Notes under the pieces: generated by a model
Seen by the model: only the letters and a program-made list of their open reading frames with translations
Told to the model about the DNA's origin: nothing
Databases searched by the model: none
Program-made: the position numbers and the translations under genes
IMG/VR virus record: IMGVR_UViG_2703718769_000001
Location: 1 to 4,919 of that record
Strand: one strand, 5' to 3'
Source of the DNA: a virus
Lineage: Duplodnaviria > Heunggongvirae > Uroviricota > Caudoviricetes
Length of the DNA: 4,919 bases
Part shown: piece after piece, positions 1-4,919 of the stretch
Numbering within the stretch: the first letter of the stretch is position 1
How the letters are laid out: the number at the start of each line of letters is the position of its first letter

Positions 1-301
1 CTCTCCAGGAAACCCGGGGCGGTTCATCATGATTACTTGCAGGTTCGGCACCATGAAGCATGGCAGCACGGCAGGCGTTCCAGCCTTGAACCTTAGCTAT
101 TGCCACAACTGCATCGGTAAAGAACATTCTCGCGGTATCTGGCTCCGGAATTTCATCCGGCACATATGCAGGAGATGGCTTGTCAGCGAGCATTGACATC
201 AACGCGCAGATGGTGTCCTCGCTGATTTCAAACATACCACTGGCGTTCTGCGTCGAGGATTTAAGCTCTTCGATAATGCGCTCTTTCGTAAACTCAGCCA
301 T
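1..301 (-). CDS. Hypothetical protein, 3'-partial (runs off window start); begins MAEFTKERIIEELKSSTQNASGMFEISEDTICALMSMLADKPSPAYVPDE...
   Basis: ATG at 299-301 (minus strand), GGGGAG Shine-Dalgarno about 7 nt upstream overlapping the stop of the upstream gene; open for 100 codons to the window edge with no stop. Not in the ORF track because no stop is in the window. No family recognised. Confidence 0.5.
   Translation of the reverse strand, partial: MAEFTKERIIEELKSSTQNASGMFEISEDTICALMSMLADKPSPAYVPDEIPEPDTARMFFTDAVVAIAKVQGWNACRAAMLHGAEPASNHDEPPRVSWR
2..26. repeat. Left copy of terminal inverted repeat (tctccaggaaacccggggcggttca)
   Basis: Reverse complement of 4895-4919 is tctccaggattcccggggcggttca; 23/25 identical, mismatches at 11-12. 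Extends to about 31 nt with one indel. Contains a CCCGGG site. Confidence 0.8.
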
Positions 302-305
302 ATCC

Positions 306-842
306 CTACTCCCCATTGATGCTGACATTAACGCCAGCTTTGCGAATCTCATCGGCGCATCTGTTGATAATATTTCTGTGAAACTCACAAAAAATTTTCG
401 CCGACTGCGGCCCTAATGGGTGAACATCTTGCGCACGCGGCAGCACAACCTCCCGCGCCTCCAGCTCAGAAATCCGCTTCTCTGCTGCTTCCAGTTCAAC
501 ACGCAGCTTCCCTACCGTAAGAGCAATTTCCTCGTTCTCCTGGTCGCGGCGTTTGATGTATTGCTGTTTTCTTTCCAGCTCATCCAGCAGCGCCAAGACG
601 GTAGCCGGATTGGCTGCGGCGATGAATTCAGCATTGGCCTGCTGTTCCATTTGGAAATCTTCATCGAAACCGCTTTCTGGATGCGCTCCTTCAATTCTGC
701 AAATGGGAAGATATCCAGCAACTTCACGATGAATTAGCGCATCATCACCATCAAATCGGCCCTCTCCATATTCGAGCGACCACTCGCCACACGTTGCTTT
801 CTCTGCCTTTTCACGCAGTGCCTGATAGTCAATCTTGCTCAC
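306..842 (-). CDS. ead/Ea22-like lambdoid early protein with central coiled-coil (178 aa)
   Basis: GTG start at 840-842 preceded by AAGGAGG at 6-nt spacing. Translation MSKIDYQALREKAEKATCGEW...ANPATVLALLDELERKQQ... resembles the ead/Ea22-like family as recalled from memory; not verified by search. Confidence 0.55.
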   Translation of the reverse strand: MSKIDYQALREKAEKATCGEWSLEYGEGRFDGDDALIHREVAGYLPICRIEGAHPESGFDEDFQMEQQANAEFIAAANPATVLALLDELERKQQYIKRRDQENEEIALTVGKLRVELEAAEKRISELEAREVVLPRAQDVHPLGPQSAKIFCEFHRNIINRCADEIRKAGVNVSINGE

Positions 843-1323
843 TGGCCGCCTCCTTCATAAAAATAATCCAGTGGGTCTTGTCACCTTTTCCTGTTCGTTG
901 ACCGATAACAGGCTTTCTGTCGGTCAGTGCCAATATCTGGCGAACAGGTATTTGCGTTTCATTCCATTTAAAAATCAGAACGCCGTATGGCCGCAACACA
1001 CGAAAGGCTTCTTTAAATCCCTGCCGCAAATCATCACGCCAGGTATCTTTATTCAGCCGTCCATATTTCTTTCCCATCCAGGCGTTATCACCAACACGCT
1101 CAAGATGCGGAGGGTCGAATACAACAACCGGAAACGATGCGTCTGCAAATGGTAATGCACGAAAATCTGCTATCAGGTCAGGGCTAATTATCAGCCGTCG
1201 TCCATCACATAATGTGTGCTCTTCCTTTCTGATATCGCTAAATATCGCCCGGTCGTCATTCTTATCGAACCAGAACATGCGACTGCCACAGCACATGTCG
1301 AGGATAGCTGCATGTCCAGTCAC
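829..1323 (-). CDS. Small SAM-dependent methyltransferase, probable phage orphan DNA methyltransferase (164 aa)
   Basis: GTG start at 1321-1323 overlapping the upstream TGA stop (GTGA), AAGGAGG 6 nt upstream. Contains a motif-I-like segment ILDMCCGSRMF and a motif-IV-like VVVFDPPH about 60 residues later, then LIFKW and QRTGKGDKTHW. Precise class (N6-adenine, N4-cytosine, MT-A70-like) cannot be resolved by eye. Confidence 0.6.
   Translation of the reverse strand: MTGHAAILDMCCGSRMFWFDKNDDRAIFSDIRKEEHTLCDGRRLIISPDLIADFRALPFADASFPVVVFDPPHLERVGDNAWMGKKYGRLNKDTWRDDLRQGFKEAFRVLRPYGVLIFKWNETQIPVRQILALTDRKPVIGQRTGKGDKTHWIIFMKEAASEQD
849..855 (-). promoter_or_regulatory. Shine-Dalgarno AAGGAGG for the ead/Ea22-like gene
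   Basis: Minus-strand AAGGAGG lies 6 nt upstream of the GTG start at 842. Confidence 0.6.
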
Positions 1324-1718
1324 TGGTTGCCTCCTTTGCGAAGCTGGGCGGCTAACTCGTCACATATGTGCGTCAAAGAGCAAAGTTTGATTGATGGATG
1401 TTCGCGCATCATCTCTACCCCCTGCGCCCGCACTTCAGCCAGGAAGGCGTCGGTGGCCGGGGTTTTGCAGGACATTTGAATTGCCTTCTCTGTGTATAAA
1501 ACACCCGTTCGATTGGCGGTATACATGATGGTGTTTACAGCATCTTGATGTGCTGATTTCACAGCCTCAACTTCAGCAGCCAGCGCCGCGCACTTGGCCT
1601 CCGCTTCAGCAAATTTACGCACCAGATATTCAGCGTTTGTTTCGTTAACCTTTAAATCACTTGGGATGCATTTACCTTTCAGAAATCCATCCATCTCAAT
1701 TAGTGTCATTTGTTTCAT
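1320..1718 (-). CDS. Hypothetical coiled-coil protein (132 aa from ATG at 1718; track gives a GTG-start version to 1736)
   Basis: ATG at 1716-1718 overlaps the TGA stop of the upstream small ORF (ATGA coupling); GGAG/GGGAAG upstream. Translation [16 protein letters not shown]...[18 protein letters not shown]...; no family recognised. Start choice is uncertain. Confidence 0.5.
1330..1336 (-). promoter_or_regulatory. Shine-Dalgarno AAGGAGG for the methyltransferase gene
   Basis: Minus-strand AAGGAGG lies 6 nt upstream of the GTG start at 1323. Confidence 0.6.
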
Positions 1719-1879
1719 TTCTTCCCACTCCGCCACATCGCATTCAGATACTTGTTTTGATTCACTGATGGAAAAGAATTTCTCTTAAGCAATTCCTCTC
1801 TCGATGGCATTGGCTTTACGCGTTGGCGAATAATCATTTCTGCCGGAAGAATGCCGGGATTGTATGCAAGTCCTCTCAT
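1715..1879 (-). CDS. Small hypothetical protein (54 aa; [54 protein letters not shown])
   Basis: ATG at 1877-1879 with GAGGAA 7 nt upstream; an alternative in-frame ATG at 1896 overlaps the upstream gene's stop. Its stop overlaps the start of the downstream gene (ATGA). Fills an otherwise uncovered gap in a compact operon. Below the track's length cut-off as an ATG ORF. Confidence 0.35.
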
Positions 1880-1889
1880 GGTAAATTCC

Positions 1890-2186
1890 TCAGTCATTAC
1901 TGATAGCGCCATAGCGTGAGCGGTAATTACGCAGGCGCGGGTCGATATATTCAGGGAAGTGGGTATATGTGGCTTTGCGGAATGGTCGGATTGATGTCTG
2001 GTAAATTCGCTCGCGTTCTTCTTTCTCTGCAAGCCATATACAGTGGCGAAATTCCTTTTCCTCTTTCGTTTCCTGCGGTAGAGACATTATTCGATCGTAG
2101 TTTTTTCTGAATTTATCCAGCACCTCCGATACGGAATTGCCGGAACAGCGGCGCGCGTCATCCGCACCATACAGAGGCGCTGGCAT
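1890..2186 (-). CDS. Hypothetical phage protein (98 aa)
   Basis: ATG at 2184-2186 with AGGAG about 7 nt upstream, 13 nt after the HNH stop. Translation [44 protein letters not shown]...; no family recognised. Confidence 0.55.
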
Positions 2187-2199
2187 GATTTTCTCCTGA

Positions 2200-2679
2200 T
2201 TAAATTGCGTGAATAGCGTGACGAGGGAAGGGGAGAGTTACTGGTTCCTCGTCTGGGTAGATAGGTTTGTTATGTTTGTGCCACTCGAAATGACATGACT
2301 TGCAGAGCCACATCACATCGGTTGGTTTGCTGTAGTCGCAGTGGTGCGCCTGTGGTTTACATCCTGATCCGCAGCACTCACATTGTGGTGGTCGGATTAG
2401 CTTACCGTCGCGCAAAAAATTACCCACAATGATGTGGGCTTTTCTTTTCCATGGGTTGCTCTGAATGAACCGCTTTTTGGCTGCGTTACACCGTTCTCTT
2501 CCGCGTTCCGATGATTGATATTCTCTCCTTGCTGATACTCGATGTGGCAATCCAGCGCGTTCTTTGTCGTATTCAGCCAGGCAAGCCCGGCAAGCGGCAG
2601 TTAATCCATCTCTGGATGCTCTTCTGATTTGAAAGTCCCTTTCTTCCTTCTGTTGATGGCATCTTGAGCAGATTTTCAT
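2200..2679 (-). CDS. HNH endonuclease with N-terminal Cys-rich zinc-ribbon region (159 aa)
   Basis: ATG at 2677-2679 with GGAG about 7 nt upstream. C-terminal CECCGSGCKPQAHHCDYSKPTDVMWLCKSCHFEWH fits an HNH/zinc-finger nuclease core; N-terminal CSRCH...CRAC Cys pairs. Confidence 0.65.
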   Translation of the reverse strand: MKICSRCHQQKEERDFQIRRASRDGLTAACRACLAEYDKERAGLPHRVSARREYQSSERGRERCNAAKKRFIQSNPWKRKAHIIVGNFLRDGKLIRPPQCECCGSGCKPQAHHCDYSKPTDVMWLCKSCHFEWHKHNKPIYPDEEPVTLPFPRHAIHAI

Positions 2680-2688
2680 ATTCAGCTC

Positions 2689-3162
2689 CTAGAACGGAAT
2701 ATCCGAATCGTCGAAGTTCATAGGTGGTTCGCTGTGATTCCCATGCTGCTGAGATTGCTGTCTTTGTTGCTGGCCGTTATTTCGCTGAGGTGAAGACTGT
2801 TCATTGCTTCCTTGCTTGCCACCAAGCATTTGCATGGTTCCACCAACGCCCACGATAACTTCGGTAGTGAACCGATCCTGTCCGCTTTGATCCTGCCATT
2901 TTCTTGTCCGCAATTTTCCTTCAAGATAAACCTCAGAGCCTTTTCGCAGATATTCGCTGGCAATTTCTGCCAGTTTCCCGCTCATTACCACACGGTGCCA
3001 CTCCGTCTGCTCCTTTTGCTCTCCAGTTTGCTTATCACGCCATTGTTCTGACGTAGCAACTGTAAGGTTTGCAAATGCCGTTCCTGATGGTGAATATCTG
3101 ATTTCTGGATCATGCCCAAGGCGACCAATAATGATCACCTTATTTACGCCTCTGCTTGCCAT
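2689..3162 (-). CDS. ssb: Single-stranded DNA-binding protein, phage-encoded (157 aa)
   Basis: Translation [23 protein letters not shown]...[52 protein letters not shown]...DDSDIPF shows an SSB OB-fold core, Gly/Gln-rich linker and acidic C-terminal tail ending DIPF. ATG immediately follows the TAA of the upstream gene. Confidence 0.9.
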
Positions 3163-3870
3163 TTATGCCGCCTGTTTTAGCTCGTTAACTCTGATGTTCA
3201 TTACCTGAACGCATTTAGCCTGCGCCTCCTCGTTTCCAGCCATTAATTGCCAGTCACGCTGATAACGCTCGATGAGTTTTTTCTTGTCAGTTTCTGTTGA
3301 CGCATAATCGCTGAAGTCTTTCAGGATTTGTTCGCAGTCAACCGATGGAGATTTCTGGTTGGTATTTTCTGGTGATGGTTTGTTATCTGATGCTGGGATT
3401 GCCCATCCCGGCAGCGATGGAGGGAGCCAGTAAAATCCTGTTCCATCCTTCAGTTTTGCCCTGTGCCACCCCTGCTTTTTATCGAGAGATGTTTGTGCGA
3501 AACCTTCCTCAAGGTTATACAGATACCGACCGATTCCCCACTGAACGGCAGCGCGCTTCATTGCACCGGAACGACCACCTTTGACGGCTTCTACCTGCGT
3601 GTTTTCAGCAGCATCCCATTTGGTTACCCATTCGGAATCAATCTTTATTGATATGCCGCATTCAACGCCGCCGTTGTTGGGAATATCGCGGTATTCATTG
3701 CGCCATCCTGCTTTGCCGCAAACATCGTCCAGGCGTTTCATGATTGCCCGGTTCGTGACATAAGCCAGCACCATAGCCCACACCTTGCCATCGCGTGTTT
3801 TACCGCTTTGCTGTATTCGCCATTCGATATCTTCAGGGCTGAATGGCTCATCGAATTTGTTCAAATCCAT
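3163..3870 (-). CDS. Rad52/Sak-type single-strand annealing protein, phage recombinase (235 aa)
   Basis: ATG at 3868-3870 with GAGGTG upstream. N-terminal FDEPFSPEDIEWRIQQ...AMVLAYVTNRAIMKRLDDVCGKAGWRNEY matches the pattern recalled for phage Rad52-family annealing proteins; sits directly upstream of ssb. Family assignment is from memory. Confidence 0.65.
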   Translation of the reverse strand: MDLNKFDEPFSPEDIEWRIQQSGKTRDGKVWAMVLAYVTNRAIMKRLDDVCGKAGWRNEYRDIPNNGGVECGISIKIDSEWVTKWDAAENTQVEAVKGGRSGAMKRAAVQWGIGRYLYNLEEGFAQTSLDKKQGWHRAKLKDGTGFYWLPPSLPGWAIPASDNKPSPENTNQKSPSVDCEQILKDFSDYASTETDKKKLIERYQRDWQLMAGNEEAQAKCVQVMNIRVNELKQAA

Positions 3871-3878
3871 AATTCACC

Positions 3879-4049
3879 TCAGAATGGACACGGCCCAAGG
3901 AAATAACGCTGATTTAATACTTCGACTCGGGACAAATTAAGGCATACCCGCATTCCTTCGCGGTCACCATTATGGCGATACCAGAGAGCTTTCTGAGTGT
4001 ACATGCGCCTCTGTAACTTGCTCTCCTTCACTGTGGTTGCAAGTGACAT
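3879..4049 (-). CDS. Small basic hypothetical protein (56 aa; MSLATTVKESKLQRRMYTQKALWYRHNGDREGMRVCLNLSRVEVLNQRYFLGPCPF) at the position of gam/arf in lambda/P22
   Basis: ATG at 4047-4049 with AAGGAG at 6-nt spacing (4056-4061); its TGA stop overlaps the Shine-Dalgarno of the annealing-protein gene. A competing 52-aa ORF (3970..4128) starts on an ATGA overlap with kil, so the true frame is unresolved. Confidence 0.35.
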   Translation of the reverse strand: MSLATTVKESKLQRRMYTQKALWYRHNGDREGMRVCLNLSRVEVLNQRYFLGPCPF

Positions 4050-4124
4050 GAATATCTCCTTCGTTACCGATTAATTCTTTCATCTGACGAATGAATTCTT
4101 CGTCTGACCAGTTATCTGTAAAAC

Positions 4125-4277
4125 TCATTTCCTGCGATACCACGGAAGGTTGATAGCTGATTTCATCGCTTTATTTGCTTCAAGCCACATTTTGGAATCA
4201 CCAATAAATCTGGCTATTACTGCTTTGTTCTGTGCAGCGCGAAGCATCTGGTGATTGATGTCTATTTCATTGCGCAT
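4125..4277 (-). CDS. kil: Kil-like host cell-division inhibitor peptide (50 aa)
   Basis: ATG at 4275-4277, overlapping the 3' end of the cIII homolog by 16 nt. Translation MRNEIDINHQMLRAAQNKAVIARFIGDSKMWLEANKAMKSAINLPWYRRK; the IA.FIGD.KM..EA core resembles lambda Kil as recalled, and the position right after cIII matches lambda. Confidence 0.55.
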   Translation of the reverse strand: MRNEIDINHQMLRAAQNKAVIARFIGDSKMWLEANKAMKSAINLPWYRRK

Positions 4278-4393
4278 AATAAGACCTCAACTCTTTTCCA
4301 TCCGTCACGTAATTTACGGGTGATTCGTTCAAGTAAAGATTCATTTAGTTGGAAGGCACCCATGCGAGCGCCTCCCGCGATTGCGTAAATCAT
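4262..4393 (-). CDS. cIII: cIII homolog, FtsH/HflB protease inhibitor (43 aa)
   Basis: ATG at 4391-4393 with AAGGAA 7 nt upstream. Translation MIYAIAGGARMGAFQLNESLLERITRKLRDGWKRVEVLLCAMK contains the ESLLERITRKLRDGWKR helix recalled from lambda cIII. Below the track's 60-aa cut-off. Confidence 0.8.
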   Translation of the reverse strand: MIYAIAGGARMGAFQLNESLLERITRKLRDGWKRVEVLLCAMK

Positions 4394-4417
4394 GGGTGGT
4401 TCCTTATATTGGTTTTA

Positions 4418-4919
4418 TTAGTAGGTTATTTTTGTTGCGAATACTTCGCCTTTTACGATGGCTGTTATGATATTTTTAGCAACATCTTCTGATGCACCAA
4501 CCTTGATAAGGTCAGCAAGTATTTTGTTATTTACTTCTTTCCGGTGAGCTTTATCCTTTGCTCTACGCTCTTCTTCGTCCTTGATTCTTTTTTCTTCTGC
4601 TATTCTGGCTTGCTCTTTTGCTTCAGCCTCGCGCCGGATTCGTTCAGCCTCCTCCTGTGCTTTTCGGCGTTCTGCTTCAATTGCCGCATGCTTTTCTCTT
4701 TCAGCTCGTTCTGCTGCCTCTTTTGCTTCGCGCTGTGCTCGTTGCTCGGCTTCAATGCGTTCACGCTCTGCACGTTCCGCTGCGGCCTTAGCTTCTGCTT
4801 CTCGCCTTGCTGCTGCTTCAATTTCGGCTTTTGCCTTTGCTTCGGCTTCTGCTCTGGCTTTCTCTTCAGCTTCTCTTTTTAAGCGTTCTTCATGTGAACC
4901 GCCCCGGGAATCCTGGAGA
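4418..4919 (-). CDS. Charged low-complexity coiled-coil protein, 5'-partial (start beyond window end); superficially TolA domain II-like
   Basis: Minus-strand frame is open from the window edge for 166 codons to tandem TAA TAA at 4415-4420. Translation ...EAEEKARAEAEAKAKAEIEAAARREAEAKAAAERAERERIEAEQRAQREAKEAAERAEREKHAAIEAERRKAQEEAERIRREAEAKEQARIAEEKRIKDEEERRAKDKAHRKEVNNKILADLIKVGASEDVAKNIITAIVKGEVFATKITY. Not in the ORF track because no start is in the window. Confidence 0.55.
   Translation of the reverse strand, partial: LQDSRGGSHEERLKREAEEKARAEAEAKAKAEIEAAARREAEAKAAAERAERERIEAEQRAQREAKEAAERAEREKHAAIEAERRKAQEEAERIRREAEAKEQARIAEEKRIKDEEERRAKDKAHRKEVNNKILADLIKVGASEDVAKNIITAIVKGEVFATKITY
4540..4890. 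repeat. Low-complexity pyrimidine-rich (plus strand) cryptic simple-sequence tract, GCTTC/GCTGC-type units, encoding the E/A/R/K repeat region
   Basis: Visible reiteration of gcttc, gctgc, ttctgc and cttttgc motifs; all three frames on both strands are low-complexity, which explains the spurious track ORFs 4544..4882(+) and 4600..4821(-). Confidence 0.6.
4895..4919. repeat. Right copy of terminal inverted repeat (tgaaccgccccgggaatcctggaga)
   Basis: Inverted partner of 2-26 (23/25). Lies inside the 5'-partial coiled-coil ORF. Confidence 0.8.

Follow-up and report, generated by a model that had tools for sequence, protein, structure and literature searches.

Why should a 4.9-kb stretch of viral DNA begin and end in near-perfect inverted copies of one short sequence? 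We address this question for the window, by which we mean the whole 4,919-nucleotide stretch analysed. A repeat search of the window recovered two arms of 25 nt, at 2-26 and 4895-4919, that are 92% complementary (23/25) and separated by 4,868 nt. With up to three mismatches allowed, the 25-mer has exactly two sites in the window, the arms themselves, and none was expected by chance (mean 0.00 sites, maximum 0, in 200 dinucleotide-preserving shuffles). A preliminary description had reported these 23/25 copies and a CCCGGG in each of them, and had judged the match to lie beyond chance; all three points are borne out. Its further extension to about 31 nt with one indel exists, but the additional bases are phage flank and not repeat; the motif TCATG adjoins both arms, at 27-31 and 4890-4894.

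The window is the reverse complement of a complete contig (LNZJ01000179.1, 4,919 bp; L013 in our list) of draft assembly GCA_001607385.1. We conclude, with a probability of roughly 0.93, that the whole contig is a piece of a defective Sf6/P22-like prophage whose assembly broke at two flanking copies of IS629.

Identity of the repeat arms

Both arms match the ends of IS629 perfectly. Window positions 1-26 agree at 26 of 26 bases with the 3' end of 1310-bp IS copies (L001, 4290-4315; L002, 3792-3817; also L014), and 4895-4919 agree at 25 of 25 with the left inverted repeat, IRL (L001, 3006-3030; L002, 2507-2531; L014, 301-325). Annotation of the L014 copy reads 'insertion sequence: IS3 family IS629'. 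End to end, the L001 element shares 99.5% identity with one that bears this IS3 family IS629 annotation together with IS629 OrfA/OrfB, and RefSeq places in L001 an IS3-family transposase with a programmed frameshift. The arm tips read 5'-TG…CA-3', as in the IS3 family, and one arm corresponds to IRL, the other to the right inverted repeat (IRR).

The two mismatches between the arms (AA/TT) reflect how the ends of IS629 normally differ, with AAT in IRL versus TTT in IRR in every reference copy (L001, L002, L014). To our knowledge, every IS has imperfect terminal inverted repeats. Because the ends are imperfectly inverted, a contig that starts in the tail of one copy and runs into the head of the next would seem to be bracketed by a 23/25 inverted repeat.

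IS629 is represented in the contig by only 25-26 nt per side; the body of the element (1310 bp; orfA/orfB, with a programmed -1 frameshift, and a transposase of the DDE (rve) type) was seen in the reference copies only, where the target-site duplications are ATG (L001) and CTGG (L014). The element is multicopy and found at unrelated sites. Of 5,426 complete E. coli genomes, 4,157 contain the 30-mer at 4890-4919, with 39,247 places in all and a median of 5 in each genome, and IS629 is found in 176 phage records. Both tips have the same (+) orientation, that is, they are direct, and they run antisense to the phage genes. Judged by this identity, the arms are the tips of two IS629 copies, an ordinary and already known pattern rather than a new phage feature. 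The earlier suggestion of the ends of an element bounded by inverted repeats was thus right in kind and reversed in geometry, as the tips face inward from two flanking copies.

The interrupted prophage operon

The 4,868-bp core between the arms (27-4894) comes from an Sf6/P22-like prophage and covers part of its early-left operon, including cIII, kil, erf, ssb, abc2 and ead. The features of the window are as follows.

1-26, + strand: IS629 right end, last 26 nt, of which 2-26 form the 25-nt IRR; the IS body would lie upstream, outside the contig
27-301, - strand: DUF551-like gene, first 92 codons (275 nt) of 233 aa, cut by the left IS
306-842, - strand: Ead/Ea22-like gene (Pfam PF13935, E=1.5e-34)
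829-1323, - strand: small putative SAM-dependent methyltransferase (weak Pfam Methyltransf_11 match, 22.2 bits against a cut-off of 21.2)
1320-1736, - strand: hypothetical phage gene (ORF of 138 aa, called as 132 aa in related contigs (L013); no Pfam match)
1715-1879, - strand: DUF2737 small protein (PF10930 on the L013 gene call at 3041-3205, coordinates converted)
1890-2186, - strand: abc2, anti-RecBCD protein 2 (Pfam PF11043, E=4e-61)
2200-2679, - strand: 159-aa Cys-rich protein, homologue of Sf6 gene 26 (ORF and Sf6 annotation; no Pfam match)
2689-3162, - strand: phage single-stranded DNA-binding protein (Pfam PF00436, E=1.7e-38)
3163-3870, - strand: Erf-like single-strand annealing protein, Rad52/Rad22 family (Pfam PF04098, E=5e-26; Sf6 gene 28)
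4125-4277, - strand: kil (Pfam PF06301, E=1.8e-20)
4262-4393, - strand: cIII (PF02061 on the L013 gene call at 527-658; Sf6 gene 32)
4418-4894, - strand: Sf6 gene 33-like Ala/Glu/Lys-rich coiled-coil gene, last 158 codons and stop (translation)
4895-4919, + strand: IS629 left end, first 25 nt (IRL); the IS body would lie downstream, outside the contig

Phage homology is limited to 27-4894, and so ends exactly at the inner edges of the arms. Across 3,344 E. coli and 531 phage records, no alignment passed 4894 or extended left of 24-36; the leftmost reach of any phage or E. coli prophage homologue was 24-27. At the left edge, the DUF551-like gene is present as an uninterrupted 233-aa gene in L003-L011, with DNA 100% identical up to the junction. 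Matches to window 24-70 are annotated DUF551 in RefSeq; the 91-aa fragment itself has no Pfam match. At the right edge, the 5' half of the coiled-coil gene has been removed by the IS, whereas Sf6 gene 33 is uninterrupted (969 nt) and reads ...TTCATGCTCTCGC... beyond the junction position. RefSeq homologues of this gene are named 'TolA' or 'coiled-coil domain-containing', and those of the gene at 829-1323 'class I SAM-dependent methyltransferase'. Separately, some E. coli records name homologues of the Cys-rich protein at 2200-2679 HNH endonuclease, and a protein identical to the Ead product bears the name E. coli in NCBI and UniRef.

The preliminary description had placed both arms within coding sequence running past the window and had taken this as an argument against classical transposon ends. 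The frames are open through the arms, yet only formally: by comparison with uninterrupted relatives, phage coding sequence ends exactly at 26/27 and 4894/4895. The argument therefore falls, since two phage genes are interrupted here by IS ends of the classical kind. One product of the formal reading frame on the left is a predicted fusion protein, in which the DUF551-like N-terminus continues into an IS-encoded tail, EPPRVSWRVFYL.

The comparison with relatives also bears on the proposal that an invertible or exchanged phage module recombines at these repeats. A long inverted repeat does flank a set of phage genes here, as such a module would have. However, Sf6 reads through both sites, and L003 and L005-L008, each of which matches the window core at 100% identity along the stretch it spans, read through the left one; in none of them is the 25-mer found within four mismatches. 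Sf6 is collinear with the window at both sites and the identical-core contigs at the left, so that relatives offer a single collinear orientation and no conserved repeats. Pfam searches revealed no invertase or recombinase gene in the block. The arms instead belong to a 1310-bp transposable element present at tens of thousands of unrelated places, and the parent IS copies, being direct repeats, would give deletion and not inversion. We regard an inversion or module-swap boundary as vanishingly improbable. Absence of the 25-mer from the junctions of related phages had been named in the preliminary description as refuting, and on that criterion the pattern reduces to repeats defined by sampling.

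Origin of the contig and competing structures

The contig may be understood as follows. One IS629 copy would have inserted in the DUF551-like gene, its IRR end now forming window 1-26, and a second in the gp33-like coiled-coil gene, its IRL forming 4895-4919. A short-read draft of an E. coli-type genome would then yield 4,868 bp of prophage with the first few repeat bases on each side; assembly would have halted inside a multicopy IS and so left the repeats at the edges of the window. Multicopy IS elements are known to complicate assembly, with contigs ending beside them (PMC4558774). We infer that both copies are full length, and that each probably came in through a separate, ordinary copy-out/paste-in event that duplicated 3-4 bp of target. 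If so, the far flanks should be found on two further contigs, one running …GGCAACTCTTCA(T) and then into IS629 IRL, the other beginning with IS629 IRR followed by (C)ATGCTCTCGCTTTTCC….

When the two 70-nt window ends were compared by megablast with 5,426 complete E. coli genomes, neither junction was covered by any record. Exact searches gave no matches for the right junction in genome, viral and metagenome contig collections, and none for the left junction in viral contigs. At the right junction the phage sequence reads …TTCATG immediately before the IS, 4 nt from the IS629 junction of L004 (…TTCATGCTCT, then IS). L004 (GCA_021080565.1) is an otherwise identical prophage. To account for this offset, one must assume that IS629 inserted independently at a hot spot or that a short stretch next to the IS, CTCT, was deleted.

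These features could be read as errors of assembly, whether a chimeric join, an artefact of the hairpin or inverted-duplication type, or incorrect end bases; this is a draft contig with repeats precisely at its ends, and its right junction is offset by 4 nt relative to L004. Against this, the arms are not copies of one another, but two distinct natural ends of IS629, IRL and IRR, each of them perfect. A hairpin artefact would yield identical arms and a duplicated interior, none of which was found in the window, and the core is 100% identical to independent assemblies. Such an error is therefore highly improbable. The earlier term 'assembly artefact' applies in a limited sense, that of a whole draft contig ending in a collapsed multicopy IS, and not in that of a chimeric join or inverted duplication. 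We also considered a de Bruijn mis-join through the 31-mer TTCATG plus IRL, which is shared with L001, and rejected it because k-mers spanning the junction must occur in the reads. A linear genome with inverted terminal repeats was likewise set aside: the 4.9-kb piece is internal to an Sf6-like genome of about 39 kb and is no self-contained replicon, and the genes at its two borders are truncated.

A further rival is a mobile unit. It could be a composite transposon (IS629-segment-IS629); alternatively, a single IS629 could link the two ends of the segment, right to left, in a translocatable unit, circular or tandem, that would take erf-ssb-abc2 along. The tips have the direct orientation that both structures need. 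Furthermore, TCATG stands at both ends of the phage core and is readable as a 5-bp duplication around a single IS, and both junctions were found only in this assembly among all the data searched. Yet the reported target duplications of IS629 are 3-4 bp, not 5 (PMC3271280). Neither the junctions nor the unit in another context occurred in the 5,426 complete E. coli genomes, phage records and contig collections searched, so that the same IS-segment-IS arrangement was not seen in different contexts there. In other strains the same prophage has IS629-family insertions elsewhere: the L004 draft contig ends in IS629, and L009 and L010 have an IS629 isoform within abc2. This fits repeated simple insertions. 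A short-read contig looks the same under a mobile unit and under simple insertions, and thus provides no positive evidence for the former.

If the two insertions were independent, the TCATG at both core ends could only be coincidence or a weak target preference; because exact TCATG plus IRL was found in only 1 of 6,686 E. coli records, any such preference is weak. We consider a mobile unit very unlikely, and slightly more so the specific proposal that direct IS629 tips and the TCATG repeat mark the erf-ssb-abc2 module as an IS629-borne translocatable unit (circle, tandem or compound transposon). Were it true, such a unit could carry a phage recombination and anti-RecBCD cassette between replicons.

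Implications and comparison with known systems

Under the preferred reading of a contig broken at two IS629 copies, these insertions interrupt the early-left operon in an Sf6-like prophage, in keeping with the known build-up of IS629 in E. coli prophages and its contribution to their decay. Two direct copies would also set the stage for loss of erf-ssb-abc2 through homologous recombination. A more general caution concerns short contigs from IS-rich genomes, where terminal inverted repeats are the expected sign of a break in two copies of one IS. Such repeats should not be taken as element ends, as inversion sites or as a 'complete genome with ITRs'.

Looking across known systems, the gene order gp33-like, cIII, kil, erf, ssb, gp26-like, abc2 … ead is that of the pL recombination region in Sf6 and P22-like Lederbergvirus prophages. 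Shigella phage Sf6 is 98.5% identical across 72% of the window's length; the contig differs from it in a mosaic ead-proximal part and in the two genes disrupted by IS629. A composite transposon likewise has a segment between direct IS tips, but here there is no sign of unit movement and the cargo is an ordinary prophage segment in place.

IS629 belongs to the IS3 family, has the isoforms IS1203 and IS3411, and is annotated both in Stx phages and in E. coli chromosomes. Its terminal 25/26 nt are the same as the arms, with no difference in the visible part, the tips being all that the window contains. By comparison, the related contigs L009 and L010 carry a 97% isoform with a one-base IRL variant. 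As here, IS629 is multicopy in E. coli and typically inserts in prophage genes; in O157:H7, 62% of its copies lie in prophages, with target duplications of 3-4 bp (PMC3271280). Finally, the contig resembles other breaks caused by IS collapse, the problem that ISMapper addresses, in that each of its ends lies just a few bases into the repeat, and sister assemblies of this prophage are likewise broken at IS copies. They differ in how much of the IS is retained, 25-26 nt here versus 127 nt in L004, the shorter remnant presumably reflecting a different assembler or k-mer size.

IS629 ends at the window termini

The window is bounded by two inverted repeats:
2-26, arm 1, TCTCCAGGAAACCCGGGGCGGTTCA
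4895-4919, arm 2, TGAACCGCCCCGGGAATCCTGGAGA

A repeat search of the window found the arms to be complementary at 23 of 25 positions, with a separation of 4868 nt. At three or fewer mismatches the 25-mer matches only these two sites in the window, and it occurs in none of 200 dinucleotide-preserving shuffles. The inverted repeat is thus real and no chance match, as the preliminary description held; the longer match that it reported, of about 31 nt with one indel, is explained by TCATG, with which the intervening core both starts (27-31) and ends (4890-4894).

Of the 5,426 complete E. coli genomes, 4,157 contain the 30-mer at 4890-4919, at 39,247 places in all; the median is 5 copies per genome and the maximum at least 59. 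At the reference locus L001, a 1310-bp element begins with the 25-mer, and its final 26 nt (CTCTCCAGGAAACCCGGGGCGGTTCA) are the same as window 1-26. This element contains a RefSeq-annotated IS3-family transposase with a programmed frameshift, and is flanked by a 3-bp ATG duplication. Over its full length it is 99.4-99.5% identical to deposited features named 'insertion sequence: IS3 family IS629', which have IS629 OrfA/OrfB and a 4-bp target duplication. Given the match of the arms to the IS629 ends, window 1-26 is the 3' tip (right inverted repeat, IRR) and 4895-4919 the 5' tip (left inverted repeat, IRL) of +-oriented IS629. IRL (…GGGAATCC…) and IRR (…GGGTTTCC…) show the same two-base difference in all three full-length reference copies (L001, L002 and L014), which accounts for the 23/25 in the window. 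In other words, two IS629 tips in direct orientation adjoin a resident prophage segment.

The prophage segment and its interrupted genes

Whole-window megablast matched 3,344 records from the 5,426 complete E. coli genomes and 531 of 50,697 phage records, and placed the matched region in the early region of Sf6/P22-like prophages (98.5% identity to Shigella phage Sf6, 98.0% to IME10). No whole-window alignment to these sets extended past 4894 or started before approximately 36. When the 70-nt ends were searched alone, 655 records matched 4850-4894 on the right, none going beyond, and matches on the left started at 24-27. Phage homology therefore stops where each arm meets the core and, judged from these alignments, the arms are non-phage DNA.

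The genes between the arms, all on the minus strand, are arranged as in the Sf6 early-left operon.

Genes of the core (27-4894)
4418-4894, -, Sf6 gp33-like coiled-coil gene, C-terminal 158 codons
-, cIII
-, kil
-, two small ORFs
-, Erf-like annealing protein, Rad52/Rad22 family
-, SSB
2200-2679, -, gp26-like protein, 159 aa
-, Abc2, anti-RecBCD
-, DUF2737
-, hypothetical gene
-, small methyltransferase-like gene
-, Ead/Ea22
27-301, -, DUF551-like gene, first 92 codons of 233 aa

The core is 100% identical to three draft contigs of the same prophage (L003, L004 and L005). The DUF551-like gene is unbroken in the related contigs L003-L011 (…GGCAACTCT^TCATGATTAC…) and the gp33 gene runs across the site in Sf6 (…TTCTTCATG^CTCTCGC…), so both genes are cut exactly at the arms. 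The arms had been described as lying inside ORFs that continue beyond the window. The frames do remain open through the arms, because the 25 nt happen to be stop-free, but the phage genes themselves end there; in the DUF551-like frame, a stop is predicted 12 codons into the IS (worked out by hand from the L001 IS sequence).

Degenerate direct repeats at 4588-4873 (family D1, 64-73% identity) within the coiled-coil gene are a product of Ala/Glu/Lys/Arg-rich low-complexity coding sequence and not a separate repeat element. The 159-aa Sf6 gp26 homologue is Cys-rich and has no match in Pfam. Gene calling includes it in L004 and omits it in L003, L005 and the source contig despite identical DNA; some RefSeq records label its homologues HNH endonuclease.

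Contig breakpoints and other readings of the window ends

The window is identical to the reverse complement of the complete draft contig LNZJ01000179.1 (GCA_001607385.1; 4919 nt, as in the source contig L013). This contig is also the one record matching the truncated protein whose ORF leaves the right end. Since the window is a whole draft contig, its ends are assembly breakpoints within a multicopy repeat. Sister assemblies break likewise: L004 (GCA_021080565.1) terminates 127 nt into IS629, abc2 in L009 and L010 holds a 97%-identical IS629 isoform in which both contigs end, and L011 begins at that isoform site.

The inversion or module-swap boundary proposed in the preliminary description is excluded, as relatives are collinear and without the 25-mer at the arm sites, and the block has no recombinase. 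An inverted-duplication (hairpin) or chimeric assembly artefact is unlikely, given that the arms are two different natural IS ends and that the core matches independent assemblies exactly. A compound transposon or single-IS circle would be compatible with a short-read contig but is improbable and without positive support. Neither junction was found elsewhere among complete E. coli genomes or viral contigs, and the right one was also absent from genome and metagenome contigs. The window-end feature is real sequence of ordinary origin, namely IS629 termini at draft-contig breakpoints.

Target sites and IS629 in related prophages

In L004, IRL interrupts the gp33-like gene (…TTCATGCTCT^TGAACC; L004 103-140) 4 nt deeper than in the window (…TTCATG^TGAACC; 4890-4894), the two prophages being otherwise identical (core 100%). 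Either an independent hot-spot insertion or a 4-nt deletion beside the IS would explain this offset. Both uninterrupted target sites share TCTTCATG, the unrelated L001 copy is also preceded by TTCATG, and TTCA^TG resembles abutted IS629 ends (…GGTTCA^TGAACC…). A local hot spot, or a weak target preference for mimics of abutted IS ends, may lie behind both the offset and the TCATG flanks. Exact TCATG plus IRL occurs in only 1 of 6,686 E. coli records.

The abc2 isoform (97%; IRL TGAACCGCCCCGGAAATCC…) occupies L009 1-544 and L010 1-185, and L011 starts at its insertion site (window-equivalent 2137/2138); contigs break there too. In L003, the xis-like HTH_17 gene of this prophage is closely followed by an IS21-family element (7308-8803; IstB and rve transposase) at the expected integrase position, suggesting that the prophage of this strain is defective. 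At least 24 draft contigs in NCBI, each of 8.8 kb or less, contain this exact prophage segment, whereas its coverage stays below 80% in every complete RefSeq E. coli genome. Thus, the lineage appears to be IS-rich and unrepresented among closed genomes.

Two full IS629 copies are probably present, each of which would have inserted via copy-out/paste-in, the ordinary route for the IS3 family. Both disrupted genes would then be inactivated and 1.3 kb of antisense IS would be placed between pL and the recombination genes; the direct copies could also delete the erf-ssb-abc2 block via homologous recombination. Multicopy IS elements are well documented to hamper assembly, with contigs ending beside them (PMC4558774). 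In O157:H7, 62% of IS629 lies within prophages, and its target duplications are 3-4 bp (PMC3271280).

Follow-up and report, generated by a model that had tools for sequence, protein, structure and literature searches.

Modular organization of a probable P22-like early-left operon segment from an Escherichia coli prophage, including a small orphan methyltransferase gene

Gene content and layout of the segment

The window, meaning the whole stretch of 4,919 nucleotides analysed here, carries on its minus strand a run of closely packed genes (Table 1). The Erf and SSB genes lie upstream and an Ead/Ea22 gene lies downstream of five genes that an initial annotation, made from the sequence alone, had grouped into one cassette and proposed as a candidate anti-defence island. 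All five open reading frames at 829-2679 were confirmed on this strand, as was the location of the group between the recombination core and the ead/Ea22 gene. Significant homologues were found for every open reading frame, indicating that these are real genes and not chance open reading frames.

Table 1. Features of the window and the matches that support them.
Feature	Position	Strand	Support
Erf-like/Rad52-family single-strand annealing protein, 235 aa	3163..3870	-	PF04098 5e-26; Erf-like in Sf6 and IME10 annotation
Phage SSB, 157 aa, canonical ...DSDIPF tip	2689..3162	-	PF00436 1.7e-38
Approximate extent of the HNH indel, by comparison with the HNH-less alleles of HK75 and GF131	2245..2691	-	
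HNH-type endonuclease gene, 159 aa	2200..2679	-	phrog_2340 'endonuclease' 1.2e-46
abc2, anti-RecBCD protein 2, 98 aa	1890..2186	-	PF11043 4.1e-61; phrog_656 2.3e-56
DUF2737 small basic protein, 54 aa, pI 11	1715..1879	-	PF10930 1.5e-30
EaE/HkaH-family mosaic protein, 132 aa	1320..1718	-	phrog_614 8.8e-53
Junction motif AAGGAGGCAACCAGTGA (SD + GTG start + TGA stop), 5' boundary of methyltransferase module	1320..1336	-	
Small orphan class I SAM-dependent methyltransferase (predicted), 164 aa, GTG start	829..1323	-	
Second junction motif copy AAGGAGGCGGCCAGTGA, 3' boundary of methyltransferase module, ead start	839..855	-	aligned to HK620 junction
Ead/Ea22-like protein, 178 aa	306..842	-	PF13935 1.5e-34

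Public E. coli prophage contigs (L008, L010 and L011) match the window at 100% identity, and for Sf6 and IME10 the nucleotide identity is 98-98.8% over about 70% of its length. The order erf-ssb-(HNH)-abc2-DUF2737-...-ead is common to the window and the early-left operons of Sf6 (genes 21-28), epsilon34 (genes 33-36), HK620 (hkaG-hkaL) and IME10, and the modules that they have in common are 95-99% identical at the nucleotide level. Differences are concentrated ahead of ead: in Sf6 the DUF2737-ead interval is occupied by gp24/gp22, whereas the window has the EaE-like and methyltransferase genes there, and in HK620 hkaH is joined directly to ead, whereas in the window the methyltransferase gene lies between them. 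The segment very probably comes from a P22-like E. coli prophage (Lederbergvirus; Sf6/HK620/IME10-type) and covers the distal part of its early-left (PL) operon, where independently assorting modules would stand in a row rather than form one system. The gene arrangement itself is already published for P22-like phages: the Erf-SSB-endonuclease-Abc2 set has been reported in epsilon34 (PMC2629481) and is carried in the annotation of Sf6 too. In at least one host (L007) the prophage is full of IS elements and is probably defective.

The genes had been described as translationally coupled, and this holds for only part of the run. Short spacers, each with its own Shine-Dalgarno sequence, separate ssb from the HNH gene (9 nt), the HNH gene from abc2 (13 nt) and abc2 from the DUF2737 gene (10 nt). 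In contrast, the open reading frames overlap at the last three junctions (ATGA between the DUF2737 and 132-aa genes, GTGA between the 132-aa and methyltransferase genes, and 14 nt between the methyltransferase gene and ead), and at these junctions strict coupling holds. The 132-aa reading frame starts at an ATG; with an alternative GTG at 1736 it would be 138 aa long. A search of 829-2679 for sigma-70-like promoters found none, which fits read-through from PL; a terminator-like hairpin within the HNH gene (2422-2439) did not exceed chance expectation, and an Rfam search of the window returned zero RNA families. Given this operon structure and the lack of promoters within it, all five genes would be transcribed by PL read-through on infection or induction and would be silent in the lysogen. 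Genes of the PL operon are repressed in lysogens, so the methylome of a lysogen would probably be uninformative.

The recombination module and the first ea genes

The 98-aa protein matched PF11043 at 203.6 bits (cutoff 25), with residues 1-98 aligned to profile positions 1-97 of 97, and matched P22 Abc2 (PDB 8B1T/8B1U) at an E value of 1.8e-55 and about 88% identity (8B1T chain A). P22 Abc2 is a RecC-binding modifier of RecBCD for which structure, mechanism and the role of P68 have been described (PMC9836394). Pro68, the residue of P22 Abc2 that is engaged by PpiB, is conserved in the window protein within ...SIRPFRK.... In both phages Abc2 is 98 aa long and is encoded downstream of an Erf-type recombinase in the PL operon. 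P22 also carries abc1, whereas the window lacks it and has ssb and the HNH gene in its place, as do Sf6 and epsilon34. On these matches the protein is Abc2 and belongs to the Erf/SSB recombination module, which it would complete as Erf-SSB-Abc2. Because it is nearly identical (88%) to P22 Abc2, and with the mechanism taken from the literature, it would be expected to bind RecC, whereby RecBCD, otherwise a destroyer of phage DNA, would carry out resection for the phage recombinase. Thus, the suggestion that this protein is a novel anti-defence factor gives way to a place in the phage recombination system, an assignment of the kind that the initial annotation had itself set against its proposal.

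The HNH gene encodes a homologue of Sf6 gp26 and of the epsilon34 gene 34 product, and its homologues are labelled 'endonuclease' in Sf6 and 'HNH endonuclease' in E. coli CX12. An N-terminal CxxC...CxxC zinc ribbon and a C-terminal CxxC..HH..CxxCH..H motif can be read from the translation. The HNH motif residues are CECCG...AHHCDY...DVMWLCKSCHFEWH, which we take to fit the HNH (beta-beta-alpha-Me) consensus with CxxC pairs. No curated HNH profile matched the protein (Pfam at E<=10 gave one spurious zinc ribbon and NCBIfam nothing), and a search of solved structures with the single sequence returned nothing useful.

Comparison with relatives shows this gene to be a discrete indel located where ssb ends (3'), and its placement in the ssb tail offers a worked example of how such genes are positioned. 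HK75 and GF131 lack the HNH gene while their flanks are conserved, revealing a presence/absence polymorphism at one precise site. In these HNH-less phages ssb ends ...DDDIPF-APVTLPFPRHAIHAI*, whereas the window ssb terminates at ...DSDIPF and those 14 residues, PVTLPFPRHAIHAI, form the C-terminus of the HNH reading frame; the 14-aa identity of the ssb tail and the HNH end is also recorded in the Sf6 GenBank note. Because the 3' ends of ssb and the HNH gene are locally similar, the boundaries of the indel are uncertain by a few bases. The slot between ssb and abc2 is empty in HK75 and GF131, holds the HNH gene in the window, and holds both the HNH gene and a 3'-5' exonuclease gene in MEI1A.

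The position of the HNH gene between ssb and abc2 in Sf6, epsilon34 and the window prophage could indicate a working part of the recombination module, for example one providing nicks or ends that feed RecBCD-Abc2/Erf, and the occurrence of a 3'-5' exonuclease in the same slot suggests a place for DNA-processing accessories. However, the close relatives HK75 and GF131 have the same Erf-SSB-Abc2 module without the HNH gene, and a clean indel with 14 codons common to the ssb tail resembles the insertion of a mobile gene; a recombination role of this kind is therefore rather unlikely. Most likely the protein acts as a free-standing, homing-type selfish nuclease. Like the free-standing HNH homing endonucleases of phages, it is encoded by a small open reading frame with a zinc ribbon and an HNH-like motif at one precise site, and the 3' end of its gene overlaps sequence common to the tail of the target gene. 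Unlike them, it has no Pfam HNH match, and its cleavage and homing activities are predicted.

The next two genes fall into named families. The 54-aa protein matched PF10930 at 105.3 bits (cutoff 25) and is 100% identical to HK620 hkaI by tblastn; its equivalents are HK620 HkaI, the P22 homologue Orf56 and the DUF2737 protein of HK97. In the records hkaI is given as similar to HK97 gp38. An equation of the DUF2737 protein with P22 Abc1 was rejected, since P22 has a separate abc1 and the DUF2737 protein corresponds to Orf56. The 132-aa protein gave BLASTP matches to HK620 HkaH (2e-35), IME10 gp07 (3e-33) and P22 EaE (4e-10), its gene follows the DUF2737 gene as in P22 and HK620, and E. coli proteins 100% identical to it exist (P0121). 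By these similarities it is a member of the mosaic EaE/HkaH family (phrog_614). A relationship to Ead/Ea22 (PF13935), given in an IME10 note, was discarded: the protein had no such Pfam match, and BLASTP against the flanking Ead protein gave an E value of 2.8, indicating that the two are unrelated.

Together with Abc2 (PF11043), the DUF2737 (PF10930) and EaE/HkaH (phrog_614) proteins had been taken as three unknowns with no recognisable motifs, which is incorrect for all three. For the latter two, a search of the literature on DUF2737 and EaE found no functional data. As in P22, HK620, HK97 and HK75, they would represent the first 'ea' genes of the operon. Deletion of eaC-eaE in P22 yielded no viable phage (PMC11016777), which hints that some 'ea' genes matter more than the term 'accessory' implies, with polarity effects also possible in that deletion.

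The small orphan methyltransferase

The initial annotation had correctly recognised a small orphan SAM methyltransferase at the end of the run. Its gene lies between two copies of a 17-nt motif (2 matches observed against 0.01 expected by chance) and for this reason has the appearance of a self-contained insertion. HK620 has no methyltransferase gene here, and the same junction motif links its hkaH directly to hkaG (ead). A module of 481 nt would have been inserted at the EaE/ead junction between duplicated SD-GTGA motifs; gene exchange among lambdoid phages takes place at boundary sequences of this kind. The gene was found in 855-945 of 5426 complete E. coli genomes (about 16-17%), mostly in other contexts, and its neighbours are highly variable across viral contigs; Abc2, DUF2737 and EaE occur near it in just one of 80 viral contigs that bear the methyltransferase. 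At 50% identity the family falls into more than 2000 clusters, with 45-65% identity among members that range from enterobacterial prophages to phages of Firmicutes, Actinobacteria and Bacteroidetes.

The 164-aa protein contains motif I (LDMCCGS) and motif IV (DPPH), of which DPPH is invariant, and shows the defining features of the class I Rossmann SAM fold, namely motif I, acidic motif II/III residues and (D/N/S)PP(Y/F/H/W) after beta-4. An AlphaFold model based on an alignment of 58 close homologues was of low quality (pLDDT 67), gave only noise in Foldseek and was replaced by one from a more diverse alignment. No target-recognition domain was found in the model or the alignment, the core of about 155 aa being wholly catalytic fold, and a search of solved structures with the single sequence gave nothing useful. 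The SAM pocket is complete, and DPPH is a motif usual for enzymes that methylate the exocyclic amino groups of nucleobases. The most likely role of the enzyme would be to methylate phage DNA early, as it replicates, and so to blunt restriction.

The absence of a target-recognition domain from so small a core raises the alternative that the enzyme does not methylate DNA in a sequence-specific manner. It could instead be a DNA amino-methyltransferase with relaxed or no specificity, or an RNA (tRNA/rRNA) enzyme of the m2G/m6A type that acts on universally conserved host or phage nucleic acid. Homologues 45-65% identical occur in phages of Streptococcus, Listeria, Lactobacillus, Gordonia and Corynebacterium as well as of Vibrio, Acinetobacter, Porphyromonas and Bacteroides; identity of this order across phyla is unusual for sequence-specific methyltransferases because their specificity regions diverge. 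Its structural and profile neighbours with a (D/N)PP(Y/F/H) motif are Trm11, TrmN, Trm14, RsmC, TrmM and HI0767/RsmD-like proteins, the closest of them that have the motif in common being RNA m2G/m6A enzymes, and a homologue is entered as 'TRM11 family methyltransferase' in one NCBI record. However, these RNA enzymes are only 14-20% identical to the window protein, whose family is phage-borne, and they (Trm11, TrmN/Trm14, RsmC, RsmD-like HI0767 and TrmM) have THUMP or N-terminal RNA-binding domains that it lacks. Further evidence points to DNA. The REBASE-derived PADLOC models place the family among Type II or orphan DNA methyltransferases (MTase_II 3e-74, oMTase 6e-50); Pfam N6_N4_Mtase, unmatched by the window protein, is weakly matched by 13 of 68 relatives; a large C5-cytosine-methyltransferase-like gene lies directly downstream in 9 of 79 viral loci; and annotated DNA methylases adjoin the gene in Gordonia and Enterococcus phages. 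Activity without sequence-specific DNA methylation is accordingly a tentative possibility, and early methylation of phage DNA is preferred.

A broader suggestion is that methyltransferases of this minimal family work on DNA with no sequence specificity, or else modify a universally conserved RNA, and thereby provide a broad-spectrum shield. This is improbable; it would imply a mechanism, undescribed for an enzyme of such small size, that protects phages from restriction enzymes or nucleic-acid-targeting defences. If the enzyme did prove to be a non-specific DNA or RNA methyltransferase, it would be useful as a tool and of interest biologically as a means of broad anti-restriction.

The non-specific, class beta M.EcoGII of an E. 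coli prophage (PMC5778455, PMC7544214) resembles the window enzyme in being prophage-borne without a cognate restriction enzyme, and orphan methyltransferases of its type have in common with it a (D/N)PP(Y/H) catalytic motif and, presumably, silence in the lysogen. The window enzyme differs in having only 164 aa and in the order of its motifs, with I ahead of IV, which is not that of class beta; it also lacks a target-recognition domain and a Pfam N6_N4_Mtase match, and its activity is predicted. The 'N6 adenine MTase' of pneumophage SpSL1, for which adenine methylation was not detectable (PMC6755750), was considered as a homologue and rejected as a different, class beta-like protein. Functional data for small orphan methyltransferases with the DPPH motif were not found in the literature. 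Of the five genes, just this one remains a real functional puzzle, and it flags a very small, very common phage methyltransferase family that is conserved across phyla.

Co-occurrence of the five genes

Several features of the segment invite its interpretation as a coherent anti-defence island whose five genes cooperate, or are co-selected, against host restriction and defence. The genes are tightly packed in one operon and include a methyltransferase, Abc2 is a genuine counter-RecBCD factor, and the abc1/abc2 neighbourhood has been treated as an accessory region with counter-defence genes by Silas et al. (bioRxiv 10.1101/2023.04.06.535777), in whose supplementary files there is no mention of HK620, Sf6, DUF2737 or the methyltransferase found here. 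However, among 5426 complete E. coli genomes all five genes together (at least 80% of the cassette) turned up in only 3, whereas individual parts of the set are present in hundreds to thousands of them. Conserved co-occurrence was likewise not found among methyltransferase-bearing viral contigs (1 of 80). The methyltransferase is a separately bracketed module that travels independently in many other contexts, the HNH gene is an independent indel, and the DUF2737, EaE-like and HNH proteins gave no PADLOC or other anti-defence signal, the only defence-system matches from PADLOC being to methyltransferase models. A coherent island is thus very unlikely.

What stands of the original proposal is that the segment belongs to a variable accessory stretch of the lambdoid/P22-like early-left operon, adjoins the recombination core and an ead/Ea22 gene, and includes a small orphan SAM methyltransferase; the grouping of the five genes as one cassette does not. 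The region is a known accessory stretch with one known counter-defence gene and one plausible, predicted orphan methyltransferase, and is not a functional unit. Little of this is new overall, as a published P22-like arrangement is re-identified and 'unknown' labels are corrected. The segment nonetheless provides a worked example of lambdoid early-region genes swapped as modules at short SD-GTGA junction motifs.

Layout and expression of the region

The window is the early-left (PL) operon of a P22-like phage (Lederbergvirus), and by ORF reading its minus strand holds all sizeable conserved ORFs (see table). Three E. coli draft-genome contigs match it at 100% identity and two more at 99.9%, and Shigella phage Sf6 and coliphage IME10 are 98-98.8% identical across roughly 70% of it. 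Nowhere in the collections does a complete genome, of phage or of E. coli, hold at least 80% of the window in one piece; thus, its modules are common and the window is one particular mosaic of them. The two small ORFs preceding erf are counterparts of Sf6 gp29 and gp30, labelled 'recombinase' by RefSeq, and occupy the position of P22 arf. In one E. coli host contig (L007; GCA_053209685.1 JBRUPV010000011.1, 1-20399) the prophage with exactly this region looks defective: IS3-family transposases lie on both sides of its repressor gene and are abutted by a late gene like P22 gp16; immediately past an excisionase-like gene, at the prophage end adjoining proA/proB, comes an IS21 element (istA/istB); and no integrase gene was called.

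The five ORFs between ssb and the ead/Ea22-like gene lie exactly where the initial annotation had placed them, with the same sizes (159, 98, 54, 132 and 164 aa). Spacers of 9-13 nt, each gene with a separate Shine-Dalgarno, occur at the ssb/HNH, HNH/98-aa and 98-aa/54-aa junctions, and the three junctions after these are overlaps (ATGA, GTGA and 14 nt). No promoter-like site was found within the five-gene segment. From the operon layout and established lambdoid biology, expression would presumably start at PL and reach these genes by N-type antiterminated read-through, either early in infection or once the prophage is induced. Because PL-operon genes are repressed in lysogens, methylome profiling of a lysogen, as earlier proposed, would probably be uninformative. 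A terminator-like hairpin with T-run (GCCCACATCATTGTGGGT AATTTTTTG) lies on the coding strand inside the HNH CDS; such sites are not more numerous in the window than expected by chance.

Features of the region (positions in the window unless an L-number, a comparison locus, is given; L008, L010 and L011 are E. coli contigs 100% identical to the window)
Feature	Position	Strand	Remark
cIII and kil		-	first in transcription direction; annotated in matching Sf6 and E. coli records
Two small overlapping ORFs	3879-4143	-	56 aa and 57 aa (acidic), lying between kil and erf
Erf/Rad52-family annealing protein	3163-3870	-	
SSB	2689-3162	-	
ssb 3' end	2689-2700	-	
Extended ssb tail	L004 4757-4830; L014 2093-2140		HNH-less relatives (HK75, GF131)
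Five-gene segment	2679 down to 829	-	between SSB and Ead/Ea22-like gene
HNH 3' end	2200-2244	-	
HNH ORF left unannotated	2200-2679; L003 7537-8040; L007, L008, L010, L011		
Terminator-like hairpin	2422-2439	-	
Junction motif copies	839-855; 1320-1336	-	
Junction motif elsewhere	L006 4128-4144; L014 1132-1148		
Ead/Ea22-like gene	306-842	-	
Methyltransferase pseudogene	L016 4013-4486		O157:H7 SS52

The HNH gene and three proteins of known families

Homologues of the HNH gene are Sf6 gp26 ('endonuclease') and a gene noted as a 'possible endonuclease' that separates ssb from abc2 in epsilon34. The predicted protein matches phrog_2340 (1e-46) and no Pfam HNH model; a CxxC...HH...CxxCH..H motif is visible by eye. 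The gene is absent from phage HK75 and prophage GF131, where the ssb ORF continues beyond its ...DDDIPF tip into APVTLPFPRHAIHAI and a stop. In the window, ssb stops directly after ...DSDIPF and the last 14 residues of the HNH ORF (PVTLPFPRHAIHAI) are identical to the HNH-less ssb tail. The shared tail, together with the absence from HK75 and GF131, indicates a discrete indel of ~445 nt in the ssb tail; judged from sequence, genes for free-standing homing-type endonucleases typically show this pattern. The HNH gene is most plausibly selfish; a 3'-5' exonuclease can also fill its slot.

The DDDIPF tip of SSB normally must be C-terminal for binding of partner proteins. The SSB of HK75 and GF131 carries a 15-residue extension past it; where the HNH gene is present, ...DIPF is the exact end of SSB and the extension instead forms the HNH C-terminus. 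Gene callers, PGAP among them, often miss intact HNH ORFs (98-100% identical DNA), which in several E. coli assemblies then appear as a 500-nt 'intergenic gap' from ssb to abc2.

The three proteins previously listed as unknown all fall in known families (Abc2, DUF2737 and EaE/HkaH). The 98-aa protein is, by homology, Abc2, matching PF11043 over its full length (4e-61) and being ~88% identical, Pro68 included, to the P22 Abc2 chain of the RecBCD-Abc2 cryo-EM structures 8B1T/8B1U. That it would redirect RecBCD is shown by this close homology to a characterised protein; Abc2 is thought to hijack RecBCD such that ssDNA is supplied to the recombinase Erf and phage DNA is not destroyed (PMC9836394). 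Abc2 therefore counts both as a counter-defence factor and as a member of the recombination module.

The 54-aa protein belongs to DUF2737 (PF10930, 1.5e-30), is 100% identical to HK620 HkaI and is a homologue of P22 Orf56; it is not Abc1, as abc1 is a separate gene in P22. The 132-aa protein belongs to the EaE/HkaH family (BLASTP 2e-35 to HkaH and 4e-10 to P22 EaE; phrog_614), and its gene follows DUF2737 in P22, HK620 and HK75 alike. Its N- and C-terminal segments are conserved and flank a variable middle, which makes the protein a mosaic in itself, and it is unrelated to the adjoining Ead/Ea22 protein. The DUF2737 and EaE-like genes form a recurrent pair heading the 'ea' region. One report obtained no viable P22 with an eaC-eaE deletion (PMC11016777), which cautions against presuming these two genes dispensable.

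The methyltransferase and its boundaries

Pfam gave only marginal generic matches to the methyltransferase, and strong profile matches came from PHROG 954 (1.5e-88) and the REBASE-derived PADLOC models MTase_II (3e-74) and orphan MTase (6e-50). The family is large (7821 close homologues; 2082 clusters at 50% identity, E<=1e-3), with proteins 45-65% identical (tblastn) in phages of Streptococcus, Listeria, Lactobacillus, Gordonia, Corynebacterium, Vibrio, Acinetobacter, Porphyromonas and Bacteroides; the phage homologues usually sit in early or replication regions. Among the residues invariant across 106 diverse members are D9, C11, C12 and G13 (motif I), D30, R32, D53, F54 and D70-P71-P72-H73. 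An AlphaFold model built on this alignment is confident (pLDDT 89); in it DPPH follows strand beta-4 directly, where motif IV lies in enzymes methylating exocyclic amino groups of bases. Profile searches agree (PH0226, 2.6e-5; Trm11, 0.06; RsmD-like HI0767, 0.3), and Pfam N6_N4_Mtase matches 13 of 68 relatives weakly. By its motifs, model and profile matches together, the protein is almost certainly active as a SAM-dependent amino-methyltransferase whose target is a nucleobase.

The ~155-aa core is the whole protein, with no target-recognition domain. Most plausibly, though with only about an even chance of being right, the enzyme would methylate replicating phage DNA and so lessen restriction in the next host; a non-specific DNA target or an RNA target is the less likely alternative. 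No experimental study of any family member was found in the literature.

A 17-nt motif, AAGGAGGCNNCCAGTGA, in which a Shine-Dalgarno is combined with the TGA stop of one gene and the GTG start of the gene after it, lies at both ends of the methyltransferase gene (2 copies found versus 0.01 expected by chance). In HK620, which is without the methyltransferase, one copy links hkaH straight to ead, its left half aligning with the EaE/methyltransferase junction of the window and its right half with the methyltransferase/ead junction. The two bracketing copies and the single HK620 copy thus argue for a self-contained 481-nt module inserted at a standard boundary sequence, and the motif has the look of a linker where recombination exchanges modules.

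The motif recurs at 'ea'-region gene boundaries in HK620, HK75, IME10 and E. coli prophages, and proteins encoded upstream of it take their conserved C-termini, ...(L)RKGG/...MKEA, from its sequence. Homologues of the methyltransferase from enterobacteria are in many cases ~248 aa long with a C-terminal extension of ~90 aa (e.g. P0009 and P0115), and one (P0002, 279 aa) is fused to an EaE-like C-terminal module; such fusions may have arisen from stop-codon loss at the junction motif.

Precedents and co-occurrence

The erf-ssb-endonuclease-abc2 arrangement has been described in epsilon34 (PMC2629481) and is likewise annotated in Sf6, as is the order abc2-hkaI-hkaH-ead in HK620; the abc region as an accessory region with counter-defence genes is also already published (bioRxiv 10.1101/2023.04.06.535777). 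Thus, reading the segment as a candidate anti-defence island is not novel. That reading holds in part and in spirit, as an accessory, counter-defence region, but it erred in calling Abc2 unknown and in taking the genes as a cassette. The segment is an ordinary piece of P22-like prophage that had already been catalogued, and only one point keeps some interest, namely what substrate this minimal methyltransferase family acts on.

The genes do not form a unit: the methyltransferase is separately bracketed, and at least 80% of the five-gene segment is found in only 3 of the 5426 complete E. coli genomes, 855-945 of which carry the methyltransferase gene (nucleotide level, >=80% identity). Among viral contigs with close homologues, Abc2, DUF2737 and EaE occur near the methyltransferase in 1 of 80, and its commonest immediate neighbour families, one of them a large C5-cytosine-methylase-like protein, are each present at no more than 9 of 79 viral loci. 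E. coli copies include one beside DUF977/dicB, in a different prophage context, and a pseudogenised one in an O157:H7 prophage remnant. In O157:H7 SS52 the copy has an internal stop and carries a pseudogene annotation; it lies in a decayed prophage and adjoins yfdR.

Follow-up and report, generated by a model that had tools for sequence, protein, structure and literature searches.

A stretch of phage DNA of 4,919 bp, referred to here as the window, carries on its minus strand an open reading frame (829–1323) for a protein of 164 amino acids with Asp-Pro-Pro-His at the position of methyltransferase motif IV. Canonical amino-methyltransferases have the motif (D/N/S)PP(Y/F/W), be they of the beta class (N6_N4_Mtase, PF01555, e.g., TTHA0409/2zie and M.RsrI), the gamma class (N6_Mtase, PF02384, M.TaqI and HsdM) or the alpha class (Dam/MethyltransfD12). 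Measured against these families the histidine is indeed unusual, as a preliminary description of the window had pointed out. That description took it as a possible sign of a divergent substrate or an inactive decoy, and named a sequencing error (CAT being one substitution from TAT) among the findings that would refute it. The question is which of these applies, and what kind of enzyme the gene encodes.

The gene and its prophage setting

The reading frame was found to be intact, and its product contains VVVFDPPHLERV. Translation starts at a GTG codon, and a strong Shine-Dalgarno sequence, AAGGAGG (1330–1336, minus strand), is located 6 nt upstream. Motif IV, Asp70-Pro71-Pro72-His73 (1105–1116, minus strand), is encoded by GAC CCT CCG CAT read from 1116 to 1105, and the DPPH tetrapeptide is thus real. 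RefSeq lists a gene with 99.8% identity and identical boundaries under the name "class I SAM-dependent methyltransferase."

The window represents part of the pL (early-left) operon of a lambdoid/P22-like prophage of enterobacteria, with every gene on the minus strand. Phages IME10, Sf6, N7, and HK75 as well as many E. coli prophages match it at 94–98% identity. In the order of transcription, the genes for CIII (4262–4393), Kil (4125–4277), a Rad52/Erf-type annealase (3163–3870), SSB (2689–3162), and the anti-RecBCD protein Abc2 (1890–2186) were identified by Pfam and by matches to phages and E. coli. Between ssb and abc2 lies a Cys-rich ORF of 159 amino acids (2200–2679) with several CxxC pairs; related phages label it "endonuclease," "HNH endonuclease" or hypothetical, and it had no match in Pfam or PADLOC.

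Directly upstream of the methyltransferase gene, an ORF of 138 amino acids (1320–1736) without a match in Pfam or PADLOC ends in a stop codon that overlaps the GTG start (GTGA), which suggests translational coupling. We considered this ORF as a conserved partner of the methyltransferase and rejected it, since other prophages hold a different gene in the same slot, which is therefore a mosaic cassette. Downstream, the start of an Ead/Ea22-like gene (306–842; Pfam Ead_Ea22, 1.5e-34) overlaps the 3′ end of the methyltransferase gene by 14 nt. No cognate restriction endonuclease gene is adjacent, the neighbors being Ead/Ea22, the hypothetical ORF, abc2, ssb, and erf, and the methyltransferase is in this sense an orphan. 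A sister prophage carries the anti-restriction gene ral, and in Streptococcus phages the methyltransferase homologue adjoins replication genes.

Both outermost genes, an ORF at 1–301 and a coiled-coil gene running from about 4430 to the end of the window (both minus strand), are truncated by IS insertions. The ends of the window, 1–26 and 4895–4919, form a 25-nt inverted repeat that is 92% complementary. The right-hand copy corresponds to the terminal repeat of an element of the IS3 family, presumably IS629/IS1203-like, with 40,904 occurrences in 4,175 E. coli genomes; one genomic match that was checked adjoins an IS3 transposase gene that contains a programmed frameshift. Two outward-facing IS copies thus enclose the window, a piece of prophage that is probably a short-read contig broken at the IS repeats.

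Fold and motif order

The structure was predicted with AlphaFold. We used the model based on a multiple sequence alignment (pLDDT 93.6, pTM 0.88), as a single-sequence model reached a pLDDT of only 48. It consists of a single Rossmann domain (residues 6–157), in agreement with the preliminary remark that the protein is small and has no obvious target-recognition domain. Strand beta-1 (7–9) is followed by a Gly-rich loop and beta-2 (26–30) by an acidic residue, which together with the seven-stranded Rossmann-like fold are the features of a class I methyltransferase. A hairpin (34–46) comes next, and beta-4 (64–69) leads directly into DPPH; a long helix (95–109), beta-5 (110–121), and beta-6/7 (138–156) complete the model.

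The SAM-binding loop of motif I, ILDMCCGS (residues 7–14; 1282–1305, minus strand), aligns to motif I of PH0226 and of Methyltransf_25. Asp30 (1234–1236, minus strand), at the end of the modeled beta-2, is the predicted SAM ribose-binding acidic residue, judging from the architecture of class I methyltransferases. The block of helix and beta-5 that reads FKEAFRVLRPYGVLIFKW (residues 103–120; 964–1017, minus strand) matches the C-terminal end of Methyltransf_11. In model and alignment, motif I (7–14) precedes motif IV (70–73) within one domain that lacks a target-recognition domain, which is a gamma-like order, and a profile alignment with Trm11 places His73 on the Tyr of motif IV. As modeled, this is a pared-down class I Rossmann methyltransferase whose motifs follow the gamma-type order and which has no separate target-recognition domain.

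Only Methyltransf_11 (22.2 bits against a cutoff of 21.2, a marginal match) and Methyltransf_25 (19.5 bits) were found in Pfam at E ≤ 10. At the same threshold N6_Mtase, N6_N4_Mtase, MT-A70, Dam, MethyltransfD12, and RsmD/Cons_hypoth95, among them the amino-methyltransferase families that the preliminary description had proposed for comparison, were all unmatched. NCBIfam gave nothing above cutoff, and none of the PDB chains was a family member by sequence. Strong matches came from the phage and defense collections: PHROG 954, "DNA methyltransferase," matched at 1.5e-88, and the REBASE-derived models of PADLOC matched at 3e-74 (MTase_II, PDLC03288) and 6e-50 (orphan oMTase, PDLC03730).

In common with the canonical amino-methyltransferases, the protein has a Rossmann fold of class I, Asp-Pro-Pro following beta-4 as the core of motif IV and, presumably, the chemistry, in which the exocyclic amino group of a flipped base is methylated. 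It differs from them in having His for the aromatic residue, in the missing target-recognition domain and in the loss of several helices of the standard fold, and the profile match to 2zie reached only E = 1.3. The small-molecule methyltransferases of Methyltransf_11 and Methyltransf_25 (e.g., PH0226, 1ve3) have no DPP-X motif IV, and their match is limited to the SAM-binding half and the helix-beta-5 block. The reading frame itself, PHROG, PADLOC, the AlphaFold model, and RefSeq together point to a minimal class I SAM-dependent methyltransferase of the DPPH family that is discussed below.

Conservation of the histidine and distribution of the family

A search of 5.8 billion proteins resulted in 7,821 homologous clusters (90% identity), and an exhaustive HMMER scan of 1.84 billion representatives at 50% identity gave 2,082 matches at E ≤ 1e-3, with 246 at E ≤ 1e-30. 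DPPH was found in 257 of 266 homologues that were retrieved and aligned. Of the 264 with residues at the fourth position of the motif, 262 carry His, the exceptions being one DPPY and one EPPS. The homologues come from phages of Proteobacteria, Firmicutes, Actinobacteria, and Bacteroidetes. When the search was seeded with a streptococcal sequence, DPPH was present in all homologues (120/120), including those named M.NgoMXV.

An alignment of 60 sequences (40–87% identity) had D30, P48, all four residues of motif IV (D70, P71, P72, and H73), E105, R108, V109, G114, K119, W120, and P138 invariant, and L8, D9, C12, G13, and D53 nearly so. The most variable parts were the indel-rich hairpin 31–47 and the loop 74–95. 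Judged from these alignments, the histidine is the defining residue of the family and is strongly constrained. Its retention across phyla is incompatible with a sequencing error and with loss of function in one lineage. The preliminary description had treated the residue as an oddity unless His should turn out to be common in a characterized active subfamily; it is the rule, at about 97–100%, in a family with a characterized active enzyme (see below).

One homologue with 91% identity to the window protein (P0004), which represents a cluster of 43 sequences, reads DPPY through a single CAT to TAT change. Either Tyr may be tolerated at this position or that representative may contain an error.

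The great majority of family members are encoded by phages or prophages, within replication or early modules. By tblastn it was found in phages of Streptococcus, Vibrio, Acinetobacter, Porphyromonas, Listeria, Gordonia, Enterococcus, Lactobacillus, and Staphylococcus at about 45–65% identity, and among the complete E. coli genomes 945 of 5,426 carry the gene, that of O157:H7 being one of them.

Some homologues are longer. Their N-terminal extensions are heterogeneous, resemble miscalled starts and had no match in a Pfam scan. Many enterobacterial homologues carry a conserved C-terminal extension of about 90 amino acids (...RIxELExLLL...LPAHHQRRLKHHINRMWLEK...), an unrelated tail that likewise had no Pfam match; examples of 248–251 amino acids are P0009, P0064, and P0115, from Leclercia, Enterobacter, and Klebsiella, and P0117. 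A few other homologues (P0068 and P0138) end in zinc-ribbon-like CxxC...CxxC tails. The C-terminal tails could be add-on DNA-binding modules or gene fusions.

Relation to M.NgoMXV and probable function

M.NgoMXV/M.NgoDCXV (AJ004687), reportedly described by Radlinska and Piekarowicz in 1998 and by Radlinska, Bujnicki, and Piekarowicz in 1999, is an atypical orphan DNA m4C methyltransferase of the gamma class. M.NgoMXV was called an "unusual" gamma-class m4C enzyme and its catalytic Asp was established by mutagenesis, according to work referred to in a review (Bujnicki and Radlinska, 1999; Radlinska and Bujnicki, 2001, cited in PMC3874165). Methylation of cytosine-N4 is rare for an enzyme of the gamma order (review PMC3874165).

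The connection to the window runs through a streptococcal prophage. In the preprint on the S. iniae QMA0248 genome, QMA0248_1949 is given as 95% identical to the orphan gamma-class m4C methyltransferase M.NgoDCXV (AJ004687, GCCHR), which in a REBASE-derived table is the only enzyme with the site GCCHR. According to the same preprint, prophage Phi1 extends from the integrase gene QMA0248_1936 onward and is 99% identical to the SF1 prophage; by its locus number, QMA0248_1949 would lie inside Phi1. The SF1 prophage (Javan272) was found to contain exactly one methyltransferase gene, the 15th gene after the integrase. Its product, Javan272_0015 (Streptococcus phage Javan272, L003:2986-3447), contains DPPH, and the window protein is 50% identical to it over 151 amino acids (E 2e-55). 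From the locus position we infer that Javan272_0015 is the S. iniae prophage methyltransferase that was reported as 95% identical to M.NgoDCXV.

Database names agree with this. A homologue in pneumophage IPP22 is noted as "N-4 cytosine methyltransferase M.NgoMXV," and JGI/IMG, NCBI submitters (for S. pyogenes) and UniRef (for S. equi) likewise use the name M.NgoMXV for streptococcal members. On the basis of sequence comparison we place the window protein in the M.NgoMXV family, the link being the 95% identical homologue and the database names and not AJ004687 directly. Members of this family resemble the window protein in size (about 150–165 amino acids), motif order, DPPH and the absence of a target-recognition domain, and they too are orphan and phage-borne. 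The window protein belongs to an enterobacterial branch, which differs from the M.NgoMXV-like proteins in the variable hairpin 31–47 and the loop 74–84, and since these parts differ its recognition site may differ as well. The earlier suggestion of a divergent substrate was thus partly right, in that the characterized relative methylates cytosine-N4.

Two other enzymes were considered and rejected. NgoAXV of the gonococcal methylomes is a GGNNCC m5C enzyme and not the same as M.NgoMXV. The product of cds16 of pneumophage SpSL1, labeled "N-6 adenine methylase" although m6A was not detected, belongs to the beta class, has DPPY and falls outside the family. No GCCHR m4C enzyme is listed in a survey of the restriction-modification systems of 25 gonococcal strains, and the original M.NgoMXV clone may therefore be of streptococcal-phage origin or the result of a very recent transfer. 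A search of the literature for a DPPH motif in methyltransferases found no report. The DPPH family is large and little studied, and apparently only one member has ever been characterized, around 1998–2001.

Altogether, we favor, with a probability of roughly 0.65, the reading that the product is an active M.NgoMXV-type orphan DNA methyltransferase, encoded in the pL operon of a lambdoid/P22-like prophage, and that it most likely makes m4C and serves in anti-restriction. The ILDMCCGS loop, Asp30 and Asp53-Phe54 would form the SAM-binding site. The enzyme would flip its target base, with Asp70 and the backbone carbonyl of Pro71 hydrogen-bonding the exocyclic amine and His73 stacking on the base in the slot normally taken by Tyr, Phe or Trp. 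By homology the product would most likely be N4-methylcytosine in a short degenerate site, GCCHR in the characterized enzyme, and DNA would probably be contacted through the hairpin 31–47 and the loop 74–95. Since CI represses this early operon, the gene would be off in the lysogen and expressed early in lytic growth, after induction or infection, when the methyltransferase could pre-methylate replicating phage DNA against host restriction enzymes. The S. iniae lysogen was found to have no GCCHR methylation (QMA0248 preprint), which fits expression restricted to lytic growth and fits an inactive copy equally well.

More tentatively, the invariant His and the face formed by E105, R108, K119, and W120 might be what lets a gamma scaffold of about 155 amino acids without target-recognition domain flip a base and methylate cytosine-N4 in a degenerate site of 3–5 bp. 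Such an enzyme would be a minimal "broad-spectrum" anti-restriction methylase that phages have spread across at least four phyla. The enterobacterial branch could have a new specificity or could act on replication and recombination intermediates (ssDNA) alongside SSB and Erf. We consider this extended version doubtful as a whole.

Asp-type DPP motifs are more typical of m6A enzymes, m4C enzymes usually having SPP(Y/F). An active phage DNA methyltransferase that makes N6-methyladenine, or that is nearly nonspecific for sequence, is accordingly the foremost alternative to m4C at a GCCHR-like site. The combination of Asp-Pro-Pro with gamma motif order is typical of m6A enzymes (review PMC3874165), relaxed specificity predicts the absence of a target-recognition domain, and an identity of only 50% to the M.NgoMXV-like proteins leaves room for another base (m6A instead of m4C) and another site. 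However, enterobacterial and streptococcal members show no variation at any residue of the catalytic face (DPPH, E105, R108, K119, and W120 among them), which argues for the same chemistry, and the sole characterized member is an m4C enzyme. We therefore regard this alternative as unlikely, if worth keeping in mind.

It is still less probable that the substrate is not DNA at all (rRNA or tRNA guanine-N2 or adenine-N6, a protein glutamine or a nucleotide signal) and that the DNA methyltransferase labels reflect annotation transfer. The RNA m2G methyltransferases Trm11/TrmG10, Trm14/TrmN, and RsmC/RsmD, with D/N-P-P-Y/F in motif IV, are among the nearest structural and profile neighbors, and it is only this similarity, which is not significant (E 0.16–0.33), that suggests such a substrate. 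These enzymes carry THUMP or other RNA-binding domains and are encoded by cellular housekeeping genes, whereas the window gene is phage-borne, like nearly all of its family, in modules of the kind where orphan DNA methyltransferases sit. The characterized member moreover acts on DNA.

A catalytically dead decoy, or a DPPY enzyme altered by sequencing error or mutation (CAT from TAT), is in effect refuted by conservation: the DPPY representative and the decay of a prophage cut by IS elements at both ends speak for it, but the near-universal His recurs in independent assemblies and in many phyla. Conservation across phyla extends to the SAM-binding residues G13, D30, and D53 and to the catalytic D70, the ORF is intact with its Shine-Dalgarno sequence, and a family member is active.

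The gene is thus an ordinary, uncharacterized member of a known family that was recognized as atypical more than two decades ago, rather than a system of a new kind. Temperate phages have spread this very large family across phyla, yet standard annotation describes it only as "class I SAM-dependent methyltransferase." To recognize the genes in E. coli and Salmonella prophages as being of the M.NgoMXV type would be of use for annotation and for phage-host restriction biology, and leads one to expect phage-specific m4C marks that the methylomes of lysogens would not reveal. What remains of interest is the role of the conserved His, the specificity of the enterobacterial branch and a family without a solved structure, which may serve as a compact model of DNA reading in the absence of a recognition domain and of the part played by a histidine in the aromatic slot.

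Follow-up and report, generated by a model that had tools for sequence, protein, structure and literature searches.

Phage P22 carries, in this order, abc2, ORF56 (a DUF2737 family gene) and eaE, downstream of erf, abc1 and arf. The first of these has been accounted for in detail, and the structure of its product with RecBCD has been solved (8B1T). P22 Abc2 binds the RecC subunit, contacting it through its N-terminal helices (residues 3-66), while the host protein PpiB engages Pro68; RecBCD then no longer responds to Chi, its helicase activity remaining intact, and the proposed role of Abc2 is to turn RecBCD into a Chi-independent enzyme that supplies the phage recombinase (PMC9836394). The complex forms when RecB, RecC and RecD are the sole proteins expressed along with Abc2, which means that no further phage protein is needed for it; Abc2 by itself could not be purified (PMC9836394).

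A second version of this gene arrangement is found in phages HK446 and HK75. In HK446 the order is gp30 (Abc2), gp29 (an inserted gene), gp28 (DUF2737) and gp27; HK75 has the same module (gp30-gp28). HK446 gp27 is Oad2 (OLD anti-defence 2), a relative of P22 EaE that binds and inhibits P2 OLD, an abortive-infection nuclease that becomes active once RecBCD is compromised; the homologue in HK75, at 54% identity to Oad2, does not inhibit P2 OLD (bioRxiv 10.64898/2026.07.10.737580). (The identity of HK446 gp27 to HK75 gp28 is likewise 54% in our comparison, which confirms which genes that preprint means.) A screen of an HK446 library recovered gp27 alone as an OLD inhibitor, and the "Rec locus" constructs that trigger OLD do not include DUF2737 (bioRxiv 10.64898/2026.07.10.737580). 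DUF2737 is thus unneeded for inhibiting OLD or for triggering it. The reported trigger of P2 OLD in HK75 is Gp33 (bioRxiv 10.64898/2026.07.10.737580).

The lambda exo-xis ORFs (orf60a, orf63, orf61, ea22) offer a looser parallel: they too are small early-left genes, conserved and non-essential, that lie directly behind the recombination genes, overlap at their junctions and give way to Ea22-like coiled-coil proteins. They have no sequence relationship to the genes described here, however; orf60a is a DUF1317 gene, and lambda uses Gam where the present locus uses Abc2.

How does that locus compare? The window (the whole stretch of 4,919 nt that was analysed) has its best DNA matches in IME10, Sf6, N7 and HK75, and all of its genes lie on one strand in a single closely packed run (Table 1), in the order cIII, kil, annealing protein, SSB, HNH, abc2, DUF2737, EaE-like gene, methyltransferase and ead. 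It is an early-left (PL) operon from a phage or prophage of lambdoid or P22-like type, and the three genes at issue, of 98, 54 and 132 codons, form the distal end of its P22/ES18-type recombination module. A survey describes the ES18 type as anti-RecBCD protein, SSB, nuclease and annealing protein (PMC12315714), and the module in the window has the same composition. Like P22, the window holds the three families in the same order, but upstream of them stand a Rad52-like annealing protein, SSB and an HNH nuclease, without abc1 or arf. Like HK446 and HK75, it has a Gp33-like gene upstream and a gene after DUF2737 that overlaps it by 4 nt; HK446 differs in the extra gene between abc2 and DUF2737. 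The Gp33 homologue is the first of two small overlapping ORFs, its translation closely matching HK75 and HK446 Gp33 over about the first 44 residues and diverging beyond; the second ORF was rejected as a candidate.

Table 1. Features of the window, with positions counted from its first letter
Feature	Position	Strand	Basis
cIII	4262-4393	(-)	profile search
kil	4125-4277	(-)	profile search
Two small overlapping ORFs	3970-4128 and 3879-4049	(-)	
HK75/HK446 Gp33 homologue	3970-4128	(-)	translation comparison
Rad52/Erf-like single-strand annealing protein	3163-3870	(-)	Pfam Rad52_Rad22 E=5e-26, phrog_1097 E=3.5e-130
Phage SSB	2689-3162	(-)	Pfam SSB E=1.7e-38
HNH-like endonuclease of the recombination module	2200-2679	(-)	phrog_2340 "endonuclease" E=1.2e-46; = Sf6 gp26
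abc2, anti-RecBCD protein 2, 98 aa	1890-2186	(-)	PF11043, phrog_656, PDB 8B1T
GAGGAA, Shine-Dalgarno of the DUF2737 gene	1886-1891	(-)	read from sequence; overlaps abc2 TGA 1892-1890
DUF2737 family gene, 54 aa	1715-1879	(-)	PF10930, phrog_1117
EaE/Oad2-family gene, 132 aa	1320-1718	(-)	phrog_614, match to HK446 gp27
Orphan methyltransferase	829-1323	(-)	profile search
Ead/Ea22-like protein	306-842	(-)	profile search

A preliminary description of the three-gene segment had its ORFs, coordinates and codon overlaps right, as a reading of the minus strand confirms. It also took the two smaller products for unknown proteins and saw no motif that would support a specific call, and there the family matches say otherwise. 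The 98-aa protein matches Pfam PF11043 (Anti-RecBCD_p2) over its full length, residues 1-98 on profile positions 1-97 (E=4.1e-61; 203.6 bits, with the curated cut-off at 25), phrog_656 "abc2 anti-RecBCD" (E=2.3e-56) and chain A of 8B1T, which is P22 Abc2 itself (E=1.8e-55). Its identity to P22 Abc2 is 92% (tblastn); residues 1-66 differ by three substitutions only (A11P, R32L, S65A), and Pro68, in the setting I-R-P68-F-R-K, is present and invariant in an alignment of five variants. RefSeq names the product "phage anti-RecBCD protein", and the gene sits where such a gene belongs, in a packed run with the annealing protein, SSB and HNH genes downstream of cIII and kil. By these matches the 98-aa protein is Abc2, the P22-type anti-RecBCD protein.

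The 54-aa protein matches PF10930 along positions 1-52 of a 53-position profile (E=3.8e-31; 107.2 bits against a cut-off of 25) and phrog_1117 (E=6e-38). RefSeq annotates it as "DUF2737 family protein", and by sequence it is a member of that family, whose known counterparts include P22 ORF56 (75% identical), HK620 HkaI, HK97 gp38 and Sf6 gp23. The family is small: a search of 1.84 billion proteins, clustered at 50% identity, yielded 60 representatives with E<=1e-3, of which at least P0156 is a chance match to a repeat protein, and its named members come from Escherichia, Shigella and Salmonella. The preliminary description had left room for the small ORF to prove unconserved in relatives, or for the three genes to occur independently of one another; neither was found. 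Against P22 the synonymous sites of the ORF are saturated (pS 0.77) at a pN of 0.18, the two alleles being anciently diverged, and against more distant homologues dN/dS is 0.13-0.22. Judged by these substitution patterns, the small ORF is a genuine gene and is kept by purifying selection.

What is conserved in this protein of about 55 aa is a core of about 25 residues, P-x-P-[ST]-R-E-E-L-x-x-R-N-S-F ... N-[KR]-[YH]-L, at residues 23-45 of the window protein, followed by a basic tail. Among 24-26 diverse members R33 is invariant, and conservation reaches 90% or more at E29, N34, S35, F36, N42 and L45. With a net charge of +8 and a pI of 11 the window protein is strongly basic, a character that the family shares (medians +5 and about 10). 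AlphaFold2, given an alignment of 24 sequences, predicts three short helices with low confidence (pLDDT 67, pTM 0.26), which would fit a peptide that takes up its fold on a partner. A sequence search of the PDB with DUF2737 gave chance matches only (E about 0.3), and no functional study of DUF2737, HkaI or ORF56 turned up in the literature searched. Lambda orf60a was considered as a homologue and rejected (hhalign probability 0.1%).

The third protein, of 132 aa, is placed by sequence in the family of P22 EaE and HK446 Oad2: it is 42% identical to HK446 gp27 (E=3e-34), 45% to HK75 gp28 and 34% to P22 EaE (E=4e-10), and is a member of phrog_614, with no match in Pfam, NCBIfam or PADLOC. What it has in common with Oad2 is an N-terminal segment of 38 nearly identical residues, a 13-residue motif and the C-terminus QLRKGGNQ; the middle of the two proteins is unrelated. 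The same N-terminus heads the gene after DUF2737 in 118 of 148 loci, on genes of 42-301 aa in total length, so that the family can be described as a mosaic with a constant head. Inhibition of P2 OLD by the window protein is accordingly an uncertain prospect that cannot be assumed at 42% identity.

In what sense are the three genes coupled? The preliminary description had linked them by overlapping stop and start codons, and one of the two links stands: the TGA of the 54-aa ORF (1717-1715) overlaps the ATG (1718-1716) of the 132-aa ORF, which ends at 1320, in the 4-nt sequence ATGA. The other link is between abc2, which is read from 2186 to its TGA stop at 1892-1890, and the small ORF, for which there are two candidate starts: an upstream ATG (1897-1895) that overlaps the abc2 stop (ATGACTGA), and a second ATG (1879-1877) six codons inside the ORF, preceded by the GAGGAA at 1891-1886. 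It is from the second that the product counts 54 aa. P22 has no upstream ATG at all (AATAACTGAGGAG...ATG); its abc2/small-gene junction shows the same arrangement, TGAGGAG-N8-ATG, with the abc2 stop codon in the ribosome-binding site and the same 10-nt spacer. Homologues that lie in unrelated contexts, without abc2 upstream, have a start methionine that aligns with the second ATG, and RefSeq annotates the 54-aa product 10 nt past abc2. The first ATG, then, is probably not the DUF2737 start. The absence of that ATG from P22, the starts of the homologues and the RefSeq annotation together give a 10-nt spacer between abc2 and DUF2737, with the abc2 stop codon inside a Shine-Dalgarno sequence and no genuine stop-to-start overlap.

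Nor is the spacing of these genes special to them. Counted from cIII as far as the gene beyond ead, the 12 junctions measure -16, -4, -80, +8, 0, +9, +13, +10 (or -8), -4, -4, -14 and +3 nt; close packing, with at most 80 nt of overlap and at most 13 nt of gap, is therefore a trait of the whole operon. The junctions of the trio are no tighter than those around them and reflect the ordinary compaction of a polycistronic early operon. A search of the window for promoter-like sites found only one, distant from the trio, with none between 1300 and 2300, and an Rfam search of the window gave no match.

Proximity aside, abc2 and DUF2737 do keep company. DUF2737 lies just downstream of every Abc2 homologue examined: about 130 loci, a set that takes in the distant mEp021 type, together with P22, ST104 and one divergent prophage. 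Among the matches listed for IMG/VR loci found with the window Abc2, DUF2737 is downstream in all 78 that could be assessed; among those found with DUF2737, the abc2-DUF2737 pair is present in 75 of 75 assessable, Abc2 being 60-100% identical in these and the spacer 10 nt. The gene follows abc2 in six of six loci from species-representative genomes (Escherichia, Shimwellia, Intestinirhabdus), in both P22 and ST104, and in 46 of the 46 mEp021-type loci among the matches listed, a type in which Abc2 (E=4e-11) and DUF2737 (E=2.6e-10) are detectable only by profile. In the divergent prophage (locus L177) it follows a divergent Abc2 with one gene inserted between; a scan of viral contigs with that Abc2 found no relatives. 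The phage database holds 232 records with Abc2, 230 with full-length DUF2737.

The linkage runs in one direction only, DUF2737 also occurring without Abc2. About 470 further phage records have a DUF2737-like gene and no Abc2 match; most are virulent Guernseyvirinae (Jerseyvirus, Kagunavirus), with the gene among their small early genes. In divergent prophages, homologues follow RecT modules of three compositions: RecT with Gp157 and a methylase, with YqaJ and a small HTH-like protein, or with Gp157 and a small HTH-like protein. Others come after a Dam methylase or, in the nin region, after replication genes. The contigs of four further divergent DUF2737 proteins were too short to show their surroundings. 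(The 97-aa proteins upstream of DUF2737 at the nin-region loci L168-L170 were considered as candidates for Abc2; they are of the right size and of unrelated sequence.)

Within the pair itself there is considerable freedom. The spacer is 10 nt in 50 of the 78 listed loci, and in 20 an Sf6 gp24-like gene of about 290 nt is inserted, a finding that, with the packing of the whole operon, takes away the force of coupling as a sign of partnership, as the preliminary description had read it. In 8 of the 78 a 77-nt frameshifting deletion disrupts DUF2737 beside an intact abc2; DUF2737 is dispensable at least in resident prophages. Among the matches listed, DUF2737 proteins at least 98% identical are paired with Abc2 proteins 60-100% identical; between the window and P22, dS is 0.32 for abc2, against saturation for DUF2737. 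This reassortment of alleles and unequal divergence argue against a tightly co-evolving interface between the two proteins. The pattern of linkage points instead to selection for having both functions. As for the trio, the expectation that it travels as a unit is borne out by the unbroken presence of DUF2737 after abc2 and by the N-terminus of the 132-aa protein that commonly comes next.

Very probably, then, the locus encodes three separate proteins, each acting on a target in the host or in a competitor, with no mutually interacting pair among them and with junctions that are those of a normally compacted operon. Their roles would be the following. 1) Abc2 would bind RecC, with PpiB engaging Pro68, and leave RecBCD blind to Chi, a mechanism worked out for P22 and extended to the window by homology. 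2) RecBCD so redirected would make single-stranded DNA available to the annealing protein that the phage itself encodes, presumably the Rad52-like protein in the window, acting together with SSB. 3) DUF2737, starting 10 nt past abc2, would use a ribosome-binding site of its own and may act through its conserved core on a component of the host; the target can be guessed from position alone, and since the gene always follows abc2 and ends other recombination modules, we infer that it is most likely to be sought where phage recombination, RecBCD and host immunity come into conflict. 4) The 132-aa protein might plausibly block an OLD-type nuclease, as its relative Oad2 does P2 OLD.

Could the linkage of DUF2737 to abc2 be purely historical? 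DUF2737 would in that case be an unrelated, non-essential "ea"-type early gene stranded at a mosaic boundary beside abc2, on the model of the lambda exo-xis ORFs, which influence the choice between lysis and lysogeny. Its position is that of lambda orf60a, straight after the recombination genes and ahead of ea22-like genes; the lambda exo-xis genes are conserved and non-essential and affect lysogenisation (PMC6213356, PMC7093339); and DUF2737 also turns up elsewhere in operons as well as in virulent phages, and has been lost by deletion in some prophages. Set against this is an asymmetry in how the region recombines: non-homologous replacement is common immediately upstream of abc2, where the adjoining 300 nt of 153 loci sort into 9 clusters of unrelated sequence, yet none was seen between abc2 and DUF2737 in about 130 loci. 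The pair moreover persists where both genes have diverged past easy recognition, and DUF2737 is not a homologue of orf60a. An accident of history is a possible explanation, on balance a doubtful one.

At the other pole, DUF2737 may be a functional companion of Abc2 that takes part in the RecBCD conflict, whether by acting on RecBCD, by acting on some other target in recombination or repair, or by shielding the phage from immunity that senses the manipulation of RecBCD. These variants are, even taken jointly, unlikely. Companionship would, if true, explain why DUF2737 is kept directly downstream in every Abc2 lineage, why it occurs alone in phages without Gam or Abc2 (the RecT/YqaJ-type prophages and the virulent Guernseyvirinae), and why it lies between a hijacker of RecBCD and a gene of the anti-OLD family.

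A more specific proposal makes DUF2737 a direct physical cofactor, a third "Abc" protein, which would stabilise Abc2 or join it on RecBCD. Deeply divergent Abc2 lineages all have the gene downstream, the flank on the other side of abc2 is freely exchanged, Abc2 alone could not be purified (PMC9836394), and an abc2 stop codon within the DUF2737 ribosome-binding site would allow coupled translation. Yet Abc2 alone forms the RecBCD complex and alters RecBCD activity (PMC9836394), DUF2737 is widespread where there is no Abc2, a gene intervenes between the two in the 20 listed loci, their alleles reassort freely, and the 8 frameshifted copies of DUF2737 stand beside an abc2 that is intact. A cofactor of this kind is improbable. 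Least credible by far is the suggestion, raised in the preliminary description, that the 98-aa and 54-aa proteins (with or without the 132-aa one) are a toxin-antitoxin-like or inhibitor-target pair held in stoichiometry by translational coupling: two small, adjacent, co-conserved genes with tightly spaced, apparently coupled junctions do resemble a type II locus, but Pfam, NCBIfam and PADLOC detect no toxin, antitoxin or defence-system domain in them, they lie without a promoter-like site of their own in the middle of a uniformly packed 12-gene operon, the inserted gene breaks the coupling in a quarter of close relatives, DUF2737 lives without Abc2 in hundreds of phages and several prophage lineages and so is not obligately paired, and the targets known for these families are RecC, a subunit of a host enzyme, and P2 OLD rather than one another.

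On the preferred reading, of three separate proteins with targets outside the trio, the features of this segment are real, already annotated and largely explained: they are known genes of a well-studied phage module. What goes beyond existing annotation is the constancy with which DUF2737 follows abc2, of which no mention was found in the literature searched, including the section of the recombination-module survey that deals with possible extra module genes (PMC12315714). The recombination loci of lambdoid phages have come to be viewed as hotspots at which manipulators of RecBCD, the immunity that guards RecBCD, and inhibitors of that immunity meet (bioRxiv 10.64898/2026.07.10.737580). DUF2737 belongs to such a hotspot, was present beside Abc2 in each case examined, and is conceivably a missing component of the Abc2 system.

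The Abc2-DUF2737 pair extends to the non-lambdoid mEp021 group: in mEp021 itself (locus L190, 1333-1853) a very divergent Abc2-like gene is followed, after a spacing of 14 nt, by a gene for a 74-aa protein bearing the DUF2737 core, with an annotated terminator after it, and the two are found together in all 46 related contigs (L194-L239). Nearer to the window the junction between the two genes accommodates an insertion: in 20 of the 78 IMG/VR loci, about a quarter of the close relatives, a gene of ~290 nt sits exactly between abc2 and DUF2737. It resembles P2 orf83 and carries the automatic annotation "replication initiation protein".

The two genes also occur apart. Eight related prophage loci (L039, L044, L048, L049, L050, L064, L065 and L079) share an identical 77-nt deletion within DUF2737, bounded by short TTGC repeats (about 4308-4392 in L044), which leaves a remnant reading MRGLA-stop and the adjoining abc2 intact. 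Three database proteins (P0121, P0123 and P0124) have DUF2737 fused to an Erf N-terminus or to an alternative frame of the abc2 3' end; these entries suggest that DUF2737 is retained without an intact abc2, either in deletion variants or as an artefact of gene calling. DUF2737 without Abc2 is found in ~470 phage records, the majority of them virulent Guernseyvirinae (Jerseyvirus, Kagunavirus). In these phages, which yield no Abc2 match, the homologue (L162:2941-3096; L163:3001-3168) lies downstream of the lysis cassette, among small early genes and close to a NinH gene.

Abc2 itself falls into distinct allelic types over residues ~22-66 (alignment A1; loci L129, L130, L144 and L156; L177:2907-3206; L190:1333-1614), and it is this same region that makes the RecC contact in the solved structure. 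Conservation is highest in the C-terminal tail (16 residues), also among homologues seen only by profile, and that tail is disordered in the structure.

Two further genes of the window are listed in the table along with the inserted gene. The methyltransferase, which is probably a phage anti-restriction methylase, has a GTG start, with a 4-nt overlap between it and the stop of the 132-aa gene. According to a 2026 preprint (bioRxiv 10.64898/2026.07.10.737580), Gp33 sets off the P2 OLD defence nuclease and may be a new manipulator of RecBCD. The ORF of its homologue overlaps a conserved 56-aa ORF (3879-4049) by 80 nt, an overlap that the Sf6 annotation shares; the 56-aa ORF was considered as a Gp33 relative and rejected as unrelated.

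Features located in the window and in compared phages
Feature	Location	Strand	Match
Methyltransferase, class I SAM-dependent, 164 aa	829-1323	minus	PADLOC type II and orphan methyltransferase models, E=3e-74
Gp33 homologue, 52 aa	3970-4128	minus	close to HK75/HK446 Gp33 over first ~44 residues
Inserted ~290-nt gene, Sf6	L001:2423-2713		Sf6 gp24
Inserted ~290-nt gene, HK446	L193:4194-4484		HK446 gp29

The termini of the window (1-26 and 4895-4919) are inverted repeats of 25 nt with 92% complementarity. The phage matches, which end at 36 and 4894, all lack them. On the right-hand side the 25 nt are the left-end marker of an IS3-family element and occur more than 40,000 times in E. coli genomes. 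It therefore seems that the prophage segment lies between two IS copies, which cut short the genes at either end; the whole window is found in no complete E. coli genome.

What follows DUF2737 (1320-1718 in the window; loci L002-L160) has a near-constant N-terminus of ~40 residues and, among related prophages, more than 50 different total lengths, from 42 to 301 aa. This gene, of the Oad2/EaE/Ea22 group, is thus an extreme mosaic, constant at its head and variable in its tail.

Follow-up and report, generated by a model that had tools for sequence, protein, structure and literature searches.

The early genes of phage P22 are arranged in the order c3-kil-arf-erf-abc1-abc2-orf56 and do not include an exonuclease gene. 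For P22 Abc2 it was shown that the protein binds to RecC and abolishes the Chi response of RecBCD, while helicase and nuclease stay active, and that Pro68 of Abc2 occupies the PpiB site (PMC9836394). The absence of an exonuclease in phages encoding Abc2 was proposed to be a consequence of Abc2 co-opting RecBCD for resection (PMC9836394). Abc2 works also with Sak4 and with lambda Bet, both of which are devoid of the Erf-type C-terminal domain (PMC5928155). Sak4 is of the RecA/Rad51 type and is encoded in phage HK620 within the cluster hkaM-sak4-ssb-abc2, i.e., a small orphan ORF is followed by the genes for an annealing protein, its cognate SSB and Abc2 (PMC5928155). Recombineering by the annealing protein is enhanced by this SSB, whose acidic tail mediates the effect (Hutinet et al., 2018; PMC5928155). 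The lambda Red system (gam-bet-exo) makes and anneals 3' single strands and neutralizes RecBCD, and its annealing protein Red-beta has a C-terminal domain that forms a three-helix bundle and binds both lambda Exo and SSB (PMC8303780). A survey of lambdoid Rec modules (Genome Res 2025, PMC12315714) describes an ES18 type, consisting of anti-RecBCD protein, SSB, nuclease and SAP (25 of 314 phages), and an HK75 type, i.e., the same combination without the nuclease (27 of 314 phages); HNH enzymes are found there among the nuclease types of the modules. Finally, the early left genes 32–25 of Shigella phage Sf6 were described by Casjens et al. (2004).

The window analyzed here is a stretch of 4,919 nt, i.e., positions 1 to 4,919 of the IMG/VR record IMGVR_UViG_2703718769_000001 (Caudoviricetes). 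On its minus strand cIII and kil are followed by two overlapping small ORFs and by the genes for a Rad52-type annealing protein, an SSB, an HNH-like endonuclease, Abc2 and a DUF2737 protein (Table 1), and the spacers within the module measure 0–13 nt. All four ORFs that a first-pass annotation had placed into the interval 2200–4049 were confirmed at their coordinates on this strand, and its reading of three products as a Rad52/Sak-type annealing protein, a dedicated SSB with intact acidic DIPF tail and an HNH-like nuclease is borne out by the profile matches and conserved residues given below. It was also right in locating the module at the position after cIII-kil that in lambda is taken by gam-bet-exo (the related locus L008 carries the annotation Lambda_CIII for cIII), and in recognizing no Exo, Bet or Gam: homologues of Exo (YqaJ-type), RecT/Red-beta/Bet and Gam were absent from the Pfam, PHROGs and NCBIfam matches of all window ORFs. 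A scan for promoters and terminators yielded fewer sites than shuffled sequence and none above chance, so that no noteworthy internal signal remains, and the Rfam search gave no match.

The block from cIII to abc2 corresponds to gp32–gp25 of Sf6 with 97–100% protein identity (96% for gp30), and gene order and spacing are identical. The module is already known, it is an ordinary, catalogued Sf6-like prophage recombination cluster, and as found it matters little, since Sf6 was sequenced and annotated in 2004 and the type is contained in the 2025 survey. Downstream of abc2 the two differ: the window continues with DUF2737, a 138-aa ORF and a methyltransferase, whereas Sf6 continues with gp24, gp23 and gp22, which is ordinary lambdoid mosaicism. 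For comparison, 80 IMG/VR loci with a 99–100% identical annealing protein were examined for their module content; these loci are close relatives and the counts obtained from them do not represent independent events. The DUF2737 gene lies 3' of abc2 in 76 of these 80 loci, as well as in P22 (orf56) and Sf6 (gp23). Judged by gene content, the window would fit the ES18 type and its HNH-less relatives the HK75 type of the survey.

As in a P22-type Rec module, the genes of annealing protein and Abc2 follow contiguously after cIII-kil and a 5'-3' exonuclease gene is missing. The likeness to P22 extends to Abc2, to the C-terminal domain of the annealing protein and to the DUF2737/orf56 gene after abc2. 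The core of the annealing protein, however, is of the Rad52/Sak type and not of the Erf type, ssb and the HNH gene are found at the place of abc1, and homologues of Arf and Abc1 are missing (for P22 Abc1, tblastn of the window gave no match better than E 0.8). HK620 shares the succession of a small orphan ORF, annealing protein, SSB and Abc2, but differs in the type of annealing protein, in an SSB that is not bacterial-type and in having no HNH gene.

Table 1. Features of the recombination module and its flanks in the order of transcription (positions refer to the window).
Feature	Coordinates	Strand	Matches and remarks
cIII, 43 aa	4262..4393	-	100% identical to Sf6 gp32, 72% to P22 C3
kil, 50 aa	4125..4277	-	Pfam Lambda_Kil 1.8e-20; phrog_2055 4e-35; 98% identical to Sf6 gp31
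52-aa small ORF	3970..4128	-	phrog_2123 1.5e-40; 96% identical to Sf6 gp30; HK97 gp42.1 homologue
56-aa small ORF	3879..4049	-	phrog_1723 9e-36; 100% identical to Sf6 gp29; HK97 gp42 homologue
Single-strand annealing protein, 235 aa	3163..3870	-	Pfam PF04098; 99.6% identical to Sf6 gp28
C-terminal domain of annealing protein, aa ~176-235	3166..3345	-	common to P22 Erf
Phage SSB, 157 aa	2689..3162	-	Pfam SSB; 99.4% identical to Sf6 gp27
HNH-like (His-Me finger) endonuclease, 159 aa, N-terminal zinc ribbon	2200..2679	-	98.7% identical to Sf6 gp26
Boundary block, 46 nt, encoding PVTLPFPRHAIHAI + stop codon	2200..2245	-	3' end of HNH gene here
Abc2 anti-RecBCD protein, 98 aa	1890..2186	-	Pfam PF11043; phrog_656; PDB 8B1T chain A; 96.9% identical to Sf6 gp25
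DUF2737 gene, 54 aa	1715..1879	-	tblastn with Sf6 gp23: 96% identity over 54 aa

The first-pass annotation had stated that no RecBCD inhibitor is recognizable. This has to be revised, as the gene starting 13 nt past the stop codon of the HNH gene, i.e., just beyond the interval 2200–4049, and preceded by an AGGAG ribosome-binding site encodes a full-length Abc2 (Pfam PF11043: E 4.1e-61, residues 1–98 on profile positions 1–97 of 97; phrog_656: E 2e-56; PDB 8B1T chain A, P22 Abc2 on RecBCD: E 1.8e-55). The protein is 92% identical to P22 Abc2, 97% to Sf6 gp25 and 97% to HK620 hkaJ, and Pro68 is conserved. From the 92% identity to P22 Abc2 we infer that it would bind RecC and cause a loss of the Chi response. 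The adjacent abc2 gene together with the published model of RecBCD hijacking explains the apparent gap in the module, because a RecC-binding protein that is proposed to make RecBCD the resecting enzyme answers both the lack of Gam and the lack of Exo. An exonuclease gene immediately flanking the module, which had been named as an observation speaking against the earlier reading, was not found as such, and the point is superseded by the presence of Abc2.

Based on homology, and for some steps on analogy, the interval very probably represents the middle of a P22/Sf6-type early left (PL) recombination module of a lambdoid prophage, for which the following working is proposed. Abc2 would bind to RecC of the host RecBCD and thereby stop the Chi response and the loading of RecA, while the Abc2-bound enzyme would keep its helicase and 5'-strand nuclease, sparing the phage DNA without Gam; for P22 Abc2 this step has been established. 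With these activities left, the host enzyme would supply the end resection that lambda gets from Exo. The phage SSB, as suggested by its family membership, would coat the 3' single strand, and the Rad52-type protein would anneal this strand to its complement, its C-terminal domain, by analogy, most likely docking it to the SSB tail or to the Abc2-RecBCD complex. Cofactors that serve the annealing protein as Arf serves Erf might be encoded by the 56-aa ORF and possibly also by the 52-aa ORF, as judged from linkage only. The HNH gene, finally, would be an optional homing-endonuclease-like cassette, whose insertion point lies exactly where the DIPF codon of ssb meets a conserved 46-nt block in front of abc2. 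Such a module would share with lambda Red the making and annealing of 3' single strands, the neutralization of RecBCD and an annealing protein with a helical, putatively partner-binding C-terminal domain; in contrast to lambda Red, RecBCD would be modified rather than blocked and resection would be outsourced to it.

The assignment of the annealing protein is based on its match to Pfam PF04098 (Rad52_Rad22; E 5e-26, residues 4–136 on profile positions 7–153 of 153) with 91.9 bits at a curated cut-off of 20.3 bits. A total of 5594 homologues was found, and PF04098 is present in 120 of the 120 listed. NCBIfam gave no match, and PDB searches with the single sequence and with a profile yielded nothing significant. 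The protein is composed of the Rad52-family core (residues 4–136), a conserved W/P-rich hairpin (residues ~129–158), a variable linker and, at the C-terminus, a domain predicted to consist of three helices; the AF2 model has a mean pLDDT of 80 and predicts the C-terminal helices 179–192, 196–209 and 214–234 with pLDDT values around 90. Residues 157–235 are 63% identical to residues 134–205 of P22 Erf (E 7e-30), whereas the N-terminal cores of the two proteins do not align. The occurrence of the C-terminal domain of P22 Erf on a Rad52-type core is a minor new detail. Rad52-type and Erf-type cores bearing one C-terminal domain provide a concrete case of a "shuffling of partner interaction domains", which the survey did not analyze. 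By analogy with Red-beta, the domain is presumed to be a partner-binding domain. That it acts as an Abc2-specific adaptor was considered and rejected as unproven, because Abc2 occurs also with Sak4 and works with Sak4 and lambda Bet, which do not have the domain.

The SSB matches Pfam SSB (E 1.7e-38), TIGR00621 (180.5 bits at a cut-off of 53.95 bits) and the structure of E. coli SSB (PDB 1EQQ; E 3.5e-63), and its start codon abuts the stop codon of the annealing-protein gene. In the window its C-terminus reads ...FDDSDIPF directly before the stop codon, and the protein has the OB-fold domain, the disordered linker and the acidic IPF tip with free carboxylate of an SSB of the bacterial type. 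Among the relatives this end depends on the presence of the HNH gene. In all 59 HNH-less loci the ssb frame continues for 15 codons beyond DIPF (...DIPF-APVTLPFPRHAIHAI), giving the extended tail ...DIPFAPVTLPFPRHAIHAI and, in the HK75 type, the ssb/abc2 junction ...GATATACCCTTTGCACCAGTAACTCTCC..., whereas in all 21 HNH-bearing loci, and in the window, DIPF is the very end of SSB and the 14-residue tail belongs to the HNH protein. The 46-nt block of Table 1 is the 3' end of ssb in the HNH-less relatives; it agrees with the 3' end of mEpX2 ssb at 100% identity, directly adjoins abc2 in HK75 and occurs once in each of the 80 loci. The partners of bacterial SSBs recognize the Pro-Phe carboxyl terminus. 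The extension beyond DIPF would bury this terminus in the HNH-less relatives. The dependence of the DIPF end of SSB on the HNH insert is a minor new detail, and the perfect linkage to a free or an extended tail might be of use to phage geneticists. The Sf6 annotation already records 14 residues that are common to gp26 and an SSB.

The HNH protein has phrog_2340 "endonuclease" (E 1e-46) as its sole named profile match; curated HNH profiles did not detect it, with no match to Pfam and NCBIfam at E<=0.1, and PDB searches with the single sequence and with a profile gave nothing significant. A Pfam scan of 29 family members revealed that no HNH model recognizes the family, only two of the 29 touching PF01844 at E 0.68. 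Nevertheless, in the 29 sequences, down to 34% identity, C100, C103, H112, H113, D115, H130 and H134 are invariant and C126 is nearly so, and at position 129 Cys is replaced by His in three members. The protein therefore has the conserved catalytic His, the metal-binding His and the CxxC...CxxC/H zinc site of an HNH enzyme. Its best structural matches are the nicking HNH enzymes Gme HNH and T5 SciA.

Within the 80 related loci, which are close relatives, abc2 and ssb are present in 80 of 80 each, and the slot between them contains the HNH gene in 21, a DnaQ-like 3'-5' exonuclease in 24 and neither in 38, so that some nuclease is found in 42 slots. The HNH insert is always located between the DIPF codon of ssb and the 46-nt block (21 loci), and it is missing in the other 59, i.e., there is a presence/absence polymorphism at one precise site. 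Its relatives are intron-encoded or lie beside baseplate or polymerase genes of unrelated virulent phages, and phages of Vibrio, Klebsiella, Bacillus, Pseudomonas and Pectobacterium carry copies; around the copy of the 145-kb Pectobacterium phage DU_PP_I no recombination genes are recognizable. I-KsaII from the polA intron of Staphylococcus phages K/A5W is 35% identical over 84% of the 159-aa protein (E 2e-20) and shares zinc ribbon and HNH-like core, but it is encoded in a group I intron that interrupts an essential gene, while the window HNH gene is free-standing between two genes. Both the polymorphism at a precise site and the relatives in introns and unrelated contexts are hallmarks of homing genes, suggesting that the HNH gene is an optional cassette of a homing-endonuclease-like family and not the missing nuclease. 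This reading is not secure, because 42 of the 80 slots contain a nuclease and because tightly packed HNH genes in such modules are regarded as probably legitimate members in the survey (PMC12315714). Alternatively, the HNH protein might be a working member of the module, which occupies a true "nuclease slot" and cuts or nicks to create the ends used by Abc2-RecBCD and the annealing protein, or processes branched intermediates. The tight packing of the co-oriented gene, which is separated from ssb by 9 nt and from abc2 by 13 nt, the fact that the slot may instead be taken by another nuclease, the structural likeness to nicking enzymes and the invariant catalytic and zinc ligands point in this direction, and we regard this alternative as possible but doubtful: of the 80 modules, which agree in annealing protein, ssb and abc2, 38 have no nuclease in the slot, two HNH alleles of only 47% identity share the junction and the resident 14-codon tail, and 11 of 80 loci have a second, unrelated HNH gene (PF13392) at a different junction of the module, independent families at junctions being the behavior of mobile genes. 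Phage geneticists may find use in the clean natural series formed by these loci, in which annealing protein, SSB and Abc2 stay the same and are accompanied by no nuclease, HNH, DnaQ-like exonuclease or both.

Between kil and the annealing-protein gene the first-pass annotation had noted a single small ORF of unknown function. The 56-aa ORF proved to be a real gene, but a second ORF of 52 aa overlapping it had been missed. The 52-aa ORF, whose start overlaps the kil stop, is found at the exact position of P22 arf, and its C-terminus varies between alleles. A homology to Arf was nevertheless rejected because it would rest on a short motif only: the two proteins have just the seven-residue N-terminal (F/W)SDEEFI motif in common (pairwise E 0.006 over 17 aa) and belong to different PHROGs (2123 and, for P22 Arf, 2445). 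The 56-aa ORF stops 8 nt before the annealing-protein gene, and one of three alleles, all ending in ...PF, precedes this gene in 79 of the 80 closely related loci. A resemblance to Kil was tried and dropped, as BLASTP gave no significant alignment, and NCBIfam gave no match for the small ORFs, HNH or Abc2. For the 56-aa ORF, with its linkage to the annealing-protein gene, an Arf-like cofactor fits better than a RecBCD inhibitor.

The ...PF ends of the small ORF, as possible mimics of the SSB tail, could be combined with the changed SSB terminus into the suggestion that the HNH insertion rewires SSB and that the module tunes docking to the SSB tail, which we consider improbable. Least of all is to be expected that anti-RecBCD protein and exonuclease are missing from the module and that either HNH or the small ORF situated where gam or arf would be supplies such a function, as proposed in the first-pass annotation, since, despite the absence of Exo, Bet and Gam homologues and the conservation of small ORFs without known function, full-length Abc2 is the next gene and present in 80 of 80 related loci, HNH is missing from 59 of them, and the small ORF accompanies the annealing-protein gene in the way that Arf accompanies Erf and HkaM accompanies Sak4.

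As a further minor new detail, the 56-aa ORF is under purifying selection. Compared with the allele of HK75, mEpX2 and L008, dN is 0.13 and dS 0.66–0.81, resulting in a dN/dS of about 0.2, while in the other two frames dN exceeds dS.

The anti-RecBCD function that appeared to be missing from the recombination module lies next to it. The abc2 gene starts 13 nt past the HNH stop codon, just beyond the interval read by the first-pass annotation (2200-4049), so the statement made there that no RecBCD inhibitor is recognisable was wrong, and there is no longer a reason to look for a "missing" function. The product is a full-length Abc2 and matches Pfam Anti-RecBCD_p2 (4.1e-61, profile search), phrog_656 in PHROGs (2e-56) and chain A of 8B1T, the cryo-EM structure of RecBCD with Abc2 (1.8e-55), with Pro68 conserved. 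The reported lack of a recognisable Exo, Bet or Gam holds, as no window ORF matched any of the three in Pfam, PHROGs or NCBIfam. It was shown that P22 Abc2 binds RecC beside the Chi-recognition region while helicase activity is kept, and according to the proposed model Abc2 hijacks RecBCD, which then generates the single strand and loads it with the phage recombinase in place of RecA (PMC9836394). As the window Abc2 is 92% identical to that of P22, it probably acts by the same mechanism, and it would functionally take the place of both Gam and Exo here. As in the P22 model, Abc2-modified host RecBCD would make the single strand, the phage SSB would coat it and the Rad52-type protein would anneal the coated strand. 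By analogy to HK620, in which the acidic tail of the cognate SSB boosts the annealing protein approximately 14-fold in recombineering and Abc2 is without effect on oligonucleotide recombination (PMC5928155), the SSB would be expected to stimulate the annealing protein and Abc2 to leave oligonucleotide recombination unaffected.

The module is of an already known type, and the adjacent Abc2 is the known answer to the puzzle; the observation of the first-pass annotation is partly confirmed and its interpretation partly supported. Shigella phage Sf6 shares 98.5% nucleotide identity across 72% of the window length and has the identical gene order (genes 32 to 25, protein identities 96.9-100%), and parallel arrangements exist in P22 (c3-kil-arf-erf-abc1-abc2-orf56) and HK620 (hkaM-sak4-ssb-abc2; PMC5928155). 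A 2025 survey that covered 314 lambdoid phages of enterobacteria sorts Rec modules by four functions: the "ES18" type combines anti-RecBCD protein, SSB, nuclease and annealing protein (25 phages), the "HK75" type is the same combination without nuclease (27 phages), and HNH endonucleases are one of four nuclease kinds (PMC12315714). Judged from its gene content, the window would belong to the ES18 type. What the module adds are small leads for specialists, i.e., an Erf-type domain on a Rad52 core, an SSB-tail toggle and a PF-ended small protein.

The 159-aa protein is recognised by no Pfam or NCBIfam model and has no PDB sequence match. Nevertheless, C100, C103, H112, H113, D115, H130 and H134 are invariant in an alignment of 29 homologues with identities down to 34%, a pattern that corresponds to a zinc-bearing HNH motif and agrees with the earlier designation as HNH endonuclease. 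Its proposed role as the missing nuclease fares less well. In 80 viral contigs with an annealing protein 99-100% identical to that of the window, loci so closely related that the counts are not independent events, ssb and abc2 are always present (80/80 each). Nothing occupies the slot between the two genes in 38 loci; 21 loci have a DnaQ-like 3'-5' exonuclease there, 18 an HNH gene of the window family and three both, leaving 59 of the 80 without a window-family HNH; for the named phages, Sf6 carries the HNH, mEpX2 the exonuclease and HK75 neither. The protein has relatives in 531 phage records (Vibrio, Staphylococcus, Klebsiella, Bacillus, Pseudomonas and others), among them the intron-encoded I-KsaII (polA intron of Staphylococcus phage A5W; 35% identity, E 2e-20) and a protein of a 145-kb Pectobacterium phage in surroundings without recognisable recombination genes. 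Such a distribution is typical of a homing-endonuclease family and argues against the HNH as the module's essential nuclease; by sequence comparison the gene is best described as an optional cassette. The alternative of a working accessory nuclease retains some weight, since some nuclease fills the slot in 42 of the 80 loci and the survey leans toward tightly packed HNH genes as working members (PMC12315714). However, the empty slots beside the same annealing protein, ssb and abc2, and relatives located in an intron or away from recombination genes, speak against it. In 11/80 loci and in the related locus L008 (3060-3527), an unrelated HNH gene (Pfam HNH_3, 155 aa) is inserted at the exact junction of the annealing-protein gene with ssb; thus two junctions of the operon gather HNH genes. 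In five database proteins (P0011, P0014, P0029, P0049, P0054) the HNH C-terminal part is fused to pieces of the SSB, of the DnaQ-like exonuclease or of an HTH protein, probably as recombination or frameshift products at cassette junctions.

The C-terminus of the SSB depends on the HNH cassette (window positions 2689-2700 and 2200-2245). The SSB of the window (Pfam SSB 1.7e-38; E. coli SSB structures 3.5e-63) ends in ...FDDSDIPF, bearing out the dedicated SSB with intact DIPF tail described earlier. The HNH gene ends in a 46-nt block (2200-2245) that encodes PVTLPFPRHAIHAI plus a stop codon; this block is 100% identical to the final 46 nt of mEpX2 ssb, is contiguous with abc2 in HK75 and is present in exactly one copy in each of the 80 loci. 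In all loci without the HNH (59/59), the ssb frame continues past DIPF into this block and ends in ...DIPFAPVTLPFPRHAIHAI, so that the Pro-Phe tip is not terminal. In all loci with the HNH (21/21) and in the window, the ssb stop codon directly follows DIPF and the HNH frame enters the block, with zero exceptions. Two HNH alleles of only 47% mutual identity use the same junction and tail, and the tail is not conserved elsewhere in the HNH family; it is therefore part of the site rather than of the gene. The annotators of Sf6 had already noted the 14 shared residues; in a non-exhaustive literature search no description of a link between HNH and SSB terminus was found. Unlike the HNH, the exonuclease cassette sits after the block.

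The profile search upheld the Rad52-type assignment of the 235-aa protein (Pfam Rad52_Rad22, E 5e-26; 91.9 bits, cut-off 20.3). Residues 157-235 (window 3166-3400) align to residues 134-205 of P22 Erf with 63% identity (E 7e-30), whereas the N-terminal cores show no alignment and belong to different families (Rad52/Sak-type and Erf-type). By sequence, the protein is a chimera, the same putative partner-binding domain being carried by two different annealing cores. The AF2 model predicts three helices (pLDDT near 90) preceded by a disordered linker for the Erf-type part. For Red-beta, lambda Exo and E. coli SSB were shown to bind to a three-helix C-terminal domain, which is required in vivo although dispensable for annealing (PMC8303780). 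By analogy, the Erf-type domain probably docks SSB, the Abc2-RecBCD complex, or both. A specific link between this domain and Abc2 is not claimed because Abc2 also works beside Sak4, which is without the domain (PMC5928155). Residues 129-164 (3379-3486) bear a weak, non-significant resemblance to a WW domain (E 0.1 to PRP40); W148, P151, L153, P154 and W156 do not vary among 33 homologues, and short strands are predicted for this region by AF2.

Upstream of the annealing-protein gene, substitution patterns mark the 56-aa ORF as a real gene: compared with the divergent allele of HK75, mEpX2 and L008, dN is 0.13 and dS 0.66-0.81, the other two frames across the divergent block have dN>dS, and purifying selection there is confined to the 56-aa frame. 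The 52-aa ORF overlaps it by 80 nt (3970-4049) in a different frame, and its C-terminus and stop position vary between alleles. It occupies the position of P22 arf but has only (F/W)SDEEFI in common with Arf, and the PHROGs differ. In 79/80 loci (L012-L091) one of three alleles of the 56-aa family directly precedes the annealing-protein gene. The alleles measure 56 aa, 56 aa (82% identity) and 62-66 aa (33% identity); the ORF is also present in the related locus L002 (6696-6884). A separate small ORF stands before each type of annealing-protein gene: Arf with Erf, HkaM with Sak4 and the 56-aa ORF with the Rad52 type. Such linkage suggests a recombinase-specific cofactor rather than the RecBCD inhibitor for which the small ORF had been a candidate. 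All three alleles terminate in ...PF (GPCPF or SELPF), which recalls the IPF tip of the SSB.

All credible genes are on the minus strand with spacers of 0-13 nt, compatible with a single leftward early operon. Rfam gave no family match in the window, and promoter-like and terminator-like sites were not more frequent in it than in shuffled sequence.

Genes of the window in order of transcription
Gene or product	Coordinates	Strand	Remark
Partial Glu/Ala/Lys-rich ORF	4418-4919	-	first; extends beyond window end
cIII	4262-4393	-	
kil	4125-4277	-	Pfam Lambda_Kil 1.8e-20
52-aa ORF	3970-4128	-	
56-aa ORF	3879-4049	-	overlaps 52-aa ORF
235-aa annealing protein	3163-3870	-	Pfam Rad52_Rad22
157-aa SSB	2689-3162	-	Pfam SSB
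159-aa HNH-like protein	2200-2679	-	conserved-residue pattern
98-aa Abc2	1890-2186	-	Pfam Anti-RecBCD_p2
54-aa DUF2737 protein	1715-1879	-	96% identity to Sf6 gp23
138-aa ORF, then methyltransferase, then Ead/Ea22 protein		-	last

The DUF2737 gene is nested in a 105-aa TTG-started ORF (1715-2032) of the mechanical ORF list. The partial ORF at the high end of the window, a homologue of Sf6 gp33, is very rich in Glu, Ala, Lys and Arg with TolA-like charged repeats and a small C-terminal domain, and it accounts for the strong AT skew at this end.

Follow-up and report, generated by a model that had tools for sequence, protein, structure and literature searches.

The 250-nt block between kil and the annealing-protein gene in this stretch of phage DNA (the window, all 4,919 nucleotides analysed) very probably holds two real genes, termed here ORF-A and ORF-B. 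Both lie beyond what chance would give: each has a full-length match to a phage protein family (phrog_2123 and phrog_1723, respectively) and each is under frame-specific purifying selection. Both are also already known as annotated genes of the phages Sf6, HK022 and CUS-3. It is proposed that the block forms a compact cassette of two genes within the lambdoid early-left (PL) operon, from which two separate small proteins, candidate accessory factors of recombination, would be made from overlapping frames; taken as a whole, this explanation is on balance probable.

The initial annotation had described the two ORFs as mutually exclusive, with at most one likely to be real. That view is not borne out, because both are conserved, selected in their own frames, found separately from one another and, in Sf6 and HK022, already annotated together. 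The alternative offered at the time, that they are expressed as an overlapping pair, is favoured by the sequence comparisons, and inside the overlap it is the frame of ORF-B that selection favours. These results overturn nothing in current understanding. With Arf and Abc1, ORF-A and ORF-B are among the last unexplained genes of the well-studied lambdoid recombination module.

Layout and putative expression of the block

All of the genes at this locus lie on the minus strand, as read from the sequence. The gene cIII (4262..4393; 43 aa; Pfam Lambda_CIII, E 4e-15) overlaps the start of kil (4125..4277; 50 aa; Pfam Lambda_Kil, E 1.8e-20; phrog_2055, E 4.4e-35; Sf6 gene 31). The block (3879–4128) follows, with the acidic, 52-aa ORF-A (3970..4128) and the basic, 56-aa ORF-B (3879..4049), which correspond to genes 30 and 29 of Sf6 and to 42.1 and 42 of HK022. 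Downstream lie the genes for a Rad52-type single-strand annealing protein (3163..3870; 235 aa; Pfam Rad52_Rad22, E 5e-26; phrog_1097, E 3.5e-130; Sf6 gene 28) and a phage SSB whose translation ends in DSDIPF (2689..3162, minus strand; 157 aa; Pfam SSB, E 1.7e-38). The coordinates, sizes and charges first given for the two ORFs, and their overlap of 80 nt in different frames, are exact to the base, and the sites described around them are all present.

The kil stop codon TGA (4125–4127) overlaps the ORF-A ATG (4126–4128) as ATGA. The sequence has no canonical Shine–Dalgarno site at normal spacing 5′ of this ATG, and an in-frame GTG at 4141–4143 offers an alternative start that would give 57 aa. 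It is proposed that ribosomes ending kil restart at the overlapping ATGA to translate ORF-A. ORF-B, in the +1 frame relative to ORF-A and sharing positions 3970–4049 with it, would initiate independently at its ATG (4047–4049) from its own strong Shine–Dalgarno site, AAGGAG (4056–4061), which is written in ORF-A codons 23–25 (Glu-Gly-Asp) and followed by the 6-nt spacer ATATTC. An equivalent site, GAAGGAG, precedes ORF-B in loci L171 and L175. At its other end, the ORF-B stop codon TGA (3879–3881) falls in the Shine–Dalgarno site GAGGTG (3875–3880) of the annealing gene, 4 nt before that gene's ATG (3868–3870), and the gap between the two genes is 8 nt. Since ORF-B ends inside this ribosome-binding site, translation of the two genes is probably coupled; the same arrangement recurs in L174, L171 and the phages SPN9CC and HK629. 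As read from these signals, the scheme of restart, independent initiation and coupling is likely.

An RNA-element explanation of the block was dropped, as the whole window gave no Rfam match at E ≤ 1, no terminator and a single promoter-like site, fewer than expected by chance.

Families, neighbours and candidate functions

The match of ORF-B to phrog_1723 (the HK620 HkaM family; E 9.4e-36) aligns its residues 1–56 with positions 3–58 of the 58-position profile, which also retrieves HkaM of HK629 (E 3.6e-33) and an Erwinia phage protein (E 4e-16). ORF-B shares the traits of this family, with a length within 56–65 aa, a basic composition (pI 10.0, net charge +5.6) and a C-terminus, NQRYFLGPCPF, of the form F-L-G-x-x-P-F. 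Full-length homologues stay 56 aa long down to 66% identity, and a Pro-Phe end is common to all full-length representatives retrieved from a search of 1.84 billion proteins. As these residues are kept while their codons vary (CCA, CCG or CCC; TTC or TTT), the alignments indicate that the Pro-Phe end is under protein-level constraint. AlphaFold2 models ORF-B with a pLDDT of 92 as a helical hairpin (helices at residues 7–27 and 30–51), and the protein is predicted to be a basic hairpin with a flexible tail ending in Pro-Phe. A Foldseek search of the PDB with this model retrieved no more than helical hairpins of a generic kind and designed minibinders (E ≥ 1.4). PDB sequence searches gave no significant relatives of either ORF, and a Cas1 match at E 0.2 was taken as chance.

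ORF-A (pI 4.4, net charge −9) matches phrog_2123 (Sf6 gp30/HK022 42.1) over the full length of the profile (E 1.5e-40). Its N-terminal module (codons 1–26, 4051..4128; MSFTDNWSDEEFIRQMKELIGNEGDI) carries the motif MS[FI][TA]D.W[ST][DE][DE].F[IV]R.M, which is conserved both in the ORF-A alignment and in divergent loci. Residues M1, S2, D5, W7, S8, F12, R14 and M16 are invariant in the eight-sequence alignment; position 8 is T in L182, a locus found later and outside that alignment. AlphaFold2 predicts a helix at residues 9–19 (pLDDT ~80) and a disordered tail (pLDDT ~50). This acidic, hydrophilic tail (codons 27–52, 3973..4050) lies inside the overlap; its amino acids are not conserved, and its sequence and stop position vary by lineage to give totals of 52–56 aa. 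As aligned and modelled, ORF-A is a conserved N-terminal amphipathic helix of 20–26 residues followed by an acidic, disordered tail that is free to vary, and the sequence comparisons show its likely functional part to be only the first ~26 residues. A genome-wide search for distant relatives of ORF-A gave seven loci, two of them usefully divergent.

Domain libraries added little. Neither ORF matched Pfam at E ≤ 1; ORF-B had no match in NCBIfam, where the sole match of ORF-A was to an unrelated enzyme and below threshold (12.8 bits against a cut-off of 545). Extended to Arf and HkaM, these scans yielded no informative family.

The window is ~98.5% identical to Shigella phage Sf6, in which genes 30 and 29 are annotated, overlapping as they do here and likewise flanked by kil and the recombinase gene. 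The Sf6 block (98.4% nucleotide identity; ORF-B protein 100%, ORF-A 96%) does not differ materially from that of the window. HK022 (42.1/42) and CUS-3 (ECRS218_0052/0053) also have both ORFs annotated in this layout, and in these two phages the downstream gene is erf rather than a Rad52-type gene. In all three phages the products are annotated merely as hypothetical proteins; the 'recombinase' label attached to both genes by PHROG-derived pipelines is baseless. Of 5426 complete E. coli genomes, 856 contain at least 80% of the length of the block. The cassette thus occurs in roughly one in six of them, and annotations of it are inconsistent, calling none, one or both of its genes.

Each gene is also found alone. 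ORF-B occurs without ORF-A in S9-5, L172, L174, Erwinia phage vB_EhrS_59 and HK629 (HkaM type), and stand-alone copies keep the same N-terminus (MSLATT...). HK140 and Enterobacter adelaidei in turn have ORF-A but not ORF-B; their versions, of 35 and 39 aa, respectively, stand ahead of unrelated genes. SPN9CC shows the same kind of overlap as the pair described here, there between an ORF-A-type and an HkaM-type gene. The limits of the block, window positions 4128 and 3878, coincide with the points at which similarity to related phages is lost. The gene after ORF-B is a Rad52-type, Erf-type or Sak4/AAA_24 annealing gene in all loci but one, S9-5, where it is annotated as an endonuclease.

By analogy with Arf, which serves P22 Erf, ORF-A and ORF-B may be accessory factors of the recombination module. 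This functional assignment is weak, and that both proteins act in the module is put forward tentatively. Since ORF-B precedes Rad52-type, Erf-type and RecA-like Sak4 genes alike, it probably acts on something common to them; candidate targets are a host factor or single-stranded DNA coated with SSB, for example, rather than the annealing fold. Two features of ORF-B provide an experimental handle: its invariant Pro-Phe end and its strict position ahead of annealing proteins of any type.

The P22 comparison was checked and the slot does hold arf there, in the order kil–arf–erf. Arf (Pfam PF17585, phrog_2445), whose molecular function is unknown (PMC12315714), resembles ORF-A in lying downstream of kil, in size (47 versus 52 aa), in pI (4.05 versus 4.4) and in an N-terminal motif (F-S-D-E-E-F-I versus W-S-D-E-E-F-I). 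Three ORF-A variants align in a common register with the Arf PHROG (E 0.04–0.06), among which the ORF-A of the window matches at E 0.044 over 22 residues. These matches are not significant, and the Pfam search at E ≤ 1 included PF17585. ORF-A, small and acidic like Arf, is likewise encoded downstream of kil and upstream of the annealing gene, but ORF-B intervenes, whereas Arf abuts erf through an ATGA overlap; moreover, the conserved C-terminal half of Arf (INLAAERQNP...WDEFAGYYS) has no counterpart in ORF-A. Homology between ORF-A and Arf is not claimed because hhalign gave a probability of only 13% (P 0.0022, 16 columns), and the likeness is limited to position, size, charge and the SDEEFI motif. 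ORF-B bears no resemblance to Arf.

HkaM of HK620 (HK620p13), first annotated as 'arf' by position alone, is instead the counterpart of ORF-B: it belongs to phrog_1723, is basic and ~60 aa long, ends in PF and immediately precedes the annealing gene, whose ribosome-binding site contains the HkaM stop codon. It differs from ORF-B in sequence (~32% identity), in length (62 aa), in following kil through ATGA without an ORF-A and in preceding Sak4. HkaM has been called an orphan of unknown function, and in HK620 sak4 and ssb alone fully restored the recombineering boost of the whole hkaM-containing module; oligonucleotide recombineering therefore does not require this member of the ORF-B family (PMC5928155). 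A literature search on HK97 gp42.1, HkaM and Sf6 gp29/gp30 found nothing beyond PMC5928155 and PMC12315714.

The two genes of the cassette could, again by analogy, be real and yet encode host-takeover or counter-defence factors, such as a small protein that inhibits a host nuclease or an immune sensor, that merely travel beside the recombination genes. In lambda, the position after kil and before the annealing-protein gene belongs to Gam, a coiled-coil dimer of 138 aa that acts as an inhibitor of RecBCD. Phage inhibitors are typically small, charged and partly disordered. The indifference of ORF-B to the type of annealing protein, the occurrence of ORF-A ahead of a non-ORF-B gene in a RecT module and the finding that HkaM adds nothing to Sak4 plus SSB recombineering (PMC5928155) also point in this direction. 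Against it, ORF-B shows tight synteny with the annealing gene, and overlap of its stop codon with that gene's ribosome-binding site, in almost every lineage. The mosaic unit keeps the cassette joined to the kil-to-recombinase junction. The phages studied already carry Abc2, which fills the role of lambda Gam against RecBCD. Gam itself, placed in this slot by the legend to Figure 3 of PMC5928155, has no sequence similarity to either ORF. The homology search suggested in the initial annotation gave no match of either peptide to Gam, Abc1 or Abc2 (Pfam at E ≤ 1 and NCBIfam), and no known inhibitor family was matched in Pfam, NCBIfam or PHROGs. The counter-defence interpretation is accordingly judged unlikely, though it keeps appreciable weight.

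A far more speculative possibility concerns the Pro-Phe end of ORF-B. Bacterial SSB (...DDDIPF) docks partner proteins through its terminal Pro-Phe, and the end of ORF-B matches the last two residues of the phage SSB encoded here. That the ORF-B family (HkaM type) consists of mimics of the SSB C-terminal tip is a long shot. If true, ORF-B could plug or borrow the SSB-tip pocket of the phage annealing protein or of a host enzyme (a single-strand exonuclease or a helicase, for example), and this would explain its presence beside three unrelated types of annealing protein. Acidic ORF-A could then be a partner or regulator of ORF-B, and the A–B fusions of HK97 and of variant P0021 would be a Rosetta-stone hint of their pairing.

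Selection by reading frame

Substitutions were counted by the Nei–Gojobori method and pN/pS was calculated by frame from pairwise comparisons, which are not phylogenetically independent. The block is exactly 250 nt long in the window, in HK022 (87% nucleotide identity), in metagenome locus L175 (78%) and in Enterobacter phage vB_Ecl_MII_001 (64%). In the part belonging to ORF-A only (codons 2–26), pN/pS was 0.26–0.45 in frame A and 0.8–2.8 in the other two frames; pooling codons 2–20 over seven lineages gave 0.34 in frame A (pS 0.56) against 0.79 and 1.80. Across the overlap, pN/pS was 0.21–0.60 in frame B and 1.4–7.7 in frame A, and in the part belonging to ORF-B only, frame B gave 0.13–0.26. 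Synonymous sites in ORF-A approach saturation in some pairs; between L175 and L182, 10 of 11 have changed, compared with three of 46 non-synonymous sites, and the replacements in ORF-A are conservative (F/I, D/E, I/V and K/Q).

In the ORF-B frame, 160 near-identical IMG/VR loci show 16 synonymous and 10 non-synonymous changes outside the overlap, and eight and four, respectively, inside it; the synonymous fraction expected is ~0.21–0.24. The block was matched without a gap in 160 of 162 related loci; among those 160, ORF-A is intact in 159 (one has a stop codon) and ORF-B in all. Locus L067 has an 18-nt duplication that preserves the frame of ORF-B.

These comparisons show purifying selection on ORF-A codons 2–26 and on the whole of ORF-B, and an unconstrained ORF-A tail in the overlap. 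The test of synonymous against non-synonymous change recommended by the initial annotation thus speaks for both genes except in that tail, and the outcome foreseen there of conservation in neither frame is contradicted by relatives in which both are conserved. The ORF-A signal is clear in direction and statistically modest, because the conserved part spans ~25 codons and the pairwise comparisons are non-independent. The practical use of these results is in genome annotation, where, on frame-resolved selection, both genes should be called.

That ORF-B is the sole gene, with ORF-A a non-functional frame, or a translated leader bringing ribosomes from kil to the ORF-B start, conserved for nucleotide-level roles (the ORF-B ribosome-binding site and a recombination junction), is quite improbable. 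Such a reading accommodates the unconstrained tail, the frequent omission of ORF-A by PGAP and phage annotators, and the ORF-A ATG with no canonical Shine–Dalgarno site. The length of ORF-A is also ordinary given the ORF-B sequence: at least 52 open codons arose in the ORF-A frame in 37% of synonymous ORF-B reshuffles (P = 0.37), so the long open tail was dropped as a sign of selection. Part of the conservation of ORF-A, at Glu-Gly 23–24, could come from the ORF-B Shine–Dalgarno site, and the first 50 nt of ORF-A, 100% identical across otherwise different phages, also fit a recombination junction. The low frame-A pN/pS with near-saturated synonymous sites and the conservative replacements nevertheless argue for a protein. 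In HK140 and Enterobacter adelaidei, moreover, the ORF-A module is kept as a gene of 35–39 aa with no ORF-B to serve. The overlap of its start with an upstream stop codon is kept after three different genes, as ATGA after kil or a cIII-like gene and as TAGTG after a KilR-type gene; in L182, ORF-A starts with GTG at the stop codon of the cIII-like gene. In-frame 21-nt duplications are tolerated in the ORF-A variants P0036 and P0050.

Fusions of ORF-A and ORF-B

In HK97, Gp42.1/Gp42 is encoded by homologous DNA (97% identity) at the same position, and a 2-nt insertion joins ORF-A residues 1–43 to ORF-B residues 19–56 in an 83-aa protein; the frames are separate in the window. Fusions of 81–82 aa also occur in the protein database (P0001, P0005, P0021 in 36 contigs, P0023, P0024, P0027, P0031 and P0069). 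An indel that merges the ORFs, named in the initial annotation as grounds for doubting them, therefore exists in HK97 and in rare variants, but the junctions vary and the ORFs are separate in 159 of 160 close relatives. A programmed frameshift was rejected because the junctions are scattered across the whole overlap, with no single slippery site, and the sequence after the internal Shine–Dalgarno site has no stop codon or rare-codon slippery motif. That ORF-A and ORF-B are one gene, either an 82–83-aa protein that has been frameshifted or mis-sequenced or a programmed +1 frameshift fusion, is hardly credible despite the HK97 and database fusions, given junctions scattered as by random indels or sequencing errors, the gap-free block of the close relatives, its exact spacing down to 64% identity, and an ORF-B that carries a strong ribosome-binding site and an ATG of its own and exists alone with the same N-terminus. 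The Gp42 annotated in HK97 begins at an internal start within the frame of the 83-aa fusion.

Genomic context and translation signals

All long ORFs of the window lie on the minus strand and make up an early-left operon of the lambdoid or P22-like phage type. In operon order, cIII (4262–4393) is followed by kil (4125–4277), two small ORFs termed ORF-A (3970–4128; 52 aa) and ORF-B (3879–4049; 56 aa), the gene for a Rad52-type annealing protein (3163–3870), SSB (2689–3162) and several further early genes. Positions 3600–4400 share 98.5–98.6% identity with Shigella phage Sf6 and phage IME10.

The signals described for the two ORFs in the initial annotation are all present. The ATG of ORF-A shares an ATGA with the kil stop codon, and an AAGGAG Shine–Dalgarno motif (4056–4061) lies 6 nt 5′ of the ORF-B ATG. 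The ORF-B stop codon, TGA (3879–3881), overlaps the GAGGTG Shine–Dalgarno sequence of the annealing gene (3875–3880). The ORFs overlap by 80 nt, ORF-B being in the +1 frame relative to ORF-A, and are acidic (ORF-A, pI 4.4) and basic (ORF-B, pI 10.0). Judging from these features, re-initiation at the end of kil would lead to translation of ORF-A, ORF-B would initiate at its own strong site within ORF-A, and the annealing gene would probably be translationally coupled to the end of ORF-B.

Both genes are already known, as they are annotated in several phages. Sf6 lists ORF-A as gene 30 ('similar to HK97 gene 42.1') and ORF-B as gene 29 ('similar to HK97 gene 42'), and both are also annotated in CUS-3 and HK022. 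Both give full-length matches to PHROG families (ORF-A, phrog_2123, E 1.5e-40; ORF-B, phrog_1723, E 9.4e-36); the 'recombinase' label of both families is without visible basis. At least 80% of the length of the 250-nt block spanning the ORFs (3879–4128) is present in 856 of 5426 complete E. coli genomes, where the number of genes that PGAP calls beneath it varies from zero to two.

Frame-specific constraint and fused forms

The two ORFs had been read either as mutually exclusive, with at most one real, or as an expressed overlapping pair. Frame-specific constraint on both, and the occurrence of each gene alone, contradict mutual exclusivity; the overlapping pair is supported by this constraint together with the joint annotation in Sf6, CUS-3 and HK022. 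Among 160 gap-free IMG/VR copies of the block (69 distinct sequences), ORF-A is intact in 159 and ORF-B in all 160. Against a chance-expected synonymous fraction of ~0.21–0.24, frame B carries 16 synonymous and 10 non-synonymous changes in the ORF-B-only part, and 8 and 4 in the overlap, where frame A carries 3 and 9.

Divergent copies tell more about selection than these close relatives. The block is exactly 250 nt long in HK022 (87% identity), a metagenomic locus (L175; 78%) and Enterobacter phage vB_Ecl_MII_001 (64%). Nei–Gojobori pN/pS ratios from divergent copies, of which the direction is robust but the exact values are not, given how short the regions are and that the pairs have common ancestry, were 0.26–0.45 in frame A, 0.8–2.8 in frame B and 0.8–2.5 in the third frame for the ORF-A-only part (codons 2–26); 1.4–7.7, 0.21–0.60 and 0.8–1.7, respectively, for the overlap; and 1.5–3.6, 0.13–0.26 and 0.6–1.05 for the ORF-B-only part. 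When the ORF-A comparison was widened by four lineages (Pseudocitrobacter, Enterobacter adelaidei, SPN9CC and HK140), pooled pN/pS over codons 2–20 was 0.34 (pS 0.56), with 0.79 and 1.80 in the control frames. Constraint spans the whole length of ORF-B and is limited in ORF-A to the first ~26 residues, the ORF-A tail within the overlap just tracking the ORF-B sequence. As 37% of synonymous ORF-B reshuffles leave at least 52 ORF-A codons open, the open tail is not significant in itself.

A single-base indel merging the ORFs had also been envisaged. Fused forms do exist, but the ORFs are intact and separate in 159 of the 160 gap-free copies. In HK97 (L168 1201–1452), a 2-nt insertion, which may be genuine or stem from an old sequencing error, joins ORF-A residues 1–43 to ORF-B residues 19–56, giving the 83-aa Gp42.1; it also disrupts ORF-B's own frame after 16 codons. 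Further A–B fusions of 81–82 aa occur in the protein database, one of them (P0021) on 36 contigs, with junctions spread across the overlap. These scattered junctions, the start signals of ORF-B and the near-universal separate layout argue against a programmed frameshift and fit sporadic indels. Both genes also have variants with in-frame tandem duplications: EFIRQMK is present two or three times in ORF-A variants (21-nt units; P0036 and P0050), and an 18-nt duplication in ORF-B yields YRHNGE/YRHNGD (L067 1193–1460).

Separate occurrence and mosaic boundaries

ORF-B occurs without ORF-A in Salmonella phage S9-5, behind a non-coding spacer; in locus L172, directly 3′ of a cIII-like gene; in locus L174; in Erwinia phage vB_EhrS_59 (48% identity); and in the HK620/HK629 HkaM type, joined to kil by an ATGA overlap. 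In the Erwinia phage, the ORF-B homologue is preceded by a 49-aa gene (L169 1355–1504) that ends in ...DFDFIRALYEMVSPGVKR, loosely like the ORF-A motif DEEFIRQMKELI; a PHROG search gave no significant link. Conversely, ORF-A occurs without ORF-B in Enterobacter adelaidei (39 aa) and in HK140 (L165 1501–1608), where an unannotated 35-aa gene, MSFTDNWSDEEFIRQMNKMLNQHKEQEKDDDSDSE, precedes a RecT module. This HK140 gene overlaps its neighbours on either side, HK140_044 and HK140_042; several RefSeq phage records miss the ORF-A-type gene or mislabel it as 'CIII anti-termination'. SPN9CC shows the overlapping layout again with other partners, a 60-aa ORF-A-type gene overlapping an HkaM-type gene.

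The ORF-A start always overlaps the stop of the upstream gene, whether lambda-type kil, KilR-type kil or cIII-like. Similarity to other phages stops at the block edges, 4128 and 3878; some phages instead diverge past the first 50–57 nt of ORF-A. The first 50 nt (4079–4128) are 100% identical in HK140, Louie, vB_EcoP-683R2, PDP110P1 and others despite unrelated downstream sequence, and act as a mosaic junction within the coding region.

Positions 1–1875 lack Sf6 alignment except for short pieces (815–841 and 1731–1880), so the distal early-left genes form a mosaic set different from that of Sf6. At the right, an Ala/Glu/Lys/Arg-rich minus-strand ORF (4440–4919) runs off the window; its Sf6 counterpart is gene 33 ('similar to phage D3 Orf53'), and an insertion-sequence end at 4895 truncates the ORF. 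A 25-nt inverted repeat, 92% complementary, occupies both window ends (2–26 and 4895–4919) and is not phage sequence, the Sf6 alignment stopping at 4894. A multicopy IS3-family element (median 3, maximum 52 copies per E. coli genome) has the 25-mer TGAACCGCCCCGGGAATCCTGGAGA as its outer end; the next ORF is an HTH_Tnp_1 transposase, in a region annotated 'transposase | AL1L pseudoknot'. Two outward-facing IS ends therefore bound the window, a prophage fragment or contig.

Predicted proteins and candidate roles

ORF-A is predicted to form a single short helix (residues 9–19) followed by a disordered acidic tail. It shares slot, size, acidity and an x-S-D-E-E-F-I motif with P22 Arf (MQHEFSDEEFIALISPEIEEEVEQQINLAAERQNPIIGWDEFAGYYS). 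In the homology comparison suggested against Gam, Arf and Abc proteins, Pfam returned nothing for ORF-A, the Arf PHROG reached E of only ~0.04 (consistently across three ORF-A variants), hhalign gave 13% probability, and Pfam/NCBIfam showed no resemblance of either peptide to Gam, Abc1 or Abc2. ORF-A therefore appears Arf-like by position and character, and Arf family membership is not claimed. According to a survey of lambdoid recombination modules published in 2025 (PMC12315714), what Arf and Abc1 do at the molecular level is itself unknown.

ORF-B is a member of the HkaM family. The hkaM gene of HK620 was initially named 'arf' on position alone and later described as an orphan without P22 Arf homology (PMC5928155). 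The AlphaFold2 model of ORF-B is a helical hairpin (helices 7–27 and 30–51; pLDDT 92) with a less ordered C-terminal tail. Foldseek and PDB sequence searches with ORF-B returned nothing specific. Its profile found only 21 matches at E≤0.001 among 1.84 billion representative proteins. Besides full-length family members of 56–65 aa, these comprise fragments and chimeric ORFs, plus three longer proteins that match weakly and appear unrelated.

From synteny, ORF-A and ORF-B may be accessory factors of the recombination module. In HK620, sak4 and ssb alone fully restore the recombineering activity of the whole module (PMC5928155). A serious rival, which we consider rather unlikely, is that the two are counter-defence or host-takeover factors. 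Under the accessory-factor reading, the gene after ORF-B may be Rad52-type, Erf-type or Sak4-type; this indifference of ORF-B to annealing type points to a shared target, e.g. SSB-coated single-stranded DNA or a host protein. Every full-length ORF-B family member retrieved ends in Pro-Phe, although the codons for both residues vary; speculatively, and as a lead rather than a finding, this invariant C-terminus recalls the SSB tip.

Follow-up and report, generated by a model that had tools for sequence, protein, structure and literature searches.

A short cIII and its overlap with kil as probable by-products of mosaicism in an Sf6-like early-left operon

The two small overlapping genes at positions 4125-4393 of the phage DNA analysed here (4,919 nucleotides, referred to below as the window) are, in our opinion, an ordinary cIII and kil pair of an Sf6/IME10-type pL operon, in which a lambda-type cIII is mosaic-joined to an HK022-type kil, and kil is most likely translated from its own Shine-Dalgarno sequence. 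We hold this reading with high confidence. The identities of the genes, their anatomy, the position of the junction and the prevalence of the arrangement are established here.

Genes were called from the list of open reading frames (ORFs) and by direct reading of the sequence; all genes of interest lie on the minus strand. The cIII gene occupies 4262..4393 and encodes 43 amino acids (MIYAIAGGARMGAFQLNESLLERITRKLRDGWKRVEVLLCAMK; 4393..4262), followed by a TAG stop at 4264-4262, a call that draws on the ORF list, on Pfam and on identity with the annotated cIII proteins of Sf6, CUS-3 and mEp234. Its Shine-Dalgarno sequence AAGGA (4401..4405, minus strand) was read directly, 7 nt upstream of the ATG at 4393, and the string ATAAGGA upstream of cIII is invariant in a DNA alignment with Sf6, mEp234, phiSTEC801, lambda and P22. 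The kil gene (4125..4277, minus strand; ORF list and Pfam Lambda_Kil) encodes 50 amino acids (MRNEIDINHQMLRAAQNKAVIARFIGDSKMWLEANKAMKSAINLPWYRRK; 4277..4125) and ends in TGA. The Shine-Dalgarno sequence of kil, GAGG (4285..4288, minus strand), is embedded in codons E36-V37 of cIII, 7 nt upstream of the kil ATG, and is kept in 78 of 78 IMG/VR loci that were selected by their cIII and include downstream sequence. Because (4393-4277) mod 3 equals 2, cIII and kil are read in different frames. According to the ORF list they share 16 nt (ATGCGCAATGAAATAG; 4262..4277, minus strand), so that the out-of-frame overlap of this length reported in the initial annotation is confirmed.

Both products fall within established protein families. 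Pfam Lambda_CIII (PF02061) matches residues 2-36 of the cIII product with 56 bits against a cut-off of 25.7 (E = 4e-15), and Lambda_Kil (PF06301) matches Kil over the full model, 1-31, with 72.6 bits against a cut-off of 27.6 (E = 1.8e-20). Judged by these curated thresholds, the two ORFs should be regarded as real genes, chance ORFs being ruled out. The early-left operon position, with cIII directly upstream of kil, is shared with Sf6, CUS-3 and lambda. An NCBIfam scan of cIII and Kil from the window, lambda and HK022 returned no matches and is uninformative either way; evidently, PGAP names these peptides by a different route. The initial annotation had recognized, from the sequence alone, a cIII homologue with the central helix of lambda and a 50-aa kil homologue. 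Pfam supports both identifications, and the former is further strengthened by a 17-residue identity with lambda (see below). The ORF list and the alignment likewise agree with its description of a 43-aa cIII whose C-terminus is unlike that of lambda, and the length of 54 aa that it gave for lambda cIII is that of the lambda record.

The ORF list gives the minus-strand order TolA-like gene, cIII, kil, two small ORFs, erf (3870..3163) and ssb (3162..2689). The region belongs to the early-left operon of a P22-like, lambdoid phage or prophage of the Sf6/IME10 type. The kil stop codon and the start of the next small ORF form an ATGA junction (4125..4128, minus strand), which is apparent on reading, annotated in Sf6 and CUS-3, and conserved in IMG/VR; the ORF that begins there (4128..3970) is a homologue of Sf6 gp30. 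The two small ORFs after kil, 4128..3970 (52 aa) and 4049..3879 (56 aa), have 80 nt in common, read in different frames, and neither has a Pfam match. In Sf6 they are annotated as gp30 and gp29, while the calls of a 2025 mEp234 record differ (171 nt and 105 nt). The gene upstream of cIII (4420-4919, minus strand) is TolA-like, encodes a highly repetitive helix rich in Ala, Glu, Lys and Arg, is homologous to Sf6 gp33 and continues past the end of the window; its homologue in E. coli UTI89 is annotated as frameshifted. The plus-strand ORFs 4150..4254 and 4251..4388 are without support. Rfam had no match at E ≤ 1 anywhere in the window, and a scan of 3800-4919 for promoters and terminators yielded one promoter-like site and no terminators, which is not above shuffled sequences.

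The pair has exact or nearly exact counterparts among described phages. Sf6 encodes an identical 43-aa cIII (gene 32) and a 50-aa Kil (gene 31) that agrees with that of the window at 49 of 50 residues. The 16-nt overlap and the neighbouring TolA-like, erf and ssb genes are common to both. The Sf6-type pair is also found in CUS-3, Sf101, mEp234, mEp213, HK544 and E. coli UTI89 (WP_000638547.1 and WP_001243355.1), and it differs from the pair in the window by one Kil substitution, A6D, Asp being the residue of the window. The records of Sf6, CUS-3 and mEp234, and that of E. coli UTI89 in RefSeq, carry annotations of the 43-aa cIII and the 50-aa kil with the 16-nt overlap between them; the RefSeq names of the UTI89 products are "protease FtsH-inhibitory lysogeny factor CIII" and "host cell division inhibitory peptide Kil". 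The cIII-kil pair of Sf6/HK022-like lambdoid phages is already known and already annotated. The wider window is a different mosaic, of which no more than 73% is covered by any one phage record.

Comparison of the sequences indicates that the short cIII tail and the 16-nt overlap are by-products of lambdoid mosaicism, by which a lambda-type cIII was joined to an HK022-type kil. The junction is located at 4294..4295 (minus strand): cIII is of the lambda type through K33 (AAA, 4297-4295), and the HK022-type kil module begins at 4294. When the DNA is aligned, a single mismatch separates the window, Sf6 and mEp234 from phiSTEC801-Stx1a through GGATGGAAA (codons G31-W32-K33), where lambda is similar too. 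Past this string, the window, Sf6 and mEp234 are unrelated to the DNA of lambda and phiSTEC801 until the conserved core of Kil is reached. The cIII tail, VEVLLCAMK (residues 35-43; 4265..4291, minus strand), is encoded by the kil ribosome-binding region together with the first five kil codons. The 5' end of kil, TTATGCGCAATGAAATAG, reads L-C-A-M-K-stop in the cIII frame, and any cIII allele recombined onto this module therefore inherits the ending.

This pattern can be followed in 80 IMG/VR loci chosen by the Kil type of the window, in 76 of which the upstream cIII-like ORF could be scored. The upstream cIII is of the HK022 type (44 aa) in about 46 of the 76 and of the window type (43 aa) in about 28; 2 loci carry a true lambda head, MQYAIAGWPVAGCPSESLLERITSKLRDGWKR, followed by VEVLLCAMK (41 aa). 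This split by type is approximate, a few ORFs having variant or untrimmed N-termini. All 76 cIII alleles stop at a common point and overlap kil by 16 nt, ending in LCAMK in 75 cases and in LCAMR in one. Since all of the scored alleles that precede this kil type end at the same point, the tail and the length of the overlap are properties of the kil module. Hybrids have arisen in both directions. Thus, phiSTEC801-Stx1a (locus L006, 701-871) carries a head and helix of the window type (residues 1-34) on a lambda tail and a lambda kil, which gives a 56-aa cIII and a 32-nt overlap, and in the IMG/VR record 2563366884_000001 a lambda-type head is followed by the tail VEVLLCAMK (41 aa). Such reciprocal hybrids point to a recurrent recombination joint right after codon K33/R34. 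As the joint falls just past the conserved cIII helix, the dispensable C-terminal tail would be whatever the neighbouring kil module encodes. In two of the Kil-selected loci, an HK022-type kil has no recognisable cIII upstream, and the upstream frame still ends in LCAMK-stop; these loci are possibly cIII deletions or replacements.

In lambda (cIII of 54 aa, kil of 47 aa), the pair occupies the same position in the pL operon, the genes overlap out of frame, and the kil Shine-Dalgarno sequence lies inside cIII, as in the window. However, the overlap is 32 nt in lambda and 16 in the window, the lambda cIII tail (LIDILNQPGVPKNGSNTYGYPD) is unlike that of the window, and the lambda cIII head has a 2-residue deletion by comparison. 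Furthermore, lambda Kil is without the 7-residue N-terminal extension of the window Kil and ends in RSSKSIH, and kil is followed by gam in lambda but by Sf6 gp30/gp29-like ORFs in the window. The HK022 kil, on the other hand, agrees with that of the window at 49 of 50 residues and shares the 16-nt overlap. The 44-aa cIII of HK022 (MMHFQLAGSGVMSAFYPHESELSRRVKQLIRAAKKQLEALCAMK; NC_002166) ends in ...EALCAMK-stop on the shared kil 5' sequence, and in HK022 as in the window, 26 residues separate the ES motif from the C-terminus. The head and helix of HK022 cIII are divergent, with 40% identity to the window cIII, whereas the window has the lambda-type helix; HK022 cIII was assigned to a separate class by Kobiler et al. 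(2007; PMC1838920).

It should be noted that an overlap of cIII with the downstream gene is general among lambdoid phages and not peculiar to the short variant. In lambda, kil overlaps both cIII and gam (Haeusser et al. 2014, PMC3961180). The c3 gene of P22, homologous to the window cIII with 72% identity over residues 1-39, encodes a C3 of 52 aa whose NQPGVP tail is lambda-like; the start of the downstream gene lies within the end of c3, the overlap being 20 nt, and the product of this P22 "kil" (62 aa) has no evident similarity to lambda Kil. The overlap measures 4 nt in Erwinia phage Midgardsormr38, and 16 nt is the length of the type represented by the window, Sf6 and HK022.

The conserved part of the window cIII corresponds to the part of lambda CIII on which activity is reported to depend. 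Residues 14-37 of lambda CIII form an amphipathic helix that is both essential and sufficient (Kobiler 2007, citing Kornitzer 1991; PMC1838920). Residues 16-39 of the window cIII span the equivalent of this region in full, 18 of the 24 residues being identical. The core of the amphipathic helix, the 17-residue segment ESLLERITRKLRDGWKR (codons 18-34; 4292..4342, minus strand), is fully identical to lambda cIII residues 16-32. The differences are concentrated in the last 6 residues of the essential region, 5 of which are unlike those of lambda (VEVLL in place of LIDIL), so the quantitative activity of this CIII could differ; among the five replaced residues, the heptad positions are still hydrophobic. 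The hydrophobic moment of the essential region is 0.65 in the window, compared with 0.74 in lambda and 0.60 in HK022, and 0.7% of shuffled sequences reach the value of the window. AlphaFold2, used here for single-sequence predictions of both cIII and Kil, models cIII as one helix of residues 3-42, with pLDDT above 90 over residues 21-40. We infer the biochemical activities of both peptides, and the mode of kil initiation, from lambda. By homology, the amphipathic helix of the 43-aa cIII (residues 16-39) would inhibit the host protease FtsH, and this inhibition would stabilise CII, as well as sigma32, and favour lysogeny. A limited literature search found no experimental test of the cIII allele of the window.

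The 5' part of the cIII coding region (codons 6-15) can form an 11-bp hairpin, GGGAGGCGCUC-GCAU-GGGUGCCUUCC (4351..4376, minus strand), whose fold has z = -2.41, with 2 of 200 shuffled sequences folding as well. The equivalent position also pairs in the cIII of lambda, P22, Midgardsormr38 and HK022, and 6 of the 11 pairs are changed on both sides, a count that comes from five sequences only. The hairpin at 4351-4376 is probably the counterpart of the lambda cIII mRNA structure known to control, with RNase III, the initiation of translation.

Identity between the window Kil and lambda Kil is 44%, and the FIGD motif is kept. Lambda Kil aligns from residue 8 of the window Kil, which makes the first 7 residues an extension relative to lambda. 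The AlphaFold2 model (mean pLDDT 86.7) consists of a helix of residues 2-25, a turn at G26-D27 and a second helix of residues 28-42. In lambda Kil, the corresponding elements are a helix of residues 4-18, a turn at G19-D20 and a helix of residues 21-38, this helix-turn-helix core being necessary (Naha 2025, PMC11762379); the predicted structure of the window Kil matches it. Nearly all homologues of lambda Kil carry a C-terminal RSK/RSSK motif (Naha 2025, PMC11762379), which is absent from the C-terminus of the window Kil; the latter has a basic end, ...INLPWYRRK, and the motif, though conserved, does not strictly define the family. By analogy with lambda, the 50-aa helix-turn-helix Kil would block assembly of the FtsZ ring in a ZipA-dependent manner, with filamentation as the outcome. 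No experimental test of a Kil of the HK022/Sf6 type was found in a limited literature search, and the HK629 Kil variant tested by Naha (2025; PMC11762379) is lambda-like. The HK629 record (JQ182735; locus L008, 708-947) annotates a 79-aa "Kil protein" ORF that crosses the whole cIII region in another frame and leaves cIII unannotated; this ORF looks like an annotation artefact, because the published work uses a 37-aa Kil. Residue 6 of the window Kil is Asp (GAC, base 4261) and Ala (GCC) in Sf6, CUS-3, HK022 and mEp234; Asp at this position occurs in none of 158 IMG/VR loci examined. The changed base, 4261, directly follows the cIII stop codon.

Several other accounts of the pair have to be weighed against the mosaic reading. 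The short cIII could be imagined to be a truncated, non-functional remnant of a gene of about 54 aa, or the product of a sequencing or assembly frameshift, given that it is 11 aa shorter than lambda cIII and is without the NQPGVP... tail common to lambda, P22 and Midgardsormr38. We find this scarcely credible, because the same 43-aa ORF recurs in independent phage isolates, in IMG/VR contigs and in hundreds of E. coli genomes. When the phage collection was searched with tblastn, 30 records proved to encode the protein over its full length of 43 aa with ≥99% identity. Relatives of cIII are encoded by 445 IMG/VR stretches, of which the best 80 show 100% identity without exception; 78 of these 80 include downstream sequence, and every one of the 78 has the 16-nt overlap. 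The IMG/VR loci were chosen by protein identity, one set to cIII and the other (80 loci) to Kil, and only changes that are synonymous in the frame of the query are therefore visible in them. At least 80% of the segment 4100-4420 is carried, at ≥95% identity where matched, by 482 of 5426 complete E. coli genomes. Moreover, reading on in another frame does not yield a lambda-like tail: there is a stop at 4267 in the third frame, and that of kil continues into Kil. Nor is a cIII of this size without parallel, HK022 cIII having 44 aa and ending alike, and the whole 24-residue region reported as sufficient for activity is still covered. Sequencing or assembly error as the cause of the short cIII is refuted by this recurrence and by the frame reading. 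In particular, an error or frameshift within 4262-4290, the region in which a longer cIII might have been concealed, is excluded by the identity of all 80 best IMG/VR loci, by the 30 phage records and by the 482 E. coli genomes. The description of cIII as a short variant in the initial annotation is correct as to its length, but the gene is not unusual, since Sf6, CUS-3, mEp234 and many E. coli prophages have it as their standard annotated allele. A related doubt concerns the start of kil. Were the internal ATG at M11 (4247) the true start, Kil would have 40 aa and would not overlap cIII at all, which would fit the beginning of the Pfam Kil match at residue 9 and the alignment of lambda Kil from residue 8. 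This is highly improbable, since the sequence upstream of 4247 (ATCAATCACCAG) contains no Shine-Dalgarno element, whereas 4277 has GAGG at 7 nt, and Ile takes the place of M11 in 4 of 78 loci, M1 being present in all 78. Starting at M11 would also lose the equivalent of lambda Kil residues 1-3 and cut into helix 1 of the AlphaFold2 model, which spans residues 2-25, and all annotations (Sf6, CUS-3, mEp234 and UTI89) use 4277.

The overlap also raises the question of translational coupling, which the initial annotation had taken the overlap to imply. If coupling were obligatory, kil would be translated only or mainly by ribosomes that have just left cIII, and the proportions of lysogeny factor and division inhibitor would be fixed. 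The geometry is suggestive: the cIII TAG (4264-4262) is 13 nt downstream of the kil ATG (4277) within a 16-nt overlap, an overlap is kept across lambdoid phages (16, 32, 20 and 4 nt), the next junction downstream is an ATGA overlap, and such tight packing is typical of coupled phage operons. However, kil has its own well-spaced GAGG, and its start region folds no better than shuffled sequences in the window (z = +0.62, with 147 of 200 shuffles as good), in lambda (+0.66) or in HK022 (+0.11). Without significant structure around the kil start, there is nothing for an upstream ribosome to open. Indirect evidence comes from the lambda strain CC4506, in which a point mutation destroys the cIII start codon and kil still filaments and kills, the filamentation being strong and kil-dependent (PMC3961180). 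The two IMG/VR loci that have the kil type of the window without a recognisable cIII upstream argue in the same direction. The GAGG, the start region without significant structure and the filamentation of CC4506 without a cIII start all speak against the implied coupling, and we consider its obligatory form unlikely. According to the reading we prefer, cIII and kil would be translated from one pL transcript, with kil initiating most likely on its own GAGG Shine-Dalgarno sequence; ribosomes that terminate cIII 13 nt further on may add some re-initiation, and facultative coupling of this kind is possible. One may also speculate that the LCAMK/LCAMR ending is itself selected, either by altering the turnover of CIII by FtsH or its association with the membrane, or through the fixed 13-nt distance from the kil start to the cIII stop, which might drive termination-reinitiation and set a fixed CIII:Kil ratio. 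The cIII helix would then be a preferred recombination joint at which lysogeny and division-inhibitor modules are swapped with both kept working. We regard such selection as very unlikely.

Taken as a mosaic of a lambda-type cIII and an HK022-type kil, the pair is a textbook case of lambdoid mosaicism with a recombination joint within a tiny gene, and it matters little beyond correct annotation. For annotation, a cIII of 43-44 aa should not be flagged as truncated, the overlap of cIII with kil is the norm in such phages, and the overlap alone is no basis for inferring translational coupling. The HK022/Sf6-type Kil, which is 44% identical to lambda Kil and is without RSK, is present in roughly 9% of complete E. 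coli genomes, and for this reason it could be of use as a naturally occurring variant in studies of FtsZ inhibition.
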